Shown here piece after piece: positions 1 to 64,000 of a stretch of 64,000 bases of DNA. The notes beneath the pieces are model-generated. The model ran no database searches. It was not told the origin of the DNA and saw nothing but the letters and a program-made list of their open reading frames with translations. The stretch lies in assembly GCA_963678315.1 (NCBI GenBank), contig OY782781.1:736001-800000 (forward strand), given 5' to 3'. Made by a program: the position numbers and the translations under genes. Every line of letters starts with the position of its first letter. Positions within the stretch are counted from its first letter, which is position 1. This DNA is from Candidatus Cloacimonadales bacterium (GTDB taxonomy: Bacteria > Cloacimonadota > Cloacimonadia > Cloacimonadales > JAFGVF01).

Positions 1-39
1 ACTGATTATTAACATTAAAAATATTAAAATCTTCCTCAT
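1..39 (-). CDS. 5' end of a gene running off the left edge (MRKILIFLMLIIS..., signal-peptide-like)
   Basis: CAT at 37-39 with GAGGAG RBS on the minus strand at 45-50; hydrophobic N-terminus. Confidence 0.6.
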   Translation of the reverse strand, partial: MRKILIFLMLIIS

Positions 40-179
40 AAGATCTCCTCTTATATCTAAATAAATTATATTTCTCTACAACTATCTTTTTAATATGCAA
101 GATAGAGACCAAATTGTAATTTTAAATATATTTACCTCTTTAAAGATAATTAATATGCAAGATTTAATGTTGTCTGAAA

Positions 180-775
180 GCTTGCTTACTGCTCCCTTAC
201 TTGCCTCATTGAAAAAAAGCCGATTTTTCAAGGAGACCCATAAGAGGGGAGTTAGGAGTGACACTGGGAACGCTATTGGCCCTTTAGTCTGGCGAAGACT
301 GATCCGTGCCGGCTCTTGTATTTAAATATATGCTAAACATATATTTAAATCTCATATACAACCTAATTTCGTAGGTTTGGCCATCAGGGACGATGGCGTT
401 CCGACTTTGCAGGATACGCTATAATGGTAAATTTTGTGTAAACTGGGAACGCTGTGCCTTTAGTCCGGCTACTGCCGGATAGCCGGCTAAAACTGGGAAC
501 GCTATTGGCCCTTTAGTCTGGCGAAGACTGATCCGTGCCGGCTCTTGTATTTAAATATATGCTAAACATATATTTAAATCTCATATACAACCTACTTTCG
601 TAGGTTTGGCCATCAGGGACGATGGCGTTCCGACTTTGCAGGATAACCCCAGAGAAGTAAATTTTTGTGTAAACTGGGATTGCTGTAGAGACGTTTGGAA
701 AAACGTCTCAAATACAAGCTGGAAGCTTGTGGACCAAATGTCTCAAATACAAGCTAGAAGCTTGTGTACCCAATT
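180..775. repeat. Mosaic cluster of REP-like palindromes including a ~155-bp direct repeat (about 262-416 and 492-646)
   Basis: CTGGGAACGCT...GCCGGCT and GCCATCAGGGACGATGGCGTTCCGAC modules repeated; AGAGACGTTTGGAAAAACGTCTC and ACAAGCTRGAAGCTTGT hairpins. Confidence 0.85.
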
Positions 776-779
776 GTTT

Positions 780-1298
780 TTAAAAAGGATTAGACCACAT
801 GACAACTCTTTCAGTAAACCAAACAATTGATATGATATACAGGATAACAAAAGTGTAAAGACCAGCCATCATATCATCCAGCATTACCCCCCAGCCTTTA
901 GGTAGATTTTGGAGTAAATTAATAGGGAATGGTTTTAGGATATCAAAGATTCTAAAGAGAACAAATCCAATGCCTAATATCAAGAGCTTATTATGATTAT
1001 CGGCTGGTGTAAATGGAGCAACTGCTAACCAATAGCCACAAACTTCATCAATAACAATATGACCATTATCGTGTCCCATTGTTTTTTCAGCTTCTGTAGA
1101 AATCCAAGTTCCTAAAAAGAAAAATATTATTATAAATAAAATCAGGAACCAAGTATCAGACCAAACTGAATTTGGTATAAAATAAGCTATAATAGCAGCA
1201 GCAAGAGTTCCGAATGTTCCTGGAGCATATTTTATAGCACCTACTCCGAAGAAAGTAGCAATTAGTTCATATATATTTCTAATAGGTGATTTCAACAT
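780..1298 (-). CDS. pgpA: Phosphatidylglycerophosphatase A
   Basis: APGTFGT, D..IVIDEV.G, LFRIFDILKPFPI, GVMLDDMMAG motifs. Confidence 0.92.
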   Translation of the reverse strand: MLKSPIRNIYELIATFFGVGAIKYAPGTFGTLAAAIIAYFIPNSVWSDTWFLILFIIIFFFLGTWISTEAEKTMGHDNGHIVIDEVCGYWLAVAPFTPADNHNKLLILGIGFVLFRIFDILKPFPINLLQNLPKGWGVMLDDMMAGLYTFVILYIISIVWFTERVVMWSNPF

Positions 1299-2535
1299 AA
1301 ATCTCTTTCTTTAAATCTTCAATCCATTTATTATAGTAGTTTTGTCTTTTTTCTGCACGTGCCATATCTTTAATCTTATCTCTAATTTCTTCTAACTGGT
1401 AAACACCTTGAGGTACATCTTCTAAATTAGCAAAAATATAGAACATATCTTGAATTTGAACTACATCTGAAACTTGACCAGGCTCTAGCTTTTCATAGTA
1501 TTCTTTGTATAGTGGTGGATATTCTCCATGTGGGTAAATACCAATTATTCCATCATTAAGAGATGATTCTTTATCATCAGAATAGTTTAAAGCGAGTTCA
1601 CCAAAATCTTCTCCATCCTTATAACGCTGAAGAACATTCATCATAACTTTCTTCATTGCTAAGGAATCTTTTTTAGTTGGAGTAAGGTCTTTTAGAATGT
1701 GACTAGCTCTAACTTTATTTTCTTTAATATCTTGTAGTTTAATAATATGATAACCAAATTGGGTTTCTACGATATCAGACACTTCTCCTGGTTTCATACT
1801 AAAAGCTGTATTCTCAAATTCTTTAACCATTTCACCTCTACCAAAATAACCTAAATCTCCACCAGAAGCTGATGAAGGACAATCACTATAATCTTTTGCT
1901 AGTTCTGCAAAATCTTCACCACGATTTATTCTTTCTAAAATATCCTCTAACTGACTATATCTTTCTTCTCTAGTCTTAGTACTTGGAATAATTTGAGAAA
2001 CTATCATACCTAATTTATAAGAAGGTTTTCTAAGAGGTAAATCTATAATATTGTCTTGATAATACTGTTGAATTTCATCTTCACTAATATCAATTTTACT
2101 CTCAATTTCATAGCGAACAACTTGCTCTCTAAGAGACTGTTCTTCAAACATCTCTTCAAAATAATCAAGCAAATCAAATTTATTCATTCCACTCTTCTTA
2201 AGTTCTGCAAGAAATTCAGTTTCTGATTTAAATTGAGATTCTATTTCAGCTAATCTTTTATTAGCCATCTCAGAAATCTGATTCTTATCAACAACATAAT
2301 CTAATTCTTTAGCTTTTTGAATAATCAACTTAAATTCTATCATTTGATCAAGAATATCTTCATTGCTTATTTCATCATCGATAACACCTGCAGACTTCAT
2401 CTGCATTATCTGTTTTGTAAGATCACTTTCAAGAATTATGTCATTTCCTACTTTAGCAATTATTCTATCGATAACTTCACTATGTGCTATAACAGCAAGT
2501 AACACCAACATTAACACTAATATTTTCTTCTTCAT
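1279..2535 (-). CDS. surA: SurA-like periplasmic chaperone / parvulin peptidylprolyl isomerase
   Basis: Signal peptide, IDRIIAKVGNDIILESDL SurA N-terminus, two rotamase domains (FAELAKDYSDCPS..GGDLG; ETQFGYHII). Confidence 0.8.
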   Translation of the reverse strand: MKKKILVLMLVLLAVIAHSEVIDRIIAKVGNDIILESDLTKQIMQMKSAGVIDDEISNEDILDQMIEFKLIIQKAKELDYVVDKNQISEMANKRLAEIESQFKSETEFLAELKKSGMNKFDLLDYFEEMFEEQSLREQVVRYEIESKIDISEDEIQQYYQDNIIDLPLRKPSYKLGMIVSQIIPSTKTREERYSQLEDILERINRGEDFAELAKDYSDCPSSASGGDLGYFGRGEMVKEFENTAFSMKPGEVSDIVETQFGYHIIKLQDIKENKVRASHILKDLTPTKKDSLAMKKVMMNVLQRYKDGEDFGELALNYSDDKESSLNDGIIGIYPHGEYPPLYKEYYEKLEPGQVSDVVQIQDMFYIFANLEDVPQGVYQLEEIRDKIKDMARAEKRQNYYNKWIEDLKKEIYVEITY

Positions 2536-2574
2536 AGTTTATATAATCTCACTTTTTATATTTTTATTTATTTG

Positions 2575-2835
2575 AAATGCCGGCACGGAGGCCAGCGTTC
2601 CCAGTTTACACAAAATTTACCACAATAGCGTATCCTGCAAAGTCGGAACGCCATCGTCCCTGATGGCCAAACCTACGAAAGTAGGTTATATATTTAAATA
2701 CAGCCGGCTAGCAGCCAGCGTTCCCAGTAAAAACCGGCTAGCAGCCAGCGTTCCCAGTAATAGCCGGCACGGAGGCCAGCGTTCCCAGTATAGGCACAGC
2801 CTTCCCAGTTTTCACTTTTTACTTTTAATTTTTCA
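2575..2835 (-). repeat. REP-like cluster: inverted copy of the 360-450 module plus four tandem ~30-bp units
   Basis: GCCAGCGTTCCCAGT units at ~2590, 2714, 2743 and 2775, degenerate unit at ~2798. Confidence 0.85.
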
Positions 2836-4077
2836 TTAATAAAGATACGGTGGTGTGAATTTGAAGAATACTTGTGGTTTGTATTCATCAGATTCATTAC
2901 CATAAAATTCAAAGGCATTGAAAGTATCTGATTCATAAGCTGAAACAATAACTATACCAAAATTCTCTTTTTCACCAGAAGTAAATCCTTGGAGAAGAGG
3001 AGTAATTTTAACATCAAAATATGGAACACTTTCTTCGTCATCGCTTATAGTAGTGCTTGATGAACCTGTATTTGAGAAGTATTCTAAATTTTCATGGTCA
3101 ATATATTGAGCTTGGTCAATTTCTTTATCAACTCTATATGCTACAGCTGAAAGAACTTGAGCACTTGAGAAATAAGAGTTCTCTTTTATGTATAATCTAA
3201 CGTATGCTTCATTAATTGTTACATGGTTCAATTCAGCATCTGTAAGTTCTTCAATCTCATTATCTTCATTTTCATACTGAAAAACAGATTTATCAATATC
3301 AAATTTAAGATAAGTTCTTACAGGAATAAGATTATTAAGAATAAGTCTATTATCTTCTATTTTGTAGTCATCTAGCTTGTTATTTACTATATAGGTATCG
3401 CGAGCAGGGCTATGCTCATATTCGAAGCTGTCGTCCTCGTCTGCTACCGTATAAGTGAAAGTTAGCTTAGGAGCATCAGAGTGTTCTGAAGATAATAACT
3501 CCATATAGTTGTTGTCTTCTGTAGTTAACATGAGTGAGTAATAATCAAAATCTTCATGTTGCCAATTAAGTATATCTTCAGCCGGAATTTCAAATACAAG
3601 AGAATCTTGTTCTATGCCAATTGTATCAGAAATAGTAATTGGACTTATGTTGGTCGCTTCATAAAAAGTATCGTACCACGGTTCACCATCAGCTGAATTT
3701 TCCCAATCAGCCTCGTATTCATCATAACCTTGAAGAAGTTTCTTAACTGAGATAGTCATATCTCCAGCAGGTTTTAAATCTGTATAAATTGTTAAAACAG
3801 CATTTTCAACAGAAATAATATCTTCAGGGATATCAGCAAAGCTCATTAATACGTTAGATTGATATTCTTCATTATTCCCTAATAAAAGCTTGTAATTTGT
3901 TCCAGAAACAACAATATCTTTGCTAAATGAGAAATAACTTGTTAAAGAATCAATTTTGCTTTCATGGAATGTAACATCAGATTGGGTTATTTTGATTGGA
4001 TTATCTTCATTTGAGCATGCTATTAAACTAACTAATATACTCAATATGATAAGAATTTTGTTTACCTTATAATTCAT
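2836..4077 (-). CDS. Acidic lipoprotein of unknown function (DNRLRE/DUF4270-like, tentative)
   Basis: 413-aa ORF; lipobox LIAC after a hydrophobic signal. Confidence 0.65.
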   Translation of the reverse strand: MNYKVNKILIILSILVSLIACSNEDNPIKITQSDVTFHESKIDSLTSYFSFSKDIVVSGTNYKLLLGNNEEYQSNVLMSFADIPEDIISVENAVLTIYTDLKPAGDMTISVKKLLQGYDEYEADWENSADGEPWYDTFYEATNISPITISDTIGIEQDSLVFEIPAEDILNWQHEDFDYYSLMLTTEDNNYMELLSSEHSDAPKLTFTYTVADEDDSFEYEHSPARDTYIVNNKLDDYKIEDNRLILNNLIPVRTYLKFDIDKSVFQYENEDNEIEELTDAELNHVTINEAYVRLYIKENSYFSSAQVLSAVAYRVDKEIDQAQYIDHENLEYFSNTGSSSTTISDDEESVPYFDVKITPLLQGFTSGEKENFGIVIVSAYESDTFNAFEFYGNESDEYKPQVFFKFTPPYLY

Positions 4078-4503
4078 ATATATTACCTTTCTTTTTAATA
4101 AATAGATTTAGTAGTAGCTTATGTGGATATGGGGATAAGTCGTCAAGATAAATTATAAGTTCTTGAAAAATATATCTTTTAAAAATCCACATATTATTTT
4201 AAAAGCTGTGGATAAGTCTTATATTTATCCCCAATTATACACATTGTTGTGTGAATTAACCTGCATCTACAGGTCTTGTGCACACTTATCCACACCTATT
4301 CATCCACACTAGTGTATAAATTAGACATCTTTATGTATCTGTATGTAAAGGTGTAACTTAGCAATATAAAATAGGCCTGTAAAAAAAGCTTATAAAACTA
4401 GCTATTAAAGAGAAAAAATACATAAAATAAAATATTGTGGATAACTTGTGGATAAAGTCTCTTTTTATTTGACACTTTCTATAGCTGTTAAAATATTTAC
4501 AGT
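4078..4503. promoter_or_regulatory. oriC: Probable chromosomal replication origin (oriC): DnaA-box cluster with DnaA-trios
   Basis: Perfect TTATCCACA boxes at 4207, 4286, 4436, 4447; TTATACACA at 4235; near-matches at 4122, 4130, 4183, 4225, 4300, 4311; TAGTAGTAG beside the leftmost boxes; gene-strand switch. Confidence 0.8.
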
Positions 4504-5712
4504 ATGAAAAATGAAAAAATTAAAAAGATAGTCAAGAGAATTTCAAACAAAATAAGAGATAGCAAATTTGAAAATTCAACATATTTAGTTGGAGGCTATG
4601 TTCGTGATTTGTTATTGGGTAAAATTTCAGCTGATTTAGACTTTGTAGTTAATCTACCCAATGGTGGAGTTGAACTAGCTATCTTTCTTTGGAAAAACAA
4701 ACTTTGTTCAAAGCCTATCATCTATAAAAGCTTTGGAACTGCTATGGTTGAAATAAATAAAATTAAGATAGAATTTGTTATGACGAGAAAAGAATGTTAT
4801 CGTGATAAAAACAGAAATCCGGAAGTTGCTTTTGGATCTTTAATAGAAGATGCTTACCGAAGAGATTTTACTATTAATTCTATCTACTTAAATATTTCAA
4901 GCAATAAAATCCAAGATTTAACCAATAAAGGAAGGTTGGACTTAGAAAAAGGGGTAATAAGAGCTACATCTAACCCAAGCCTAATTTTTAAAGAAGACCC
5001 ACTAAGAATCTTGAGAGGGATTAAATTTGCTGGGAGATTAAACTTTCAAATTGAAGAGAATACTTATAAAGCTATGATTGAAAATGTAGATTCTTTGCAA
5101 TTTATTTATGCTGAGAGAATAAAAGAGGAATTTCTAAAAATGCTTATTGATGATGGAACTTGCTATTCTCTGCAACTATGTTTTGAAACTTCTGCTATAA
5201 AATATATTTTTCCCAAACTTACTCATTTAAATAAAGATCTTCTGAATACTGATAGAAAAATTGAATCATTGCCTAGTGAACTTGTTTCTAGATATGTCTA
5301 TCTTTTCATGAACTACCCAGATCTTGAGGAAGTTAAAGAAAATCTAATTTACCTAAAAGTTCATAAAAAACAGATAAAAGAAATTCTAGCCATAATTAAT
5401 ATTATTGCTTACATACAAACAGAACATGAAAAATATAACGAATTTGTCTATGACTATCAAAATTATTTAGTAAAATCCATGGATATATGCCATCTTTTAG
5501 GAACAAATATATCTAATGAATCTAAAATAGTAGAGACTCTAGGACTATTTAGTAACAGAATTTATCCGCTCAATGGAAGAAAAATAATGGAATACCTTGA
5601 CTTAAAAGAAGGCAAGCTGATAGGAGAATATAGTAAAAAGGCTATGAAGATATGGATTGAAAATCCTAACCTGAAAGAAGAAGAACTGATTAATGAATTA
5701 AAAAACCTTTAG
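4504..5712 (+). CDS. cca: CCA tRNA nucleotidyltransferase / poly(A) polymerase family
   Basis: YLVGGYVRDLLLG..DLD, EDAYRRDFTIN, FKEDPLRILR, ERIKEE motifs. Confidence 0.88.
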   Translation: MKNEKIKKIVKRISNKIRDSKFENSTYLVGGYVRDLLLGKISADLDFVVNLPNGGVELAIFLWKNKLCSKPIIYKSFGTAMVEINKIKIEFVMTRKECYRDKNRNPEVAFGSLIEDAYRRDFTINSIYLNISSNKIQDLTNKGRLDLEKGVIRATSNPSLIFKEDPLRILRGIKFAGRLNFQIEENTYKAMIENVDSLQFIYAERIKEEFLKMLIDDGTCYSLQLCFETSAIKYIFPKLTHLNKDLLNTDRKIESLPSELVSRYVYLFMNYPDLEEVKENLIYLKVHKKQIKEILAIINIIAYIQTEHEKYNEFVYDYQNYLVKSMDICHLLGTNISNESKIVETLGLFSNRIYPLNGRKIMEYLDLKEGKLIGEYSKKAMKIWIENPNLKEEELINELKNL

Positions 5713-6020
5713 TCCAGCTCAGACGGATAAAAAGTGAAAAGTGAAAAATGAAAACTGGAACACTGGGAACGCTCGGCCTCCGTGCCGGCTTTCAATAATA
5801 TAATAGAACACAGATTAAATTGATTAAACAGATGAAAATGATTAATAAGTGAATAATTAATAGTGAAAAATTAAAACTGGGAACGCTCGGCCTCCGTGCC
5901 GGCTTTTGTATTTAACTATATTTAAATCTTATATATAACCTACTTTCGTAGGTTTGGCCATCAGGGACGATGGCATTCCGACTTTGCAGGATAGCTGGCT
6001 TTTTCGTGCATTTCGTGGTT
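5713..6020 (+). repeat. Mosaic of 7-mer tracts, CTGGGAACGC REP hairpins and orphan ACACAGAT/CACGAAA arms
   Basis: CTGGGAACGCTCGGCCTCCGTGCCGGCT at ~5763 and ~5877; 5852-6003 repeated at 6988-7139. Confidence 0.8.
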
Positions 6021-6051
6021 AATAATAAAATAAAAATAAAAGGAGTGTGTT

Positions 6052-6717
6052 ATGTTGAAAAATTTCAACAATCAGATAGATGAAATTCTGGAGATAGGTC
6101 GTAGGGTATATAATCGAGGTTTTGTGGCAGCAAACGACGGAAACCTAAGTGTCAGAGTAGATAATGATAAGTTTCTTATCACTGCTTCTGGTAAATCTAA
6201 GGGATTCCTTACAAGAGAGGATATTCTCTTATGTGACTTAGAAGGCAATATTTTAGCAGGAGAGGGAAAACCTTCATCCGAGACAAAAATGCATATCATG
6301 GTGTATAAAGAAAGAGCAGATATCAATGGCATCTGTCACGCTCATCCTGTTTACGGAACTACTTTTGCCGTTGCTGGCATTCCTATGGATGAGCCAATTT
6401 TAGTAGAAGTAATTGTTTCAATCGGTAAAATCCCTTTAGTTGAATACGGAACTCCAGGAACTATGGATCTCCCAAATAACATTGCAAAATATGTTCAAGA
6501 TTACGAAGCTTTTCTGCTTGAACAACACGGAGTTCTGACTCTTGGAAATAGTCTGGAATTCGCTTACCACCGTATGGAAACAGTGGAACATTTTGCTAAG
6601 ATATACTTCAACTTAAAACAACTTGGTAACTACAATACTATGCCAAAAGAAGAAGTAGAAAAACTCTACAAAGCAAGAGTAAACTTCGGCGTAAGAGAAG
6701 ATATAGGGAAATACTAA
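6052..6717 (+). CDS. Class II aldolase/adducin family protein (fuculose-1-phosphate aldolase-like)
   Basis: DGNLSVR, ITASG, KPSSE..MH, HAHP, LLEQHG motifs; AGGAG RBS. Confidence 0.88.
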   Translation: MLKNFNNQIDEILEIGRRVYNRGFVAANDGNLSVRVDNDKFLITASGKSKGFLTREDILLCDLEGNILAGEGKPSSETKMHIMVYKERADINGICHAHPVYGTTFAVAGIPMDEPILVEVIVSIGKIPLVEYGTPGTMDLPNNIAKYVQDYEAFLLEQHGVLTLGNSLEFAYHRMETVEHFAKIYFNLKQLGNYNTMPKEEVEKLYKARVNFGVREDIGKY

Positions 6718-7355
6718 GTAAATTAAAAGATAAAAAATGAAAAATGAAGAATAAAAACTGGGAACGCTCGGCCTCCGTGCCGGCTTTTCAAATAAAATAG
6801 AACACAGAAAACACAGATTATACAGATTTTAAGAATATTTAAATGTTTAATAGTTTAGGGTTTTAATTTGTGTAATCCGTGTAATTCATGGATGATATTT
6901 CTTTTGTATTTTTGTGGTTTTTCGTGCATTTCGTGGTTATCTTTATTAAATTTGTGAAGATCTGTGTTATTGCTGGCTAAATAATTGAATAATTAATAGT
7001 GAAAAATGAAAACTGGGAACGCTCGGACTCCGTGCCGGCTTTTGTATTTTACTATATTTAAATCTCATATATAACCTACTTTCGTAGGTTTGGCCATCAG
7101 GGACGATGGCGTTCCGACTTTGCAGTATAGCCGGCTTTTCAAATAAAATAGAACACAGGAAACACAGATTAAACAGATTTAAGAATTTTAAGATGTTTAT
7201 TTGTTGATAGGTTTAATTGTTTAGGGGTTTAATTTGTGTAATCTGTGTAATTCGTGGATGATCTTATGGTTGTATTGTGTTTTTTCGTGGCTTTTCGTGC
7301 ATTTCGTGGTTATTTTTCTTAATAATTTGTGAATATTGGTGTTATCTGTGGCTAA
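6718..7355 (+). repeat. Tandemly duplicated repeat mosaic (about 6779-6980 and 7130-7354) with REP hairpins and 9-bp-periodic arms
   Basis: GCCGGCTTTTCAAATAAAATAGAACACAG..ACACAGATT and downstream TGTG/CGTG-rich arms seen twice. Confidence 0.8.
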
Positions 7356-7592
7356 AAGAATTTAGTCAGTGTCATTAATTTATTTTATGGTTAAACCTTT
7401 AATAAAAAAAATCAGTTAAGATACAAAATAGTAATATTGAGTTAACTTATAATAGGTGTGAAAATTAGATAATCGAATTGTTAAGATGATTTACATTAAG
7501 ATTTAGCTAAGACGAAAAATGGCTTGACCAGATATTAGTCATAATTGTTAATTGATACTTGGAAATGATAAGTATATTTTACGAGGAAGTAT

Positions 7593-8657
7593 ATGAATAT
7601 AACAGGAAATATATTGGTTACAGGTGGTGCAGGTTTTATTGGTGCTAATTTCATTCACTATGTGTTTGAAAAAACAGACTTTACTGGCAAAATTATAAAT
7701 GTCGATAAACTAACTTATGCTGGAAATTTGGAGAATCTTACTGAAATAGATAAGAAGTTTGGTCAAGATAGATACTTTTTCCATCAAGTGGATATTTGCG
7801 ACTATGAAAGACTAAAAGATATTTTCCAACAATACCAACCTCAAGTTGTAGTTCATTTTGCTGCAGAATCCCATGTTGATAGATCTATTCATGGACCTAA
7901 AGAGTTTATTGAGACCAATATTCTAGGAACTTTTAATCTACTTGAGTTAAGTAGACAAACTTGGGGAGATAGAAAAGACGTTTTATTCCACCATATTTCA
8001 ACTGACGAAGTATATGGATCTTTAGGTCAAACTGGTTATTTCTATGAAGATACTCCTTATGATCCTCGAAGTCCATATTCTGCTTCAAAAGCATCTTCAG
8101 ACCATATAGTTTCTGCTTACTTCCATACTTACAAACTTCCTGTTACTATTTCTAACTGTACCAATAACTACGGACCTTACCAATTCCCTGAAAAACTAAT
8201 CCCTCTTATGATAGCGAATATGCTTGAAGAAAAAACACTTCCTGTTTATGGAGATGGAAAAAATATCAGAGACTGGTTATATGTAGAAGACCACTGCTCA
8301 GGAATCTGGAAAATAATCAATGAAGGAAGAAGAGGTGAGACTTACAATATTGGTGGAGAAAACGAGTGGGAAAACATTAAGCTACTCCATGTTCTTTGCC
8401 AATCAGTAGCAAAAGAGACAGGTAAAGACCTAGATGAAATTTTAGAACTCATTACTTACGTGAAAGATAGGGCAGGTCACGATAGACGCTACGCTATTAA
8501 TTGCGATAAGATAAAATCTGAATTGGGCTGGAAGCAATCAGTAACTTTTGATCAAGGACTTACTAAGACTGTAAAATGGTATCTTGACAACACCGATTGG
8601 ATTGAGAATATTAAGTCAGGTGAGTATAAGAAGTGGATTGAGAAAAACTACGAGTAA
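7593..8657 (+). CDS. rfbB: dTDP-glucose 4,6-dehydratase
   Basis: VTGGAGFIG, DKLTYAGNLENL, HFAAESHVDRSI, STDEVYG, SPYSASKA, GHDRRYAI. Confidence 0.95.
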   Translation: MNITGNILVTGGAGFIGANFIHYVFEKTDFTGKIINVDKLTYAGNLENLTEIDKKFGQDRYFFHQVDICDYERLKDIFQQYQPQVVVHFAAESHVDRSIHGPKEFIETNILGTFNLLELSRQTWGDRKDVLFHHISTDEVYGSLGQTGYFYEDTPYDPRSPYSASKASSDHIVSAYFHTYKLPVTISNCTNNYGPYQFPEKLIPLMIANMLEEKTLPVYGDGKNIRDWLYVEDHCSGIWKIINEGRRGETYNIGGENEWENIKLLHVLCQSVAKETGKDLDEILELITYVKDRAGHDRRYAINCDKIKSELGWKQSVTFDQGLTKTVKWYLDNTDWIENIKSGEYKKWIEKNYE

Positions 8658-8660
8658 GAA

Positions 8661-9862
8661 TAGAACAGAGATAACACTGATTATACTGATAAAGATGATA
8701 GTATAAATTGAAAAGTTAAAGATGGGTGAAAGCCTTTTCTGTAGATACACACGGTCGTGTGTATAATGAAGTACATGTAAATGTACGAATAATTAAAAAT
8801 ATAACTGGGAACGCTGGCTGCTAGCCGGCTCTTAAGTCAGGCGAAGACTGATCTAGCCGGCTAAAGAATAAATATATAGTGTGAAAAATGGTGCTTCAGA
8901 AAGCCTTTCTGTAAGTCATAGGGCGAAGCATGCTTAAAAATAGATGTTTTGATAGAACACTGATGACACAGATTGAGCAGATGAAGATGGTTAAGTTTTA
9001 AGTTTTTTGAAGGTCATTCTAAGTAGGGTAAACTGGAAGAATCAAACCAGAAAAATAGAACACAGACAACACTGGATTATACTGATAATGATTTTACTTG
9101 AAGAAGAATTAATTTAATGATAGAAAGTTTTTTTTAGAAGATATACCAAGTAGAATTAATAATTATGTTTTATCAGTGGTTTTCAGTCTAATCTGTGTCA
9201 TCAGCGTTCTATATATATTTAGTAGGGAGGGTAAATGAGTGATTATCTTCATTCTGAATTAACAGATAAAATAATCAATGCATTTTATGAAGTATATAAT
9301 ACTTTAGGTTATGGTTTTCTTGAAAAGGTTTATGAAAAAGCTATGATAAATGAATTAAAATCTAAAGGATTAACTTGTTCTGAACAATATAAAATCGATG
9401 TATTCTATAAAAATAAACCTATTGGTGAATATTATGCTGATATTGTTGTTAATGATTTAGTTATATTAGAATTGAAAGCAAATGATTCTTTAGTTAAAGA
9501 GAATGAATATCAATTGATAAATTATCTTAAAGCCACAAATTTTGAGATTGGTTTGTTGTTTAATTTTGGTAAGAAACCAGAAATAAGAAGAAAAATTTTC
9601 ACAAACAATCGAAAATAGAAAGATAGAACACAGAAAACACTGATTATACAGATAAAGATGATTAAAAATATTAACTATGGACCTAAAGCAAAAGAATATT
9701 GGGAGAAATCAGATTTTCTCTGTTTAATCTGTGTCATCAGTGTTCCATATGCAGACAACACTGATCAGGCAGATAATAAGGGTTTTAATTAATCATATAT
9801 TTAAAAAAAGCTATTTAAAGAAAGCGGTGATTTTCAGTTTAATCTGTGTCATCTGTGTTCTA
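8661..9862. mobile_element. GxxExxY cassette 1 with multiple inverted TAGAACAC-type arms
   Basis: Left arms at 8661, 8953, 9056, 9624; right arms at ~9184, 9726, 9834; perfect 20-bp inverted pair 8955-8974 / 9726-9745. Confidence 0.55.
9235..9618 (+). CDS. GxxExxY protein (PD-(D/E)XK nuclease-like)
   Basis: GFLEKVY motif; YYADIVV...ILELK; GGGAGG RBS. Confidence 0.92.
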   Translation: MSDYLHSELTDKIINAFYEVYNTLGYGFLEKVYEKAMINELKSKGLTCSEQYKIDVFYKNKPIGEYYADIVVNDLVILELKANDSLVKENEYQLINYLKATNFEIGLLFNFGKKPEIRRKIFTNNRK

Positions 9863-9890
9863 TATAGAGTTTTATAAAGAAGGAGAAAAA

Positions 9891-11309
9891 ATGCAAACTG
9901 TTGTAATTCAAGGATTAGGATTTGTTGGTTTAGCGATGGCTACTGTTGTAGCAAACGTTGTGGATAAACAAGGTAAACCTTTATATAATGTGGTTGGTGT
10001 TGATTTACCAATGAATCAAGATAGAATTGATCTCATTAATAAAGGAATCTTGCCTTTTAAGAATGAAGATGAAACTTTTCCTGTTCAACTTGAAAAAGCA
10101 GTTCACCAATATAAAAACCTTCTAGCATCTACTGATGAAGAATGGTATAAAAAAGCTGATATAGTAGTTGTTGATATACAATTAGATATTAAAAAGCGTG
10201 AAGTTGGTAATGCTAGAGATTGTTATCTTGAAAAAGATGCTTTTATTGCAGCAATTCATACTCTAGGTAGACATATCAAGCCTGAATGTCTTGTTTTAGT
10301 TGAAACTACAGTCGCTCCTGGTTTTAGTCAGCATGTGGTTAAGCCTGCCTTAGATAAAGAATTTATGGAAAGAGGAATTGATGTAGTTACAAATCCTCCA
10401 AGAATTGCTCACTCTTATGAACGTGTGATGCCAGGAAAAGAATATCTCGCTTCAATCAGATCTTACCCAAGAACTTTCTCCGGTTATGACAAACTTTCAG
10501 CTGGAATGGCTCGTGAGTTCTTAGAAAATGTCTTAGAAGTAGATAAATACCCATTAAGAGAAGAAAATAATACAGAAACTTCTGAACTTGCTAAAGTGAT
10601 GGAGAATTCTTATCGTGCTGTAAATATAGCACTGGTAAATGAATGGACTCTTCTTGCGGAAAAGATGGAAGTTAATATATTTGATGTAATTGAAGGAATT
10701 AAAGTTAGACCAACCCATAAAAATATCTTATACCCTGGTTTAGGTGTTGGTGGATATTGCTTAACAAAAGACACACTTTTAGCTTACTGGTCTGGACAAA
10801 ACTTCTACGATGAAAACCTAGATTTACCTATGACTATCAAAGGTATCAACATAAACGACACAATGCCATGGCATACTTATGATCTAATCAAAGCCAATCT
10901 TCACAAAGATAACTTCAAGACTATTTTACTTGGTGTTTCTTACCGCGAAGACGTAGGTGATACACGCTATGCTCCAGCTGAAAAGCTCTACAGAAAACTT
11001 GCAAACGATGGTTTATCTGTAGATGTTCATGACCCTTATGTAGATGAATGGCCAGAATTACCTCAAGCTAAGTTTATCGAATTAATAGAAAATTTACAAG
11101 ACTATGATTGCCTAGTCTTAGGTGTGAAACACAACTGCTACTTGAATTTATCAGCTCAAGATATCATCAATGCAACTAAGGAAGATACTTTAATTGTTGA
11201 TGCTAATAATATCCTAGATGATGAGAAAATCTTGGAAATCCTTAAGAGTGGAAGAGATGTGATAGGTGTTGGGAAAGGCCATATCGCTAGGATGAAGAGA
11301 GAGATTTAA
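9891..11309 (+). CDS. Nucleotide-sugar dehydrogenase (UDP-glucose/GDP-mannose dehydrogenase family)
   Basis: GLGFVG, ETTV, ERVMPG, ELAKVMENSYRAVNIA, PGLGVGGYCL; ATG 9891 after AGGAG. Confidence 0.88.
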   Translation: MQTVVIQGLGFVGLAMATVVANVVDKQGKPLYNVVGVDLPMNQDRIDLINKGILPFKNEDETFPVQLEKAVHQYKNLLASTDEEWYKKADIVVVDIQLDIKKREVGNARDCYLEKDAFIAAIHTLGRHIKPECLVLVETTVAPGFSQHVVKPALDKEFMERGIDVVTNPPRIAHSYERVMPGKEYLASIRSYPRTFSGYDKLSAGMAREFLENVLEVDKYPLREENNTETSELAKVMENSYRAVNIALVNEWTLLAEKMEVNIFDVIEGIKVRPTHKNILYPGLGVGGYCLTKDTLLAYWSGQNFYDENLDLPMTIKGININDTMPWHTYDLIKANLHKDNFKTILLGVSYREDVGDTRYAPAEKLYRKLANDGLSVDVHDPYVDEWPELPQAKFIELIENLQDYDCLVLGVKHNCYLNLSAQDIINATKEDTLIVDANNILDDEKILEILKSGRDVIGVGKGHIARMKREI

Positions 11310-11864
11310 CCACTAAGACACAAAGTCTCTAAGAATTTATCCACTAATACACACTAATTGACACTAATGAAGAAAGATCTAATATATAATTTTACCACAA
11401 AGACTCGAAGGCACTAAGTTAATTTATATTTATGAGAATTATAGATATTGATGAATTAAATATTTTAAGTAAGAAGGTTGTTGATGCAATATTTAAGGTT
11501 CATAGGGAACTAGGACCTGGATTACTTGAAAATATCTATGAAAAGTGTTTATGTATTGAGTTGGCTTCTAAAAATTTAAAATACAGTAATCAAGTTGCTC
11601 TACCAGTTTTTTATAAAGGCAAAGATATTGGTTTGGATTATAGACTTGATATCTTAGTTGAAGATTCAATTATTATTGAACTTAAATCTGTTGAGAAAAT
11701 GAATCCTGTTTATAAAGCTCAGTTGTTAACATATTTGAAACTATCTAACAATAAACTAGGTTTTTTGGTAAATTTTAATGTACCTTTAATAAAAGATGGT
11801 ATTAAAAGAATTATTAACTAACTTAGTGGCTTAGAGTCTTTGTGGTGAAAAATAATTTAGTGGT
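11309..11864. mobile_element. GxxExxY cassette 2 bounded by inverted repeats
   Basis: 27-bp inverted pair 11394-11420 / 11820-11846 (25/27) plus outer ACCACTAA/TTAGTGGT at 11309 / 11857. Confidence 0.6.
11432..11821 (+). CDS. GxxExxY protein (PD-(D/E)XK nuclease-like)
   Basis: GLLENIY motif; YRLDILVE..IIELK; QLLTYLKL. Confidence 0.92.
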   Translation: MRIIDIDELNILSKKVVDAIFKVHRELGPGLLENIYEKCLCIELASKNLKYSNQVALPVFYKGKDIGLDYRLDILVEDSIIIELKSVEKMNPVYKAQLLTYLKLSNNKLGFLVNFNVPLIKDGIKRIIN

Positions 11865-11886
11865 CAATCTTTAAAAAGGAGTAAGT

Positions 11887-13323
11887 ATGAAGAATGTTCT
11901 CTTAACAATTCTGGTAATTTTAACCCTACTATTACTATCTTGTGATAGCGATTCTACCTCATCTTCAGAGAAATATACTCTATCAGGGAATGTTAAACTT
12001 CTAGATTTAGATGGAAATGAAGTTTTAGAGGGATTATCGAATGTTTCAATTATGATTTATGATTTAGTTGAGATAGATTCTGGTTTACTTCAAGTTAAAG
12101 CAGACTACCCATTTATTGGTTCAGATGTTAATCAAGAAGTTTTCTTTGACATAAGAGATAAAAGTCCAATTAAAGAAATTAATTGTGACGACAATGGTAA
12201 TTTTACTTCCAAAATAGCTAAAGGCACATATAATATTGTTGTCTATTCAGAAGATTATGGCTACAAAATGTTCTATGATTATAACTTAGATAGTGATAGC
12301 TCAATAAATGATATTAATCTGTATGAAATACAAGAGTTAAGTGGAGCAGTTTCTAATTTTACCTTCCAAGCAGATCATGTTTATCATATTACCGATGATT
12401 TAGTGATACAAGAAAACAGCAATGTTGTTTTACAGGCTGGAGCTTATATTGATGTTGCTGATAATTCTAAAATTTACGTTAATGACGACTTCAATATAAC
12501 TGAAAATAATGGTAAAAATGTTAATTTCAATAGCATTTATTACAAAAATCAAGAGAAAAACCTTTTTAGTGGGATTGAAATTATGTCAGGTGAAAATATT
12601 AATATCTATTCTTTGATTGTTAAAAATGCAAGCAATGCTTTACTTTTTTCTAACCAACTAGCAATAACACAAGTAACTAATTCATCTTTTATCAACAATA
12701 ATCGTGGGATTATTACTCAGAATATCATTTCTGTTAATATTTCTGAATGTAATATTTTTAATAATACAAGTATTGGTTGTGAAATTGATTCTCAAAACTC
12801 CTTAAATAATAATATTGTTTATAATAATAATGAAGGTGTTAGGGTTGTTGAAGCAATATCTGATTTATCTAACTCTTATTATCTTGATAATTGGATGGGA
12901 ATTAGGTGCGCATTTTATGAAGAGGTGAATATACATAATAATGAGTTTGATAAGAATGAATTTGGAATATCAATGAGTGGTTCAAACCCAGCAATAAATT
13001 TTAATAACTTTAAGGATGATTTTATAAATATTGAATTATGTGCCCGTTATACTCAAGCTTCATATGATTATTGCTTACCAAATATTGAAAACAATAATAT
13101 TCTTTCAGTATCATGGCAAATTGGGATAAAAGGATTCAACGATTTATTTGCACAAAACAATCAAGCTTGGGCTGTCAATACAGATTTTTACTGTGGAAAA
13201 AATTTTTTTGGAAAAACTAAGAATTTTCTGGATAATAAAATATATATGTTCAATGAAGGTTTTTATGTAGTTATTGATAATGAATTCGACACATTTTTAA
13301 ACACATGCGGAATTTTTAAATAG
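11887..13323 (+). CDS. Lipoprotein with a probable right-handed parallel beta-helix (NosD-like) region
   Basis: Lipobox LLSC; Asn-rich repeats (NNNRGI, NNTSIG, NNNEGV, DNWMGI, KNEFGI). Confidence 0.7.
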   Translation: MKNVLLTILVILTLLLLSCDSDSTSSSEKYTLSGNVKLLDLDGNEVLEGLSNVSIMIYDLVEIDSGLLQVKADYPFIGSDVNQEVFFDIRDKSPIKEINCDDNGNFTSKIAKGTYNIVVYSEDYGYKMFYDYNLDSDSSINDINLYEIQELSGAVSNFTFQADHVYHITDDLVIQENSNVVLQAGAYIDVADNSKIYVNDDFNITENNGKNVNFNSIYYKNQEKNLFSGIEIMSGENINIYSLIVKNASNALLFSNQLAITQVTNSSFINNNRGIITQNIISVNISECNIFNNTSIGCEIDSQNSLNNNIVYNNNEGVRVVEAISDLSNSYYLDNWMGIRCAFYEEVNIHNNEFDKNEFGISMSGSNPAINFNNFKDDFINIELCARYTQASYDYCLPNIENNNILSVSWQIGIKGFNDLFAQNNQAWAVNTDFYCGKNFFGKTKNFLDNKIYMFNEGFYVVIDNEFDTFLNTCGIFK

Positions 13324-13332
13324 AAGGAAAAA

Positions 13333-13803
13333 ATGGATATCCAATATTATATATGTGAAAAGAATATTGATAAAAATGAACTAGAAGAATTCTTTTTTAG
13401 AATAAATTCTGAATTTACCCCTTATTTAGAAAAAAATTTAAATATATGTGAATATGCTGAAAAATTATCCAAAAATGCAATTATTTTTATAACTAAAGTT
13501 AATAATATAATTGTCGGTATGGCAGCTATATATTATAATACTGTCCCAGATTACTCTTTCGGAACATTTATGGGGGTCCTTAAAGAATATAGAAAATATG
13601 GAATAGCTCTTCAATTAGAAGAAAATTACATAGAATATTTTAAAAAATTAAATACACCTGGAATTAAATCTGTTGTAAACTGTAATAACAAAAACGCATT
13701 AAAACTACATAAATATTTTGGATTTGAGATTTTAAATAAATTTTATGATGAAATAATGAATATTGAAAAATATGAATTAATTTTGAAATTTAATAAAAAA
13801 TAA
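13333..13803 (+). CDS. GNAT family N-acetyltransferase
   Basis: VLKEYRKYGIA motif A; N..ALKLHKYFGF motif B. Confidence 0.8.
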   Translation: MDIQYYICEKNIDKNELEEFFFRINSEFTPYLEKNLNICEYAEKLSKNAIIFITKVNNIIVGMAAIYYNTVPDYSFGTFMGVLKEYRKYGIALQLEENYIEYFKKLNTPGIKSVVNCNNKNALKLHKYFGFEILNKFYDEIMNIEKYELILKFNKK

Positions 13804-13814
13804 GGAATTTATAT

Positions 13815-14030
13815 ATGAAAAAATTTGTTGAATTATTTAAAGAAGTTATGGAAATAGAAAATGTTGACGTTAATGGTAAAACAATATTCAGAGAATTAGA
13901 AGATTGGGATTCTTTAGCAGTTTTATCTGTCTTAGCAATGATAAATGATGAGTATGATATAACAATAGCAAGAGAAAAGTTTGAAAAAGCAAATACTCTT
14001 GAAGAGTTGTTTGCTCTTATTTCGGAGTAA
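13815..14030 (+). CDS. Acyl carrier protein
   Basis: 71 aa, acidic, WDSLA phosphopantetheine site. Confidence 0.88.
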   Translation: MKKFVELFKEVMEIENVDVNGKTIFRELEDWDSLAVLSVLAMINDEYDITIAREKFEKANTLEELFALISE

Positions 14031-14032
14031 AA

Positions 14033-15019
14033 GTGTTTGGATCTACTGTTGTAAAAATTGAATATTACTTGCCAGAAAAGATTTTAAGCAATGACAATTT
14101 GATGCAAGAGTTTCCTGAATGGGATGCTTCAAAAATTGAAAAGAAAGTTGGAATAAAAAATAGGCATGTGACTACAGCTAAAGAATCAGCTCTAGATATG
14201 GCAATTAAGGTTTCATCTAAGGTCCTTGAAAACTTTGATTCCAACAAAATTGATTTTATTCTTTTTTGCACTCAAAGTCCAGAATATTTTTTACCTTCTG
14301 GTGCATGCTTAATTCAAGATAAATTAGGTTTAAGAAAAAATATTGGTGCTTTAGATTTTAATTTAGGTTGTTCAGGCTTTGTATATGGTTTAACATTAGC
14401 TGACAGTTTGATTAAGTCAGGCGCAGCAAGTAATGTCTTACTAATTAACTCTGAGACTTATTCAAAACATATTCATCCTCAAGATAAGAGTAATCGTGCT
14501 ATTTTTGGAGATGGAGCAGCTGCAACTATTATTAGCACATCAAATATTCCCAAAATAGGAAAATTTGTTTTAGGAACTGATGGCTCTGGATTTAATAAAT
14601 TAATTGTGAGAGATGGAGCGTTTAGAGATGTTAACCATCAACGTGAATATGAAGTATCTAATTATAATGGTAAGTATATTTATATGAACGGTCCTGATAT
14701 ATTTAATTTTACAATGGATGTTGTTCCTAAAGTAGTTTCTGATTGCTTAGATAGTAATAACACAGAAATAGATAAAATTGACTTCTTTATATTCCATCAG
14801 GCTAATAAATACATTTTAGATTTTCTCAGAAAAAAAATAAAGATACCTAAAGAAAAATTCTATGTTAATATGGAAGAAACCGGAAATACTGTATCTGCAA
14901 CCATTCCTATTGCACTAAGGCAGTGCTTGGATAACAAATTAGTTAAGGCTGGAGACAAAGTAATGCTGGTTGGATTTGGTGTAGGATTGTCTTGGGCAAG
15001 CTGTATAATTGAGGTGTAA
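14033..15019 (+). CDS. Ketoacyl-ACP synthase III (FabH-like)
   Basis: DFNLGCSGF, FGDGAAA, FHQAN, GNTVSATIP, GFGVGLSW. Confidence 0.9.
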   Translation: MFGSTVVKIEYYLPEKILSNDNLMQEFPEWDASKIEKKVGIKNRHVTTAKESALDMAIKVSSKVLENFDSNKIDFILFCTQSPEYFLPSGACLIQDKLGLRKNIGALDFNLGCSGFVYGLTLADSLIKSGAASNVLLINSETYSKHIHPQDKSNRAIFGDGAAATIISTSNIPKIGKFVLGTDGSGFNKLIVRDGAFRDVNHQREYEVSNYNGKYIYMNGPDIFNFTMDVVPKVVSDCLDSNNTEIDKIDFFIFHQANKYILDFLRKKIKIPKEKFYVNMEETGNTVSATIPIALRQCLDNKLVKAGDKVMLVGFGVGLSWASCIIEV

Positions 15020-16030
15020 ATGGCTCTAGTTAAATACAATAATGTTAAAATATCAGCAATCTCATGTTGTGTTCCTAAAAATAAACTTGATAACTTAAAT
15101 TTGGAAGAATATGGGTCAGTTGATGAGAGAAAGAAATATATTAATACAACCAATGTTAGGTTTAGAAGAATTGCAGATGAAAAGACTACATCTTCTGACT
15201 TATGTTATCAAGCAGCAAGTCAACTATTACAAGATAATGATATTGAACCAAATGATATCGATGTCTTAATTTTTGTAACACAAACTCCTGATTACTTTTT
15301 ACCTGCTACTTCCATAGTTTTACAGCATCAATTGGGATTGCCAATGTCTACGGTTGCTTTTGATGTTAATCTCGGATGTAGTGGTTATGTGAATGGATTG
15401 AATATTGCATTTTCTTTTTTACAGAATAATGCGTTTAAAAAAGTATTATTGTTGTGTGGTGACACTATCAGTAAAATTACTGACTTAACAGATAAAACAA
15501 CTGGTTATTTATTTGGGGATGCAGGTTCAGCAACTTTGATAGAAAGTTCTGAAAAAACTATGTCTGAGGTATATTTTTCTTTGAACAGTGATGGTTCAGA
15601 TAGTAGTTTACTGAAGACCGAGAATGGAGCGTTCCGAAATTTGGATAAAAAACCAAGTTTATATATGGATGGCATGGGGATTTTCAATTTTACGATTTCT
15701 AAAATCCCTAAAGATGTGAAAAAACTCTTTGATTTTTCAAATACTGAAATTGGTGCAATTGATTACGTATATTATCATCAAGCAAATAAGTTTATTAATG
15801 ATTTTATATCAAAAAAACTCAAATTGTCTTCTTCACAGACTCCCTTTTCAATGTATGAGTATGGTAACACTAGTTCAGCATCAATACCTTTAACCATATC
15901 AAATCATTTCACAAATAGAATTGATGAAAAGATAAAAGTAATTTTATCTGGATTTGGAGTTGGATTATCATGGGGACATTGTATATTGGATTTAGAAAAT
16001 GTAAATATTTCTAAAATAAAGGAGATATGA
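15020..16030 (+). CDS. Second ketoacyl-ACP synthase III (FabH-like)
   Basis: DVNLGCSGY, FGDAGSA, HQAN, GNTSSASIP, GFGVGLSW. Confidence 0.9.
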   Translation: MALVKYNNVKISAISCCVPKNKLDNLNLEEYGSVDERKKYINTTNVRFRRIADEKTTSSDLCYQAASQLLQDNDIEPNDIDVLIFVTQTPDYFLPATSIVLQHQLGLPMSTVAFDVNLGCSGYVNGLNIAFSFLQNNAFKKVLLLCGDTISKITDLTDKTTGYLFGDAGSATLIESSEKTMSEVYFSLNSDGSDSSLLKTENGAFRNLDKKPSLYMDGMGIFNFTISKIPKDVKKLFDFSNTEIGAIDYVYYHQANKFINDFISKKLKLSSSQTPFSMYEYGNTSSASIPLTISNHFTNRIDEKIKVILSGFGVGLSWGHCILDLENVNISKIKEI

Positions 16031-16791
16031 AAGTGATAGATCCATTTAGTTTAAAAGATAAACTTATATTGATAACAGGGGCATCTTCGGGTATTGGAAG
16101 ACAATGTGCAATCTCATGTTCTGAAATGGGTGCGAAATTAGTATTGGTTGCAAGAAATGAAAAGAAACTAAAAGAAGTTTTGTCTGAACTCTATGGTGAA
16201 GGTCACATCTATTTCTCTCAAGATATTACAGATTATTCAGAAATTAAGAAGATAGTTGAAAAAACTGTAGAAAAACTTGGTAAGTTGGACGGTTTTATTC
16301 ATTCTGCTGGTATTGAAATAACAAAACCATTAAAAGTAATGAAACCAGAAGATTATGAGATGATTTATTCAGTAAATGTAATATCAGGTTTTGAGTTTGC
16401 AAAACATGTCTCTAAGAAGAAAAACAGTAACGATTTGGCTAGCTTCATCTATATCTCTTCAGTAATGTCTGTAACGGGCAATTCAGGATTAACTGCCTAT
16501 TGTTCTTCAAAAGGAGCATTAGTTGCTGGGGTTAGGGCTTTAGCGATTGAGTATGCAAATAGAAAAATTAGATTCAATTGTATTTCTCCAGGTTATATTA
16601 AGACCGAAATGATGGATAATATAAAACAAAAGCTGAGTGGATCTGAGATAAATAAATTACAAGGGTACTTTCCTTTAGGTTTAGGCGATCCTAGGGATAT
16701 CGCTAACTCCTGTATATATCTTTTATCTGGTGCCTCAAAGTGGGTTACAGGCACCAATTTAATAGTAGATGGGGGTTATAGTGCAAAATAA
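16027..16791 (+). CDS. SDR oxidoreductase (FabG-like)
   Basis: TGASSGIG, YCSSK, NCISPG, VDGG. Confidence 0.88.
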   Translation: MKVIDPFSLKDKLILITGASSGIGRQCAISCSEMGAKLVLVARNEKKLKEVLSELYGEGHIYFSQDITDYSEIKKIVEKTVEKLGKLDGFIHSAGIEITKPLKVMKPEDYEMIYSVNVISGFEFAKHVSKKKNSNDLASFIYISSVMSVTGNSGLTAYCSSKGALVAGVRALAIEYANRKIRFNCISPGYIKTEMMDNIKQKLSGSEINKLQGYFPLGLGDPRDIANSCIYLLSGASKWVTGTNLIVDGGYSAK

Positions 16792-16824
16792 GTTAATCAC
16801 TTTTTTTAAAATAAACGTGATAGA

Positions 16825-18171
16825 TTGCCGGGTTTTATGATTGGAGGAATAACAAGTGTAAAGAGACTATTTAAAGATAATTATTTGCGACTAGTAAATT
16901 TTTCTTTTTATTTATTAGCAACAATTGTAAATACCGTACTTATGTTGATAATTAATCCTTTTATTGCTAAAAATCTATCACATAGTGATTACGCAATCAT
17001 AGGTTATCATGGGGCCTTCCAGATTATTCTTTTACCACTAGTTAATTTTTCGTTAACTAGTTACTATTTAAGAAATTATTTCTTAACACCCAAAGATAAG
17101 TTGTTAGAATTGAGAGATACTATCAACAAAATGATTTTGTATTTCGGCGGGTTTTCTTTGATAATTTGTACTATTGGATTTTATATATATTTTAAAGTTA
17201 AAAATGTGCAAATACCTTTTTTCCCATTTTTTTTGTTTTCAATAATAACTGTATATATAAATAACTTTATAACAATGAAACAAATTGATTTCAGATTAAA
17301 TAAACAAGCAAAAAAATATTTTATTCTAACTATATTATTAAGGATTACAATAATAATTTCTACTGTCTTTCTTGTAATAGTTATTCCTTTAGGTGCTTTG
17401 GGAAGAATGTTAGCAACATTAGTTGGTACTGTAGTGTTTGGTTTGTTTTGCTATAAAACTATGAATTCAGGGATGAAAGTAAACAGAACAATTATTAAAA
17501 GTGCTTTTAGTTTTTGTTGGCCATTGGCATTAGCTTCTATTTTATGGTATTTTTTAAGCGGTGTAGACATCTTACTTCTTGAGAAATTAAACGATATTAG
17601 AAATATGGCACTGTATAATATCGCTATTGGCCTGACATCTAAAATTGCAATATTTTATGCTGCATTGGCTCAAACTTTTGAGCCTGATATATATAGAGCA
17701 ATTGCTTCAAAGAAATATATTAGAATGATATTAATAGCTTTAAGCATCATTTTACTTAATATAATTCCTAATGCATTACTTTTCATTTTTGCTAAACCTG
17801 TTGTAAATATATTAACTTACGGTAGGTATATAGAAGCATCAAAATTTATCAGAATTCTAATATTTAAAAACATATCAATGTCTCTATATTATACAGTAAT
17901 TCTAATTATTGTCGGTTTAGGATATACTAAATCTGAGCTTCTTAATAGAATTATAGGAGCAGTATTGTGTTATGTTATGTTCGATAAAATGATAAAGAAC
18001 TATGGCTATATAGGTGCTGCTTGGGGGCAAACTTTTTCATTTTTAATATTAACTACAATAGGAATATTGTTTATACTTGTGCAAAGAAAAAAGATGTTTG
18101 AGATATCAGAAAAAAACTTATACAACAAAGGAAAAAAAGATGGGTTTTCGATTACTAACTCCAAAAGATAG
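16825..18171 (+). CDS. wzx: Oligosaccharide flippase (Wzx family); start may be ATG 16837
   Basis: Many hydrophobic segments, MOP-like pattern (YGYIGAAW), location in the polysaccharide locus. Confidence 0.78.
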   Translation: MPGFMIGGITSVKRLFKDNYLRLVNFSFYLLATIVNTVLMLIINPFIAKNLSHSDYAIIGYHGAFQIILLPLVNFSLTSYYLRNYFLTPKDKLLELRDTINKMILYFGGFSLIICTIGFYIYFKVKNVQIPFFPFFLFSIITVYINNFITMKQIDFRLNKQAKKYFILTILLRITIIISTVFLVIVIPLGALGRMLATLVGTVVFGLFCYKTMNSGMKVNRTIIKSAFSFCWPLALASILWYFLSGVDILLLEKLNDIRNMALYNIAIGLTSKIAIFYAALAQTFEPDIYRAIASKKYIRMILIALSIILLNIIPNALLFIFAKPVVNILTYGRYIEASKFIRILIFKNISMSLYYTVILIIVGLGYTKSELLNRIIGAVLCYVMFDKMIKNYGYIGAAWGQTFSFLILTTIGILFILVQRKKMFEISEKNLYNKGKKDGFSITNSKR

Positions 18172-19198
18172 TAATACGTGGAAAGATTTACTAACAGAAT
18201 TAAACTATTTTCAGCAAGATACATACTATTCTCCAGAGTATTATCAGCTTTTTGAAAACAATGGTTTTGGTTTAGCAAAGTGTTTTTATTTTTATAAAGG
18301 AAATCATTTTGTTTTGTACCCATTTTTACTTAATTCTGTGAATAATTTAGGTTATAGTTTAGAACAAAATTATTATGATATTCAAGGTGTTTATGGTTAT
18401 AATGGTATTGTTTCAAATACAACTGAGAATAGCTTTTTATCTGAGTTTTACGATACTTTTGATCAATTCTGTAGCGATGAAAACATTATTGCTGAATTTA
18501 TAAGATACAATCCTATATTAAAAAATCATGAACTTGAACAAAGATTTGAGCCTATATATATACTCGATAATGTTATGATAGATGTCTCGAATAATATTGA
18601 TGAAATCTGGAAAAATTCTTTTGATAATGGTGTTAGAAAAGCAGTCAAAAAAGGGATTCGGAATAATCTTATTTACGATTCATATACAGGTGAAGAAATA
18701 TCAGATGATTATCTTCATGAGTTTTTGAAAATTTATTATTCAACAATGCATAGAAATAAAGCAAAGAACTTCTATTATTTCACAAAGCAATTTTTTTACA
18801 ATATGCAATTTCTAATTCCAAAAAATATACATTTTTCTTATGTTAAAAAAGATGAGAAAATTATATCTGTTGAGCTAAATATTGTAAATAAATTGAATTC
18901 TTATGGCTTTTTAGGTGGGACTCTAGCAGAGTATTTTTCAATGTCTCCAAATAGTTTTTTGAGATTTGAGTTAATAAAAGATCTGAAAAAAAGAGGAGTA
19001 AAAAATTATTCAATTGGTGGCGGAATTACAAAAAATGATTCAAAATATAAGTTTAAAAAAAGCTTCTCAAAAAAAATTGATCAACGTTTCTACATAGGTA
19101 AAAAGATTCATAACAACAATATATATTCTCAAGTAGTCACTGAGTGGGAAAAGAATAGTGGACATATAAGCAATAATTTACTGAGATATAGGGACTAG
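18140..19198 (+). CDS. GNAT/FemAB-like acyl- or aminoacyltransferase
   Basis: DIQGVYGYNG, EFIRYNP, GGG...KFKKSF, FYIGKKIH; ATG 18140 after AAAGGA. Confidence 0.78.
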   Translation: MGFRLLTPKDSNTWKDLLTELNYFQQDTYYSPEYYQLFENNGFGLAKCFYFYKGNHFVLYPFLLNSVNNLGYSLEQNYYDIQGVYGYNGIVSNTTENSFLSEFYDTFDQFCSDENIIAEFIRYNPILKNHELEQRFEPIYILDNVMIDVSNNIDEIWKNSFDNGVRKAVKKGIRNNLIYDSYTGEEISDDYLHEFLKIYYSTMHRNKAKNFYYFTKQFFYNMQFLIPKNIHFSYVKKDEKIISVELNIVNKLNSYGFLGGTLAEYFSMSPNSFLRFELIKDLKKRGVKNYSIGGGITKNDSKYKFKKSFSKKIDQRFYIGKKIHNNNIYSQVVTEWEKNSGHISNNLLRYRD

Positions 19199-19201
19199 GT
19201 T

Positions 19202-20416
19202 ATGAAAATATTACTTATATGTCATTTCACAAATCAAGATATTCAAAAAAAAATTAACCCCAAGAAAAAAGTAAATGAATTCGCCCCATGGATATCTTAT
19301 TATATCAATGAATTCAAGAAACATAAAGAACATACATTCTATATCATTTCTCCTCATAGGTGGATTTCGCGGAATATTACTTATAAAGAGGAAAATATTG
19401 TATATCATTTTTATTCTTGTGGTATTCCATTCTATGGTCGACATTGGCCGAGTAAATTTAGATTCGATTATTTGACAAAATATTATTTTAATAAACGTAA
19501 GGTTAAAAAAATAGTTAATAATATTAAACCAGATGTGATTAATCTAATTGGTGCGGAAAATCCTTACTATACATCGACAATACTTCAATTTATTAAACAT
19601 TATCCTATATTGTTGACAATCCAAGGATTTGCATTTAAAACAAAAAAAAAAAAAGTTACTTCAAACTATGTTAATTATTTAATTAGTTTAGAAAATAAAG
19701 TAATTAGATTAGTTGAAAATCAAAGTATCAGAACTCATGATATGGAAAGAACAGTAAAAAAAATTAATCCCAAAGCCAAAGTACACTGGAACGATTTTCC
19801 AACTCCATATGGTAACCTTAAGGTCTCAAGTCCACAAAAGAAATATGATTTCGTTTTTTTTGCAAGAGTTACTCAAGATAAGGGAATTTTTGATTTTCTT
19901 AATGCAATTAGAGCAATAGCAAAGCTAAAAAAAGATGTTACTGCAATAATTGTTGGGCCATGTGGTCTATGTATGCAAAGAATAATTGAAAATTATATAA
20001 AAGATAATGATTTGATAGGAAATATTAAACTAATTGGTTTTCTTGATACTCAGTTAGAGTTGTTTGAGCGAGTGAGCGAGGCAAAGATCTCTGTATTACC
20101 TACGTACAATGATATAATTTCTGCCACAATAATTGAAAGTATGGCGTTAAAAATACCAGTAATAGCTTACCGAACGGGTAGTATTCCTGAAGTTAATAAA
20201 AATAATGAGAACATAATAATATGTGAGCAAGGAAACACAGATATGTTAACAGATAGTATGTACGATTTACTCATTAATGAAGATAAACAGAAAGCATTAT
20301 CAAAATCAGGTTACTTATGGGTATCAAAAACATTTGATAATAACACTAAAATGAATAAGTACTTCTCAGTGTTGGATGATCTAATCAAAGATTTTATGGA
20401 GAAAAAGTATGAATGA
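19202..20416 (+). CDS. Glycosyltransferase family 4
   Basis: FARVTQDKG, IESMALKIPVIA GT-B motifs. Confidence 0.85.
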   Translation: MKILLICHFTNQDIQKKINPKKKVNEFAPWISYYINEFKKHKEHTFYIISPHRWISRNITYKEENIVYHFYSCGIPFYGRHWPSKFRFDYLTKYYFNKRKVKKIVNNIKPDVINLIGAENPYYTSTILQFIKHYPILLTIQGFAFKTKKKKVTSNYVNYLISLENKVIRLVENQSIRTHDMERTVKKINPKAKVHWNDFPTPYGNLKVSSPQKKYDFVFFARVTQDKGIFDFLNAIRAIAKLKKDVTAIIVGPCGLCMQRIIENYIKDNDLIGNIKLIGFLDTQLELFERVSEAKISVLPTYNDIISATIIESMALKIPVIAYRTGSIPEVNKNNENIIICEQGNTDMLTDSMYDLLINEDKQKALSKSGYLWVSKTFDNNTKMNKYFSVLDDLIKDFMEKKYE

Positions 20417-21329
20417 GAAAGCACCTGTTTTATTAATAACATTCAACCGTCCTGATACAACAATAAAAGTTTTAGAAAAAATAAAAGAAGCTAAAGTTAG
20501 CAAGCTATACATTTTTAACGACGCTCCACGGAAAGGAAATGAAAATGACCAAAAAGCACGTTCTGAAATCAAAGAAATGTTAAATATAATTGATTGGGAT
20601 TGTGAACTAAATATTTGGTTTTCAGATATCAATTTAGGTTGTGGACCTGGTCCTTCTTCTGCAATTACATGGGCTTTTGAGAATGAAGACCGTTTGGTTA
20701 TTTTAGAAGACGATTGCGTACCAGCTATTCCTTTCTTTAATTATTGTAATGAGCTACTTGAAAGATACAAGAATGATACACGTATATGGATTGTTAGTGG
20801 CAATAATTATTCTGAAGAAAAAAAAGTTTCAGATTCTGATTACTTTTTTTCTACCTATGGCCATTCCTGGGGGTGGGCAACATGGAAAAGATGTTGGGAA
20901 AATTTTGATTTAGAAGTTAAACAATTTCCTAAATATTTCAAAGAAAAGAGGTTTTACGATGCTTTTGGTAGTAAGAAAGAAGCCAACTTTTTTGCTAAAA
21001 TTCAAAAAAAAATATTTGAAGATAAAACTATTTTTGGTCATGTTTGGGATTTTCAAGCAGGTTTTATGGTAAGAGCGAATGGTGGCTTATGTATTAATCC
21101 AAGTAAGAATCTAGTCACAAATATAGGATTTGTTGGTACACATTCAAGCACAAAAAATAAATTTCATAACAGGCCTGTGGATAAGAATTATAGAATTACA
21201 AAGCATCCAGAATTTATTTTGGTTAGCAAAGAATATGATGAGTATCATTTTAGAACCCATTGGAAAAAAATGAAACCTAGTTTGTTAGATAGGGTTTGTA
21301 TTAAAATAAGAAAAATAGTGAAAATATGA
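20409..21329 (+). CDS. GT-A nucleotide-diphospho-sugar transferase (HlpA-like)
   Basis: FNRPD, NLGCG, ILEDDC, WGWATW, NLVTNIGF. Confidence 0.8.
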   Translation: MNEKAPVLLITFNRPDTTIKVLEKIKEAKVSKLYIFNDAPRKGNENDQKARSEIKEMLNIIDWDCELNIWFSDINLGCGPGPSSAITWAFENEDRLVILEDDCVPAIPFFNYCNELLERYKNDTRIWIVSGNNYSEEKKVSDSDYFFSTYGHSWGWATWKRCWENFDLEVKQFPKYFKEKRFYDAFGSKKEANFFAKIQKKIFEDKTIFGHVWDFQAGFMVRANGGLCINPSKNLVTNIGFVGTHSSTKNKFHNRPVDKNYRITKHPEFILVSKEYDEYHFRTHWKKMKPSLLDRVCIKIRKIVKI

Positions 21330-22576
21330 CAAGATTGTCAAAATTCAATTTTATTGATTACATAGTATTTGCGACTTTAACATGTACATTGTTTAATGTA
21401 ATTGTTACTAAACTACCTCCAGGGATAGGGAGCGTAAGATTTTTTTGGGGGCCATTAACTATCATTACGTTATTATTATTTGCAAATTCTATTTATAGTG
21501 TCTCTCCTGTAAAACAACTGATGCTGTTTGGTTTTGTAGTTATGCTTTTATTTAATATGATATTTTGGAGAAATTTATCAGATTGGAATAGAAGAAATTT
21601 TTTAGATGATTTCTATAATATTTTTTTATACACTATAATAATATCGTACTATATAAGATCAAAAAAAGTTGAAAACCTATATTTGATATCAAAAATATCT
21701 TTTATTTACATAATAATTACTGCAATTATGACAAATATTGGTTTATTTTTTGACCCTTTAATAATAAGGGATTCTGCTGTGGGTTTTGGCACTAACGTAC
21801 GTCAAAAGGAAATTTACAACTTATATGGGACAGCTCGCTATGGATATGCACAAGCTTTTGTTTTATTGATACCATTTTGTTTTTATTCTCTTAAACATAA
21901 TAAAAACTCTAATGTAAATAAAAGAATCATGTCAGTCTGTATAGCTTTAATTGTAATAACAACATTAAGATCACAGGTTTTTGCAAATATTATTAATCTA
22001 GTTTTTGTATTTATTTTTTCAATAATTTCAATAGAAAAACGAAAGAGTATGGTGTTACTTATCACTCCTGTAGTTTTGATTGTCATTATTTTACCTAAGA
22101 CAATTTATAGCGATATTATACGTTCATTTACTAGGTATTTTTCAGAAGATTCTAATACATTTCTCAAACTTAATGATTTTGCTGATTTTTTTATTGACCC
22201 AGAAATTGATATGTCCACCGGTACTGGTGGAAGGGCTGCAAGATATCCCTTGTTATGGGAAGCTTTTTTACAAAGCCCTATTGTTGGACACTCATACCTT
22301 GATAAAGGATTAGATATAGAAGCAGGGGGGCATTTGTTTTGGATGAATAGGCTAGCTCATTTTGGGTTAATAGGCTTCTCTATGTTAGTTCATTCTCTTT
22401 ATACCACATTCAAAACTATTAAAAGGAACATAATCAAAAACGAGGGTGTCTATTATTATTTTCTTTCTATAATGTCATTTTTACTATTTGGTTTAATGAA
22501 AAATATTGCAGGAAGAGAGATTTGGGCAATAATATTAGTTGTTATTCCTGGATTGTATTTGAGAAAGAAAAGATAG
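21326..22576 (+). CDS. Polytopic membrane protein, probable O-antigen polymerase/ligase (Wzy-like)
   Basis: About 10 TM segments; R..LW..F..SPIVG and GH..W...LAHFGLIG periplasmic-loop pattern. Confidence 0.7.
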   Translation: MTRLSKFNFIDYIVFATLTCTLFNVIVTKLPPGIGSVRFFWGPLTIITLLLFANSIYSVSPVKQLMLFGFVVMLLFNMIFWRNLSDWNRRNFLDDFYNIFLYTIIISYYIRSKKVENLYLISKISFIYIIITAIMTNIGLFFDPLIIRDSAVGFGTNVRQKEIYNLYGTARYGYAQAFVLLIPFCFYSLKHNKNSNVNKRIMSVCIALIVITTLRSQVFANIINLVFVFIFSIISIEKRKSMVLLITPVVLIVIILPKTIYSDIIRSFTRYFSEDSNTFLKLNDFADFFIDPEIDMSTGTGGRAARYPLLWEAFLQSPIVGHSYLDKGLDIEAGGHLFWMNRLAHFGLIGFSMLVHSLYTTFKTIKRNIIKNEGVYYYFLSIMSFLLFGLMKNIAGREIWAIILVVIPGLYLRKKR

Positions 22577-22588
22577 GAGAGTAAAGCA

Positions 22589-23596
22589 ATGTTCAAAAAT
22601 AAAAAATTATTAATTACTGGGGGTACTGGTTCATTTGGAAACGCAGTACTAAGACGTTTTATCAACACAGATATTGAAGAGATTAGAATCTTCAGTAGAG
22701 ATGAGAAGAAGCAGGATGATTTAAGAAAGAAGCTTAATAATCCTAAAGTTAAATTTTACATTGGTGATGTTAGGGATTTAAGTTCTGTTAATACAGTTAT
22801 GAAAGATGTGGACTATGTTTTCCATGCTGCAGCTCTAAAGCAGGTTCCTTCTTGTGAATTTTTCCCTATTGAGGCAGTGAAAACCAATATTCTTGGTTCA
22901 AACAATGTAATGCAGTCTGCTATGATGCACGGAGTAAAGAAACTTATTGTACTTTCTACTGACAAAGCGGTTTATCCGATTAACGCTATGGGCATTTCCA
23001 AGGCTATGATGGAGTTGGTTATGGTGGCTAACTCTCGTAATGGTGGCGAAGAGACTACTCTCTGCGGAACTCGTTACGGAAACGTAATGGCTTCACGTGG
23101 TTCCGTTATTCCATTGTTCGTAGACCAAATCAAAGCAGGGAAGCCAATCACAATCACAGATCCAAACATGACTCGTTTCATGATGACTCTGGATGATGCT
23201 GTGGACTTAGTCTTATTTGCTTTCGAGCATGGTAAGCAAGGTGATAGATTTGTTCAAAAAGCTCCAGCTTGTACAATTGAAGTTCTTGCAAAAGCTTTAA
23301 AAGAATTGTATAAAGCAGATAATGAAATTAAGTTCATTGGTACACGTCATGGAGAAAAGCTCTATGAATCTCTAGTAAACAGAGAAGAAATGCTTAAGGC
23401 AGAAGATATGGGAGACTATTATAGAATTCCAGCTGACACAAGAGATCTTAACTATAACAAATACTTCTCAGAAGGTGATTCTGGTATTGAAAAGATCACA
23501 GAATATACTTCTCATAATACCCACCGAATGGATGTGGAAGAGACTAAGAAGTTACTGCTTAAGTTAGAGTTTATAAGGGAAGACCTAAATCTTTAG
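22589..23596 (+). CDS. wbjB: UDP-GlcNAc 4,6-dehydratase/5-epimerase (WbjB/FnlA/CapE)
   Basis: ITGGTGSFG, SRDEKKQ, HAAALKQVPSCEF, STDKAVYPINAMG, RYGNVMASRGSVIP. Confidence 0.92.
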   Translation: MFKNKKLLITGGTGSFGNAVLRRFINTDIEEIRIFSRDEKKQDDLRKKLNNPKVKFYIGDVRDLSSVNTVMKDVDYVFHAAALKQVPSCEFFPIEAVKTNILGSNNVMQSAMMHGVKKLIVLSTDKAVYPINAMGISKAMMELVMVANSRNGGEETTLCGTRYGNVMASRGSVIPLFVDQIKAGKPITITDPNMTRFMMTLDDAVDLVLFAFEHGKQGDRFVQKAPACTIEVLAKALKELYKADNEIKFIGTRHGEKLYESLVNREEMLKAEDMGDYYRIPADTRDLNYNKYFSEGDSGIEKITEYTSHNTHRMDVEETKKLLLKLEFIREDLNL

Positions 23597-24225
23597 CCAC
23601 AAATAGCACAGATAAGAAATAATTTTTATCCACTAATTACACAAATAACACGAATTAGAAGATAGTAAGATATTTTAGCCACGAATAACACAAATCTACA
23701 CAAATAAGAAAAATATATTATTATAATGCTAGATGTATATCATAAAGAGTTATGTTATAAAATTATAGGGTGTGCATTTGAAGTGTACAATACTCTTGGA
23801 CCAGGTTTTCTTGAAAAGGTCTACGAAAAAGCCCTATTGCATGAGTTTGCTATAAACAATCTAAATGCAGAATCACAAGTACCATTAAAGATTATATATA
23901 AAGATACAGTTGTTGGAGATTACTTTGCTGACATCATAGTTGATAACAAAGTAATACTAGAATTAAAGTCATGTACAACAATAAATAAATCTCATCAAGC
24001 TCAATTAATAAATTATCTTGTTGCTACGGGAATCAAGGTAGGGTATGTTTTGAACTTTGGTAATGATAATAAACTTGAAAATATAAGAATTGTTAAATAG
24101 TATTATTTGTGAAGATTTGTGCTATTCGTGGCAAAAAAGTCTTCTTTAAATTAGTGTAATTTGTGAAATTCGTGGATAGTTTTCTTTATTGTTTATCAGT
24201 GTTAATCTGTGCTATCCGTGGCTAA
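23593..24225. mobile_element. GxxExxY cassette 3 with three nested inverted-repeat pairs
   Basis: 23593-23613/24205-24225 (19/21), 23627-23656/24149-24178 (26/30), 23678-23707/24103-24132 (28/30). Confidence 0.65.
23726..24100 (+). CDS. GxxExxY protein (PD-(D/E)XK nuclease-like)
   Basis: GFLEKVY; YFADIIVD.KVILELK; QLINYL. Confidence 0.92.
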   Translation: MLDVYHKELCYKIIGCAFEVYNTLGPGFLEKVYEKALLHEFAINNLNAESQVPLKIIYKDTVVGDYFADIIVDNKVILELKSCTTINKSHQAQLINYLVATGIKVGYVLNFGNDNKLENIRIVK

Positions 24226-24243
24226 GAAAAAAAAGGATTTAAA

Positions 24244-25350
24244 ATGAAAATTGGCATAACAGGACAAGCTGGCTTTATCGGCTCTCACCTATACAACAAC
24301 TTAGGCTTGCATGAAGGTATTGAAAGAATCCCCTTTGAAGATGATTTCTTCAAATCTGAGGAATCATTAGATAATTTTGTTAAGCAGTGCGACGTTATTG
24401 TTCACTTAGCGGCTATGAACCGTCATAATGACCCTGAAGTAATTTATAATACAAATATAGAATTAGTAGAAAAGATAATTGCAAGTATCGATAGATGTGC
24501 AACCAATCCACATATTATAATGTCTTCTTCAACTCAAGAGACTCGTGATAATTTATATGGTAAGTCTAAGAAAGAAGGTAGAGAGAAGTTTGTAGCATTT
24601 GCTCAACAAGGAAAGTGTTATTTTACAGGCTTGGTGATTCCTAATGTTTACGGTCCTTTCGGAAGGCCTTACTATAATTCAGTAACATCAACATTTTCTC
24701 ATTTGATAGCTAATAATAAAGAAGTTGAAATTCAGATTGATGCAGAGCTTGAAATGATCTACGTTCAGGATCTGTGCCAAGAAATTATTTCTGTAATTAA
24801 AAATAAAGAATACACTGATGAAAAGCTTCTGCCTTATACAGGCAAATCACTAGTTTCAGATCTAAGAGATAAGATAAAAGCTTTCCATGAAACCTATATT
24901 TCTGGCATAATCCCAAAATTTGAAAACAGATTTGATTTAACACTTTTTAATACCTATAGATGTTACCTTCCACAGGAATATTTTCCTGTAGATTATACTA
25001 AGCATTCTGATAATCGTGGCTCTTTCGTGGAAATTATTAAGAGTTCAGGGCAAGGACAATTCTCCTTCTCAACGACCAAACCTGGAATAACCAGAGGGAA
25101 TCATTATCATACTAGAAAAGTGGAAAGGTTTGCAGTTATTTCTGGAAAAGCTTCTATCAAGCTTAGAAAAATTGGAACAGACCAGGTTATAGAATATATT
25201 CTTGATGGAGAAAAACCAGGCTATGTAGATATGCCTATTTGGTATACTCACAACATCACTAACATTGGTGATGAAGAACTTATAACACTCTTCTGGATTA
25301 ATGAGTTCTATAATCAAGAAGATCCTGATACTTTCTACGAAGAAGTTTAG
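24244..25350 (+). CDS. wbjC: WbjC/FnlB/CapF reductase with C-terminal cupin
   Basis: ITGQAGFIG, HLAAMNR, YGKSK, D.RGSF, RGNHYH..KVERF, YTHNITN. Confidence 0.88.
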   Translation: MKIGITGQAGFIGSHLYNNLGLHEGIERIPFEDDFFKSEESLDNFVKQCDVIVHLAAMNRHNDPEVIYNTNIELVEKIIASIDRCATNPHIIMSSSTQETRDNLYGKSKKEGREKFVAFAQQGKCYFTGLVIPNVYGPFGRPYYNSVTSTFSHLIANNKEVEIQIDAELEMIYVQDLCQEIISVIKNKEYTDEKLLPYTGKSLVSDLRDKIKAFHETYISGIIPKFENRFDLTLFNTYRCYLPQEYFPVDYTKHSDNRGSFVEIIKSSGQGQFSFSTTKPGITRGNHYHTRKVERFAVISGKASIKLRKIGTDQVIEYILDGEKPGYVDMPIWYTHNITNIGDEELITLFWINEFYNQEDPDTFYEEV

Positions 25351-25436
25351 TGTCATACTTTAGCCTTAAGGGTCTCCTTGAAAAAAAGGCGTTTTTTCAA
25401 AGAGGCAAGTAAGGGCCTAGTAATAAAGATTAAAAC

Positions 25437-25692
25437 TAGCCACAGATAACAAAGATAAAAAAAGAAGAAAATATTTTAGCCACAGATAACACGGATTTGC
25501 ACTGATAAAATGCTTAATAAACATCATAGCTTGTTTCATGTTATTTATAGTTAATTTACGAGTATTTTTTTACAGAAAGTTATGTTGGTATTAATTTACT
25601 ATCCATATTTGTCTTTATCTGTGTTTATCAGTGTTATCCGTGGCTAAAAGATGGATTGTCTTATTTGTGAAGATTTGTGCTATTTGTGGCTA
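25437..25692. mobile_element. Empty (gene-less) element made of two nested inverted pairs of the GxxExxY-flank family
   Basis: 25474-25509/25614-25649 (30/36) and 25437-25456/25673-25692 (16/20). Confidence 0.6.
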
Positions 25693-25707
25693 AATAAAGG
25701 AATTATT

Positions 25708-26826
25708 ATGAATAAAATAAAAGTTATAACAATTGTCGGAACCCGTCCTGAGATCATCAGACTTTCCGAAGTAATGAAATTATTAGATAAACACACGAAT
25801 CACGTGACTGTTCATACAGGACAAAACTATGATTTCGAACTGAACGAGATCTTTTATCGCGATTTAGAATTAAGAAAACCAGACTATTATCTTGGAATCA
25901 ATACTTCTTCTTTAGGTCATGTTTTAGGTGAAACCCTTATTAAAGTGGAAGAAGTTTTTAATAAAGAAAAACCTGATGCTGTCTTAATTTTAGGTGATAC
26001 TAATGCATCTATAGCTGGAATTATTGCTAAAAGAATGAAGATACCAGTATTCCACATGGAAGCAGGTAACCGTTCTTTTGATTTCAATGTTCCTGAAGAG
26101 ATAAACAGACGTATCATCGACCATGTTGCGGATTTCAACTTAGTTTATACTGAAAATTCACGAAGACACCTTCTCTCTGAAGGACTTCCTCATAGACATA
26201 TCTATGTGACTGGTTCTCCAATGTTTGAAGTTTTAAATAAGAATATTGAGAAAATTAAGAATTCTGATATTTTAAAGAAATTAGAACTCAAGGAAAAAGA
26301 GTATTTTATAGTTTCAACCCACAGAGAAGAAAATGTAGATAATGAGGAAAATCTAAAAGAGATTGTAAATACTTTAAACGCTCTTACTGTAAATTATGAC
26401 CTTCCGGTTATTGTTTCTACTCACCCAAGAACTAGAAAGCGATTAGAGATGCTCAAAGATATTTCTATAGATAGTAGAATTCAATTCCTTAAACCATTTG
26501 GTTTCTTCGACTATAATAAATTACAAATGTCTTCTATCTGTGCAATCTCCGATAGCGGAACCATAAGTGAAGAATCATCAATGCTTAAGTTTCCTGCCGT
26601 GACTATCAGAAACTCACTAGAAAGACCAGAAGCTATGGACTATGGCTCAATTATCTTGACAGGTTTGAAAGCTGATGTAGTTCTTAACTCAGTAAAACTT
26701 GTACTTGAGGAACCAATGAACTTTAATAAATGTCCAGAATATCAAACAGATAATACATCATACCGTGTCCTCAAGATAATCATGGGACTAAGCGGATTGA
26801 AGAATAGATGGATGGGGATTAAGTGA
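25708..26826 (+). CDS. wbjD: UDP-sugar 2-epimerase, non-hydrolysing (WbjD/FnlC type)
   Basis: VGTRPEIIRL, HTGQNYD, LGDTN, HMEAGNR, DSGTISEE; follows wbjB-wbjC; ATG 25708 after AAAGGA. Confidence 0.85.
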   Translation: MNKIKVITIVGTRPEIIRLSEVMKLLDKHTNHVTVHTGQNYDFELNEIFYRDLELRKPDYYLGINTSSLGHVLGETLIKVEEVFNKEKPDAVLILGDTNASIAGIIAKRMKIPVFHMEAGNRSFDFNVPEEINRRIIDHVADFNLVYTENSRRHLLSEGLPHRHIYVTGSPMFEVLNKNIEKIKNSDILKKLELKEKEYFIVSTHREENVDNEENLKEIVNTLNALTVNYDLPVIVSTHPRTRKRLEMLKDISIDSRIQFLKPFGFFDYNKLQMSSICAISDSGTISEESSMLKFPAVTIRNSLERPEAMDYGSIILTGLKADVVLNSVKLVLEEPMNFNKCPEYQTDNTSYRVLKIIMGLSGLKNRWMGIK

Positions 26827-27980
26827 AGAGAATTACAATTATTACAACTTGTTGCTTCCCTTATGGAGGACCAGCTGAAACATTAGTTCGAAATCTATCA
26901 ATTGGGATTTCTGCTAATGAATGTAATGTCAATGTAGTAAGATTTAGAGGAAAAAGATACACAAAAAAAAATGATGTTGATATAGAAGATAGTAATTATC
27001 TATTTAACAAACCTTTTGATAGTGAACTAGGTAAAATTTTAGAATTAATGCTAAATATACTATACATTCCGATATTTTTGCTTTATCTTAAATTTTTTAA
27101 GAATAAACAAGCAATTATTTTGTATGGTTTTGAGTATACTTATCAAATAATTCCTTTCATAATGTTCTCGAAAATACTGAAGATAAAATGTATTAGGTTT
27201 ATAACTGATCATTATAGAACAACATCTATAGTACCTGTTTGGTGGAAATATCCTAAGTTTATTTCATATATGATTCAAAAAAAATATGTTGACAAATTTC
27301 TTGATGGTGTTGTTGTTTTAAGCTCTTTGCTTTATAAACAATGTCAGGCGAGAGGAGTAAAAAAGGGAAAAATTATTTTGATTCCACATTTCATTGAGAT
27401 TCTAAAGCATACTGTAAAAAGGAAAACATACAATAATAACGTTAATGTTTGTTTTTGCGGAACAGTTGTTGAAGCTAATGGGATTAGTGATTTAATAGAG
27501 GCAATGAACATTGTTCAAAAGAAGTATCAAAATGTTACACTTAAGATAATTGGTAGAGTTGATAAGCAGTATAAAAATAAGTTAGTAACTTTATCAAAAA
27601 AAGAAATACATTTTACTGGGTATTTACACAAAAAAGAAGTAGAAGAAGAACTTGAGAATAGTGATATTTTAATTAACCCTAGAAAATATAGTTTAGCTGC
27701 TGAAGCAGGATTTCCAACAAAATTGGGTGAATATTTTTCATCAAAGAAAGCAGTAGTATCTACAAAACTTGGAGACTTAAAAGACTATTTTATTGATGGT
27801 AAAGAGCTGGTATTTGCTGAACCTGATAAGCCTGTTTCATTAGCTGAAGGTATTATGAAATTGATAGAAGATGAAAATTTAAGAACATATATTGGTCAAA
27901 ATGGTTATAATTGGGCAATAAAAAATCTAAATAACATAACTAATTCAAAGAAATTATTAGACTTTATTGACAAATTGTAA
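26823..27980 (+). CDS. Glycosyltransferase family 4
   Basis: GFPTKLGEY, VVST..GD GT-B motifs. Confidence 0.85.
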   Translation: MKRITIITTCCFPYGGPAETLVRNLSIGISANECNVNVVRFRGKRYTKKNDVDIEDSNYLFNKPFDSELGKILELMLNILYIPIFLLYLKFFKNKQAIILYGFEYTYQIIPFIMFSKILKIKCIRFITDHYRTTSIVPVWWKYPKFISYMIQKKYVDKFLDGVVVLSSLLYKQCQARGVKKGKIILIPHFIEILKHTVKRKTYNNNVNVCFCGTVVEANGISDLIEAMNIVQKKYQNVTLKIIGRVDKQYKNKLVTLSKKEIHFTGYLHKKEVEEELENSDILINPRKYSLAAEAGFPTKLGEYFSSKKAVVSTKLGDLKDYFIDGKELVFAEPDKPVSLAEGIMKLIEDENLRTYIGQNGYNWAIKNLNNITNSKKLLDFIDKL

Positions 27981-27990
27981 AGGAGCAGAA

Positions 27991-28689
27991 ATGAAAGCAG
28001 TAATTCTTGCGGGAGGTCTTGGAACTAGATTAAGACCATTTACAGAAGTAATACCAAAACCACTGTTACCTATTGGGGAGAAATCAGTATTAGAAATTCA
28101 AATAGATGCATTAAAAAAACATGGATTTGATGAAATATATTTAGCGACAAACTATAAATCAGAATATATAGAGAACTTTTTTGGTGATGGTACTAATTTT
28201 GGAGTTAAATTGACTATTAGCAAAGAAACGAAAAAATTAGGAACAGTAGGACCTTTAACTCTCCTAAAAGATGTACTTACAGAACCATTTTTAATGATGA
28301 ATGGAGATATATTAACGCAGCTTGACTATAAAAAGATGTATGACTTTGCAATGTCAAAAAATACAGACCTAACTGTTGGGATTAAAGAGATTGTTACCCC
28401 ATTTCAATATGGTAATATTTTTTATGAAGGTGACTATGTTACAGGTATTCAAGAGAAGCCTAAGATAAAGACAAAAATTTTAGCTGGTATATATATTTTT
28501 AAGCCAGAAATTTTTATAAGAATTCCAGAAGATACTTATTTTGGAATGGATAATTTAATTGAATCTATGTTAGATTCTAAAGAAAATATTGCCAAATACG
28601 AGATTAATGAATATTGGTTAGATATTGGTCAAGTAGCTGATTATAAAAAAGCTCAAGAAGTTTATAAAACTCATTTTGTCAAGGAATAG
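27991..28689 (+). CDS. Sugar-phosphate nucleotidyltransferase
   Basis: MKAVILAGGLGTRLRP..PKPLLPIG, NGD, EKP, WLDIG. Confidence 0.9.
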   Translation: MKAVILAGGLGTRLRPFTEVIPKPLLPIGEKSVLEIQIDALKKHGFDEIYLATNYKSEYIENFFGDGTNFGVKLTISKETKKLGTVGPLTLLKDVLTEPFLMMNGDILTQLDYKKMYDFAMSKNTDLTVGIKEIVTPFQYGNIFYEGDYVTGIQEKPKIKTKILAGIYIFKPEIFIRIPEDTYFGMDNLIESMLDSKENIAKYEINEYWLDIGQVADYKKAQEVYKTHFVKE

Positions 28690-28691
28690 TA

Positions 28692-29678
28692 ATGAAAAAA
28701 GTATTAGTTACAGGAGCTGATGGTTTCATTGGCTCACATTTAGTTGAAAATTTAGTAGATCAGGGATATAATGTAAGAGCTTTTGTCTATTATAATTCTT
28801 TTAATAGATGGGGATGGCTTGATAACTTTTCGAAAGAAAAATTAAATAAAATAGAAATATTTTCTGGTGATATTAGAGATCCAAATGGGGTTAGGGTAGC
28901 AATGGAAGGCATTGATATTGTTTTTCATCTAGCAGCTTTGATTGCAATCCCATTTTCTTATCATTCTCCAGATTCTTATGTTGATACAAATGTAAAAGGA
29001 ACTTTAAATGTCTTACAAGCTGCTAGGCTTTTAGGAACCCCAAGAGTGTTGGTTACTTCTACATCTGAAGTTTATGGTACTGCTCAATTTGTACCTATAA
29101 CAGAAGAACACCCTTACCAAGGTCAATCACCATATTCTGCAAGTAAGATAGGTGCTGATAGAATGGCTGAATCGTTTTATAGATCATTTGATTTGCCTGT
29201 AACTATTGTCAGACCTTTTAACACTTTTGGGCCAAGACAATCAGCCAGAGCTGTTATTCCTACGATTATAACTCAACTATTAAGTGGTTTCCAAGAGATA
29301 AAGCTAGGAGATTTAACTCCTACCAGAGATTTTGTTTATGCTAAAGATACTGCTCAAGGTTTCATTGAAATATCTAAATGTGATAATACTATTGGTCAAG
29401 AAATTAATATAGCAACTCAATCTGAAATATCTATTGGGCAGTTAGCTCAAGAGATGATTAATCAGATTAACCCAAAAGCTAAAATTGTGTGCGACCAACA
29501 AAGAATTAGACCTGAGAAGAGTGAAGTTAATAGACTCTTTGGTTGCAATGAAAAGATAAAGAAACTCACAGATTGGACACCTAAATATACTTTAGCAGAA
29601 GGATTAAAGGAAACTATTGAATGGTTCTCAGACAAGAAGAACTTAGCTCAGTATAAACCAGGTATTTATAATCTTTAA
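28692..29678 (+). CDS. legB: NAD-dependent 4,6-dehydratase, LegB-like
   Basis: VTGADGFIGSH, YYNSFNRWGWLD, HLAALIAIPFSY, QSPYSASK. Confidence 0.8.
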   Translation: MKKVLVTGADGFIGSHLVENLVDQGYNVRAFVYYNSFNRWGWLDNFSKEKLNKIEIFSGDIRDPNGVRVAMEGIDIVFHLAALIAIPFSYHSPDSYVDTNVKGTLNVLQAARLLGTPRVLVTSTSEVYGTAQFVPITEEHPYQGQSPYSASKIGADRMAESFYRSFDLPVTIVRPFNTFGPRQSARAVIPTIITQLLSGFQEIKLGDLTPTRDFVYAKDTAQGFIEISKCDNTIGQEINIATQSEISIGQLAQEMINQINPKAKIVCDQQRIRPEKSEVNRLFGCNEKIKKLTDWTPKYTLAEGLKETIEWFSDKKNLAQYKPGIYNL

Positions 29679-29808
29679 GATTTTTTCACCACAAAGACAC
29701 AAAGAACACTAATAGTTGAAGTAACACAAAAAGAGATTAAACACGGAAGCACAAAAATTCACAAAAACACGATTTATAATAACGTAATGTATATCAAAAG
29801 AGATTGTT

Positions 29809-30206
29809 ATGGAGTCTGTAGATAAACAAAAGATGGCACGTCTAAATAATCTAAGTAAGAAAATTGTAGATTGTTTGTATTGTGTGCATAGAGAACTAGG
29901 TCCAGGTCTGCTTGAAAGAGCCTACCATCTTAGTTTATGCCATGAGTTAGATTTACGGAATATAAAATATCAAAATGAAGTTTATGTTCCAATAAACTAT
30001 AAAGATATGAGAATTGAATCAGCATACAGATTAGATTTGTTAATTGAAGATGAGATAATTATTGAGCTGAAAGCTGTGAAAAAATTAAATCACTATTTGC
30101 ATCCCAATTATTGACATATTTGCGATTAAGTAATAAGAAATTAGGTTTGTTAGTAAATTTCAATGTTAGCAATATTGGCAAAGGTATTAAAAGAATTATT
30201 AATTGA
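29809..30206 (+). pseudogene. Frameshifted GxxExxY gene
   Basis: GLLERAY and YRLDLLIE..IELK in frame; the C-terminus ([28 protein letters not shown]) continues in another frame after ~30091, ending TGA at 30204-30206. Confidence 0.85.
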
Positions 30207-30296
30207 TAAAACTCTTACTAAATATGCAAGAGACTTTTTTGTGTCTTATAGTATTTTTTAGAGATTTTTTGTGTTTAAATAATTAAAGAAGGAAAT

Positions 30297-31475
30297 ATGA
30301 AAGAAAAATATCAAAAAATTATAGATTTCATCCGCTCAATCTACAAAACAGAGGACTTTCTCCCTCTTCATGAACCAAGGTTCTGGGGAAATGAGAAGAA
30401 GTATCTAAACGAATGTATTGATTCTACCTTTGTGTCTTCTGTAGGAAAATTTGTAGATAGAATAGAAGCGGATGTTGCAAAATATACTGGAGCTAAAAAA
30501 GCAGTTGCAGTGGTAAACGGTACAGCAGCTTTACATATTGCTCTTAAGCTAGTAGGAGTTGATGAAACTTGTGAAGTTATTACTCAACCTCTTACTTTTA
30601 TCGCTACAGCAAATGCAATTTCATATTGTAAAGCAGAGCCTATATTTGTAGATGTAGATAAGGATACGTTAGGAATGTCTCCTAAATATTTAGAGACATT
30701 TTTACAAGAAAATACAGTATTAGTCCATGATAAAAAACAATGCCTAAATAAATTAACCAATAAGATTATTAAAGCTTGCGTACCAATGCATACCTTTGGT
30801 CATCCATGCAAGATAGATGAAATTGTTGAAATATGTGACAGATATTATATCACCGTGGTAGAAGATTCTGCAGAATCTATAGGTAGCTATTATAAAGGGC
30901 AACATACAGGTACTTTTGGAAAACTAGGAGTATTAAGCTTTAATGGCAACAAAACTATCACTTCTGGTGGTGGTGGTATGGTTATTACTGACGATGAAGA
31001 TTTAGCAAAGAAAGCCAAATATATTACAACTACGGCAAAAATCCCTCATAAATGGGAGTATAGGCATGATATGATAGGATATAATTACCGGATGCCCAAT
31101 ATTAATGCAGCCCTAGCCTGTGCTCAATTAGAGCAATTGGACGGCTTTGTTGAGAAGAAAAGAGCTTTGGCTCAGAGATATAAAGAATTTTTCTCAAATC
31201 AACAAATCAACGAATCAACAAATCAACTAGAATTTTTTATAGAACCAAAAAATTCTTATTCAAATTACTGGCTTAATGCCCTAGTGCTAAAAGATAGAGA
31301 AGAAAGAGATAAGTTTTTAGAATATACTAATTCTAATGGAATAATGACAAGACCTATCTGGACTTTGATGAATAAATTAGAGATGTTTAAAGGTTGCTTC
31401 AAAGCAGACCTAAGTAATTCTGAGTGGCTTGAAGATAGAATAGTTAACATAACAAGTAGTGTGGTGATATTGTGA
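30297..31475 (+). CDS. legC: LegC-family aminotransferase (DegT/DnrJ/EryC1/StrS)
   Basis: LPLHEP, STFVSSVG, NGTAALH, EDSAES, SFNGNKTIT, GYNYRMPN. Confidence 0.85.
   Translation: MKEKYQKIIDFIRSIYKTEDFLPLHEPRFWGNEKKYLNECIDSTFVSSVGKFVDRIEADVAKYTGAKKAVAVVNGTAALHIALKLVGVDETCEVITQPLTFIATANAISYCKAEPIFVDVDKDTLGMSPKYLETFLQENTVLVHDKKQCLNKLTNKIIKACVPMHTFGHPCKIDEIVEICDRYYITVVEDSAESIGSYYKGQHTGTFGKLGVLSFNGNKTITSGGGGMVITDDEDLAKKAKYITTTAKIPHKWEYRHDMIGYNYRMPNINAALACAQLEQLDGFVEKKRALAQRYKEFFSNQQINESTNQLEFFIEPKNSYSNYWLNALVLKDREERDKFLEYTNSNGIMTRPIWTLMNKLEMFKGCFKADLSNSEWLEDRIVNITSSVVIL
31197..31228 (+). repeat. Four tandem 8-mers AATCAAC(A/G/T) inside legC
   Basis: AATCAACA AATCAACG AATCAACA AATCAACT. Confidence 0.85.
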
Positions 31476-32542
31476 CAACTTCAGTTTTTGGTGGAGAGCA
31501 CTACTTTACTTTTTCTGACCTAATCTCAAAAAAGAAATTTAATATTGATAGCTTTCTTAAAGAAAAATATCCATTGAAAAATTATACCTTTACGGGGGGA
31601 GGGTATTATTCACTGTATAAAATTATAGAGAATATTAAGTTTGCTAAAGATGATGAAATTTTGTTTCCATCGTATTTATGCCCTACTATACTAATTCCAT
31701 TTAAGAGATGTAATGTAAAATATAGTTTTTACAACGTAAATCAGAATCTAAAAATCGATATTAATGATATAAAAAAAAAGGTTACTAGTAAAACTAAAGC
31801 CATTTTTTTTATTAACTATTTTGGTTTTAAGCATACTGTTGACTTTTATAACTTGATTTCTGAGTTAAAATCTGATGGGATTATAATTATAGAGGATTTG
31901 GTTCAGAGTTTTTTTTCTAATCATGAGATTGTTGGAGATTATGCTTTTAATAGTTTTAGAAAATTTCTACCTGTAGATGGTAGTGTGATTATTTCTAATG
32001 ATCCAATCAAAAATGAGATTAATAGGCATACAACAAGATATAATATTTATAAAGGAATTGGGCAGGTTTTAAGAAGTTTGACCTTGAGATTCAAATTTCT
32101 GGATTTCACTAAACAATTTTTATCGCTTTTTGCTAAAGCAAACAAAGAGTACTATAAATACACTTCAGTTGGAATGAATTTTTTTAACAGATATCTATTG
32201 TCTAGGCAAAACATAGAGTCAATGGTTAAAAATAGAAGAGAGCTTTTCATAAAGATTTGTGAAGAGTTAGAATTTAACTATATATCTCCAATATTAGATA
32301 AGGATGTCATTCCATTAGGAATCCCTATAGTTCTAAATAATAGAAATGTAGGGCACAAAGTACTAATGGATAGAAATATTTTTTGTCCAATTCACTGGGA
32401 TTTACAGCATGTAGACGAAATAAAATGTATGGATTCAAAACAATTATCTAGAAGTATATTAACTTTACCTTTATCTGCAAAAATTACTGAACAAACAGAA
32501 TTTATAAATCGATTGAGAGAGTGTTATGGAAATATATCTTAG
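31472..32542 (+). CDS. Divergent DegT/DnrJ-like PLP-dependent protein
   Basis: PSYLC, FINYFG, IIED.VQS, SFRK, PIHW, LTLP. Confidence 0.72.
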   Translation: MTTSVFGGEHYFTFSDLISKKKFNIDSFLKEKYPLKNYTFTGGGYYSLYKIIENIKFAKDDEILFPSYLCPTILIPFKRCNVKYSFYNVNQNLKIDINDIKKKVTSKTKAIFFINYFGFKHTVDFYNLISELKSDGIIIIEDLVQSFFSNHEIVGDYAFNSFRKFLPVDGSVIISNDPIKNEINRHTTRYNIYKGIGQVLRSLTLRFKFLDFTKQFLSLFAKANKEYYKYTSVGMNFFNRYLLSRQNIESMVKNRRELFIKICEELEFNYISPILDKDVIPLGIPIVLNNRNVGHKVLMDRNIFCPIHWDLQHVDEIKCMDSKQLSRSILTLPLSAKITEQTEFINRLRECYGNIS

Positions 32543-33050
32543 AGCATTACAAACAGAAGATTATGTAATTTCATGCAAATGGAGAAATGACCGAATGGTA
32601 ACCGACAATCTTGGTGGTAACACATACTATGTTTCTCCCGAAAATGAATTAAACTGGATAAAAAATGCTATTGCAAATGATAGAATAAATCTTCATTTAG
32701 CTATTTGTATAAAGAACAATGACCTGTATATAGGAAATGTTAACCTTACCAATATTGATTATCTAAACAGGTCAGCAGAATTTTCAATTTTTATTGGAGA
32801 AAAAAAATACCATGGTCATGGTATTGCTACTAAGGCATCAAAAGAAATAATTAAATTTGGTTTTAAAGAGAGGAATCTTAACAGAATTTATTTGACAGTA
32901 CTCGAAGAGAACAAAAAAGCACAGGGTTTATATCATAAATTAGGATTTAAGATCGAAGGTGTTTTGAGAGATTCTGTTTACAAGAATGGAGCATACCATA
33001 ACTTAGTTCAAATGTCAATATTGAAAAAGGAATATGATGATAAAATATAA
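32526..33050 (+). CDS. GNAT N-acetyltransferase (RimJ/RimL, PseH-like)
   Basis: AEFSIFIGE..HGHGIA, NLNRIYL, LYHKLGFKIEG. Confidence 0.85.
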   Translation: MEIYLRALQTEDYVISCKWRNDRMVTDNLGGNTYYVSPENELNWIKNAIANDRINLHLAICIKNNDLYIGNVNLTNIDYLNRSAEFSIFIGEKKYHGHGIATKASKEIIKFGFKERNLNRIYLTVLEENKKAQGLYHKLGFKIEGVLRDSVYKNGAYHNLVQMSILKKEYDDKI

Positions 33051-34098
33051 AATATACACTTTAAAAGAGGCATTTGAATGGAGTAAAAAACTAAAATCAC
33101 TCCCTATAGATCAACAAGATATTTATTTTTCGCCAGAATACTATTCTTTGAATGATAGCAGAGGTCATGGTTTAGCAAAGTGCTTCTGTTATGAAAAAGA
33201 TGGAAATCTAGCTTTATATCCGTTTATCATTAACTCTGTAAATAAACTCGGATACAATTTACCGAAAGATTATTTTGATATCCAAGGGGCTTACGGATAT
33301 AATGGTGTTGCATCAAATTGTTATGAAAAAAATTTCATTATTGATTTCTTTAATGAATTTGATAATTATTGTATAAAAAATAATGTCATTGCAGAATTTG
33401 TTAGATTTAACCCATATCTCAAGAATAACTCTTTTGTTAGTAATCATAATGTAATATTACAAAATAAAAATATAATTCTAGATCTAAAGTGTGATGATAT
33501 TTGGATGAAAGAATATTCGAAAGCTACTAGGAAAAATATAAAAAAAGCAAAAAGAAATAATCTATATGTACAATATTTCAATGGTCAGGACATAACAAAA
33601 GATATGATAAAAGAATTTCATTCTATCTATATTGAAACTATGGAAAGAAATTTAGCCGCAAAATTTTATTATTTTGATGAAAGCTTTTTTCAAAATTTAG
33701 CTAAAATATTAAGGGAAAAATGTGCATTTTTTTTTACCTTAAAAGATGGGATTTATATATCGTGTGAATTAATTCTGTATAATTCATTTTTAGGTTATTC
33801 ATTTTTAGGGGGAACAAAAAATGATTATTACGAATTTAGGCCAAATGATATTTTAAAACATTCAATAATCAACTATTTAAAAGAAATAGGTTTGAATTAT
33901 TTTTGTTTTGGAGGAGGAAACAAACCAGATGACGGTATTTTTAACTACAAAAAGAAATTTGCAAAAAATGGAGTTTATGATTTTTATATAGGGAAAAAAA
34001 TTCATAATGAGGTAATTTATAATGATGTTATTAGACAATGGAATACTCGAAATATACATTTAACTAACAATAAGTTATTAAGGTACAGGGATATCTAA
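33034..34098 (+). CDS. GNAT/FemAB-like transferase, paralog of 18140-19198
   Basis: QQDIYFSPEYY, DIQGAYGYNG, EFVRFNP, FYIGKKIH. Confidence 0.78.
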   Translation: MMIKYKIYTLKEAFEWSKKLKSLPIDQQDIYFSPEYYSLNDSRGHGLAKCFCYEKDGNLALYPFIINSVNKLGYNLPKDYFDIQGAYGYNGVASNCYEKNFIIDFFNEFDNYCIKNNVIAEFVRFNPYLKNNSFVSNHNVILQNKNIILDLKCDDIWMKEYSKATRKNIKKAKRNNLYVQYFNGQDITKDMIKEFHSIYIETMERNLAAKFYYFDESFFQNLAKILREKCAFFFTLKDGIYISCELILYNSFLGYSFLGGTKNDYYEFRPNDILKHSIINYLKEIGLNYFCFGGGNKPDDGIFNYKKKFAKNGVYDFYIGKKIHNEVIYNDVIRQWNTRNIHLTNNKLLRYRDI

Positions 34099-35207
34099 TG
34101 AAGATACTTTATATTCGTAAAGAGAATGATGTTTTGCTGAAATCTTTTATAAACAATTATGAAAATAACAATACTGTATCATTATTAGATGCTAAAAATT
34201 TTTCATACCATAAAAAGGTTAATTTAATCCATGTAAAAAGTGTACATAAAATAAAAAATAAATATATCTCTTATATTGCACGATATGTTTATTCATTAAT
34301 TTTTTTAGTTACTAATTATGAAAAATATGATGTAATTCATATTCTAAACCTCAAAAGAGAAAACTACTGGATGATTCCATTTCTGAAAAAGAGGTCTAAG
34401 AAGATTATTGTATCAATATATGGGAGGTCTACATATCTCACCAAGACAAAACAAAAACTATTTAGTAAAATATATAAGCATTGTGATCTGATAACTGCTA
34501 CAAGCACAAAAGTGTATAGAGAATTTTTAAAATATAATCCTCATGTTAGTAAAGAAAACATAAAGTTAGTGTCATTGCCTATTGATTTCTATAGTGGAAT
34601 AAGGTACATTACTAATCTTTCAAAAAGAAATGACTTATGTAGGTTACTTAATTTAGACGAAAATAAAGTAAATATTCTTTGTTGCTCAACATCAGCTAGT
34701 TATGATCAGCATGACAAGGTTATTGAACAAGTAAAAAAAATTAGAAATAAAAAAAATGTTCAGTTAATATTTTTACTTACCTATGGATCGAGCTTGGAGG
34801 AAACGGCTATATTGGTGGAAAAAATTAAAAGCTCATTAAGTAATTTATTTTCTATAAAAATATTTGACTCATTTCTTTCTAATGATGATATCGTAAAAGT
34901 AAGAAGTATTGTAGATATAATGATAAATGTCAGAACTTCAGATCAGTTTGCAGGAGCTATGATTGAGGCAATTAGAGCCGGATCTTATCTCATAAATGGA
35001 GATTGGTTAAAGTATCCAAAACTTGAAGAGTTAGGAATTAAAAAAGAAACGACTACTCTTGATGATTTAGGGGAAACTATAGAGAAGGCGATATTAAACT
35101 TAGGAAGTTTTAGAAAGAACGATGCCCATAATAACTCAAGCAGAATTAATGAATTTTATAATATCGAAGAGATATTCAAGAAATGGGATTGTATATATTT
35201 TGAATAA
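34098..35207 (+). CDS. Probable glycosyltransferase (GT-B)
   Basis: 369 aa; DIMINVR.SDQFAGAMIEA; location in locus. Confidence 0.6.
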   Translation: MKILYIRKENDVLLKSFINNYENNNTVSLLDAKNFSYHKKVNLIHVKSVHKIKNKYISYIARYVYSLIFLVTNYEKYDVIHILNLKRENYWMIPFLKKRSKKIIVSIYGRSTYLTKTKQKLFSKIYKHCDLITATSTKVYREFLKYNPHVSKENIKLVSLPIDFYSGIRYITNLSKRNDLCRLLNLDENKVNILCCSTSASYDQHDKVIEQVKKIRNKKNVQLIFLLTYGSSLEETAILVEKIKSSLSNLFSIKIFDSFLSNDDIVKVRSIVDIMINVRTSDQFAGAMIEAIRAGSYLINGDWLKYPKLEELGIKKETTTLDDLGETIEKAILNLGSFRKNDAHNNSSRINEFYNIEEIFKKWDCIYFE

Positions 35208-35227
35208 CAATTTTTGAGGTAGAAAGG

Positions 35228-36571
35228 ATGAATATTATTAATGCTTTTTCTGAGAATGTTATTTTACCTCTCAGCGATTTAGCTACAGGATACAGAATTA
35301 GCAAAGATTTAAAATTTTTGTTAGCGAGCCAATGGTGGACAAAAGAGAAAATGAACGAGTACCAGAACATTCAGTTACAAAAATTATGTAATTATTGCTA
35401 TACTAATGTACAATATTATTATGAATTATTTTGTGATTTACATCTTAAACCAAAAAATATTGAGACAATTGACGATTTGAGAGATTTTCCAATACTCACA
35501 AAAGATATAATAAAAAAGAATATTGCTAATGGTAAATTAATATCAAAACTTGCAAAAAAAAGAGATATGATAAAATCAGGTTCTAGTGGCTCTACAGGAG
35601 AGCCTTTACAGTTTTATATATCAAATAAAAGTTATAGTATGAATATTGCTTGCAATCTTAGAGGTTGGAGTTGGATGGGGTATTCGCTAGGAGACAAGTA
35701 TATTAAGATTAGTCAGAATCCTAGGAAAGGAATTCTAAAAAAAACACAAGATATTTTGAACAACTGTATGTATATCTTTTCTCAACAACTAACTATAAGT
35801 GATATAAGAAGAATAGTCCAAACTATATGTAAAATCAGAAAAAAGATATATTTAAGAGGTTATCCATCAACATTATCCATTTTAGCTGAATATATTAAAG
35901 ATAGTAACATTATAGTTAACAATATTATCTCAATAAATACAACGGGCGAAATTCTTTTCCCTCATTTACGTATTCTAATTGAAAGTTCTTTTAATTGTAA
36001 GGTTTTCGATTCATATTCATGTGAAGGTGGGGCAACTTTTTTTGAATGCAAAGAACATGATCATTATCATATAGCTTCTGAATATGCCATAACAGAACTA
36101 CTAACAGATGATAACAATTTGATTGACAAAGAAGGACGAGGCGAAATAGTAACTACAGATTTACATAACTACATAGTTCCATTTATTAAATATAATACAA
36201 AAGATATTGCAACTATCAAAACTATAGATTGTAAATACGGTATTGGTCTACCTACTGCAACAAAAATTGATGGGCGGGATGTAGATATTATTAAAACTCC
36301 TCATGGAAAAAAAATAGTTGTTCATTATTTTACAGGATATTTTGAATGGATTGACAGTGTTGAAAAGTTTCAAATTATACAAAATCAATTAAACGAAATT
36401 ACATTAAAACTTGTACCAAATGATCGTATGACTGAAGATAAACTTAAAAAAATAACAAAAGAAGTTACACAACATATAGGCGATGGTGTGCATGTATACA
36501 CCATACTTGTTAACGAAATTCCATTAAATAAAAAAAACGGGAAAAGAAGATTCGTAATTAGTAATCTTTAA
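35228..36571 (+). CDS. Phenylacetate-CoA ligase-like / CapK-family adenylate-forming enzyme
   Basis: SSGSTGEP, GYPS, TTGE, DSYSCEG, TDLHN..PFIKY, IDGR. Confidence 0.85.
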   Translation: MNIINAFSENVILPLSDLATGYRISKDLKFLLASQWWTKEKMNEYQNIQLQKLCNYCYTNVQYYYELFCDLHLKPKNIETIDDLRDFPILTKDIIKKNIANGKLISKLAKKRDMIKSGSSGSTGEPLQFYISNKSYSMNIACNLRGWSWMGYSLGDKYIKISQNPRKGILKKTQDILNNCMYIFSQQLTISDIRRIVQTICKIRKKIYLRGYPSTLSILAEYIKDSNIIVNNIISINTTGEILFPHLRILIESSFNCKVFDSYSCEGGATFFECKEHDHYHIASEYAITELLTDDNNLIDKEGRGEIVTTDLHNYIVPFIKYNTKDIATIKTIDCKYGIGLPTATKIDGRDVDIIKTPHGKKIVVHYFTGYFEWIDSVEKFQIIQNQLNEITLKLVPNDRMTEDKLKKITKEVTQHIGDGVHVYTILVNEIPLNKKNGKRRFVISNL

Positions 36572-36578
36572 GTGTATT

Positions 36579-37748
36579 ATGAAAATAATTGAATTAATAA
36601 AAAAACATGACCAATATAGGAAAAACTGCATAAATCTTATGCCTTCAGAGAATTTTTTAAGTTATGATTCCCGATATGCTCTTCAATCTGATTTAGGTAG
36701 AAGATATTTCTTTCAAACAAATTACAAAATTTCAGAGAATGCAACATATAGTTACAGAGGTAGTAAATATATATCTGAAATATTAATAAGTTGTCAAAAA
36801 TTATCTATGGAGGTATTTAAGGCTGAATATGTATCTGTTTACCCAATATCTGGTCACTTAGCTAACATTGGAATACTCCTATCTCTGACCAAACCAGGTG
36901 ATACTATTGTTTGTCATTCTCCTGCTTTTGGAGGATATCCTGGATTAGATAAAAATACATTACCAAAATATTTAAACCTGAACGTTGAATATTTTCCAAT
37001 GGACAAAGAAATAATAGAAAATATTGATCTACTCGAAACTGAGCAAATTCTTGAAAAAATTAAACCCAAAGTAGTTATATTCAGTTCTGCAAATACTCTT
37101 TTTTCTCCTCCGATAAAAGAGTTAAAAAGAATATGCAAAAAGAATGGTGTCATTTTAGTATATGACGGTTCTCATCCTTTAGGTTTAATAGCGGGTGGTA
37201 AGTTTGCACATCCATTAGATGATGGTGCTGATATTTTAGTAGGTGGAACTCAAAAATCATTTCCGGGACCTCAAGGGGCTATTATTGCTACGAACTCAAT
37301 GATCAAGGATATAAAAAATGTTGAACAATTTGTTATGGTTGATAACCCTCATTTTAATAGAATAGCCGCATTAGCAGTTAGTTTAGAGGAAATCAAAGTA
37401 GATGGAGAAGATTATGCTGAACAAGTAATAAAAAATACAAAAGCTTTAGCAAAAGAACTAGATAATAATGGTGTTAGAGTTAAATACCCCAAATTAGGCT
37501 ATTCTGATTCTCACATGCTTAAATTAGTTATTAATAAAAATTTTGAAGCTTATTGTAAAAAACTTGAAGATTTTAATATTATCATTGATGGGGCTGGGCG
37601 TATTGGTACAAATGAAATAACTAGGATTGGTATGAAAGAGAATGAAATGAGAGAAATTGGAAAAGTGATTGGGAAAATAATAAATAGTAAATGCGACAAT
37701 AGTGAAATCAAATTAAAAGTAATAAGCTTAGTTTCAAAGTTTTATTAA
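36579..37748 (+). CDS. Serine hydroxymethyltransferase-like PLP enzyme (atypical)
   Basis: INLMPSEN, SGHLAN, YDGSHPLGLIAGG, TQKSFPGPQG, RIGTNEITRIGM. Confidence 0.8.
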   Translation: MKIIELIKKHDQYRKNCINLMPSENFLSYDSRYALQSDLGRRYFFQTNYKISENATYSYRGSKYISEILISCQKLSMEVFKAEYVSVYPISGHLANIGILLSLTKPGDTIVCHSPAFGGYPGLDKNTLPKYLNLNVEYFPMDKEIIENIDLLETEQILEKIKPKVVIFSSANTLFSPPIKELKRICKKNGVILVYDGSHPLGLIAGGKFAHPLDDGADILVGGTQKSFPGPQGAIIATNSMIKDIKNVEQFVMVDNPHFNRIAALAVSLEEIKVDGEDYAEQVIKNTKALAKELDNNGVRVKYPKLGYSDSHMLKLVINKNFEAYCKKLEDFNIIIDGAGRIGTNEITRIGMKENEMREIGKVIGKIINSKCDNSEIKLKVISLVSKFY

Positions 37749-37759
37749 TAGGAATAACA

Positions 37760-38812
37760 TTGAAAATTTTAATAGACCTTAATCATCCAGCACAATTTCA
37801 TTTGTTCAAAAATACTATAAAAGTATTAAATAATACAGAACACAACGTTTTTGTGTTCGCTAAAACTAAAGATATTCTGACCAATCTTTTAGAAAGTGAG
37901 GGCATCAAATATCATAATAAAAAGAAAACTCGTAGAAAAAATACTAAAAAGGCAATGCTATTTAGTTTAATATCACAAGAGATCGGCTTATTTAAGTTTT
38001 GTATGCAAAATAGGCCTGATATTATGCTAGGTACCTCAATTGAAATCTGTCATATTGGTAAGCTTCTTAATATTCCAGCATATATTTTTAATGAGGATGA
38101 TGCTGAAGTTGTTCCTTTGGTTGCAAAACTAGCATATCCCTTCGCAAAGGGCATTGTAGCACCTAATGTTTGTTCAACTGGAAAATGGAATAAATCTAAA
38201 ATTGGTTATGAAGGATATCATGAATTAGCATACTTACACCCAAATATTTTTACTCCAAATTATGATTATGTAAAAAAATATTGTGGTACTGAACCTTATT
38301 TTATACTTAGATTTGCTAAACTTGAAGCTCATCATGATGAAGGTGCTTCTGGTATCACTGATGAATTAGCAGAAGAAATTATCAGTATTCTAGAGCCTTA
38401 TGGAAAAGTTTTTATCACTTCAGAACGCAGCTGTAATGCCAAGTTTAAAAAGTATCGAATAAATATTCCTACAATTTATATGCATGATGTTATGGCTTAT
38501 GCTCAAATGTACATTGGAGACAGCCAAACTATGGCAGCAGAGGCCGCTGTCTTGGGTGTTCCAGCATTAAGATTTAATAGTTTTGCGGGTAAGATTAGCT
38601 ATTTAGAAGAGCTAGAACATAAATATGGTTTAACATACGCATTCCTTCCAAACAATCAAAATTTCCTTATTAATAAAATAAAAGAAATAGTTACAAAAAC
38701 TAATATTAAAGATGAATGGAATGACAAGAAAAGTAAAATGCTATCTGAAAAAATTGAATTAACTAGTTTTATTATAGAATTAATTGAAAATGAACTTAAA
38801 GAGAAAATATAG
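37760..38812 (+). CDS. DUF354 domain protein (GT-B-like)
   Basis: DLNHPAQFHLFK, GYHELAYLHP, GDSQTMAAEAAVLGVP. Confidence 0.82.
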   Translation: MKILIDLNHPAQFHLFKNTIKVLNNTEHNVFVFAKTKDILTNLLESEGIKYHNKKKTRRKNTKKAMLFSLISQEIGLFKFCMQNRPDIMLGTSIEICHIGKLLNIPAYIFNEDDAEVVPLVAKLAYPFAKGIVAPNVCSTGKWNKSKIGYEGYHELAYLHPNIFTPNYDYVKKYCGTEPYFILRFAKLEAHHDEGASGITDELAEEIISILEPYGKVFITSERSCNAKFKKYRINIPTIYMHDVMAYAQMYIGDSQTMAAEAAVLGVPALRFNSFAGKISYLEELEHKYGLTYAFLPNNQNFLINKIKEIVTKTNIKDEWNDKKSKMLSEKIELTSFIIELIENELKEKI

Positions 38813-38817
38813 TTATT

Positions 38818-40422
38818 ATGAGAAAAAAGGTTTGGTATTTACTGTATTTACTTTTTGATATCGGCATTGTCCTGTTATCATTCGGACTTGTTGCTTGGTA
38901 CAAAAGTGGCACCAAACGGGTATTGATTGACTATGCTCAACCAGTACTTGGATTTACTGTTACTTGGATTCTTGCAGCATTTATGGGTAGTAAATATTCT
39001 ATCAAAAATAAACCTCGTCTGAAGAGTTTATGGATATCCATGTTCAAAAGTGATGCCATAGCTATGGCTGTAGTTTTTGGAGCAATAATAGTCTTTAATA
39101 GGTTTCAGTATTCTCGTATTGTGGTTTTTGGTACAATAGCACTAACTATTTTCCTAGAGCTTATATTCTTCACTCTAATGTACTATTCCTTTAAATTCCA
39201 CAAAGATAATCCATCTTTCGCAAGCACTTCTTTTATCACAAAATCTAAGAAGTTGGAAGAAGAAGGTTCAAATTATGAAATTGCTAAGATAGAGCATTCC
39301 GACAATGTTCCTATTAGCGATGATTTAGAATTTAGTTACTGTCTGGAATCAGATGCAAAAATCTCTTCAATTAAGCCTGATCTTCAAAACAAATACCTCA
39401 AAAATGAAGATAGTATTTATAGCTTTATCGATAAGCACCTAAAATTAGATTGTTTTTGTCAGAAGAAGTCTTTAATCCTGAACAGTGAAACCTATTATAA
39501 TATTGAGAATTATGATTCACATTCTCAAGCACTCTTTATAAATCTCCATAAAGTCAATGATTTCAGAAGAATCAATCAATATATTATCAAAGTTAATAAG
39601 AATCTTATTGATGGTGGTATTTTTATCGGCTGTGTAGAGACTAAAGCCCAGAGATATAGAAGATTTCAAGAAAAATATACTAAATTATTTGGTTCATTTT
39701 TTTATTCAATAGATTTCCTATTCACTAGAGTATTCCCCAAAATGGCTCTCTTACAAGGCTTGTATTTCGCAACTACTAAAGGAAAAAATAGATCTTTGAG
39801 TGAAACAGAAATGTTGGGAAGGTTATACTTTTGTGGATTTGAACTTCTTGCTAAGAGAGAGATTCATGGTATGAACTATTTCATAGCAAAGAAAATTAAG
39901 GAACCTTCTGAAGATAAGAATCCTTCTTACGGTCCAATTATTCGCTTAAGAAGAAAAGGCAAAAATGGGAAAATAATATATATAAATAAGTTTAGAACAA
40001 TGCACCCATATTCAGAATATCTACAAGAGTATGTTTATAATAATTGCAATCTTCAAGAAGGTGGAAAATTTAAGAACGACTTTAGGGTAACTAAGTGGGG
40101 AAGAGTTTTTAGAAAGCTTTGGATTGATGAATTACCGCAATTTATAAATTTGCTCAAAGGTGAACTGAACATTGTTGGTGTACGCGCCCTTAGCAATCAT
40201 TACTTTAGTTTGTACCCAAAACGTGTACAGGAGCTCAGGGTTATGGTGAAGCCAGGTCTTTTACCTCCATTTTATGCAGACATGCCAAAGACTCTTGATG
40301 AAATTATTGCATCAGAAGAGAAATATCTAAAACAAAAAATTGAAAGACCTATATGGACAGATTTTAAATATTTCTGGTTAGTAGCTTGGAATATTCTGGT
40401 TAAGAAAGAGAGAAGTAAATAA
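38818..40422 (+). CDS. Priming sugar transferase (polyprenyl-phosphate phosphoglycosyl transferase) with an extended middle domain
   Basis: N-terminal TMs; KFRTM, D.RVT..GR..RK..IDELPQ..N.LKGE...VG.R. Confidence 0.85.
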   Translation: MRKKVWYLLYLLFDIGIVLLSFGLVAWYKSGTKRVLIDYAQPVLGFTVTWILAAFMGSKYSIKNKPRLKSLWISMFKSDAIAMAVVFGAIIVFNRFQYSRIVVFGTIALTIFLELIFFTLMYYSFKFHKDNPSFASTSFITKSKKLEEEGSNYEIAKIEHSDNVPISDDLEFSYCLESDAKISSIKPDLQNKYLKNEDSIYSFIDKHLKLDCFCQKKSLILNSETYYNIENYDSHSQALFINLHKVNDFRRINQYIIKVNKNLIDGGIFIGCVETKAQRYRRFQEKYTKLFGSFFYSIDFLFTRVFPKMALLQGLYFATTKGKNRSLSETEMLGRLYFCGFELLAKREIHGMNYFIAKKIKEPSEDKNPSYGPIIRLRRKGKNGKIIYINKFRTMHPYSEYLQEYVYNNCNLQEGGKFKNDFRVTKWGRVFRKLWIDELPQFINLLKGELNIVGVRALSNHYFSLYPKRVQELRVMVKPGLLPPFYADMPKTLDEIIASEEKYLKQKIERPIWTDFKYFWLVAWNILVKKERSK

Positions 40423-40439
40423 AGGCGGAGCCTTTTTAA

Positions 40440-40625
40440 ATTAAAAATAATAATGAAAAGTGAAAAATTAAGGACTGGGAACGCTAGGCCTCCGTGCCGC
40501 TTTAAATAAATAAATACAATAGAACACTGAAAACACGGATTAAACAGATAAGAAGATTAATTTATAATGCATAATTGACAATGGATAATTAAAGATTTCT
40601 TATTCGTTCTTTTCGTGGCTAAAAT
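40440..40625 (+). repeat. 7-mer tract, REP hairpin and orphan 9-bp-periodic arms
   Basis: CTGGGAACGCTAGGCCTCCGTGCC; TAGAACACTGAAAACACGGATTAAACAGAT; TTCGTTCTTTTCGTGGCT. Confidence 0.75.
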
Positions 40626-40643
40626 ATATTTAATAGGGGAATC

Positions 40644-40967
40644 ATGAAAGACAAAATAATCAACATTTTTAATAAACACTTAACCAACAGAAAGCATAAC
40701 TATGTAGATATGATTGAACAAGATTTAAGTTTATCTTACTTGTCTTTTACAGTCGATAAATCAGTAGATAAAATAACCTTTATTGTTGCAAGTAAATATT
40801 TGTTTATCATTGATTATATAAATTCTCCAGCAGAGACTTCCTTAGAGCGTAATAGTTATAATTTTAAAAATATTGCTAACTGTATAATTTATCTTATTTC
40901 TAAGAATGATCAAGGTATAAAATCAATAGAGTTTTCGAAAAATGAATTGAAAAGTATAAACAAATAA
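40644..40967 (+). CDS. Hypothetical protein
   Basis: 107-aa ORF with GGGGA RBS; no recognised motif. Confidence 0.55.
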   Translation: MKDKIINIFNKHLTNRKHNYVDMIEQDLSLSYLSFTVDKSVDKITFIVASKYLFIIDYINSPAETSLERNSYNFKNIANCIIYLISKNDQGIKSIEFSKNELKSINK

Positions 40968-40997
40968 ACGTTTAAACAAAAAAGTAAAAAAGAATTA

Positions 40998-41960
40998 ATG
41001 AACATTTTAATTACAGGTGTGGCCGGATTTATAGGCTCTCATTTAGCAGAGAACCTAATTAAAGATCATAAAATAATAGGTATAGACAATTTTTGTGACT
41101 ACTATAGTCCAGAAACTAAAAATAGTAATATTTCCAAATTAACAAGTTTAGATAATTTTAAACTGTATAAAATCGATATTAGGTCTATGAGTGAGGTTGA
41201 AAAATGCTTTGAAATAGAAAGTATTGATTTGGTTGTCCATTTAGCGGCAATGGCAGGTGTTAGACCTTCAATTGTTGATCCTGTTTTATATACAGAAGTC
41301 AATATCAATGGCACAGTTAATTTATTAGAAGCTTGTAAAAAAAACAACATAAAGAAGTTTATTTTTGCCTCATCATCAAGTGTTTACGGTAACAATAAAA
41401 CAGTTCCTTTCTCTGAAGATGATATTGTTGATTTTCCAATCTCTCCATATGCTTCAACCAAAAAGGCTGGGGAATTAATTTGTCACACATATCACCATTT
41501 AGAAGAAATGTCAATTGCTTGTCTTAGATTTTTTACTGTTTACGGTCCACGTCAAAGACCTGACCTAGCTATTCACAAATTTATGAATAAGATCATTAAT
41601 AATGAACCAATTCAAGTGTTTGGAGATGGAACTACCAAAAGAGATTATACCTACATTGATGATATTATTGATGGGATCTCTAAAACAATAAACTATGTAG
41701 GTAATAATGAGTTTGTGTATGATATATTTAATCTTGGTGAGTCTCAGACTATTTCATTATCAGAGATGATTGATACTATTGAAGAGGTAATAGGCAAGAA
41801 AGCAATAAAAGAGATTATGCCTATGCAAGCTGGGGATGTTGAACAAACCTATGCAAATATTTCCAAAAGTAAAAGATTGCTTGGATACAACCCATCAATG
41901 AATTTTGAAGAAGGAATTGAAAGATTCTATAATTGGTACAAAGAATTTTATAAGATATAA
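40998..41960 (+). CDS. NAD-dependent epimerase (UDP-glucuronate 4-epimerase-like)
   Basis: ITGVAGFIG, HLAAMAGVRPS, ASSSSVYG, YASTK, RFFTVYGPRQRPDLA. Confidence 0.88.
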   Translation: MNILITGVAGFIGSHLAENLIKDHKIIGIDNFCDYYSPETKNSNISKLTSLDNFKLYKIDIRSMSEVEKCFEIESIDLVVHLAAMAGVRPSIVDPVLYTEVNINGTVNLLEACKKNNIKKFIFASSSSVYGNNKTVPFSEDDIVDFPISPYASTKKAGELICHTYHHLEEMSIACLRFFTVYGPRQRPDLAIHKFMNKIINNEPIQVFGDGTTKRDYTYIDDIIDGISKTINYVGNNEFVYDIFNLGESQTISLSEMIDTIEEVIGKKAIKEIMPMQAGDVEQTYANISKSKRLLGYNPSMNFEEGIERFYNWYKEFYKI

Positions 41961-41969
41961 GGGAAATTA

Positions 41970-43058
41970 ATGAAGAAAGTACATTTAATAGTTGGGGCTA
42001 GACCCAACTTCATGAAGATGGCTCCTCTATATAAGGAGTTCAAGAAGTTTCCGCAAGATTTCGATGTTAAGTTGATTCATACAGGTCAGCATTATGATGA
42101 GCGTATGAGTAAGTTCTTTTTTATTGATTTAGAGATGCCAGAACCAGACATTTATTTAGGTGTTGGTTCAGGATCACATGGTGCTCAGACAGCTAAGATT
42201 TTAAGTTTATATGAAAAAGAGATTCTAGAGGATAGACCTGATTTAGTGATTGTAGCAGGTGATGTTAATTCTACAATTGCATGTGCAATGGCTGCTGTCA
42301 AATTACACATAGCTGTGGCCCATTTGGAGGCCGGTTTAAGATCTTTTGATAGAACAATGCCGGAAGAGATAAATAGACTGCTTACAGATGTTGTTTGTGA
42401 TTATTTACTTACTCCTTCTATTGATGGAAATCAACATTTATTAGCTGAAGGGATTGAAGAATCTAAGATTCATTTAGTTGGAAATATCATGATTGATTCT
42501 CTTGTTCAGTTCAAAGAAAAAGCAGAGACTTCTAACATCATGAATGAATTTTCATTGAAAAAGGATGATTTTTGTTTAATTACTTTGCATAGACCTTCTA
42601 ATGTTGATTCTTATGAAGGATTGAAGATAATCCTTGATGCTTTTAATGAAATTTCTAAAGACATTAAATTAGTTTTCCCAATTCATCCAAGAACTCAAAA
42701 AAACATCGATAAGTTTGATTTAAGAGAATATGTTGATAGTATGGAGAACCTTATTCTTATTCCACCTGCAGGCTATTTAGACTTCATGAAGCTACAAATG
42801 AATGCTAAATTCTTATTAACTGATTCAGGTGGCTTACAAGAAGAATCTACTTTCTTTGGTATTCCATGTTTAACTCTCAGAGAGAATACAGAACGTCCAA
42901 TAACTATCACTCAAGGCACTAACAAACTTGTAGAACTTAATACTGATATAATCATTAAAGAGAGTAAAGAGATTCTGTCCGGTAATGCCAAAAGAGGGAA
43001 TATTCCAGATAAATGGGATGGTAAAACAGCTCAAAGAATTGTAGAGCTTTTCAGATAA
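41970..43058 (+). CDS. wecB: UDP-N-acetylglucosamine 2-epimerase (non-hydrolysing)
   Basis: GARPNFMK, HTGQHYD, GDVNST, HLEAGLRS, TDSGGLQEE, RENTERP. Confidence 0.92.
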   Translation: MKKVHLIVGARPNFMKMAPLYKEFKKFPQDFDVKLIHTGQHYDERMSKFFFIDLEMPEPDIYLGVGSGSHGAQTAKILSLYEKEILEDRPDLVIVAGDVNSTIACAMAAVKLHIAVAHLEAGLRSFDRTMPEEINRLLTDVVCDYLLTPSIDGNQHLLAEGIEESKIHLVGNIMIDSLVQFKEKAETSNIMNEFSLKKDDFCLITLHRPSNVDSYEGLKIILDAFNEISKDIKLVFPIHPRTQKNIDKFDLREYVDSMENLILIPPAGYLDFMKLQMNAKFLLTDSGGLQEESTFFGIPCLTLRENTERPITITQGTNKLVELNTDIIIKESKEILSGNAKRGNIPDKWDGKTAQRIVELFR

Positions 43059-43417
43059 TGAACAAAAAATACTATAGAATAGCACTGCTTTTATATTTTA
43101 TTGCAATTTCAGTGCTATCACTCAATAAATTTAATTCAAACAAATCATTGAATAATATAACAGTAGTTTCCATTCGTGGAGACTACTTTTTTCATTTCTT
43201 AGCATATATTCCAATGTTTATATTAGGAAAGCTATCCTTTGATATTAAGGGTTGGATTTTACTAATAATTTCTCTACTCATATCCTCTAGTTTGGAGATT
43301 ATACAATACTATGTTCCTTATCGAGCATTTAATATTAATGATTTATTAGCAAATTGCATTGGTGTTCTAATTGGATTTGTTTGCTGTATTACTGTGACTA
43401 AAATCATCAGTAAATAG
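43058..43417 (+). CDS. VanZ family membrane protein
   Basis: D..FHFLAY, EIIQYYVPYR...DLLAN.IG. Confidence 0.85.
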   Translation: MNKKYYRIALLLYFIAISVLSLNKFNSNKSLNNITVVSIRGDYFFHFLAYIPMFILGKLSFDIKGWILLIISLLISSSLEIIQYYVPYRAFNINDLLANCIGVLIGFVCCITVTKIISK

Positions 43418-43434
43418 TTAAAAAACAATTATTT

Positions 43435-43475
43435 AAAAAGACGTTTCTTACTTATGTAAGTGACGTCTTTTTTTT
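43435..43475 (+). terminator. Intrinsic terminator closing the polysaccharide locus
   Basis: AAAAAGACGT...ACGTCTTTTTTTT stem with U-tract. Confidence 0.75.
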
Positions 43476-43584
43476 ATTTGCCACTAGTTAAATATTGCGA
43501 CTTGTTCAATAATATAGTCGAAATATATCTTGACATAATTTTTCTTTAAAGCATTTTCAAGTTATTACACGGTAAGGGGATTTT

Positions 43585-44868
43585 ATGAAGAGGTCTGTAG
43601 GTTTAATATTGTTATTAGTTTTTTTTACTTTTAGTTTATTAGCAGAAGTACTTAGTTTTCCCGATAACACATCAGGTTATACTTTAAAAAATAATATCGG
43701 ACTTGAGCCTAGAATTGATTATCGATACAATCTTAGCAAATGTTTGCTAAACTCAGACCAACTTGAAGAACTTACTGGTAGTAAAATCACAAATATCCGA
43801 ATGTATACAGCCTTCTACGGTGAGGTTTTTGATTCTATTGAAGTTAACGTAAAACTTTATATAAAGGTCCTTGATTCTGATTATTCTGAGCTAACCACAT
43901 CTTCAGATTTTAACCCAACAGCTGATGATATATATTTAGATCATGACTATTCTTTTAACTCTATTGATGATTATGTGCCATTTTGGGATTTCCAATTAGA
44001 TAGACCTTTTGAATATATAGATAATCAGGATCTTGTTCTTTGTTATATAACTGAGTATATTGGTGATAGTTCAATCTGTAAAAACATAAATCTTACTCGA
44101 ATGGATCAATATTACTATAAAACAAATACTGAATTTACAACATCATTATGCTATTGTAGTGATTCTTCATGTTATAATATTGATAGTTTAAAAACTCAAA
44201 GATATGTTAAAGATTATCTTCCAAAAATGGATTTTACATACAGTCAGCTAAGTCTGCCTGTCGAGATGTCTTCTTATAATGCTAATGTTATAGAAAATAA
44301 TCAAGTTAAAATTGAATGGCACACTGAATCTGAAACAAATACTTCTGGCTATTATATCTATCATAATGACAGAGATGAACTATCTAGTGCAGAGAAAATA
44401 CCATGCTTTATTCATGCAAAGAACTCTGAACAGGGTAATGATTACCTATTTGTAGATAATGAAGTTTCTGGATGTCTAACTCGGTTCTACTGGATAGAAA
44501 GTTCAGATTTAACTGGAGAAAGCGAATTCTTTGGTCCTATGTATGTGGAGATTAACAATGCAAATGATAATTCACCTTCTTATCAATATGATGATGGAAT
44601 AAAATCCATTTATCCAAATCCTTTCAATAATTCTACAAGAATTGCTCTGCAAAATAAAAGTGCTAGTAAATCTACGCTTAGTATTTACAATATTAAAGGT
44701 CAACTTGTAAGAAGTTTCCAAGATATTGATTTTAAGAAAGATGGCTCTTGTTCTTGCTTGTGGAATGGACATGATAGCCAAGGAAAGAAAGTCTCTTCAG
44801 GTGTATATTGGGCTAAAGCCAGTATTAATGGTAAAAGTTATCAGAAGAAAATTCTTTTACTTAAATAA
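43585..44868 (+). CDS. Secreted protein with LPVE motif and C-terminal FlgD-Ig/T9SS type A sorting-like domain
   Basis: Signal peptide; LPVEMSS; IYPNPFN..IYNIKGQLV..WNG.D..G..VSSGVY..KKILLLK. Confidence 0.82.
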   Translation: MKRSVGLILLLVFFTFSLLAEVLSFPDNTSGYTLKNNIGLEPRIDYRYNLSKCLLNSDQLEELTGSKITNIRMYTAFYGEVFDSIEVNVKLYIKVLDSDYSELTTSSDFNPTADDIYLDHDYSFNSIDDYVPFWDFQLDRPFEYIDNQDLVLCYITEYIGDSSICKNINLTRMDQYYYKTNTEFTTSLCYCSDSSCYNIDSLKTQRYVKDYLPKMDFTYSQLSLPVEMSSYNANVIENNQVKIEWHTESETNTSGYYIYHNDRDELSSAEKIPCFIHAKNSEQGNDYLFVDNEVSGCLTRFYWIESSDLTGESEFFGPMYVEINNANDNSPSYQYDDGIKSIYPNPFNNSTRIALQNKSASKSTLSIYNIKGQLVRSFQDIDFKKDGSCSCLWNGHDSQGKKVSSGVYWAKASINGKSYQKKILLLK

Positions 44869-44954
44869 TTTTATGGAAGTATTAATTCTGCATATCAATA
44901 ATAATGGCCACGATTCAAATCATGGGTTCAGAGAAGATATATCCTTTCAGGACA

Positions 44955-45360
44955 GTGCAAGAAAGACGTTTTTCCAAAGGTCTCTACAAATTCACTTATA
45001 ACTTCGTTCTAAGTGAAGCCAGCGCGGAGGCTGGCGATCCCAGTGTTTAGCCGGCTAGCAGCCGAGCGTTCCCAGTGTTTAGCCAGCTATCCGGCAGCAG
45101 CCGGACTAAAGGCAAAGCGTTCCCAGTAACTCACTTCTAACTCCTAACACCATTACCCCTTCCTTACTGGTCACCTTGAAAAAATACCATTTTTTCAAGG
45201 AGGCTATTTGGCAAGCAGTATGTAAGAATAGATTAACCCCTTATTTTACAATATATACATGGCTGAAAAATAATTTACCTCCACGATTGAAATCATGGGC
45301 TCTGAGAAGATATGTCCCAAGGCACATAAGAATAGTTATACCCTGTAAGGTTAAATCAAT
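44955..45360. repeat. REP-like palindrome mosaic
   Basis: Three minus-strand CTGGGA(A/T)CGC units at 45017-45127; TTGAAAAA..TTTTTCAA hairpin; CCACGATTGAAATCATGG. Confidence 0.78.
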
Positions 45361-45500
45361 AAAAAGCCCCTAGTTTTAACAATGGGAGGTAAGATAAAAA
45401 TCCCTGCATATTATTTTCTTTCATTCTTAATCATAAAAAAACTTTACATAAAAATCAAGCTAATTCATATATGTAAAAAAGAATAATGAATTGGTGGAAT

Positions 45501-46559
45501 ATGTCTAAAAGAAAAGATAAGACAGTTATAAAAAGTACGGGTCGCAATCTTCAAAACGTAGATATTACAGATTTAGATGATTTCTATGATGTCGATTACG
45601 GTCAAGAGAAGAAGGCTTTGAGGCGTGGACAAAACAGGAATAAAAAGACTCTGAAGAGAGATTTGGATCTAGCAGATGGTTTAGTTCTTGAAATAATGTC
45701 CAACAACTTCTTTAAAATTTCCTCTAATGGTGAAGTTTTTACTGCCATAATGGGGGGGAGACTAAAGCAATTTATGTTTAATCAAAGAAGGGTTTTAGCT
45801 GTCGGTGATAAGGTAAAGATTGACCTTTCAAATGGGACTCCTTACAGAATTGAGGAGTTACTTAAAAGAAAGAATCGCTTGGTTCGCTATACAGAAGGTG
45901 GCTTTCAGAAAGAAACACTGATTGCCAGTAATATGGATTGTGCTGTTGTAACTGTTTCATGTTTAAAGCCAATGTTGAAATTAGGTTTAATTGATAGGTT
46001 CATTATTCAAGCAGAATATGATAATATTGAACCTGTGATAGTCATAAATAAAACAGATTTAGTTGAAGATTTAGGACCATATATCGAAAAGCTTGCTTAC
46101 TATCGAGAAAGTGGTTATCAAGTATTCTTTGTGTCAACAGTCACTGGCTTAGGAATGGAAGAATTGAAAGATTATTTGCAAGATAAAGTATCTGTCTTTT
46201 CTGGACAATCTGGTGTGGGGAAGTCTTCTATTATAAACGTCTTGATGCCAGGTCTTGATTTAGCTGTCAGTGAAATCAGTGATTATAACGAGAAGGGCCG
46301 TCACACAACAACAAGTTCAAGACTTGTAGAGTGGGATTTTGGGGGTTACTTAGTTGATACACCTGGAATAAAAACGCTTTCTTTGAAGCGGGATAACAAA
46401 GAAATTGTATACAAGTATTTTCCTGGATTTAGTAGATTTAATTGCTATTTCAACAACTGCACTCATACTCATGAAGACCATTGTGGCGTCAAAGAGGCAG
46501 TTGAAAATGGAATCATTCCATTAAAGATTTATGAGTCTTATTTAAGGATTATTGAATGA
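45501..46559 (+). CDS. rsgA: Ribosome small subunit-dependent GTPase A
   Basis: AVGD.V, NKTDL, GQSGVGKSS, GRHTT, DTPG, C.F.NC.H..E..C zinc finger. Confidence 0.93.
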   Translation: MSKRKDKTVIKSTGRNLQNVDITDLDDFYDVDYGQEKKALRRGQNRNKKTLKRDLDLADGLVLEIMSNNFFKISSNGEVFTAIMGGRLKQFMFNQRRVLAVGDKVKIDLSNGTPYRIEELLKRKNRLVRYTEGGFQKETLIASNMDCAVVTVSCLKPMLKLGLIDRFIIQAEYDNIEPVIVINKTDLVEDLGPYIEKLAYYRESGYQVFFVSTVTGLGMEELKDYLQDKVSVFSGQSGVGKSSIINVLMPGLDLAVSEISDYNEKGRHTTTSSRLVEWDFGGYLVDTPGIKTLSLKRDNKEIVYKYFPGFSRFNCYFNNCTHTHEDHCGVKEAVENGIIPLKIYESYLRIIE

Positions 46560-47410
46560 ACAAGTTTGGTATCTTCGTACATCCAGAATACTTTCAACAA
46601 ACTAATTTGTTAGAGATTATATCTCATTTACATATCAACTACAATATCATATTCTTTGCCTTTGATGAGCAGGCTGAACTATTCCCAGAGTTTGTTAAGA
46701 AGTATGTTGCCAAAGAAAAAACTAAGCTCAATTGTATCTTAGTTTTTGGTGGCGATGGAACTATTCTAAGAGCAAAGAAATATGCTTTATCTACAGAATC
46801 TCCTCTTTTGGGCATCAATATCGGAAAGCTGGGTTTTCTTTCTGAAACTAGACCAAAACTTCTGGAAAAGTCTGTTAAATATCTTATTGAGAACAAGTAC
46901 AAAGTTCAAGAAAGAATGCTTTTAAATGTTCGAGTTATAAGGGACGGAGAAGAAGTTTATAGTGGTCTAGCATTGAATGATGCAGTTCTGTTTCGAGCTT
47001 ATACTCCTAAGATGATAGAAGTGAAGATTAAGACAAATGATAGATTGATTTATACAACAAGATGTGATGGTTTAGTTGCTTCAACTCCTACTGGTTCAAC
47101 AGCTTATTTCTTATCTGGTGGAGGTCCAATACTGGACCCATTAATGGAAGCAATTGGATTCTGTGTGCTAAGTCCTCATATACTATCAATCAGACCAATT
47201 GTTTTTTCTGCAAAGGATCAATTAAGTTTTGAAGTCTTATCATGTGACAATCATCCACAATTACAAGTTGATGGGGTGAATGAAGTTTCTTTGAATGAGG
47301 GAGATATAATAAAAGTCAGATCTTCTAAAGAAAAAGTTAAATTTATTAAATTGACTAACAAGACTTTCTATCAAATCATGCGAAAAAAAATGCACATGGG
47401 TAGAATATGA
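46556..47410 (+). CDS. nadK: NAD(+) kinase
   Basis: GGDGT, GKLGFL, LND, DG...STPTGSTAY..SGGGP. Confidence 0.93.
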   Translation: MNKFGIFVHPEYFQQTNLLEIISHLHINYNIIFFAFDEQAELFPEFVKKYVAKEKTKLNCILVFGGDGTILRAKKYALSTESPLLGINIGKLGFLSETRPKLLEKSVKYLIENKYKVQERMLLNVRVIRDGEEVYSGLALNDAVLFRAYTPKMIEVKIKTNDRLIYTTRCDGLVASTPTGSTAYFLSGGGPILDPLMEAIGFCVLSPHILSIRPIVFSAKDQLSFEVLSCDNHPQLQVDGVNEVSLNEGDIIKVRSSKEKVKFIKLTNKTFYQIMRKKMHMGRI

Positions 47411-49107
47411 TAAACAAGATTAAATTTAGAAATTTTGTATTAATCAAAGAGCTTGAATTAGAGTTTTATCCTAAAATGAATGTAATTTCAGGGGAAACTG
47501 GTGCTGGTAAATCAGTTCTTGTGGGAGGATTAAATCTAGTTCTAGGTGGCACAGCTCGTGGTTCTTTTGTCTATAACAAGAGTGAAAATGTATATCTTGA
47601 GGCTAGCTTTAGTATTGATGAGAAAAACGAAGAGCTGAATGATTTAATTAGACAACATGAGATTGATGCTAGTGATAAAGACTTGTTTTTTGTTAGAGAA
47701 ATCAACACTAATGGGAAATCTGCGAGCTATATAAATGGTAGGAGAGTAACTAATTCAATTATTAAAGAGTTTAGAAATCATCTACTGGATTTTCATTCAC
47801 AAAATGAACAGCTAAATCTCTTCAATAACGATTATCAGCTTTATATTCTTGATGCCTATGCTAATTTAGAAGCGTTGAGAAGTAAATATTCGGATAAGTA
47901 TCTGGAATACCAAACTCAAAAGAAATTGCTAACAAGTCTAGTAAGACGGCAAGGTCAGAATGAGGATAAAGCAAGATTGTATGAATATCAAGTTGAAGAA
48001 ATTGATGCATTACAACTTCAACTTGGAGAAGACGAAGAGCTAGCTCAACAATATAATGTTCTCAGCAATGCCGAAGATATTGTCAATATCTCCAATGAGA
48101 TTGTTCTTGAACTGTATGAGGGTGAAAATGCTGTGGTTGATAGACTAAATTCAGCCATTAATAGATTATCCGAGTATAGGAATAGTGTGGCAGTTATTAA
48201 TGAAGCTTTAGACTTTATTCATGATGGTAAGAATCTTCTAGAAGATGGTATTTCTTCTTTAAGAGCAGTAGAGGATACGGTTTCTGTTGATAAAGAAAAG
48301 TTAAGTGCAGTAGAGGATAGAATCAGGGTCATTGAAGAGATTAAAACTAAATATAGAATGAATAGCATAGAGTTAATTCTTGATTATTACCATGATATTA
48401 ATGAGTTTCTGCTTAATCAAGGTTCTTTAACTAATGAAATAAAAGAAGCTCAGGAAAAGTTAAGCAAGATTGAAAAAGATTTATATGAACTTGCCGAGAA
48501 GTTATCTAAGAAACGTCAGAAAAGCGCTGAAAGATTTGAAAAAGAAATCAAAGATAATATACGCAAGCTGGCTATTCCCAATGGGGAAGTAGAGTTTCGA
48601 TTCTCACAAGTAAAAGATTCTTCTCCTCTCAGTAACCTTAATATTCATGGAAAAGATGAAGTTAATATCTTCTTCTCAGCCAATTTAGGAATGGAGCTTC
48701 AGCCTATAAAAGAGTCTGCATCAGGAGGAGAGCTTTCAAGAATGCTCTTATCGCTAAAGAAGATTCTTGCTGACAAACTTCAACATAAGGTTATGGTCTT
48801 TGATGAAATTGATGTAGGTATTGGTGGAAATACTGCACTATCAATAGCAGAATTCATAGCAGAAATATCTAATAAACATCAGATTCTTTGTATAACACAC
48901 TTACCACAGGTTGCAGCTATTGCAGATAACCAATTTAAAATTGATAAAAAAGATATAAATAATAAGACTGAGATAGTGATTAATAAACTCAGCAAATGTG
49001 AAAGAGAAGAAGAAATAGCAAGAATGCTTTCAGGCTTTAATAGTGATACAGCCTTAAAGCATGCTAAAGAGCTTTTGATAAAGTCAAATATCCATCACAA
49101 CAAATAA
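47407..49107 (+). CDS. recN: DNA repair protein RecN
   Basis: GETGAGKS, coiled coil, ASGGELSR, FDEIDVG, ITHLPQVA, EIARML. Confidence 0.95.
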   Translation: MINKIKFRNFVLIKELELEFYPKMNVISGETGAGKSVLVGGLNLVLGGTARGSFVYNKSENVYLEASFSIDEKNEELNDLIRQHEIDASDKDLFFVREINTNGKSASYINGRRVTNSIIKEFRNHLLDFHSQNEQLNLFNNDYQLYILDAYANLEALRSKYSDKYLEYQTQKKLLTSLVRRQGQNEDKARLYEYQVEEIDALQLQLGEDEELAQQYNVLSNAEDIVNISNEIVLELYEGENAVVDRLNSAINRLSEYRNSVAVINEALDFIHDGKNLLEDGISSLRAVEDTVSVDKEKLSAVEDRIRVIEEIKTKYRMNSIELILDYYHDINEFLLNQGSLTNEIKEAQEKLSKIEKDLYELAEKLSKKRQKSAERFEKEIKDNIRKLAIPNGEVEFRFSQVKDSSPLSNLNIHGKDEVNIFFSANLGMELQPIKESASGGELSRMLLSLKKILADKLQHKVMVFDEIDVGIGGNTALSIAEFIAEISNKHQILCITHLPQVAAIADNQFKIDKKDINNKTEIVINKLSKCEREEEIARMLSGFNSDTALKHAKELLIKSNIHHNK

Positions 49108-49239
49108 AACATCACATACCATTTACAATAGTTATAGTTAATTTACTTGACTGTTAAAAGAAATTTTCATAAAAACTATTGACAAAAAAGTGGCTTAAGT
49201 GTTATTTTTAATATATATGCTTTGCACTAAGGAGTAAAA

Positions 49240-50145
49240 GTGATAAGAAGATCAAAAACTACAAGAATAATTGTTTGGTTTATAGTGTTAATGTCTATCG
49301 GTTGGGCATTTTACAGAGTTGGTTCACCATTTGCAAAAACCACTGTTAAAGGTGCTACTGAAGTTAAGAATATTCAAAATATATTGTATTCTTGGGATTT
49401 AGCCAAGAAGTCAAATTATAACACAAAATACGAAATTGTTATTAAAATTAACCCTGAAGAAATCACCACAGATTCATTATCCTTCTTATTAGATTATGTA
49501 AGAAGTTATAATGGTGTTAAACTAAATTCTGGTTCGGAATATCTTTTACGTATTCCAACAGAAGAATCAGATAAATTCTATAAGAGAATTGAGAAGTTAG
49601 GTGATGTTACCAGCTACAGTATTGATAGTTCAACATCATTAGGTACTAAAACAATAAAATACTATACTGATAGTCTTAGTACTCTAAATAACCAGAAGCT
49701 TGCTTTGAAAAAGGCAAAGAAAGAGAATAAGAACATAAAAGGTTACGATGATGATATCGCAGAAGTTGATAGAAAGATTGGACGTATTCAAAAACTTAAA
49801 GATTCTTTAGGAAATCAGAACTATGACCTTTATCTCGTGTCTTTCTATCAAAAGGTCTTCAAAGGTTTTGGTAAGTCATATATCATAACTTATTTACGTG
49901 AATTCGTTATTGGTCTAGGTGTTTTAGCTCTTGCTATCCCATTAATATTCTTAGGATTCAGATTAATATTTAAGTTAGTTGGCTATATTAACGTGAATTC
50001 AGGTGGATCATATGGTGGTTATTATTCTAAGGGTTATAAGTATGGTTCTTATGGTTCCGGATATGGATCTTATGGAAGAAAGCGAAAGGTAAAACGAATA
50101 TATAAAGATAATGATGGAAAGAGAAAAGAAGAAGATAGTAAATAG
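49240..50145 (+). CDS. Membrane protein (DUF4349-like, tentative) with a Gly/Tyr-rich C-terminal tail
   Basis: N-terminal TM, LRIP..coiled coil, C-terminal TM, GGSYGGYYSKGYKYGSYGSGYGSYG; TAAGGAG RBS before GTG. Confidence 0.65.
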   Translation: MIRRSKTTRIIVWFIVLMSIGWAFYRVGSPFAKTTVKGATEVKNIQNILYSWDLAKKSNYNTKYEIVIKINPEEITTDSLSFLLDYVRSYNGVKLNSGSEYLLRIPTEESDKFYKRIEKLGDVTSYSIDSSTSLGTKTIKYYTDSLSTLNNQKLALKKAKKENKNIKGYDDDIAEVDRKIGRIQKLKDSLGNQNYDLYLVSFYQKVFKGFGKSYIITYLREFVIGLGVLALAIPLIFLGFRLIFKLVGYINVNSGGSYGGYYSKGYKYGSYGSGYGSYGRKRKVKRIYKDNDGKRKEEDSK

Positions 50146-50157
50146 ATAAACTTTAAT

Positions 50158-50181
50158 AGCCGGCAATAGTCGGCTTTTTTT
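50158..50181 (+). terminator. Possible intrinsic terminator
   Basis: AGCCGGC-AATA-GTCGGCT followed by a T-run. Confidence 0.6.
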
Positions 50182-50196
50182 GTATTTGGAGGAAAT

Positions 50197-50628
50197 ATGT
50201 CATTTGAAGCGTGGTTAGTGTGGCTAATAATTGGTGTAGCTTGTATAATCATAGAAATATTTGATCCTGCTGTATTTTTTATAAGCTTAGGGATTGGTGC
50301 TCTTGTGGCGAGCATAGCATCAACACTAGGAATACCTGTATGGGCTCAAGTATTAATATTCGGTATTATAAGTTTCATAGTATTCTTATTTATGAGAAAG
50401 CTCTATGAAAGACTAATTGACAAAAACGCTAAAGAAACGAATGTCTTTGCTCTTATCGGACAATCAGGAACAGTCACAAGCGATATTCCTGAGGATGGTC
50501 GGGGCTATGTTAAAATAGGTGGAGAAGAGTGGTCAGCCATGTCTGAAAACAAGCAAGCTATAGTTAAAGGTAGCAAGATAGAAGTTCTTTCAATAGAAGG
50601 AAACAAAGTAATAGTAAAAAGCAAATAA
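50197..50628 (+). CDS. NfeD family protein
   Basis: N-terminal TMs; LIG..G.V, G.VKIGGEEWSA; upstream of an SPFH gene. Confidence 0.88.
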   Translation: MSFEAWLVWLIIGVACIIIEIFDPAVFFISLGIGALVASIASTLGIPVWAQVLIFGIISFIVFLFMRKLYERLIDKNAKETNVFALIGQSGTVTSDIPEDGRGYVKIGGEEWSAMSENKQAIVKGSKIEVLSIEGNKVIVKSK

Positions 50629-50639
50629 AAGGAGTATTT

Positions 50640-52909
<2,270 letters not shown>

Positions 52910-52933
52910 GTTTTAATTCAATATAAATCAACT

Positions 52934-52963
52934 AAGAGACGTGCTTGTCACGTCTCTTTTTTT
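52934..52963 (+). terminator. Intrinsic terminator after eno
   Basis: AAGAGACGTG-loop-CACGTCTCTTTTTTT. Confidence 0.85.
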
Positions 52964-52964
52964 G

Positions 52965-53470
52965 TTTGCCCACGATTGAAATTATGGGCTAGAAAACCTA
53001 TAACATACTTCTAACTGGGATCGCCAGCCTCCGAGCTGGCTTGAGACGTTTTTCTAAACGTCTCTACAGAATGGTTATCTTTGCGTAAGCATGAAGTTCC
53101 TTCAACCTAGCGGTGGATGCTTACACTCCGAGGGAAATTGGGATTGTAGCCATCAGTCTTCGCCTGACACAGTCCCTGCTACGAAAGATTTTGGATCACC
53201 AGCTTCCGAGCTGGCTTGAGACGTTTTTCCAATCGTCTCTACATCCTTACTGGCCTCATTGAAAAATCAGCCTTTTTTCAAAGAGGCGCATGGCCACATA
53301 GGCAGTGAGGAGTGAGGAGTTAACCCTGAAGGGGTGACATATACTAAGCATGGAGGCTTGCCCTCCATGTAATAGTTCAAAGAATAAATAGCCCTGAAAG
53401 GGCGACATAAAGGATAAGGTCTTATCTACAAATAGAGAGATTTACCACGAAAAGCACGAAGAACACGAAA
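52965..53470. repeat. REP-like palindrome mosaic
   Basis: CTGGGATCGCCAGCCTCCGAGCTGGC, GAGACGTT..AACGTCTC (twice), CCCTGAAGGGG/GCCCTGAAAGGGC; modules shared with 55826-56585. Confidence 0.8.
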
Positions 53471-53601
53471 AAACAGTTCAATTAATAACAGACTACATTC
53501 TGCTATTTTTTACTAAAAAAACAAATTTTTCCTAAAGTGTGCCAAATTCTCCAAAAGTGTGCCCATAGTATATATAGATGATATAAAATTATGGAGGGGA
53601 A

Positions 53602-53964
53602 ATGAAAATAGCTTTAGACTACAAAAAAATAGCTAAAGATTTATCTAATGATGATATGGTTGTATATAATCAAAAGGGTAAGAAAGAACTATATGCTAGG
53701 AAGAATGTTAAACCAACAAGAACCCAACAAAATACTAAAATTGGCAAGCTTACAAAACACTTATCTCTCCTCTACAAAGAGTTGGATAGTCAACAAATAT
53801 TAAGTCTAGATTCTTTTCGAAAAGGTTATGAATACAGGAATAATTTTGTTGCTTTTCTTGTCTTAATGTATAAATATCACCGACTTAATAGCAATATTGA
53901 ATTGCTCGAACTAACTTCAAATGATATTGATGATATGTGGCTAGACATAATTCTGACTATCTAA
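53602..53964 (+). CDS. Hypothetical protein
   Basis: 120-aa ORF with GGAGG RBS. Confidence 0.6.
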   Translation: MKIALDYKKIAKDLSNDDMVVYNQKGKKELYARKNVKPTRTQQNTKIGKLTKHLSLLYKELDSQQILSLDSFRKGYEYRNNFVAFLVLMYKYHRLNSNIELLELTSNDIDDMWLDIILTI

Positions 53965-54009
53965 CAATATAATATCGAAGGTCACAACTTGCAAAAAGTA
54001 GAACAAATA

Positions 54010-54095
54010 TTAATAAAGTTAATAATCATATTAAGATATTTAATATAAAAATTAATATAATTAATAAAATATCTTGACAAGATTTAATATAATCA
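54010..54095 (+). promoter_or_regulatory. Promoter (TTGACA at 54074) preceded by a periodic TTAATA array
   Basis: TTAAT/GA at 54010, 54019, 54031, 54040, 54052, 54061, 54084. Confidence 0.5.
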
Positions 54096-54122
54096 TGATT
54101 TCTTGAATCAGAGGTAAGAGAT

Positions 54123-54482
54123 ATGAAAAAAAATTTAACAAAATGCCCTGTTTGTGAGGGCGACTTAGTAATTACCAAGTATGAATGTTCAAATTGTCAT
54201 ACGAAGATAGAGGGTGACTTCTATCAAACAGCATTTGCTGAACTTGATGATGAGCAGTTGGAGTTTATCAAGATATTCTTGGTTTCTCATGGATCAATTA
54301 AAGAAGTTGAAAAGCAGTTAGGGATTTCCTATCCAACAGTAAAGAATAGACTTTCTGGGATAGTTAAGGTTCTAACAGGAAAGTCATTAGAAGCTCCCAC
54401 AAGTATGAATGTGTTAAACATGCTTGAAGATGGTGAAGTTTCTGTCCAAGAAGCATTAAAGATGCTAGATAATAAAGAATAG
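54123..54482 (+). CDS. DUF2089 family protein (zinc ribbon + HTH)
   Basis: CPVC..C..C.T.IEG.F, GSIKEVEKQLGISYPTVKNRL. Confidence 0.9.
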   Translation: MKKNLTKCPVCEGDLVITKYECSNCHTKIEGDFYQTAFAELDDEQLEFIKIFLVSHGSIKEVEKQLGISYPTVKNRLSGIVKVLTGKSLEAPTSMNVLNMLEDGEVSVQEALKMLDNKE

Positions 54483-54490
54483 GAGAAATT

Positions 54491-55825
54491 ATGAACAAAA
54501 TGGAATTTACCTTTGATTACAGTGTTGATTTTGACACACTTTATGTAAAGACTGAAAAGTGTCCTCTTATGGTGGAAGGTCATGATAGTGAAAAGCTTGA
54601 GATAGTTGGTCATTTTGAAATGAAAGATGATGTTAATTATGCATTTACTGATGAAAACATCGTTTCAATTGATACAAGTGATAGACATATCAGTATTGAT
54701 TCTAGTGATATTGAAGAAGAGTTAGCTAACAGAGATATTGACTTCAAGCAATCATTGCTTTTAGTTAAATGTCCAGCAGGAAAAGAAGTTAGAATCGAAT
54801 CTGAACTTGGTAGAATCAAGGTCAAAGGACTTACTGGTAAGCTTGTTATTGATAGTGAAATAGGTGGCATTATAGTTAAGAAATCTTCAGCTTCCATGAA
54901 AATTGATAGTGAAGTTGGAAGTGTGCAAATCCTCGATACAATAGCAAAAGACGTTAAATGTAGAACAGAAGTTGGGGGAATTATTATCAAGAATATCAAA
55001 GCAGACAATCTTGATGTTAGCACCGAAGTTGGTATGATAGATATAGCAGAAGCAGAAGTATCCGAAGTAAACCTTGCTAGCGAAACAGGTAATATCGAAT
55101 ACAAACTACTTCCAACAATTAAGCATAACCATTCTAAAATAGATACTGAAATTGGTAAAGTTAAAATTGTTCTTCCTCAAGAATTAGCAATAGATTTAAC
55201 AGCTACTTCGGAAATGGGAACAGTATCTTCTTTCTTAAAAAATGTTGAAAATATCGATGTAGAAGATGGTGTTAAAGTTGTTACAACAGGCCTTGGTCAA
55301 GAAGAACCTACTTGTAGGATTGAAGTTGAAACTGAAATAGGCAATGTAACTCTTTTAAATGAAGATACTGATGTAAAAAGTGAATTTAAAAAGTCTTTCA
55401 AGGCTGATAAAATTACTAAAGAGATTGATAAGGCTATGCAAGAAGTTAATAAAGCTACTAAAATTCTGTCTTCACCTGGTTTTAGAAAAGTGATGGGATC
55501 TGCTTTTTCTAATCTTGGGGAAACTATCAAGAATGGAATTCAATCAGCCCTCCAAGAAACAGATGTCACTATTAAAGAATCTATGAAAGATATGAAAGAG
55601 AACTTCCATAAAGAATCAGAAGTAATTAGACAACAAGCTGAGGATATCAAGAAAGATAAAGAATCTATTAGGAAGATTGTTCGTAAAAAGAAATTCTTAG
55701 ATGATCCAGCACCTAGAGGAATGTCTGAGAAAGAACGAAGTCGTTTAAAGGTTCTTGAACTCCTTGAAGATGGCAAGATTAATCAAGAAGAAGCAGAACA
55801 GCTTCTAAAGGTAATTGGGAAATAG
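54491..55825 (+). CDS. DUF4097-like beta-strand repeat protein with C-terminal SHOCT/YvlB-like helix
   Basis: Repeated (S/T)E(V/I/L/M)G units; ERSRLKVLELLEDGKINQEEAEQLL. Confidence 0.75.
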   Translation: MNKMEFTFDYSVDFDTLYVKTEKCPLMVEGHDSEKLEIVGHFEMKDDVNYAFTDENIVSIDTSDRHISIDSSDIEEELANRDIDFKQSLLLVKCPAGKEVRIESELGRIKVKGLTGKLVIDSEIGGIIVKKSSASMKIDSEVGSVQILDTIAKDVKCRTEVGGIIIKNIKADNLDVSTEVGMIDIAEAEVSEVNLASETGNIEYKLLPTIKHNHSKIDTEIGKVKIVLPQELAIDLTATSEMGTVSSFLKNVENIDVEDGVKVVTTGLGQEEPTCRIEVETEIGNVTLLNEDTDVKSEFKKSFKADKITKEIDKAMQEVNKATKILSSPGFRKVMGSAFSNLGETIKNGIQSALQETDVTIKESMKDMKENFHKESEVIRQQAEDIKKDKESIRKIVRKKKFLDDPAPRGMSEKERSRLKVLELLEDGKINQEEAEQLLKVIGK

Positions 55826-56585
55826 GCTGGTCTCTAGGAGCAAGCCTGCGAAGTGGTTTTTTTTGGATTGTAAGCTCTGAATTAGTCGGAGCGCCAGCAT
55901 CTTGCTGGCTTCACTTAGAACATCGTTATAAGTGAATTAGAAAAGACGTTTGGCATAACGTCTCAAACACTTCTATGATCACCCAGGGTTAAAACCCTGG
56001 GCTCTTTGTTGATTAACCCTTACAGGGTATCAATGGATTTGGGATTGTAGCCATCAGTCTAGCCTGACACGGTCCTTGGCTACGAACAGAACTAATTTAT
56101 CTTGCGTAAGCATGAACTTTGTTCAACCTGCGGTGGATGCTTACACTCCAGTTCTAACGGGTTAATGTCCCTTTGGGACATATCTCTTTTTGAATATTGC
56201 AAGCATGCCTAGGTTTGCGAAAAGGTGTTATTGGATTGCTTTTTTGGATTGCAAGCACTTGCATTCTAATCATAATTTGAGTAGAATGCTGGTTAGAATA
56301 CCCCAAGGGGGTAAATTATCCAAAGCCCATGATTTCAATCATGGGGTCTAATAGAATTAAAAAAAGTGTAGTCCTGAAGGGACTTCTAAAACCAATATAA
56401 TAACAAATTAAGTACTTTCAGCACTAGTAACAAAATCAATACACGTTTACCTAGGTTTGAAAACCTAGGCTTTGGACAATTAATCCCTTCGGGATAACCT
56501 TAATTAAATATCACTATGGAAAGCATGAGCAAAGTTCAGCCCCAATGGGGGCAGATGCTTACACTCCAGCATCCTAGTTTGCGTA
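55826..56585. repeat. Dense palindrome mosaic (REP-like hairpins)
   Basis: CCCAGGGTTAAAACCCTGGG, CCCATGATTTCAATCATGGG, CCTAGGTTTGAAAACCTAGG, AAGCATGA..GATGCTTACACTCC (twice). Confidence 0.8.
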
Positions 56586-56668
56586 AAGAACAATTAATTT
56601 TCTAACAAGTATAAAAAAAAGCTATACAAAAAAATAAAATTGGTTATGCTAGCATTTGGGGTAAAATA

Positions 56669-59600
56669 ATGGCAAAATTATTTAGAAAAGAGTATTCGAT
56701 ACACGCAAATTCATGGTATTTTAGGGATAATGTTATAAAGACCAAAGAAGGTGATATACTTCATTGGAAGAGTCTTGATGAGAATGGTAATTATAACCTA
56801 ATATTCTTCGCTGTTAAGACATTGAAGAAGTATTTTCCAGGAGTGGTACGGATTAAGTATAGTAATGCTAAGGAAGAGGTTATATCTCATTATTGTTCAG
56901 AGGATTTCGATATCTCATGTAATCATTATTTAACAGTAATTGATTATGCTTATAAATATTTAAGCACTGATATATTTGATGAAGAAATTGTACAAGTATA
57001 TAATAGAAGTGATTTGAGGTACAATGATTTCTTTCAATCGCAATATCGAAACACATATATAACGATTGCTGATTTATTTAATGTTAATAATGATAAGGTT
57101 AGAATTTATTTTCATGGATATGAAGATTTTGACATAAAAGTAATATCAATTCTTCGTTCAGGAAAAGAACCTAAAAAAATTAGTAGTAAAGAAATCTCTA
57201 ATGCAGAAAGACAAATGTCTATTTTTAGTGAAGAGGAATTACTTTTTTTATCATTACTCAATGACTCTAAATGCTCTTTCTCTGCAAAGAACAATTTCTT
57301 TTCAATCTATAAGGATGATTTTTACAAACTTGTTCCTAATTTAAAAGTACTAAATGATAAAGTCTATATTAAAGAAACAGGTGATAAAATTGTTTGGAAG
57401 GAAGAAAAATTGCCAATTCATTTTAGGATATCAAAGGTTGAAGATAAGTATATCTTAAAAGGAATCCCTCAAAAAGAAGTTTCAGCTATTCTATATTATA
57501 ATACAATTTATGCTTTTGTGAGAAATGAAATATACTCTTTTAGATTGCCTTTCAATATAGATATTATAAAAGATATTTTCTCAGAAGGATTAGTTCTTAG
57601 TAGCAATGATCTAGTTTATTACCATGCAATTGTAGCTAAGCAGTTAGCACTTGCTGGTTATTATTTAGATATGGATGAAGAAATAGAACTCCCAAGCATA
57701 TACGATAAGCAACCTCAAATCTACTTTAAACTAACAAAAGCAGACGAAATCGTGGTGATGGATGGAAAACTTGTTTATGGAGATGGAGTATATTTACCTC
57801 TATCAATACTAAGATTACATGCAAATCTAGTATTACATGATAATGGACTAGGGGAAAAGGCTTGGTTTTATATACCTACAACAGTTTTTAATGAAGTTTT
57901 TGAGTTTTTGGACCAGTTGCCAAGTCCACAATATGCCCGTTTAGAGCAATACTCACAGCTAACTTTTGAATCTGCATTGAGCATTGATTTACTAAAAAAA
58001 GCTATATTTGAGCTTTCTAATGAGAACTGGAATATTGAATTATCAGAGAATCTAAAAAAAGATTTTATCTATAAAGTACATCTTCAAGCTGAAATAGAGA
58101 CCCAAAGTCGAGACGAGATAAACTGGTTTTCATATAATGTTGTCTATAAATACAAAGATTTCTCTTTTACCCATAAAGAGTTAAAGAAGTTTTTCCAATC
58201 AAAGCAAAAATTCTTAACTTTAGATGATGGAAGAATAGTGTTTTTTGAGAATAAAGAGGTTTTTAATCAAGTAGAAAGCCTATTTAGCCGTTCTGAAGAG
58301 ACTAAAGATAAAGTCTATAAAATGAGTGCTCAAAGTATTCCATATTTCTTTAAGATGATACAAGACAATCCAGCAATTAAGCTGTATGGCGATAAGTATG
58401 TAGATAATATGTCACAAGATTTGATTTCTGGAAAATTAAAAGATGCACCTCCAGTTCCTAGATTTTTAAATCCAGTAATGAGAAGCTATCAAAAGTCTGG
58501 TTACCAATGGATGAAGATGTTAGAGCACTATCAGTTGAGCGGGATTCTAGCAGATGAAATGGGCTTAGGTAAAACTATTCAGGCAATATCGGTTTTATCA
58601 GATGTTCCAGCAGGTCATAAATGTCTTATTATTTGTCCTAAAACCCTAATATATAATTGGGCTGAAGAATTCAAAAAATTCAAGCTAGATAAATCTTTTA
58701 TTATTTATGAGGGGAACAAACCTGAAAGAATGAATATTCTTAATAAAGTTAACTTTGAAATTTTAATAGCTTCATATTCAATAATTCAAAACGATATTAA
58801 AGAACTTGCAGATTATGAATTTGATTATGTAATTCTGGATGAAGCTCAACATATAAAAAATGTTTCTGCTTTAAGAACTAAAGCAATAAAAAAACTTAAT
58901 TCAAAACATAGAATAGCTCTTACTGGTACCCCACTAGAAAATGATATATCAGAGATATGGTCAATTTTCGACTTTCTCTTACCAAACTACTTAATGACTA
59001 GGCAAAGGTTTATTAGGACTTTTGGTGGTACTGAAAATAAGGATAGAAGATTAGAACTTAATAAAATGATATCTCCTTTTATTCTAAGAAGAAAGAAAAT
59101 TGACGTGCTGATTGAACTTCCTAATAAACAAGAACAGATTGCTTTTTGTAAGATGTCTCCAATCCAAGAAAAAGTTTATATGCAGCTGATTGATGATGTA
59201 AGAAAGTCTTACTTTAATCCTCAAGAGCAAGAAAAGATAAATTACATTAATATTCTTACAGCCTTGATGAGATTAAGACAAATATGTGACCACCCTCATT
59301 TAGTGGAAGCTGATTTGAAAGATGATATTGAGCTTTCTGGCAAAGTTGCTCTTCTACAAGAACTGATTCTTGATGCTATTGATTCTGGAAGAAAGATTCT
59401 GGTTTTTAGTCAGTTTATCGGAATGCTAAAGATTGCTTCAAAAATGCTTAAAGACCATAAAATTCCTTTTGAATATCTCGATGGTAAGACTAAAAATAGA
59501 CAGCAACATATTGATAATTTCAACAATAATACGAATATAAAAGTCTTCTTGATTAGTTTAAAAACAGGTGGTTATGGATTAAATCTTACCGCTGCTGATA

Positions 59601-59851
59601 CAGTAATATTAACTGATCCTTGGTGGAATCCAATGATTGAAAATCAAGCTATTGATAGAGCTCATAGGATAGGTCAAACTAAGAAAGTACAGGTTTATAA
59701 GCTTATCTCGAAAGGAACGGTTGAAGAGAAAATTCTTTCACTCCAAAATAGTAAGAAGGAGCTGTTTGAACAGATTATTGAAAATAACGACAATATCTTG
59801 AAATCAATGTCTGTAGACCAAATTAAAGAACTTTTCCACTATGAGAAGTAG
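56669..59851 (+). CDS. SNF2/SWI2-family helicase-like ATPase
   Basis: LADEMGLGKT, DEAQHIKN, LTGTPLEN, LRQICDHP, SLKTGGYGLNL, QAIDRAHRIGQ. Confidence 0.93.
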   Translation: MAKLFRKEYSIHANSWYFRDNVIKTKEGDILHWKSLDENGNYNLIFFAVKTLKKYFPGVVRIKYSNAKEEVISHYCSEDFDISCNHYLTVIDYAYKYLSTDIFDEEIVQVYNRSDLRYNDFFQSQYRNTYITIADLFNVNNDKVRIYFHGYEDFDIKVISILRSGKEPKKISSKEISNAERQMSIFSEEELLFLSLLNDSKCSFSAKNNFFSIYKDDFYKLVPNLKVLNDKVYIKETGDKIVWKEEKLPIHFRISKVEDKYILKGIPQKEVSAILYYNTIYAFVRNEIYSFRLPFNIDIIKDIFSEGLVLSSNDLVYYHAIVAKQLALAGYYLDMDEEIELPSIYDKQPQIYFKLTKADEIVVMDGKLVYGDGVYLPLSILRLHANLVLHDNGLGEKAWFYIPTTVFNEVFEFLDQLPSPQYARLEQYSQLTFESALSIDLLKKAIFELSNENWNIELSENLKKDFIYKVHLQAEIETQSRDEINWFSYNVVYKYKDFSFTHKELKKFFQSKQKFLTLDDGRIVFFENKEVFNQVESLFSRSEETKDKVYKMSAQSIPYFFKMIQDNPAIKLYGDKYVDNMSQDLISGKLKDAPPVPRFLNPVMRSYQKSGYQWMKMLEHYQLSGILADEMGLGKTIQAISVLSDVPAGHKCLIICPKTLIYNWAEEFKKFKLDKSFIIYEGNKPERMNILNKVNFEILIASYSIIQNDIKELADYEFDYVILDEAQHIKNVSALRTKAIKKLNSKHRIALTGTPLENDISEIWSIFDFLLPNYLMTRQRFIRTFGGTENKDRRLELNKMISPFILRRKKIDVLIELPNKQEQIAFCKMSPIQEKVYMQLIDDVRKSYFNPQEQEKINYINILTALMRLRQICDHPHLVEADLKDDIELSGKVALLQELILDAIDSGRKILVFSQFIGMLKIASKMLKDHKIPFEYLDGKTKNRQQHIDNFNNNTNIKVFLISLKTGGYGLNLTAADTVILTDPWWNPMIENQAIDRAHRIGQTKKVQVYKLISKGTVEEKILSLQNSKKELFEQIIENNDNILKSMSVDQIKELFHYEK

Positions 59852-59856
59852 GAAAA

Positions 59857-60564
59857 GGAACGCAACCCTCCGTGGTTGCATTAAACAGAGATCATTGTCT
59901 GTTATACTAAACAAATAGCATAGAGAGTCTAATGGATAAAATACTTGGGTGGCACTATCGTGGATTTCTTCCACATTGTGATGACGACACAAAAATACAG
60001 TTTGTAACTTTCAGGTTATATGATTCAGTCCCATTAGACGTAATAGAGATGTGGAAGACAGAATTAGAAATAACAGAAGAATCAGAAAAATCTTCAGCAG
60101 AGTTTCTCAAGTTACAAGCAAAAATATTTCAATATGAAGATGCAGGTCATGGAGAATGCTTATTAGTTCAAAAGCAAGTTTACGATATTGTTGAATCAAC
60201 TCTTTTATTTTATAACAACTCTAAGTACCAGATTTTAGAATATGCAATTATGCCCAATCATGTACATGTTTTAATTAAAATTAATGCAGGTTATAGTTTA
60301 TCCAAGATTATGCATAGTTGGAAGTCATATACAACTAATAGGATACAAAAATTGTTAAATAGGAAAGGCAAGATTTGGATGTACGATTATTTTGATAGGT
60401 ATATACGTAATGATGAGCATTTAGAGAAGGTAATTAAGTATATTCAAGAGAATCTTAGTTATATAAAGAAAGAGAGTCCTAAATAAATTAAGACTCTCTA
60501 AAAATCTAGCAACCACGGAGGGTTGCGTTCCCTATCTAGCAACCACGGAGGGTTGCGTTCCCTA
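59857..60564. mobile_element. RAYT element: tyrosine transposase flanked by inverted REP palindromes
   Basis: GGAACGCAACCCTCCGTGGTTGC at 59857-59879; two inverted tandem copies at 60505-60564. Confidence 0.8.
59932..60486 (+). CDS. REP-associated tyrosine transposase (Y1 HUH, IS200-like)
   Basis: GWHYRGFLPH, FVTFRL, MPNHVH (HUH), WKSYT, YFDRYIR, YIQEN. Confidence 0.88.
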   Translation: MDKILGWHYRGFLPHCDDDTKIQFVTFRLYDSVPLDVIEMWKTELEITEESEKSSAEFLKLQAKIFQYEDAGHGECLLVQKQVYDIVESTLLFYNNSKYQILEYAIMPNHVHVLIKINAGYSLSKIMHSWKSYTTNRIQKLLNRKGKIWMYDYFDRYIRNDEHLEKVIKYIQENLSYIKKESPK

Positions 60565-61821
60565 TTTAATTTCTCCGGCTTTTTTAAGGGCAATTTTTGT
60601 TAGAATTGGTCCAATTAATTCAAAGAAAATGCAGGTTGCTGTAACAGTTGTTATAATTACAGAGCCGATATAATCTCCATTCTTTACTAGTTCACCATTA
60701 ACTAAGATTTCTTTGCCTAAGCCGGTAAATCTAGATTTAACAATTAAGGCTAGACCTATAGCAACACCAGCCTGAGATAGAATACCCATTCCTAAGTATT
60801 TTCTGATTTTAGGTTCAGCTTTTCCAAGGGTACCTCCAATAAAAGCTCCTGACATAAGTCCAACAGTTCTTCCTAAAATATAAACCACACCTATAATTCC
60901 AAGAGCTGGAAGTGAAGAAACATGTAGGTTTGCACCCGCTAGGGTGAAGAAGAGGATGAATAGAAGAGGCATAATAAGAGGAAGAGGTTCTTGTAGTTTT
61001 CTAATAAAGGATTGGCTTTGGGTATTGATTAAGACCATTCCAAAAACCATGTTAGTTAGAATTAATGACAGATTTAACCAAGAGCATAGTCCTAGTGATA
61101 CAAAGATAAAACCAAAAGCCAGGATTGTAATATCTGAAACATTATTAATCTTCTTACTCATAGCAGAGAAGAATAGACTAAGTGCAGATCCAAGAACAAT
61201 ACTAAGAACTATTTCTTGAAGTGGTTCTAATAAAAGGGTTAAAGTGCTCACTTCAGCTCCCCCTGACTGAGTAACCAATATTGAATTGGCAATGGCTGCA
61301 GCAAAACCAAAAATAATGATTCCTAGACCATCATCAAAGCCAACAACAGCATATAATGCTTTAGTTAGGTTTCCTTTAGCCTTATATTCTTGGATAATAG
61401 CTACTGTACCTGCTGGGGCAGATGCTGGAGCTATTGAAGCAAAGATAAGAGCTAAAGGTATATTTTTAGTTAATAAGTAGATTCCAGTGAATACAATTAT
61501 GAAAGCCCCGAAAGATTCACAGAATATAATATAGATAATACTTCGACCAAAATGTTTTAAAGTAGAGATTTTCAATTCAAGTCCAATACTAAGTGCAACA
61601 AAGCCCAGAGCAATCTCAGTTATAAAAGATAATTCATTTTGAATAGCTTCTGAATGGATGTTTAGAAATGATGGTCCTAAAATAACTCCTAGAGTCATGA
61701 ATCCAATGATGGAAGGTAATTTTAAATATTTAATATACCTTCCGAATATAAATCCGATGATAATAGTAAAACCTAACAATAATAAGATAGGTGTGTTTTG
61801 AATAAAGTTTGAAATATCCAT
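60562..61821 (-). CDS. Cation:proton antiporter (CPA2/Kef-like)
   Basis: About 12 TMs; G.ILGPS, IGLEL, APA.T, FDD, FFTLAGA.L, QAGVAIGLA. Confidence 0.88.
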   Translation of the reverse strand: MDISNFIQNTPILLLLGFTIIIGFIFGRYIKYLKLPSIIGFMTLGVILGPSFLNIHSEAIQNELSFITEIALGFVALSIGLELKISTLKHFGRSIIYIIFCESFGAFIIVFTGIYLLTKNIPLALIFASIAPASAPAGTVAIIQEYKAKGNLTKALYAVVGFDDGLGIIIFGFAAAIANSILVTQSGGAEVSTLTLLLEPLQEIVLSIVLGSALSLFFSAMSKKINNVSDITILAFGFIFVSLGLCSWLNLSLILTNMVFGMVLINTQSQSFIRKLQEPLPLIMPLLFILFFTLAGANLHVSSLPALGIIGVVYILGRTVGLMSGAFIGGTLGKAEPKIRKYLGMGILSQAGVAIGLALIVKSRFTGLGKEILVNGELVKNGDYIGSVIITTVTATCIFFELIGPILTKIALKKAGEIK

Positions 61822-61830
61822 GCTTACCTC

Positions 61831-62643
61831 TTAAACGTCTAGAGAACCAGAATGGTACATCAACTCCTGAACTGTTAAGAGAATTCCCGTCTTGTCATCA
61901 AGACTATTTATAATCTCATTAAACAATGAGACGGCTTCATTGTAAGATGATTTTTTTACTATACCAGTGATTATTCTACAGAATGTGTTCTTGTTACTTG
62001 TCCAAAAACTTGAGAAAAGAGGTAGAGCGTAGAGGTATTCACTAGCGTTTTTAGCTTCTATAACAGTAGCAGTACAATCTTCTATTTCAGCAAAAACATC
62101 AAGAACATCATTAAACTTATCTTCATCTTGAACAACTAAGGTGAAAAGAAGAGAGTCTTTGTTTGGAGAATAGTTATTTTGAATGTTTGTGTGGCGAATA
62201 AAACTATCTTTTAAATCAGTAGCACTTTTAGCACTGAGTATTTTATTTAAAGTTTCAGGTTGCCTAAGGAATTTGGTAATGTTACTTAATATAAGTAAAT
62301 GTTCTTTCTGTTTATCCTCTGGGGCTACAATGAAAACGAAAACTTTTGCTGGTTGACCATCAAAAGAATCAAAATCAACACCATTAGGTACAGTAACAAT
62401 TCCTACGATAAAATCTGTTACTCCTTTTAATCTACAGTGGGGAACAGCAAAGTTCTTGCCAAAACCAGTCGAACCTAATTCTTCTCTAGCAAGCAAGGCT
62501 TGGTAAACTTTCTTCTCTTTTAGAGATTTTGAGTTAATATTCTCCATTGCTAAAGAAGCTATTAACTTCAATATCTCATCTTTGGAAGAAACTTGGGCGT
62601 CTAATTGAATAGAATTCTGAGAAATAATGTCTGATAATTTCAT
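61831..62643 (-). CDS. PTS EIIA (PtsN/fructose-type) domain fused to a C-terminal PII-like domain
   Basis: REELGSTG.G...AVPH, GVDFDSFDGQP; ~110-aa C-terminal alpha/beta domain. Confidence 0.8.
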   Translation of the reverse strand: MKLSDIISQNSIQLDAQVSSKDEILKLIASLAMENINSKSLKEKKVYQALLAREELGSTGFGKNFAVPHCRLKGVTDFIVGIVTVPNGVDFDSFDGQPAKVFVFIVAPEDKQKEHLLILSNITKFLRQPETLNKILSAKSATDLKDSFIRHTNIQNNYSPNKDSLLFTLVVQDEDKFNDVLDVFAEIEDCTATVIEAKNASEYLYALPLFSSFWTSNKNTFCRIITGIVKKSSYNEAVSLFNEIINSLDDKTGILLTVQELMYHSGSLDV

Positions 62644-63062
62644 ATAAACCTCGAATATTTATTATTGTTTTTATAAAAGTAATATTATTTTGAGGATAAA
62701 AATTGTAAAGAAATAGCTTGAAAAATAAAAAAAAGAATAAATATTTAGAAAAAATCAAAAAAAAATTAATCTATAATTTACTTATTCTTTATTTATTATA
62801 TATCAATAATTTATATCTCTAAAAAGCATTTTTATTAAAGAGCTTAGAAAGCCTGTAGTAATAAGTCTTTTTAGCCAATCTATGAGTGAAATAAATATAA
62901 TGCAACTTATTGTTAAATAAGAAATTTATTAAAAAATATTTGACAGCTGAACAGTTAAAATAATCCTTGTTTAAGAATTTGGTACGATATTTGAAAAATG
63001 CAAAAGTGTGAAAAAAAGTCTTGACACAAAAAGTGGCTTTGATTTTATAGCAATACATTCAC

Positions 63063-63137
63063 GCCAACGTGGCTCAATGGTAGAGCAGCTGATTTGTAAT
63101 CAGCAGGTTGGGGGTTCGATTCCCTTCGTTGGCTCCA
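63063..63137 (+). tRNA. tRNA-Thr(TGT)
   Basis: Cloverleaf GCCAACG...CGTTGGCTCCA; anticodon loop TTTGTAA. Confidence 0.96.
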
Positions 63138-63144
63138 TTTTAGT

Positions 63145-63229
63145 GGAGAGGTTCCCGAGTGGTCAAAGGGAACAGACTGTAAATCTGTCGGCGAAGCCTT
63201 CGGAGGTTCAAATCCTCCTCTCTCCACCA
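63145..63229 (+). tRNA. tRNA-Tyr(GTA)
   Basis: GGAGAGG...CCTCTCTCCACCA; loop CTGTAAA; long variable arm. Confidence 0.96.
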
Positions 63230-63281
63230 TTTTTTTTAAAAATGATGAATGATGAATTTAAGATAAATTGAGCGAGCTGTT

Positions 63282-63358
63282 GCGGGAGTAGCTCAGTTGG
63301 CTAGAGCATCAGCCTTCCAAGCTGAGGGTCGCGGGTTCGAATCCCGTTTCCCGCTCCA
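63282..63358 (+). tRNA. tRNA-Gly(TCC)
   Basis: GCGGGAG...TTCCCGCTCCA; loop CTTCCAA. Confidence 0.96.
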
Positions 63359-63368
63359 TTCAATGCAG

Positions 63369-63444
<76 letters not shown>

Positions 63445-63625
63445 CGCATTCAAATACTACTAAATTTTAAAATCCCCCTCTTAAGATATTAAGACTGGGA
63501 AGACTTTAAAATTATAGTTGAAAATAAGGGAAGACCGCAGAAGTGCGGTATATTTGCGTTATATGCAAGTATCCCTGTTGCCAAAATATAAAATAAAAAA
63601 AAGATAACTAAATCCGGGAGGAAAC

Positions 63626-64000
63626 ATGGCAAAGGAAAAATTTGTACGTACTAAACCTCACGTTAATGTTGGTACTATCGGTCACGTTGACCACGGTAAA
63701 ACAACTTTAACTGCTGCGTTGACATTATATTTAAGTAAGAAAAACGGTGCTGAATTCAGATCATTTGATTCAATTGATAACGCACCTGAAGAAAAAGAAC
63801 GTGGTATCACTATTGCTACTGCTCACGTTGAATACGAATCAGAAATTCGTCACTATGCTCACGTTGACTGTCCTGGTCACGCTGACTACGTTAAAAACAT
63901 GATTACTGGTGCTGCTCAAATGGACGGTGCTATTCTTGTTGTTAGTGCTGCAGACGGTCCAATGCCACAAACAAGAGAACACATCCTTCTTGCAAAGCAA
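63626..64000 (+). CDS. tuf: Elongation factor Tu (5' part, runs off the window)
   Basis: [29 protein letters not shown]...[31 protein letters not shown]. Confidence 0.98.

Follow-up and report, generated by a model that had tools for sequence, protein, structure and literature searches.

Nested inverted repeats around a GxxExxY gene between fnlA and fnlB: a probable record of successive hairpin-cassette insertions in a polysaccharide operon

Comparison with Described Systems

A REP unit is a palindrome of 20-40 nt that carries a conserved GTAG or CGTC tag. In REPIN/RAYT systems, REP doublets are found together with REP-associated tyrosine transposases (Bertels & Rainey 2011, PMC3116915). The locus described here is located in a window of 64,000 nucleotides (the whole stretch of DNA that was analysed) and resembles REPIN/RAYT in (i) its over-represented extragenic short repeats, whose inverted doublets form hairpins and flank the gene; (ii) their clustering around a small gene whose product cuts DNA, here a predicted nuclease; and (iii) the coexistence, in one genome, of several repeat subtypes and several genes cognate to them. 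It differs in that the gene encodes a PF13366 PD-(D/E)XK nuclease and not a Y1 HUH (IS200-like) transposase, and in that the arms consist of phased 7-nt words every 9-10 nt rather than of a single G+C-rich, GTAG/CGTC-tagged palindrome. Moreover, the gene behaves as an insertion polymorphism, while the IS200-like genes of the same genome bear another repeat.

A second comparison is offered by the intervening sequences (IVS) of 23S rRNA, which share with the present element (PMC4990558) a length of about 0.4-0.5 kb, a small ORF, complementary ends able to pair into a long stem, and a sporadic, horizontally spread occurrence. In addition, a gene of the PF05635 family was found in the same kind of packaging at the fnlB|fnlC junction of two relatives. 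Unlike IVS, which occupy rRNA helix 25 or 45, the element lies between the protein-coding genes fnlA and fnlB and not in a 23S rRNA helix (no rRNA match was found in the window), its ORF is a predicted nuclease rather than a four-helix bundle, and its arms are built of phased words in multiple nested copies.

MITEs and mosaic repeats of the BIME/NIME type likewise show terminal inverted repeats around short non-coding cores, stack or nest in intergenic spacers, and mix modules between copies. The full-length members of the present family differ in having a conserved nuclease gene in the core. Neither a DDE transposase partner nor a target-site duplication was found here, and no transposase gene was detected at the 23593-24225 locus. 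Free-standing homing endonuclease genes are similar as small selfish nuclease genes placed between conserved genes without disrupting them, with a patchy distribution and empty sites in relatives. However, they lack inverted-repeat arrays and home to one allelic site, whereas the present cassettes are found at many unrelated junctions and more probably target hairpins without a gene. Among the literature matches listed, no account of a GxxExxY gene combined with hairpin repeats in a cassette was found, mentions of GxxExxY being incidental, and this kind of cassette is apparently both widespread and undescribed.

Repeat Structure at the fnlA|fnlB Junction

The junction is bordered by fnlA (22589..23596), a wbjB/capE-type UDP-GlcNAc 4,6-dehydratase/5-epimerase gene (Pfam Polysacc_synt_2, 7e-106; NCBIfam FnlA, 574 bits, which is under the equivalog cut-off of 730), and by fnlB (24244..25350), a wbjC/capF-type reductase gene identified through Pfam and NCBIfam matches; these and all other features located below are on the forward strand. 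A repeat search of the window recovered three inverted-repeat pairs between the two genes, in the mirror order A-B-C-gene-C'-B'-A' that had originally been predicted. The enclosed gene is GxxExxY copy 3 (23726..24100, 124 aa; PF13366, 6.6e-42; TIGR04256, 3.5e-41). The outer left arm A (23593..23613) has two CACRRAT words behind TTAGCC and matches the 21-nt core of the outer right arm A' (24205..24225, part of a three-word arm starting at about 24193) at 19 of 21 positions (90%), exactly as claimed before. The other pairs turned out to be longer than stated: middle left arm B (23627..23662), of the TATCCAC type with three words, matches B' (24143..24178) at 30 of 36 positions (83%) instead of 26 of 30, and inner left arm C (23667..23707), the cassette's own arm, matches C' (24103..24143), which starts 2 nt past the GxxExxY stop codon, at 36 of 41 (88%) instead of 28 of 30. 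Arm C reads TAGCC-CACGAAT-AA-CACAAAT-CTA-CACAAAT, a subtype shared with arm a' at 25661-25694.

The borders of the nest also agree with the original prediction, as the TAG that terminates fnlA (23594-23596) is part of arm A, and A' ends at 24225, 18 nt 5' of the fnlB ATG. Junction sequences of relatives retain AAAGGATTTAAAATG 5' of fnlB, to the right of their own insertions. The element is probably tolerated because it preserves the stop codon of fnlA and the ribosome-binding site of fnlB.

The six arms are not three unrelated sequences; all are members of a single direct-repeat family in which CACnnAT words recur every 9-10 nt. Within this family, B pairs best with its mirror partner B' (score 24 vs 15.5 and 12.5) and C with C' (31 vs 18.5 and 20), while the preference of A for A' is marginal (17 vs 16). 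B/B' and C/C' are cognate pairs. An 18-nt arm core has seven matches in the window at up to three mismatches, compared to 0.04 expected, and five of the seven fall within 23596-24222. RNA folding of 23580-24245 yielded an MFE of -171.9 kcal/mol (z -8.8 against 20 shuffles) and 105 base pairs between the flanks: 25 in A-A', 32 in B-B', 41 in C-C' and 7 outside these ranges. The excess of core matches together with this z score shows that the nest is no chance arrangement, and the interrupted stem that had been anticipated is predicted to fold, at roughly 100 bp rather than 80.

A gene-less element of the same repeat family occupies the fnlB|fnlC spacer (25437..25694), with two nested arm pairs (25437-25456 / 25673-25692 and 25471-25509 / 25614-25652), a 104-nt core and a fold z of -4.8.

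The GxxExxY Protein

GxxExxY proteins form a very large family: at E <= 0.001, copy 3 matched 15,987 clusters (50% identity). We know of no nuclease or binding activity of these proteins on arms such as those described above. The only statement on family function found in the literature, in a superfamily survey of 2012, is "Unknown". Copy 3 scored 143 bits against PF13366 (PDDEXK_3; cut-off 22) and 140.2 bits against TIGR04256 (cut-off 35). Its family motif reads GFLEKVY, and the PD-(D/E)XK set with QxxxY is intact (E30, D69, E79, K81, Q93 and Y97). These residues are invariant in an alignment of seven sequences; among 84 sequences E30, E79, K81 and Y97 are invariant, and D69 and Q93 are conserved in at least 90%.

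An AlphaFold2 model of copy 3 (pLDDT 95.2) has a generic restriction-endonuclease-like alpha/beta fold, with 3ijm and the Cas4 structure 4ic1 as best matches (both Z 8.0) and Hjc at Z 6.5. All structural neighbours obtained with Foldseek and VIA-align are PD-(D/E)XK proteins, none standing out, and they do not discriminate between resolvase, Cas4-like and restriction-type enzymes. Copy 3 is predicted to be a minimal PD-(D/E)XK nuclease. A PDB sequence search gave no match at E <= 1, PADLOC returned a weak similarity to Cas4 only (E 6e-4), and PHROGs had no match. Twenty-six of the 150 best relatives are two-domain proteins, an arrangement that hints at a dimer; a homodimer prediction for copy 3 scored 0.00, a value that carries no weight either way.

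Repeats and Cassettes in This Genome and Across Phyla

Triple-word matches of the CACRRAT family number 131 in the genome, compared to 0-3 in shuffled sequences, and double-word matches number 98, in 39 clusters, compared to 3-8 in three shuffles. The arms open with TAGCCAC or ATAGAACAC, followed by phased CACRRAT words. Many copies are gene-less and these far outnumber the GxxExxY genes, of which there are five paralogues with differing arm subtypes, all five located among such arms. Copy 1 (9235..9618) lies between two complete hairpins (R-gene-L), a layout also seen for copy 5; copy 2 (11432..11821) lies inside a 42-nt inverted pair of 86% identity and a variant word type; and copy 4 (29809..30197) is split by a frameshift and has weak inverted repeats at its flanks. 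All four intact genes have inverted flanks, compared to 5 of 300 other small ORFs. Overall, nine of 305 small ORFs had inverted flanks scoring at least 20: the four intact GxxExxY genes, one PF05635 gene, three IS200-like genes and one ORF without assignment. A RAYT/IS200-type enzyme was considered as mobiliser of the arms and rejected, because the three Y1_Tnp (PF01797) genes of the genome are flanked by different repeats, namely G+C-rich REP-like hairpins and not CACRRAT words.

From many phyla, 80 GxxExxY loci were fetched, of which 68 could be evaluated. In 50 of these the two flanks are inverted matches of each other at z >= 4, in 42 the inverted-flank score is at least 20, and 18 failed the bracket test. 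The arms have CAC-N-GA-type words in common, with a period of 9 in 22 and of 10 in 18 of the 50. Among 73 cassettes, L-gene-R was the commonest layout (21), nine had the gene between two complete hairpins (R-gene-L; copies 1 and 5 included), 19 genes had no arm fitting the word pattern, and the triple mirror nest occurred once. A layout as loose as this (9/73 R-gene-L, 19/73 without an arm of this word pattern, 18/68 failing the bracket test) argues against a rigid TIR transposon. In these sequences, C-gene-C' is the usual packaging of GxxExxY nuclease genes. Both neighbours run in the direction of the GxxExxY gene in 46 of 58 loci and both against it in two, and in other loci such cassettes also sit between unrelated housekeeping genes.

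Among 60 relatives, which include kin and are therefore not independent, the triple-word excess correlated with the number of GxxExxY genes (Spearman 0.64). With the same dependence among kin, an excess of at least 15 was found in 22 of 33 genomes with a GxxExxY gene and in 7 of 27 without. Seven relatives have many arrays and no detected GxxExxY gene, and five have the gene and few arrays.

Junctions in Related Genomes

The homologous junctions of relatives differ in content: some are empty (2-28 nt), some contain arms without a gene, and some carry different cassettes. At fnlA|fnlB three loci are empty, four hold gene-less arrays and three a GxxExxY gene; at fnlB|fnlC three are empty, four hold a GxxExxY gene or remnant, and two (G007 and G021) hold a PF05635 (23S-IVS-protein) gene in inverted arrays of its own. 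The inserted GxxExxY proteins are 31-63% identical to copy 3, while FnlA is 60-91% identical. Each of the eleven GxxExxY genes located at fnl loci runs in the direction of the operon. None of these junctions has the triple mirror order, and the layouts found instead include LL-core-R, L-core-R-gene-R and [L-core-R]-gene-[L-core-R]. A MAFFT alignment with the same junction of G003 and G010 places their two left arms on our B and C, with their right arm on our A', but since all arms are alike, the orthology of A and A' with these arms is ambiguous.

The unit missing from one related-strain contig, which is the candidate mobile unit, comprises 465 bp (23678..24142: the core of C, the gene and C'). 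In that metagenome contig, from run X3, position 23677 is joined to 24143, so that precisely this unit is lacking, and A, B, B' and A' are retained. The joint has a depth of 11.5, compared to 12.6 for the occupied branch, with 30 nt on each side, which is the geometry expected of a k=31 bubble. Both flanking 30-mers are unique in this genome, contigs of the occupied branch end at 24172/24173, and other contigs begin at 24143/24144. The "empty" form is represented by one contig of the 60-nt type from one run, and its joint could derive from a paralogous hairpin in that strain. Neither the nest nor the 465-bp unit was found to be bordered by a direct repeat, and a target-site duplication of the TA type is indistinguishable from the palindromic TTAGCC...GGCTAA. 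The ends of the unit are asymmetric, with GCCAC... on the left and ...GTGGC plus 10 nt on the right.

No near-identical second copy of the 465-bp cassette was found elsewhere in this genome or in 30 relatives. The best gene match to copy 3 in the same set is 71%, whereas sequences 88-94% identical to arm C occur at 18 places in G010; the arms are therefore better kept than the gene.

Insertion History and Alternative Explanations

The reading that we favour, and consider somewhat better than evenly probable, is that a selfish hairpin cassette, with an inferred mechanism of mobility, was inserted successively into the fnlA|fnlB junction of this polysaccharide operon. Nested insertion had been one of two proposals in the original prediction, and it is supported by the cognate pairs B/B' and C/C', by the graded occupancy of the relatives' junctions, and by the X3 contig without C-gene-C'. 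The innermost unit, arm C-gene-arm C', is a standard "GxxExxY cassette", in which the gene for a minimal PD-(D/E)XK nuclease has no promoter, runs with the operon and lies between inverted arms of 2-4 phased CACRRAT words each, the left arm 20-50 nt 5' of the start codon and the right arm directly after the stop. It occupies the loop of a gene-less B/B' hairpin, itself located inside an A/A' hairpin of the same repeat family. The nuclease, probably dimeric, may recognise the phased words or their hairpin or cruciform and cut there. Host repair or replication would then place copies of cassettes, or of hairpins without a gene, at new sites, with a preference for gene junctions and for the loops of hairpins already present. 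On this reading the long stem in the RNA is a by-product, its cutting by RNase III being plausible as a side effect. On the other hand, the arms could serve a host function, with the genes drawn to them.

A wider proposal, which we put forward tentatively and consider doubtful on balance, is that GxxExxY nucleases and phased-word inverted arms form an undescribed, self-propagating system across phyla. A dimer would recognise its own arm subtype, as word arrays or as their cruciform or hairpin, and break gene-less hairpins, into which the gene would be copied by arm-homology repair ("hairpin homing"), leading to the nested pattern. The PF05635 cassettes, including the 23S rRNA intervening sequences, would then be a sister lineage with the same packaging. 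If this were true, the GxxExxY family would gain a function as hairpin-cassette enzymes, common "mosaic" intergenic repeats of many phyla would be explained, and the long-puzzling rRNA intervening sequences would be tied to a wider class of elements.

The second proposal of the original prediction was a stem with a function in excision, recombination or RNA processing. In its explicit RNA form, RNase III would cut the stem of about 100 bp as in an IVS, part the fnlA and fnlB messages and free the cassette RNA, the stem being under selection. The strongly predicted fold, the PF05635 genes at the neighbouring junction of G007 and G021, and the almost constant co-orientation of cassettes with the operon, with which they are therefore transcribed, are in line with this idea, as is the 28-bp stem of known IVS elements with that ORF, which is cut by RNase III in vitro (PMC4990558). 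However, across 54 arm pairs there was no sign of selection for the RNA stem, as G.U and A.C mismatches on the sense strand were equally frequent (101 vs 99, p 0.94) and transversions dominated (408). The words are conserved in sequence, while the 2-3-nt spacers between them are often mismatched. Some layouts place the gene outside the hairpins, the mirror order is neither retained at homologous loci nor common elsewhere (the one case in 73), and no Rfam family was found at gathering score in the element or at E <= 1 in 23400-25800. A selected stem is therefore unlikely.

Similarly improbable, in our view, is a partnership of the REP/RAYT kind, in which a resident, vertically kept nuclease would spread or maintain gene-less hairpins in trans, the flanking arms being simply its nearest products. 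Genes between complete hairpins or in tandem arrays (copies 1 and 5), the surplus of gene-less copies, and the correlation between gene and array counts would fit such a partnership, which recalls the clustering of REPINs around RAYT genes (PMC3116915). Against vertical maintenance, related genomes differ in whether a given junction carries the gene, some sites being empty and others having unrelated alleles, the X3 variant lacks the gene together with arms, and one genome carries five paralogues with differing arm subtypes.

Successive insertion also accounts better for the locus than two readings to which we attach very little weight. Phase variation is common in surface-polysaccharide loci, and this locus is one, with one length variant in the X3 contig. 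A programmed inversion or excision that toggles fnlB-fnlC expression, and hence the surface sugar, nevertheless seems most unlikely: the 23593-24225 element has no recombinase gene inside or next to it, no inverted-orientation joints for it occur among the matches listed, the same cassettes separate unrelated housekeeping genes elsewhere, and promoter-like sites in 23400-25800 (12 vs 11.8 expected) show no excess that an inversion could move; terminator-like sites in the same region number 1 vs 1.0 expected. Equally remote is the absence of any functional link, with REP-like repeats moved by IS200-like/RAYT-type transposases or by slippage and accumulating at random in a permissive spacer where a small gene happens to lie, since, although the genome does contain three Y1_Tnp genes with inverted flanks and mosaic repeat clusters with modules mixed between copies, those flanks are of another kind, the same word architecture surrounds GxxExxY genes in many phyla, and inverted flanks mark all intact GxxExxY genes but few other small ORFs.

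The arms also have practical consequences for annotation and assembly. They mark sites of polysaccharide-locus remodelling, and they break short-read assemblies, here at 23677, 24143 and 24172. In addition, they give rise to spurious ORFs and start codons, as in the case of fnlC, for which arm a' can lead to an ORF call that is too long by 19 codons.

Nested repeats at the fnlA-fnlB junction

The source genome, a single contig of 2.99 Mb with a G+C content of 32.8%, encodes a type-IX-secretion sorting domain within the window, in keeping with Cloacimonadota. In the window one long polysaccharide locus spans about 7,600-43,400 with every gene on the + strand. In this locus fnlA (wbjB, 22589-23596, +) is followed by a GxxExxY gene of 124 codons (23726-24100, +; PF13366 6.6e-42, TIGR04256 3.5e-41), by fnlB (wbjC, 24244-25350, +) and by fnlC (wbjD, +), of which the start is most likely at 25708. 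The longest fnlC ORF begins 19 codons 5' of this ATG (window 25651-25707) and runs across arm a' (MDCLICEDLCYLWL...), the right arm of a gene-less element; such arms can mislead gene callers.

A repeat search of the window confirmed the original prediction of three inverted-repeat pairs around the GxxExxY gene in mirror order and gave, from outer to inner, A/A' 19/21, B/B' 30/36 and C/C' 36/41. The fnlA stop codon lies inside arm A, and the fnlB start is 18 nt beyond the end of A'. The predicted folding was also reproduced: in the computed fold the RNA pairs at all three levels (MFE -171.9 kcal/mol, z -8.8), with 105 base pairs joining the two flanks. All six arms are copies of one repeat, in which TAGCC precedes two or three CACRRAT words at 9-10 nt spacing; the window contains seven occurrences of the 18-nt arm core, where 0.04 would be expected.

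Probable insertion history in relatives and related strains

Of the two origins proposed for the nest, successive insertion or a functional stem, the former is the best explanation. FnlB is present in 10 of 60 relatives, whose fnlA-fnlB junctions range from empty (three loci: 2, 5 and 15 nt), through gene-less arrays (four loci, 71-327 nt), to GxxExxY genes (three loci). The fnlB-fnlC junction is empty in three loci (3, 12 and 28 nt), holds GxxExxY genes or remnants in four, and in two (genomes G007 and G021) a PF05635 "23S rRNA intervening-sequence protein" gene (E 4e-40 and 1e-39; L003:2671-3033 and L007:2662-3027). The latter genes lie between inverted arrays of the word GAGTGAT/GAGTAAC, and the PF05635 gene of the source genome (G000:C1:995256-995648) between inverted arrays of ATTGATAAT-type words; the packaging is the same as that of the GxxExxY genes, with other words. 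Since the inserted GxxExxY nucleases are 31-63% identical to the present protein and FnlA 60-91%, the junctions have been filled repeatedly and independently. Their layouts (with L and R for left and right arms: LL-core-R, L-core-R-gene-R, [L-core-R]-gene-[L-core-R] and hairpin-hairpin-gene-hairpin) differ among homologous junctions, and hence the triple mirror order is not conserved. In G007 (L003:1429-1501) the fnlA stop codon has been displaced by insertion of a 71-nt hairpin, and the frame continues for ~18 codons into the repeat before ending.

A length variant, also anticipated, was found among four sequencing runs. Run X1, possibly the source of the stretch, contains it in identical form; runs X2-X4, from another study, represent related strains in which the cassette occupies that same position. 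One X3 contig links 23677 straight to 24143, omitting the 465 bp that begin at GCCAC in arm C and end 10 nt beyond GTGGC in C'. This contig has 30 nt per side and a depth of 11.5, compared with 12.6 for the occupied branch in X3. Occupied-branch contigs end at 24172/24173, other contigs begin at 24143/24144 and an X2 contig match ends at 23677, which together with the X3 joint is the bubble geometry of a k=31 graph; both 30-mers flanking the joint are unique in the source genome, even with three mismatches. The X3 contig is read here as an allele A-B-loop-B'-A' that lacks the inner cassette; being one short contig, it is moderate evidence. Between strains, the cassette core differs at 2/378 positions and the fnlA end at 18/324. 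In X2-X4 fnlA-fnlC is well covered and the flanking wzy-like and glycosyltransferase genes (21000-22335, 27012-27679) hardly at all, so the fnlABC block seems common to otherwise different polysaccharide loci.

The repeat family in the source genome

Across the genome the double-word pattern gave 98 matches in 39 clusters, compared with 3-8 matches in three shuffles, and the triple-word pattern gave 131, compared with 0-3. Many clusters are gene-less; some are short hairpins or nested pairs and others are tandem runs of ~100-nt hairpins. A gene-less double nest occupies the adjoining fnlB-fnlC spacer (25437-25694). No Rfam family matched the repeats, at E <= 1 within 23400-25800. Some gene-less elements (G000:C1:562685-562905 and 942160-942380) combine a TAGCCACGAAT-type left arm and a ATAGAACAC-type right arm around a common core (…ctaaacaattaaacctctcaac…), showing that arm modules are recombined between subfamilies.

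All five GxxExxY loci of the genome, four of them inside this polysaccharide locus, are located among such arms, with differing word subtypes. Copy 4 (window 29809-30197), split by a frameshift and weakly flanked by repeats, looks like a decaying cassette. Copy 5 (G000:C1:1941850-1943800) lies in a tandem run of ~100-nt complete hairpins, about six before and ten or more after; the gene is thus flanked by hairpins and not enclosed in a loop. Inverted flanks scoring at least 20 were found for only 9 of 305 small ORFs: the four intact GxxExxY genes, the only PF05635 gene of the genome, one unknown ORF and three IS200-like Y1 transposase genes of 150 aa (G000:C1:1107162-1107614, 1104220-1104672 and 599366-599818). 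The transposase genes are bracketed by another repeat, inverted G+C-rich REP-like hairpins, and are therefore not obvious movers of CACRRAT arms; they suggest that the genome also holds a classical REP/RAYT-type system. REP-like modules and CACRRAT arms are intermixed in mosaic clusters.

Association across phyla

A scan with one genome per species gave 286 relatives. The best 80 of these, none exceeding 60% identity to this GxxExxY protein, span Atribacteria, Fusobacteria, Desulfobacterota, Ignavibacteria, Bacteroidota, Acidobacteriota, Nitrospirota, Dehalococcoidia, Planctomycetota, a CPR bacterium and a nanoarchaeon. Of the 68 loci with sufficient flanking sequence, 50 showed an inverted match (z >= 4) between the 250 nt preceding the gene and the 250 nt following it, and 18 did not. 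The arms at the 50 loci carry CAC-N-GA-type words with a period of 9 (22 loci) or 10 (18), and frequently begin with TAGCCAC or ATAGAACAC. Right arms tend to start within ~10 nt of the stop codon. One arm per side is the commonest layout (21/73); nine of the 73 genes have a complete hairpin on each side, 19 have no arm matching the word pattern used, and the perfect LLL-gene-RRR nest is confined to the present locus (1/73). The gene-arm link is thus loose. Among the 60 relatives, array excess correlated with GxxExxY gene count (Spearman 0.64, kin not being independent); seven had arrays but no detected gene, and five had the gene but few arrays. Both neighbours shared the orientation of the gene in 46 of 58 loci, and both opposed it in two; at fnl loci co-orientation was 11/11. 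Our literature search found no published description of a GxxExxY gene-plus-repeat unit.

DNA element or RNA stem

The words are conserved, the 2-3-nt spacers are frequently mismatched, and 18 sites in another genus match the C arm at 88-94% identity, compared with at most 71% for the gene. A selected sense-RNA stem should show transition mismatches favouring G.U, yet across 54 arm pairs 101 were compatible and 99 incompatible (p 0.94), alongside 408 transversions, and the proposed functional RNA stem was not supported. Taken together, these observations favour a co-travelling protein that recognizes the words. The RNA would fold nonetheless, and its cutting by RNase III is plausible by analogy with IVS elements (PMC4990558).

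The GxxExxY protein is modelled with confidence (pLDDT 95.2) as a minimal restriction-endonuclease-like fold, in which the catalytic E30, D69, E79, K81, Q93 and Y97 vary little or not at all across 84 sequences. Its many weak neighbours include Cas4, Hjc resolvases and lambda exonuclease, and the family is very large, with 15,987 clusters at E <= 0.001. Two domain copies within the protein in 26 of the best 150 relatives hint at a dimer.

The nest is best read as a GxxExxY cassette inserted in the loop of one gene-less hairpin, itself enclosed by another, and as selfish DNA tolerated at an operon junction, with the nuclease inferred to act on its own arms. REPIN/RAYT (PMC3116915) and ORF-bearing 23S IVS are the closest known systems, but the nest is a member of neither.

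Finally, a 52-nt palindrome immediately 3' of fnlB (window 25363-25415) forms an A6/T6-centred, terminator-like hairpin. It belongs to a separate high-copy repeat with ~135 genome matches (blastn), and its contig depth was ~10-fold in all four runs.
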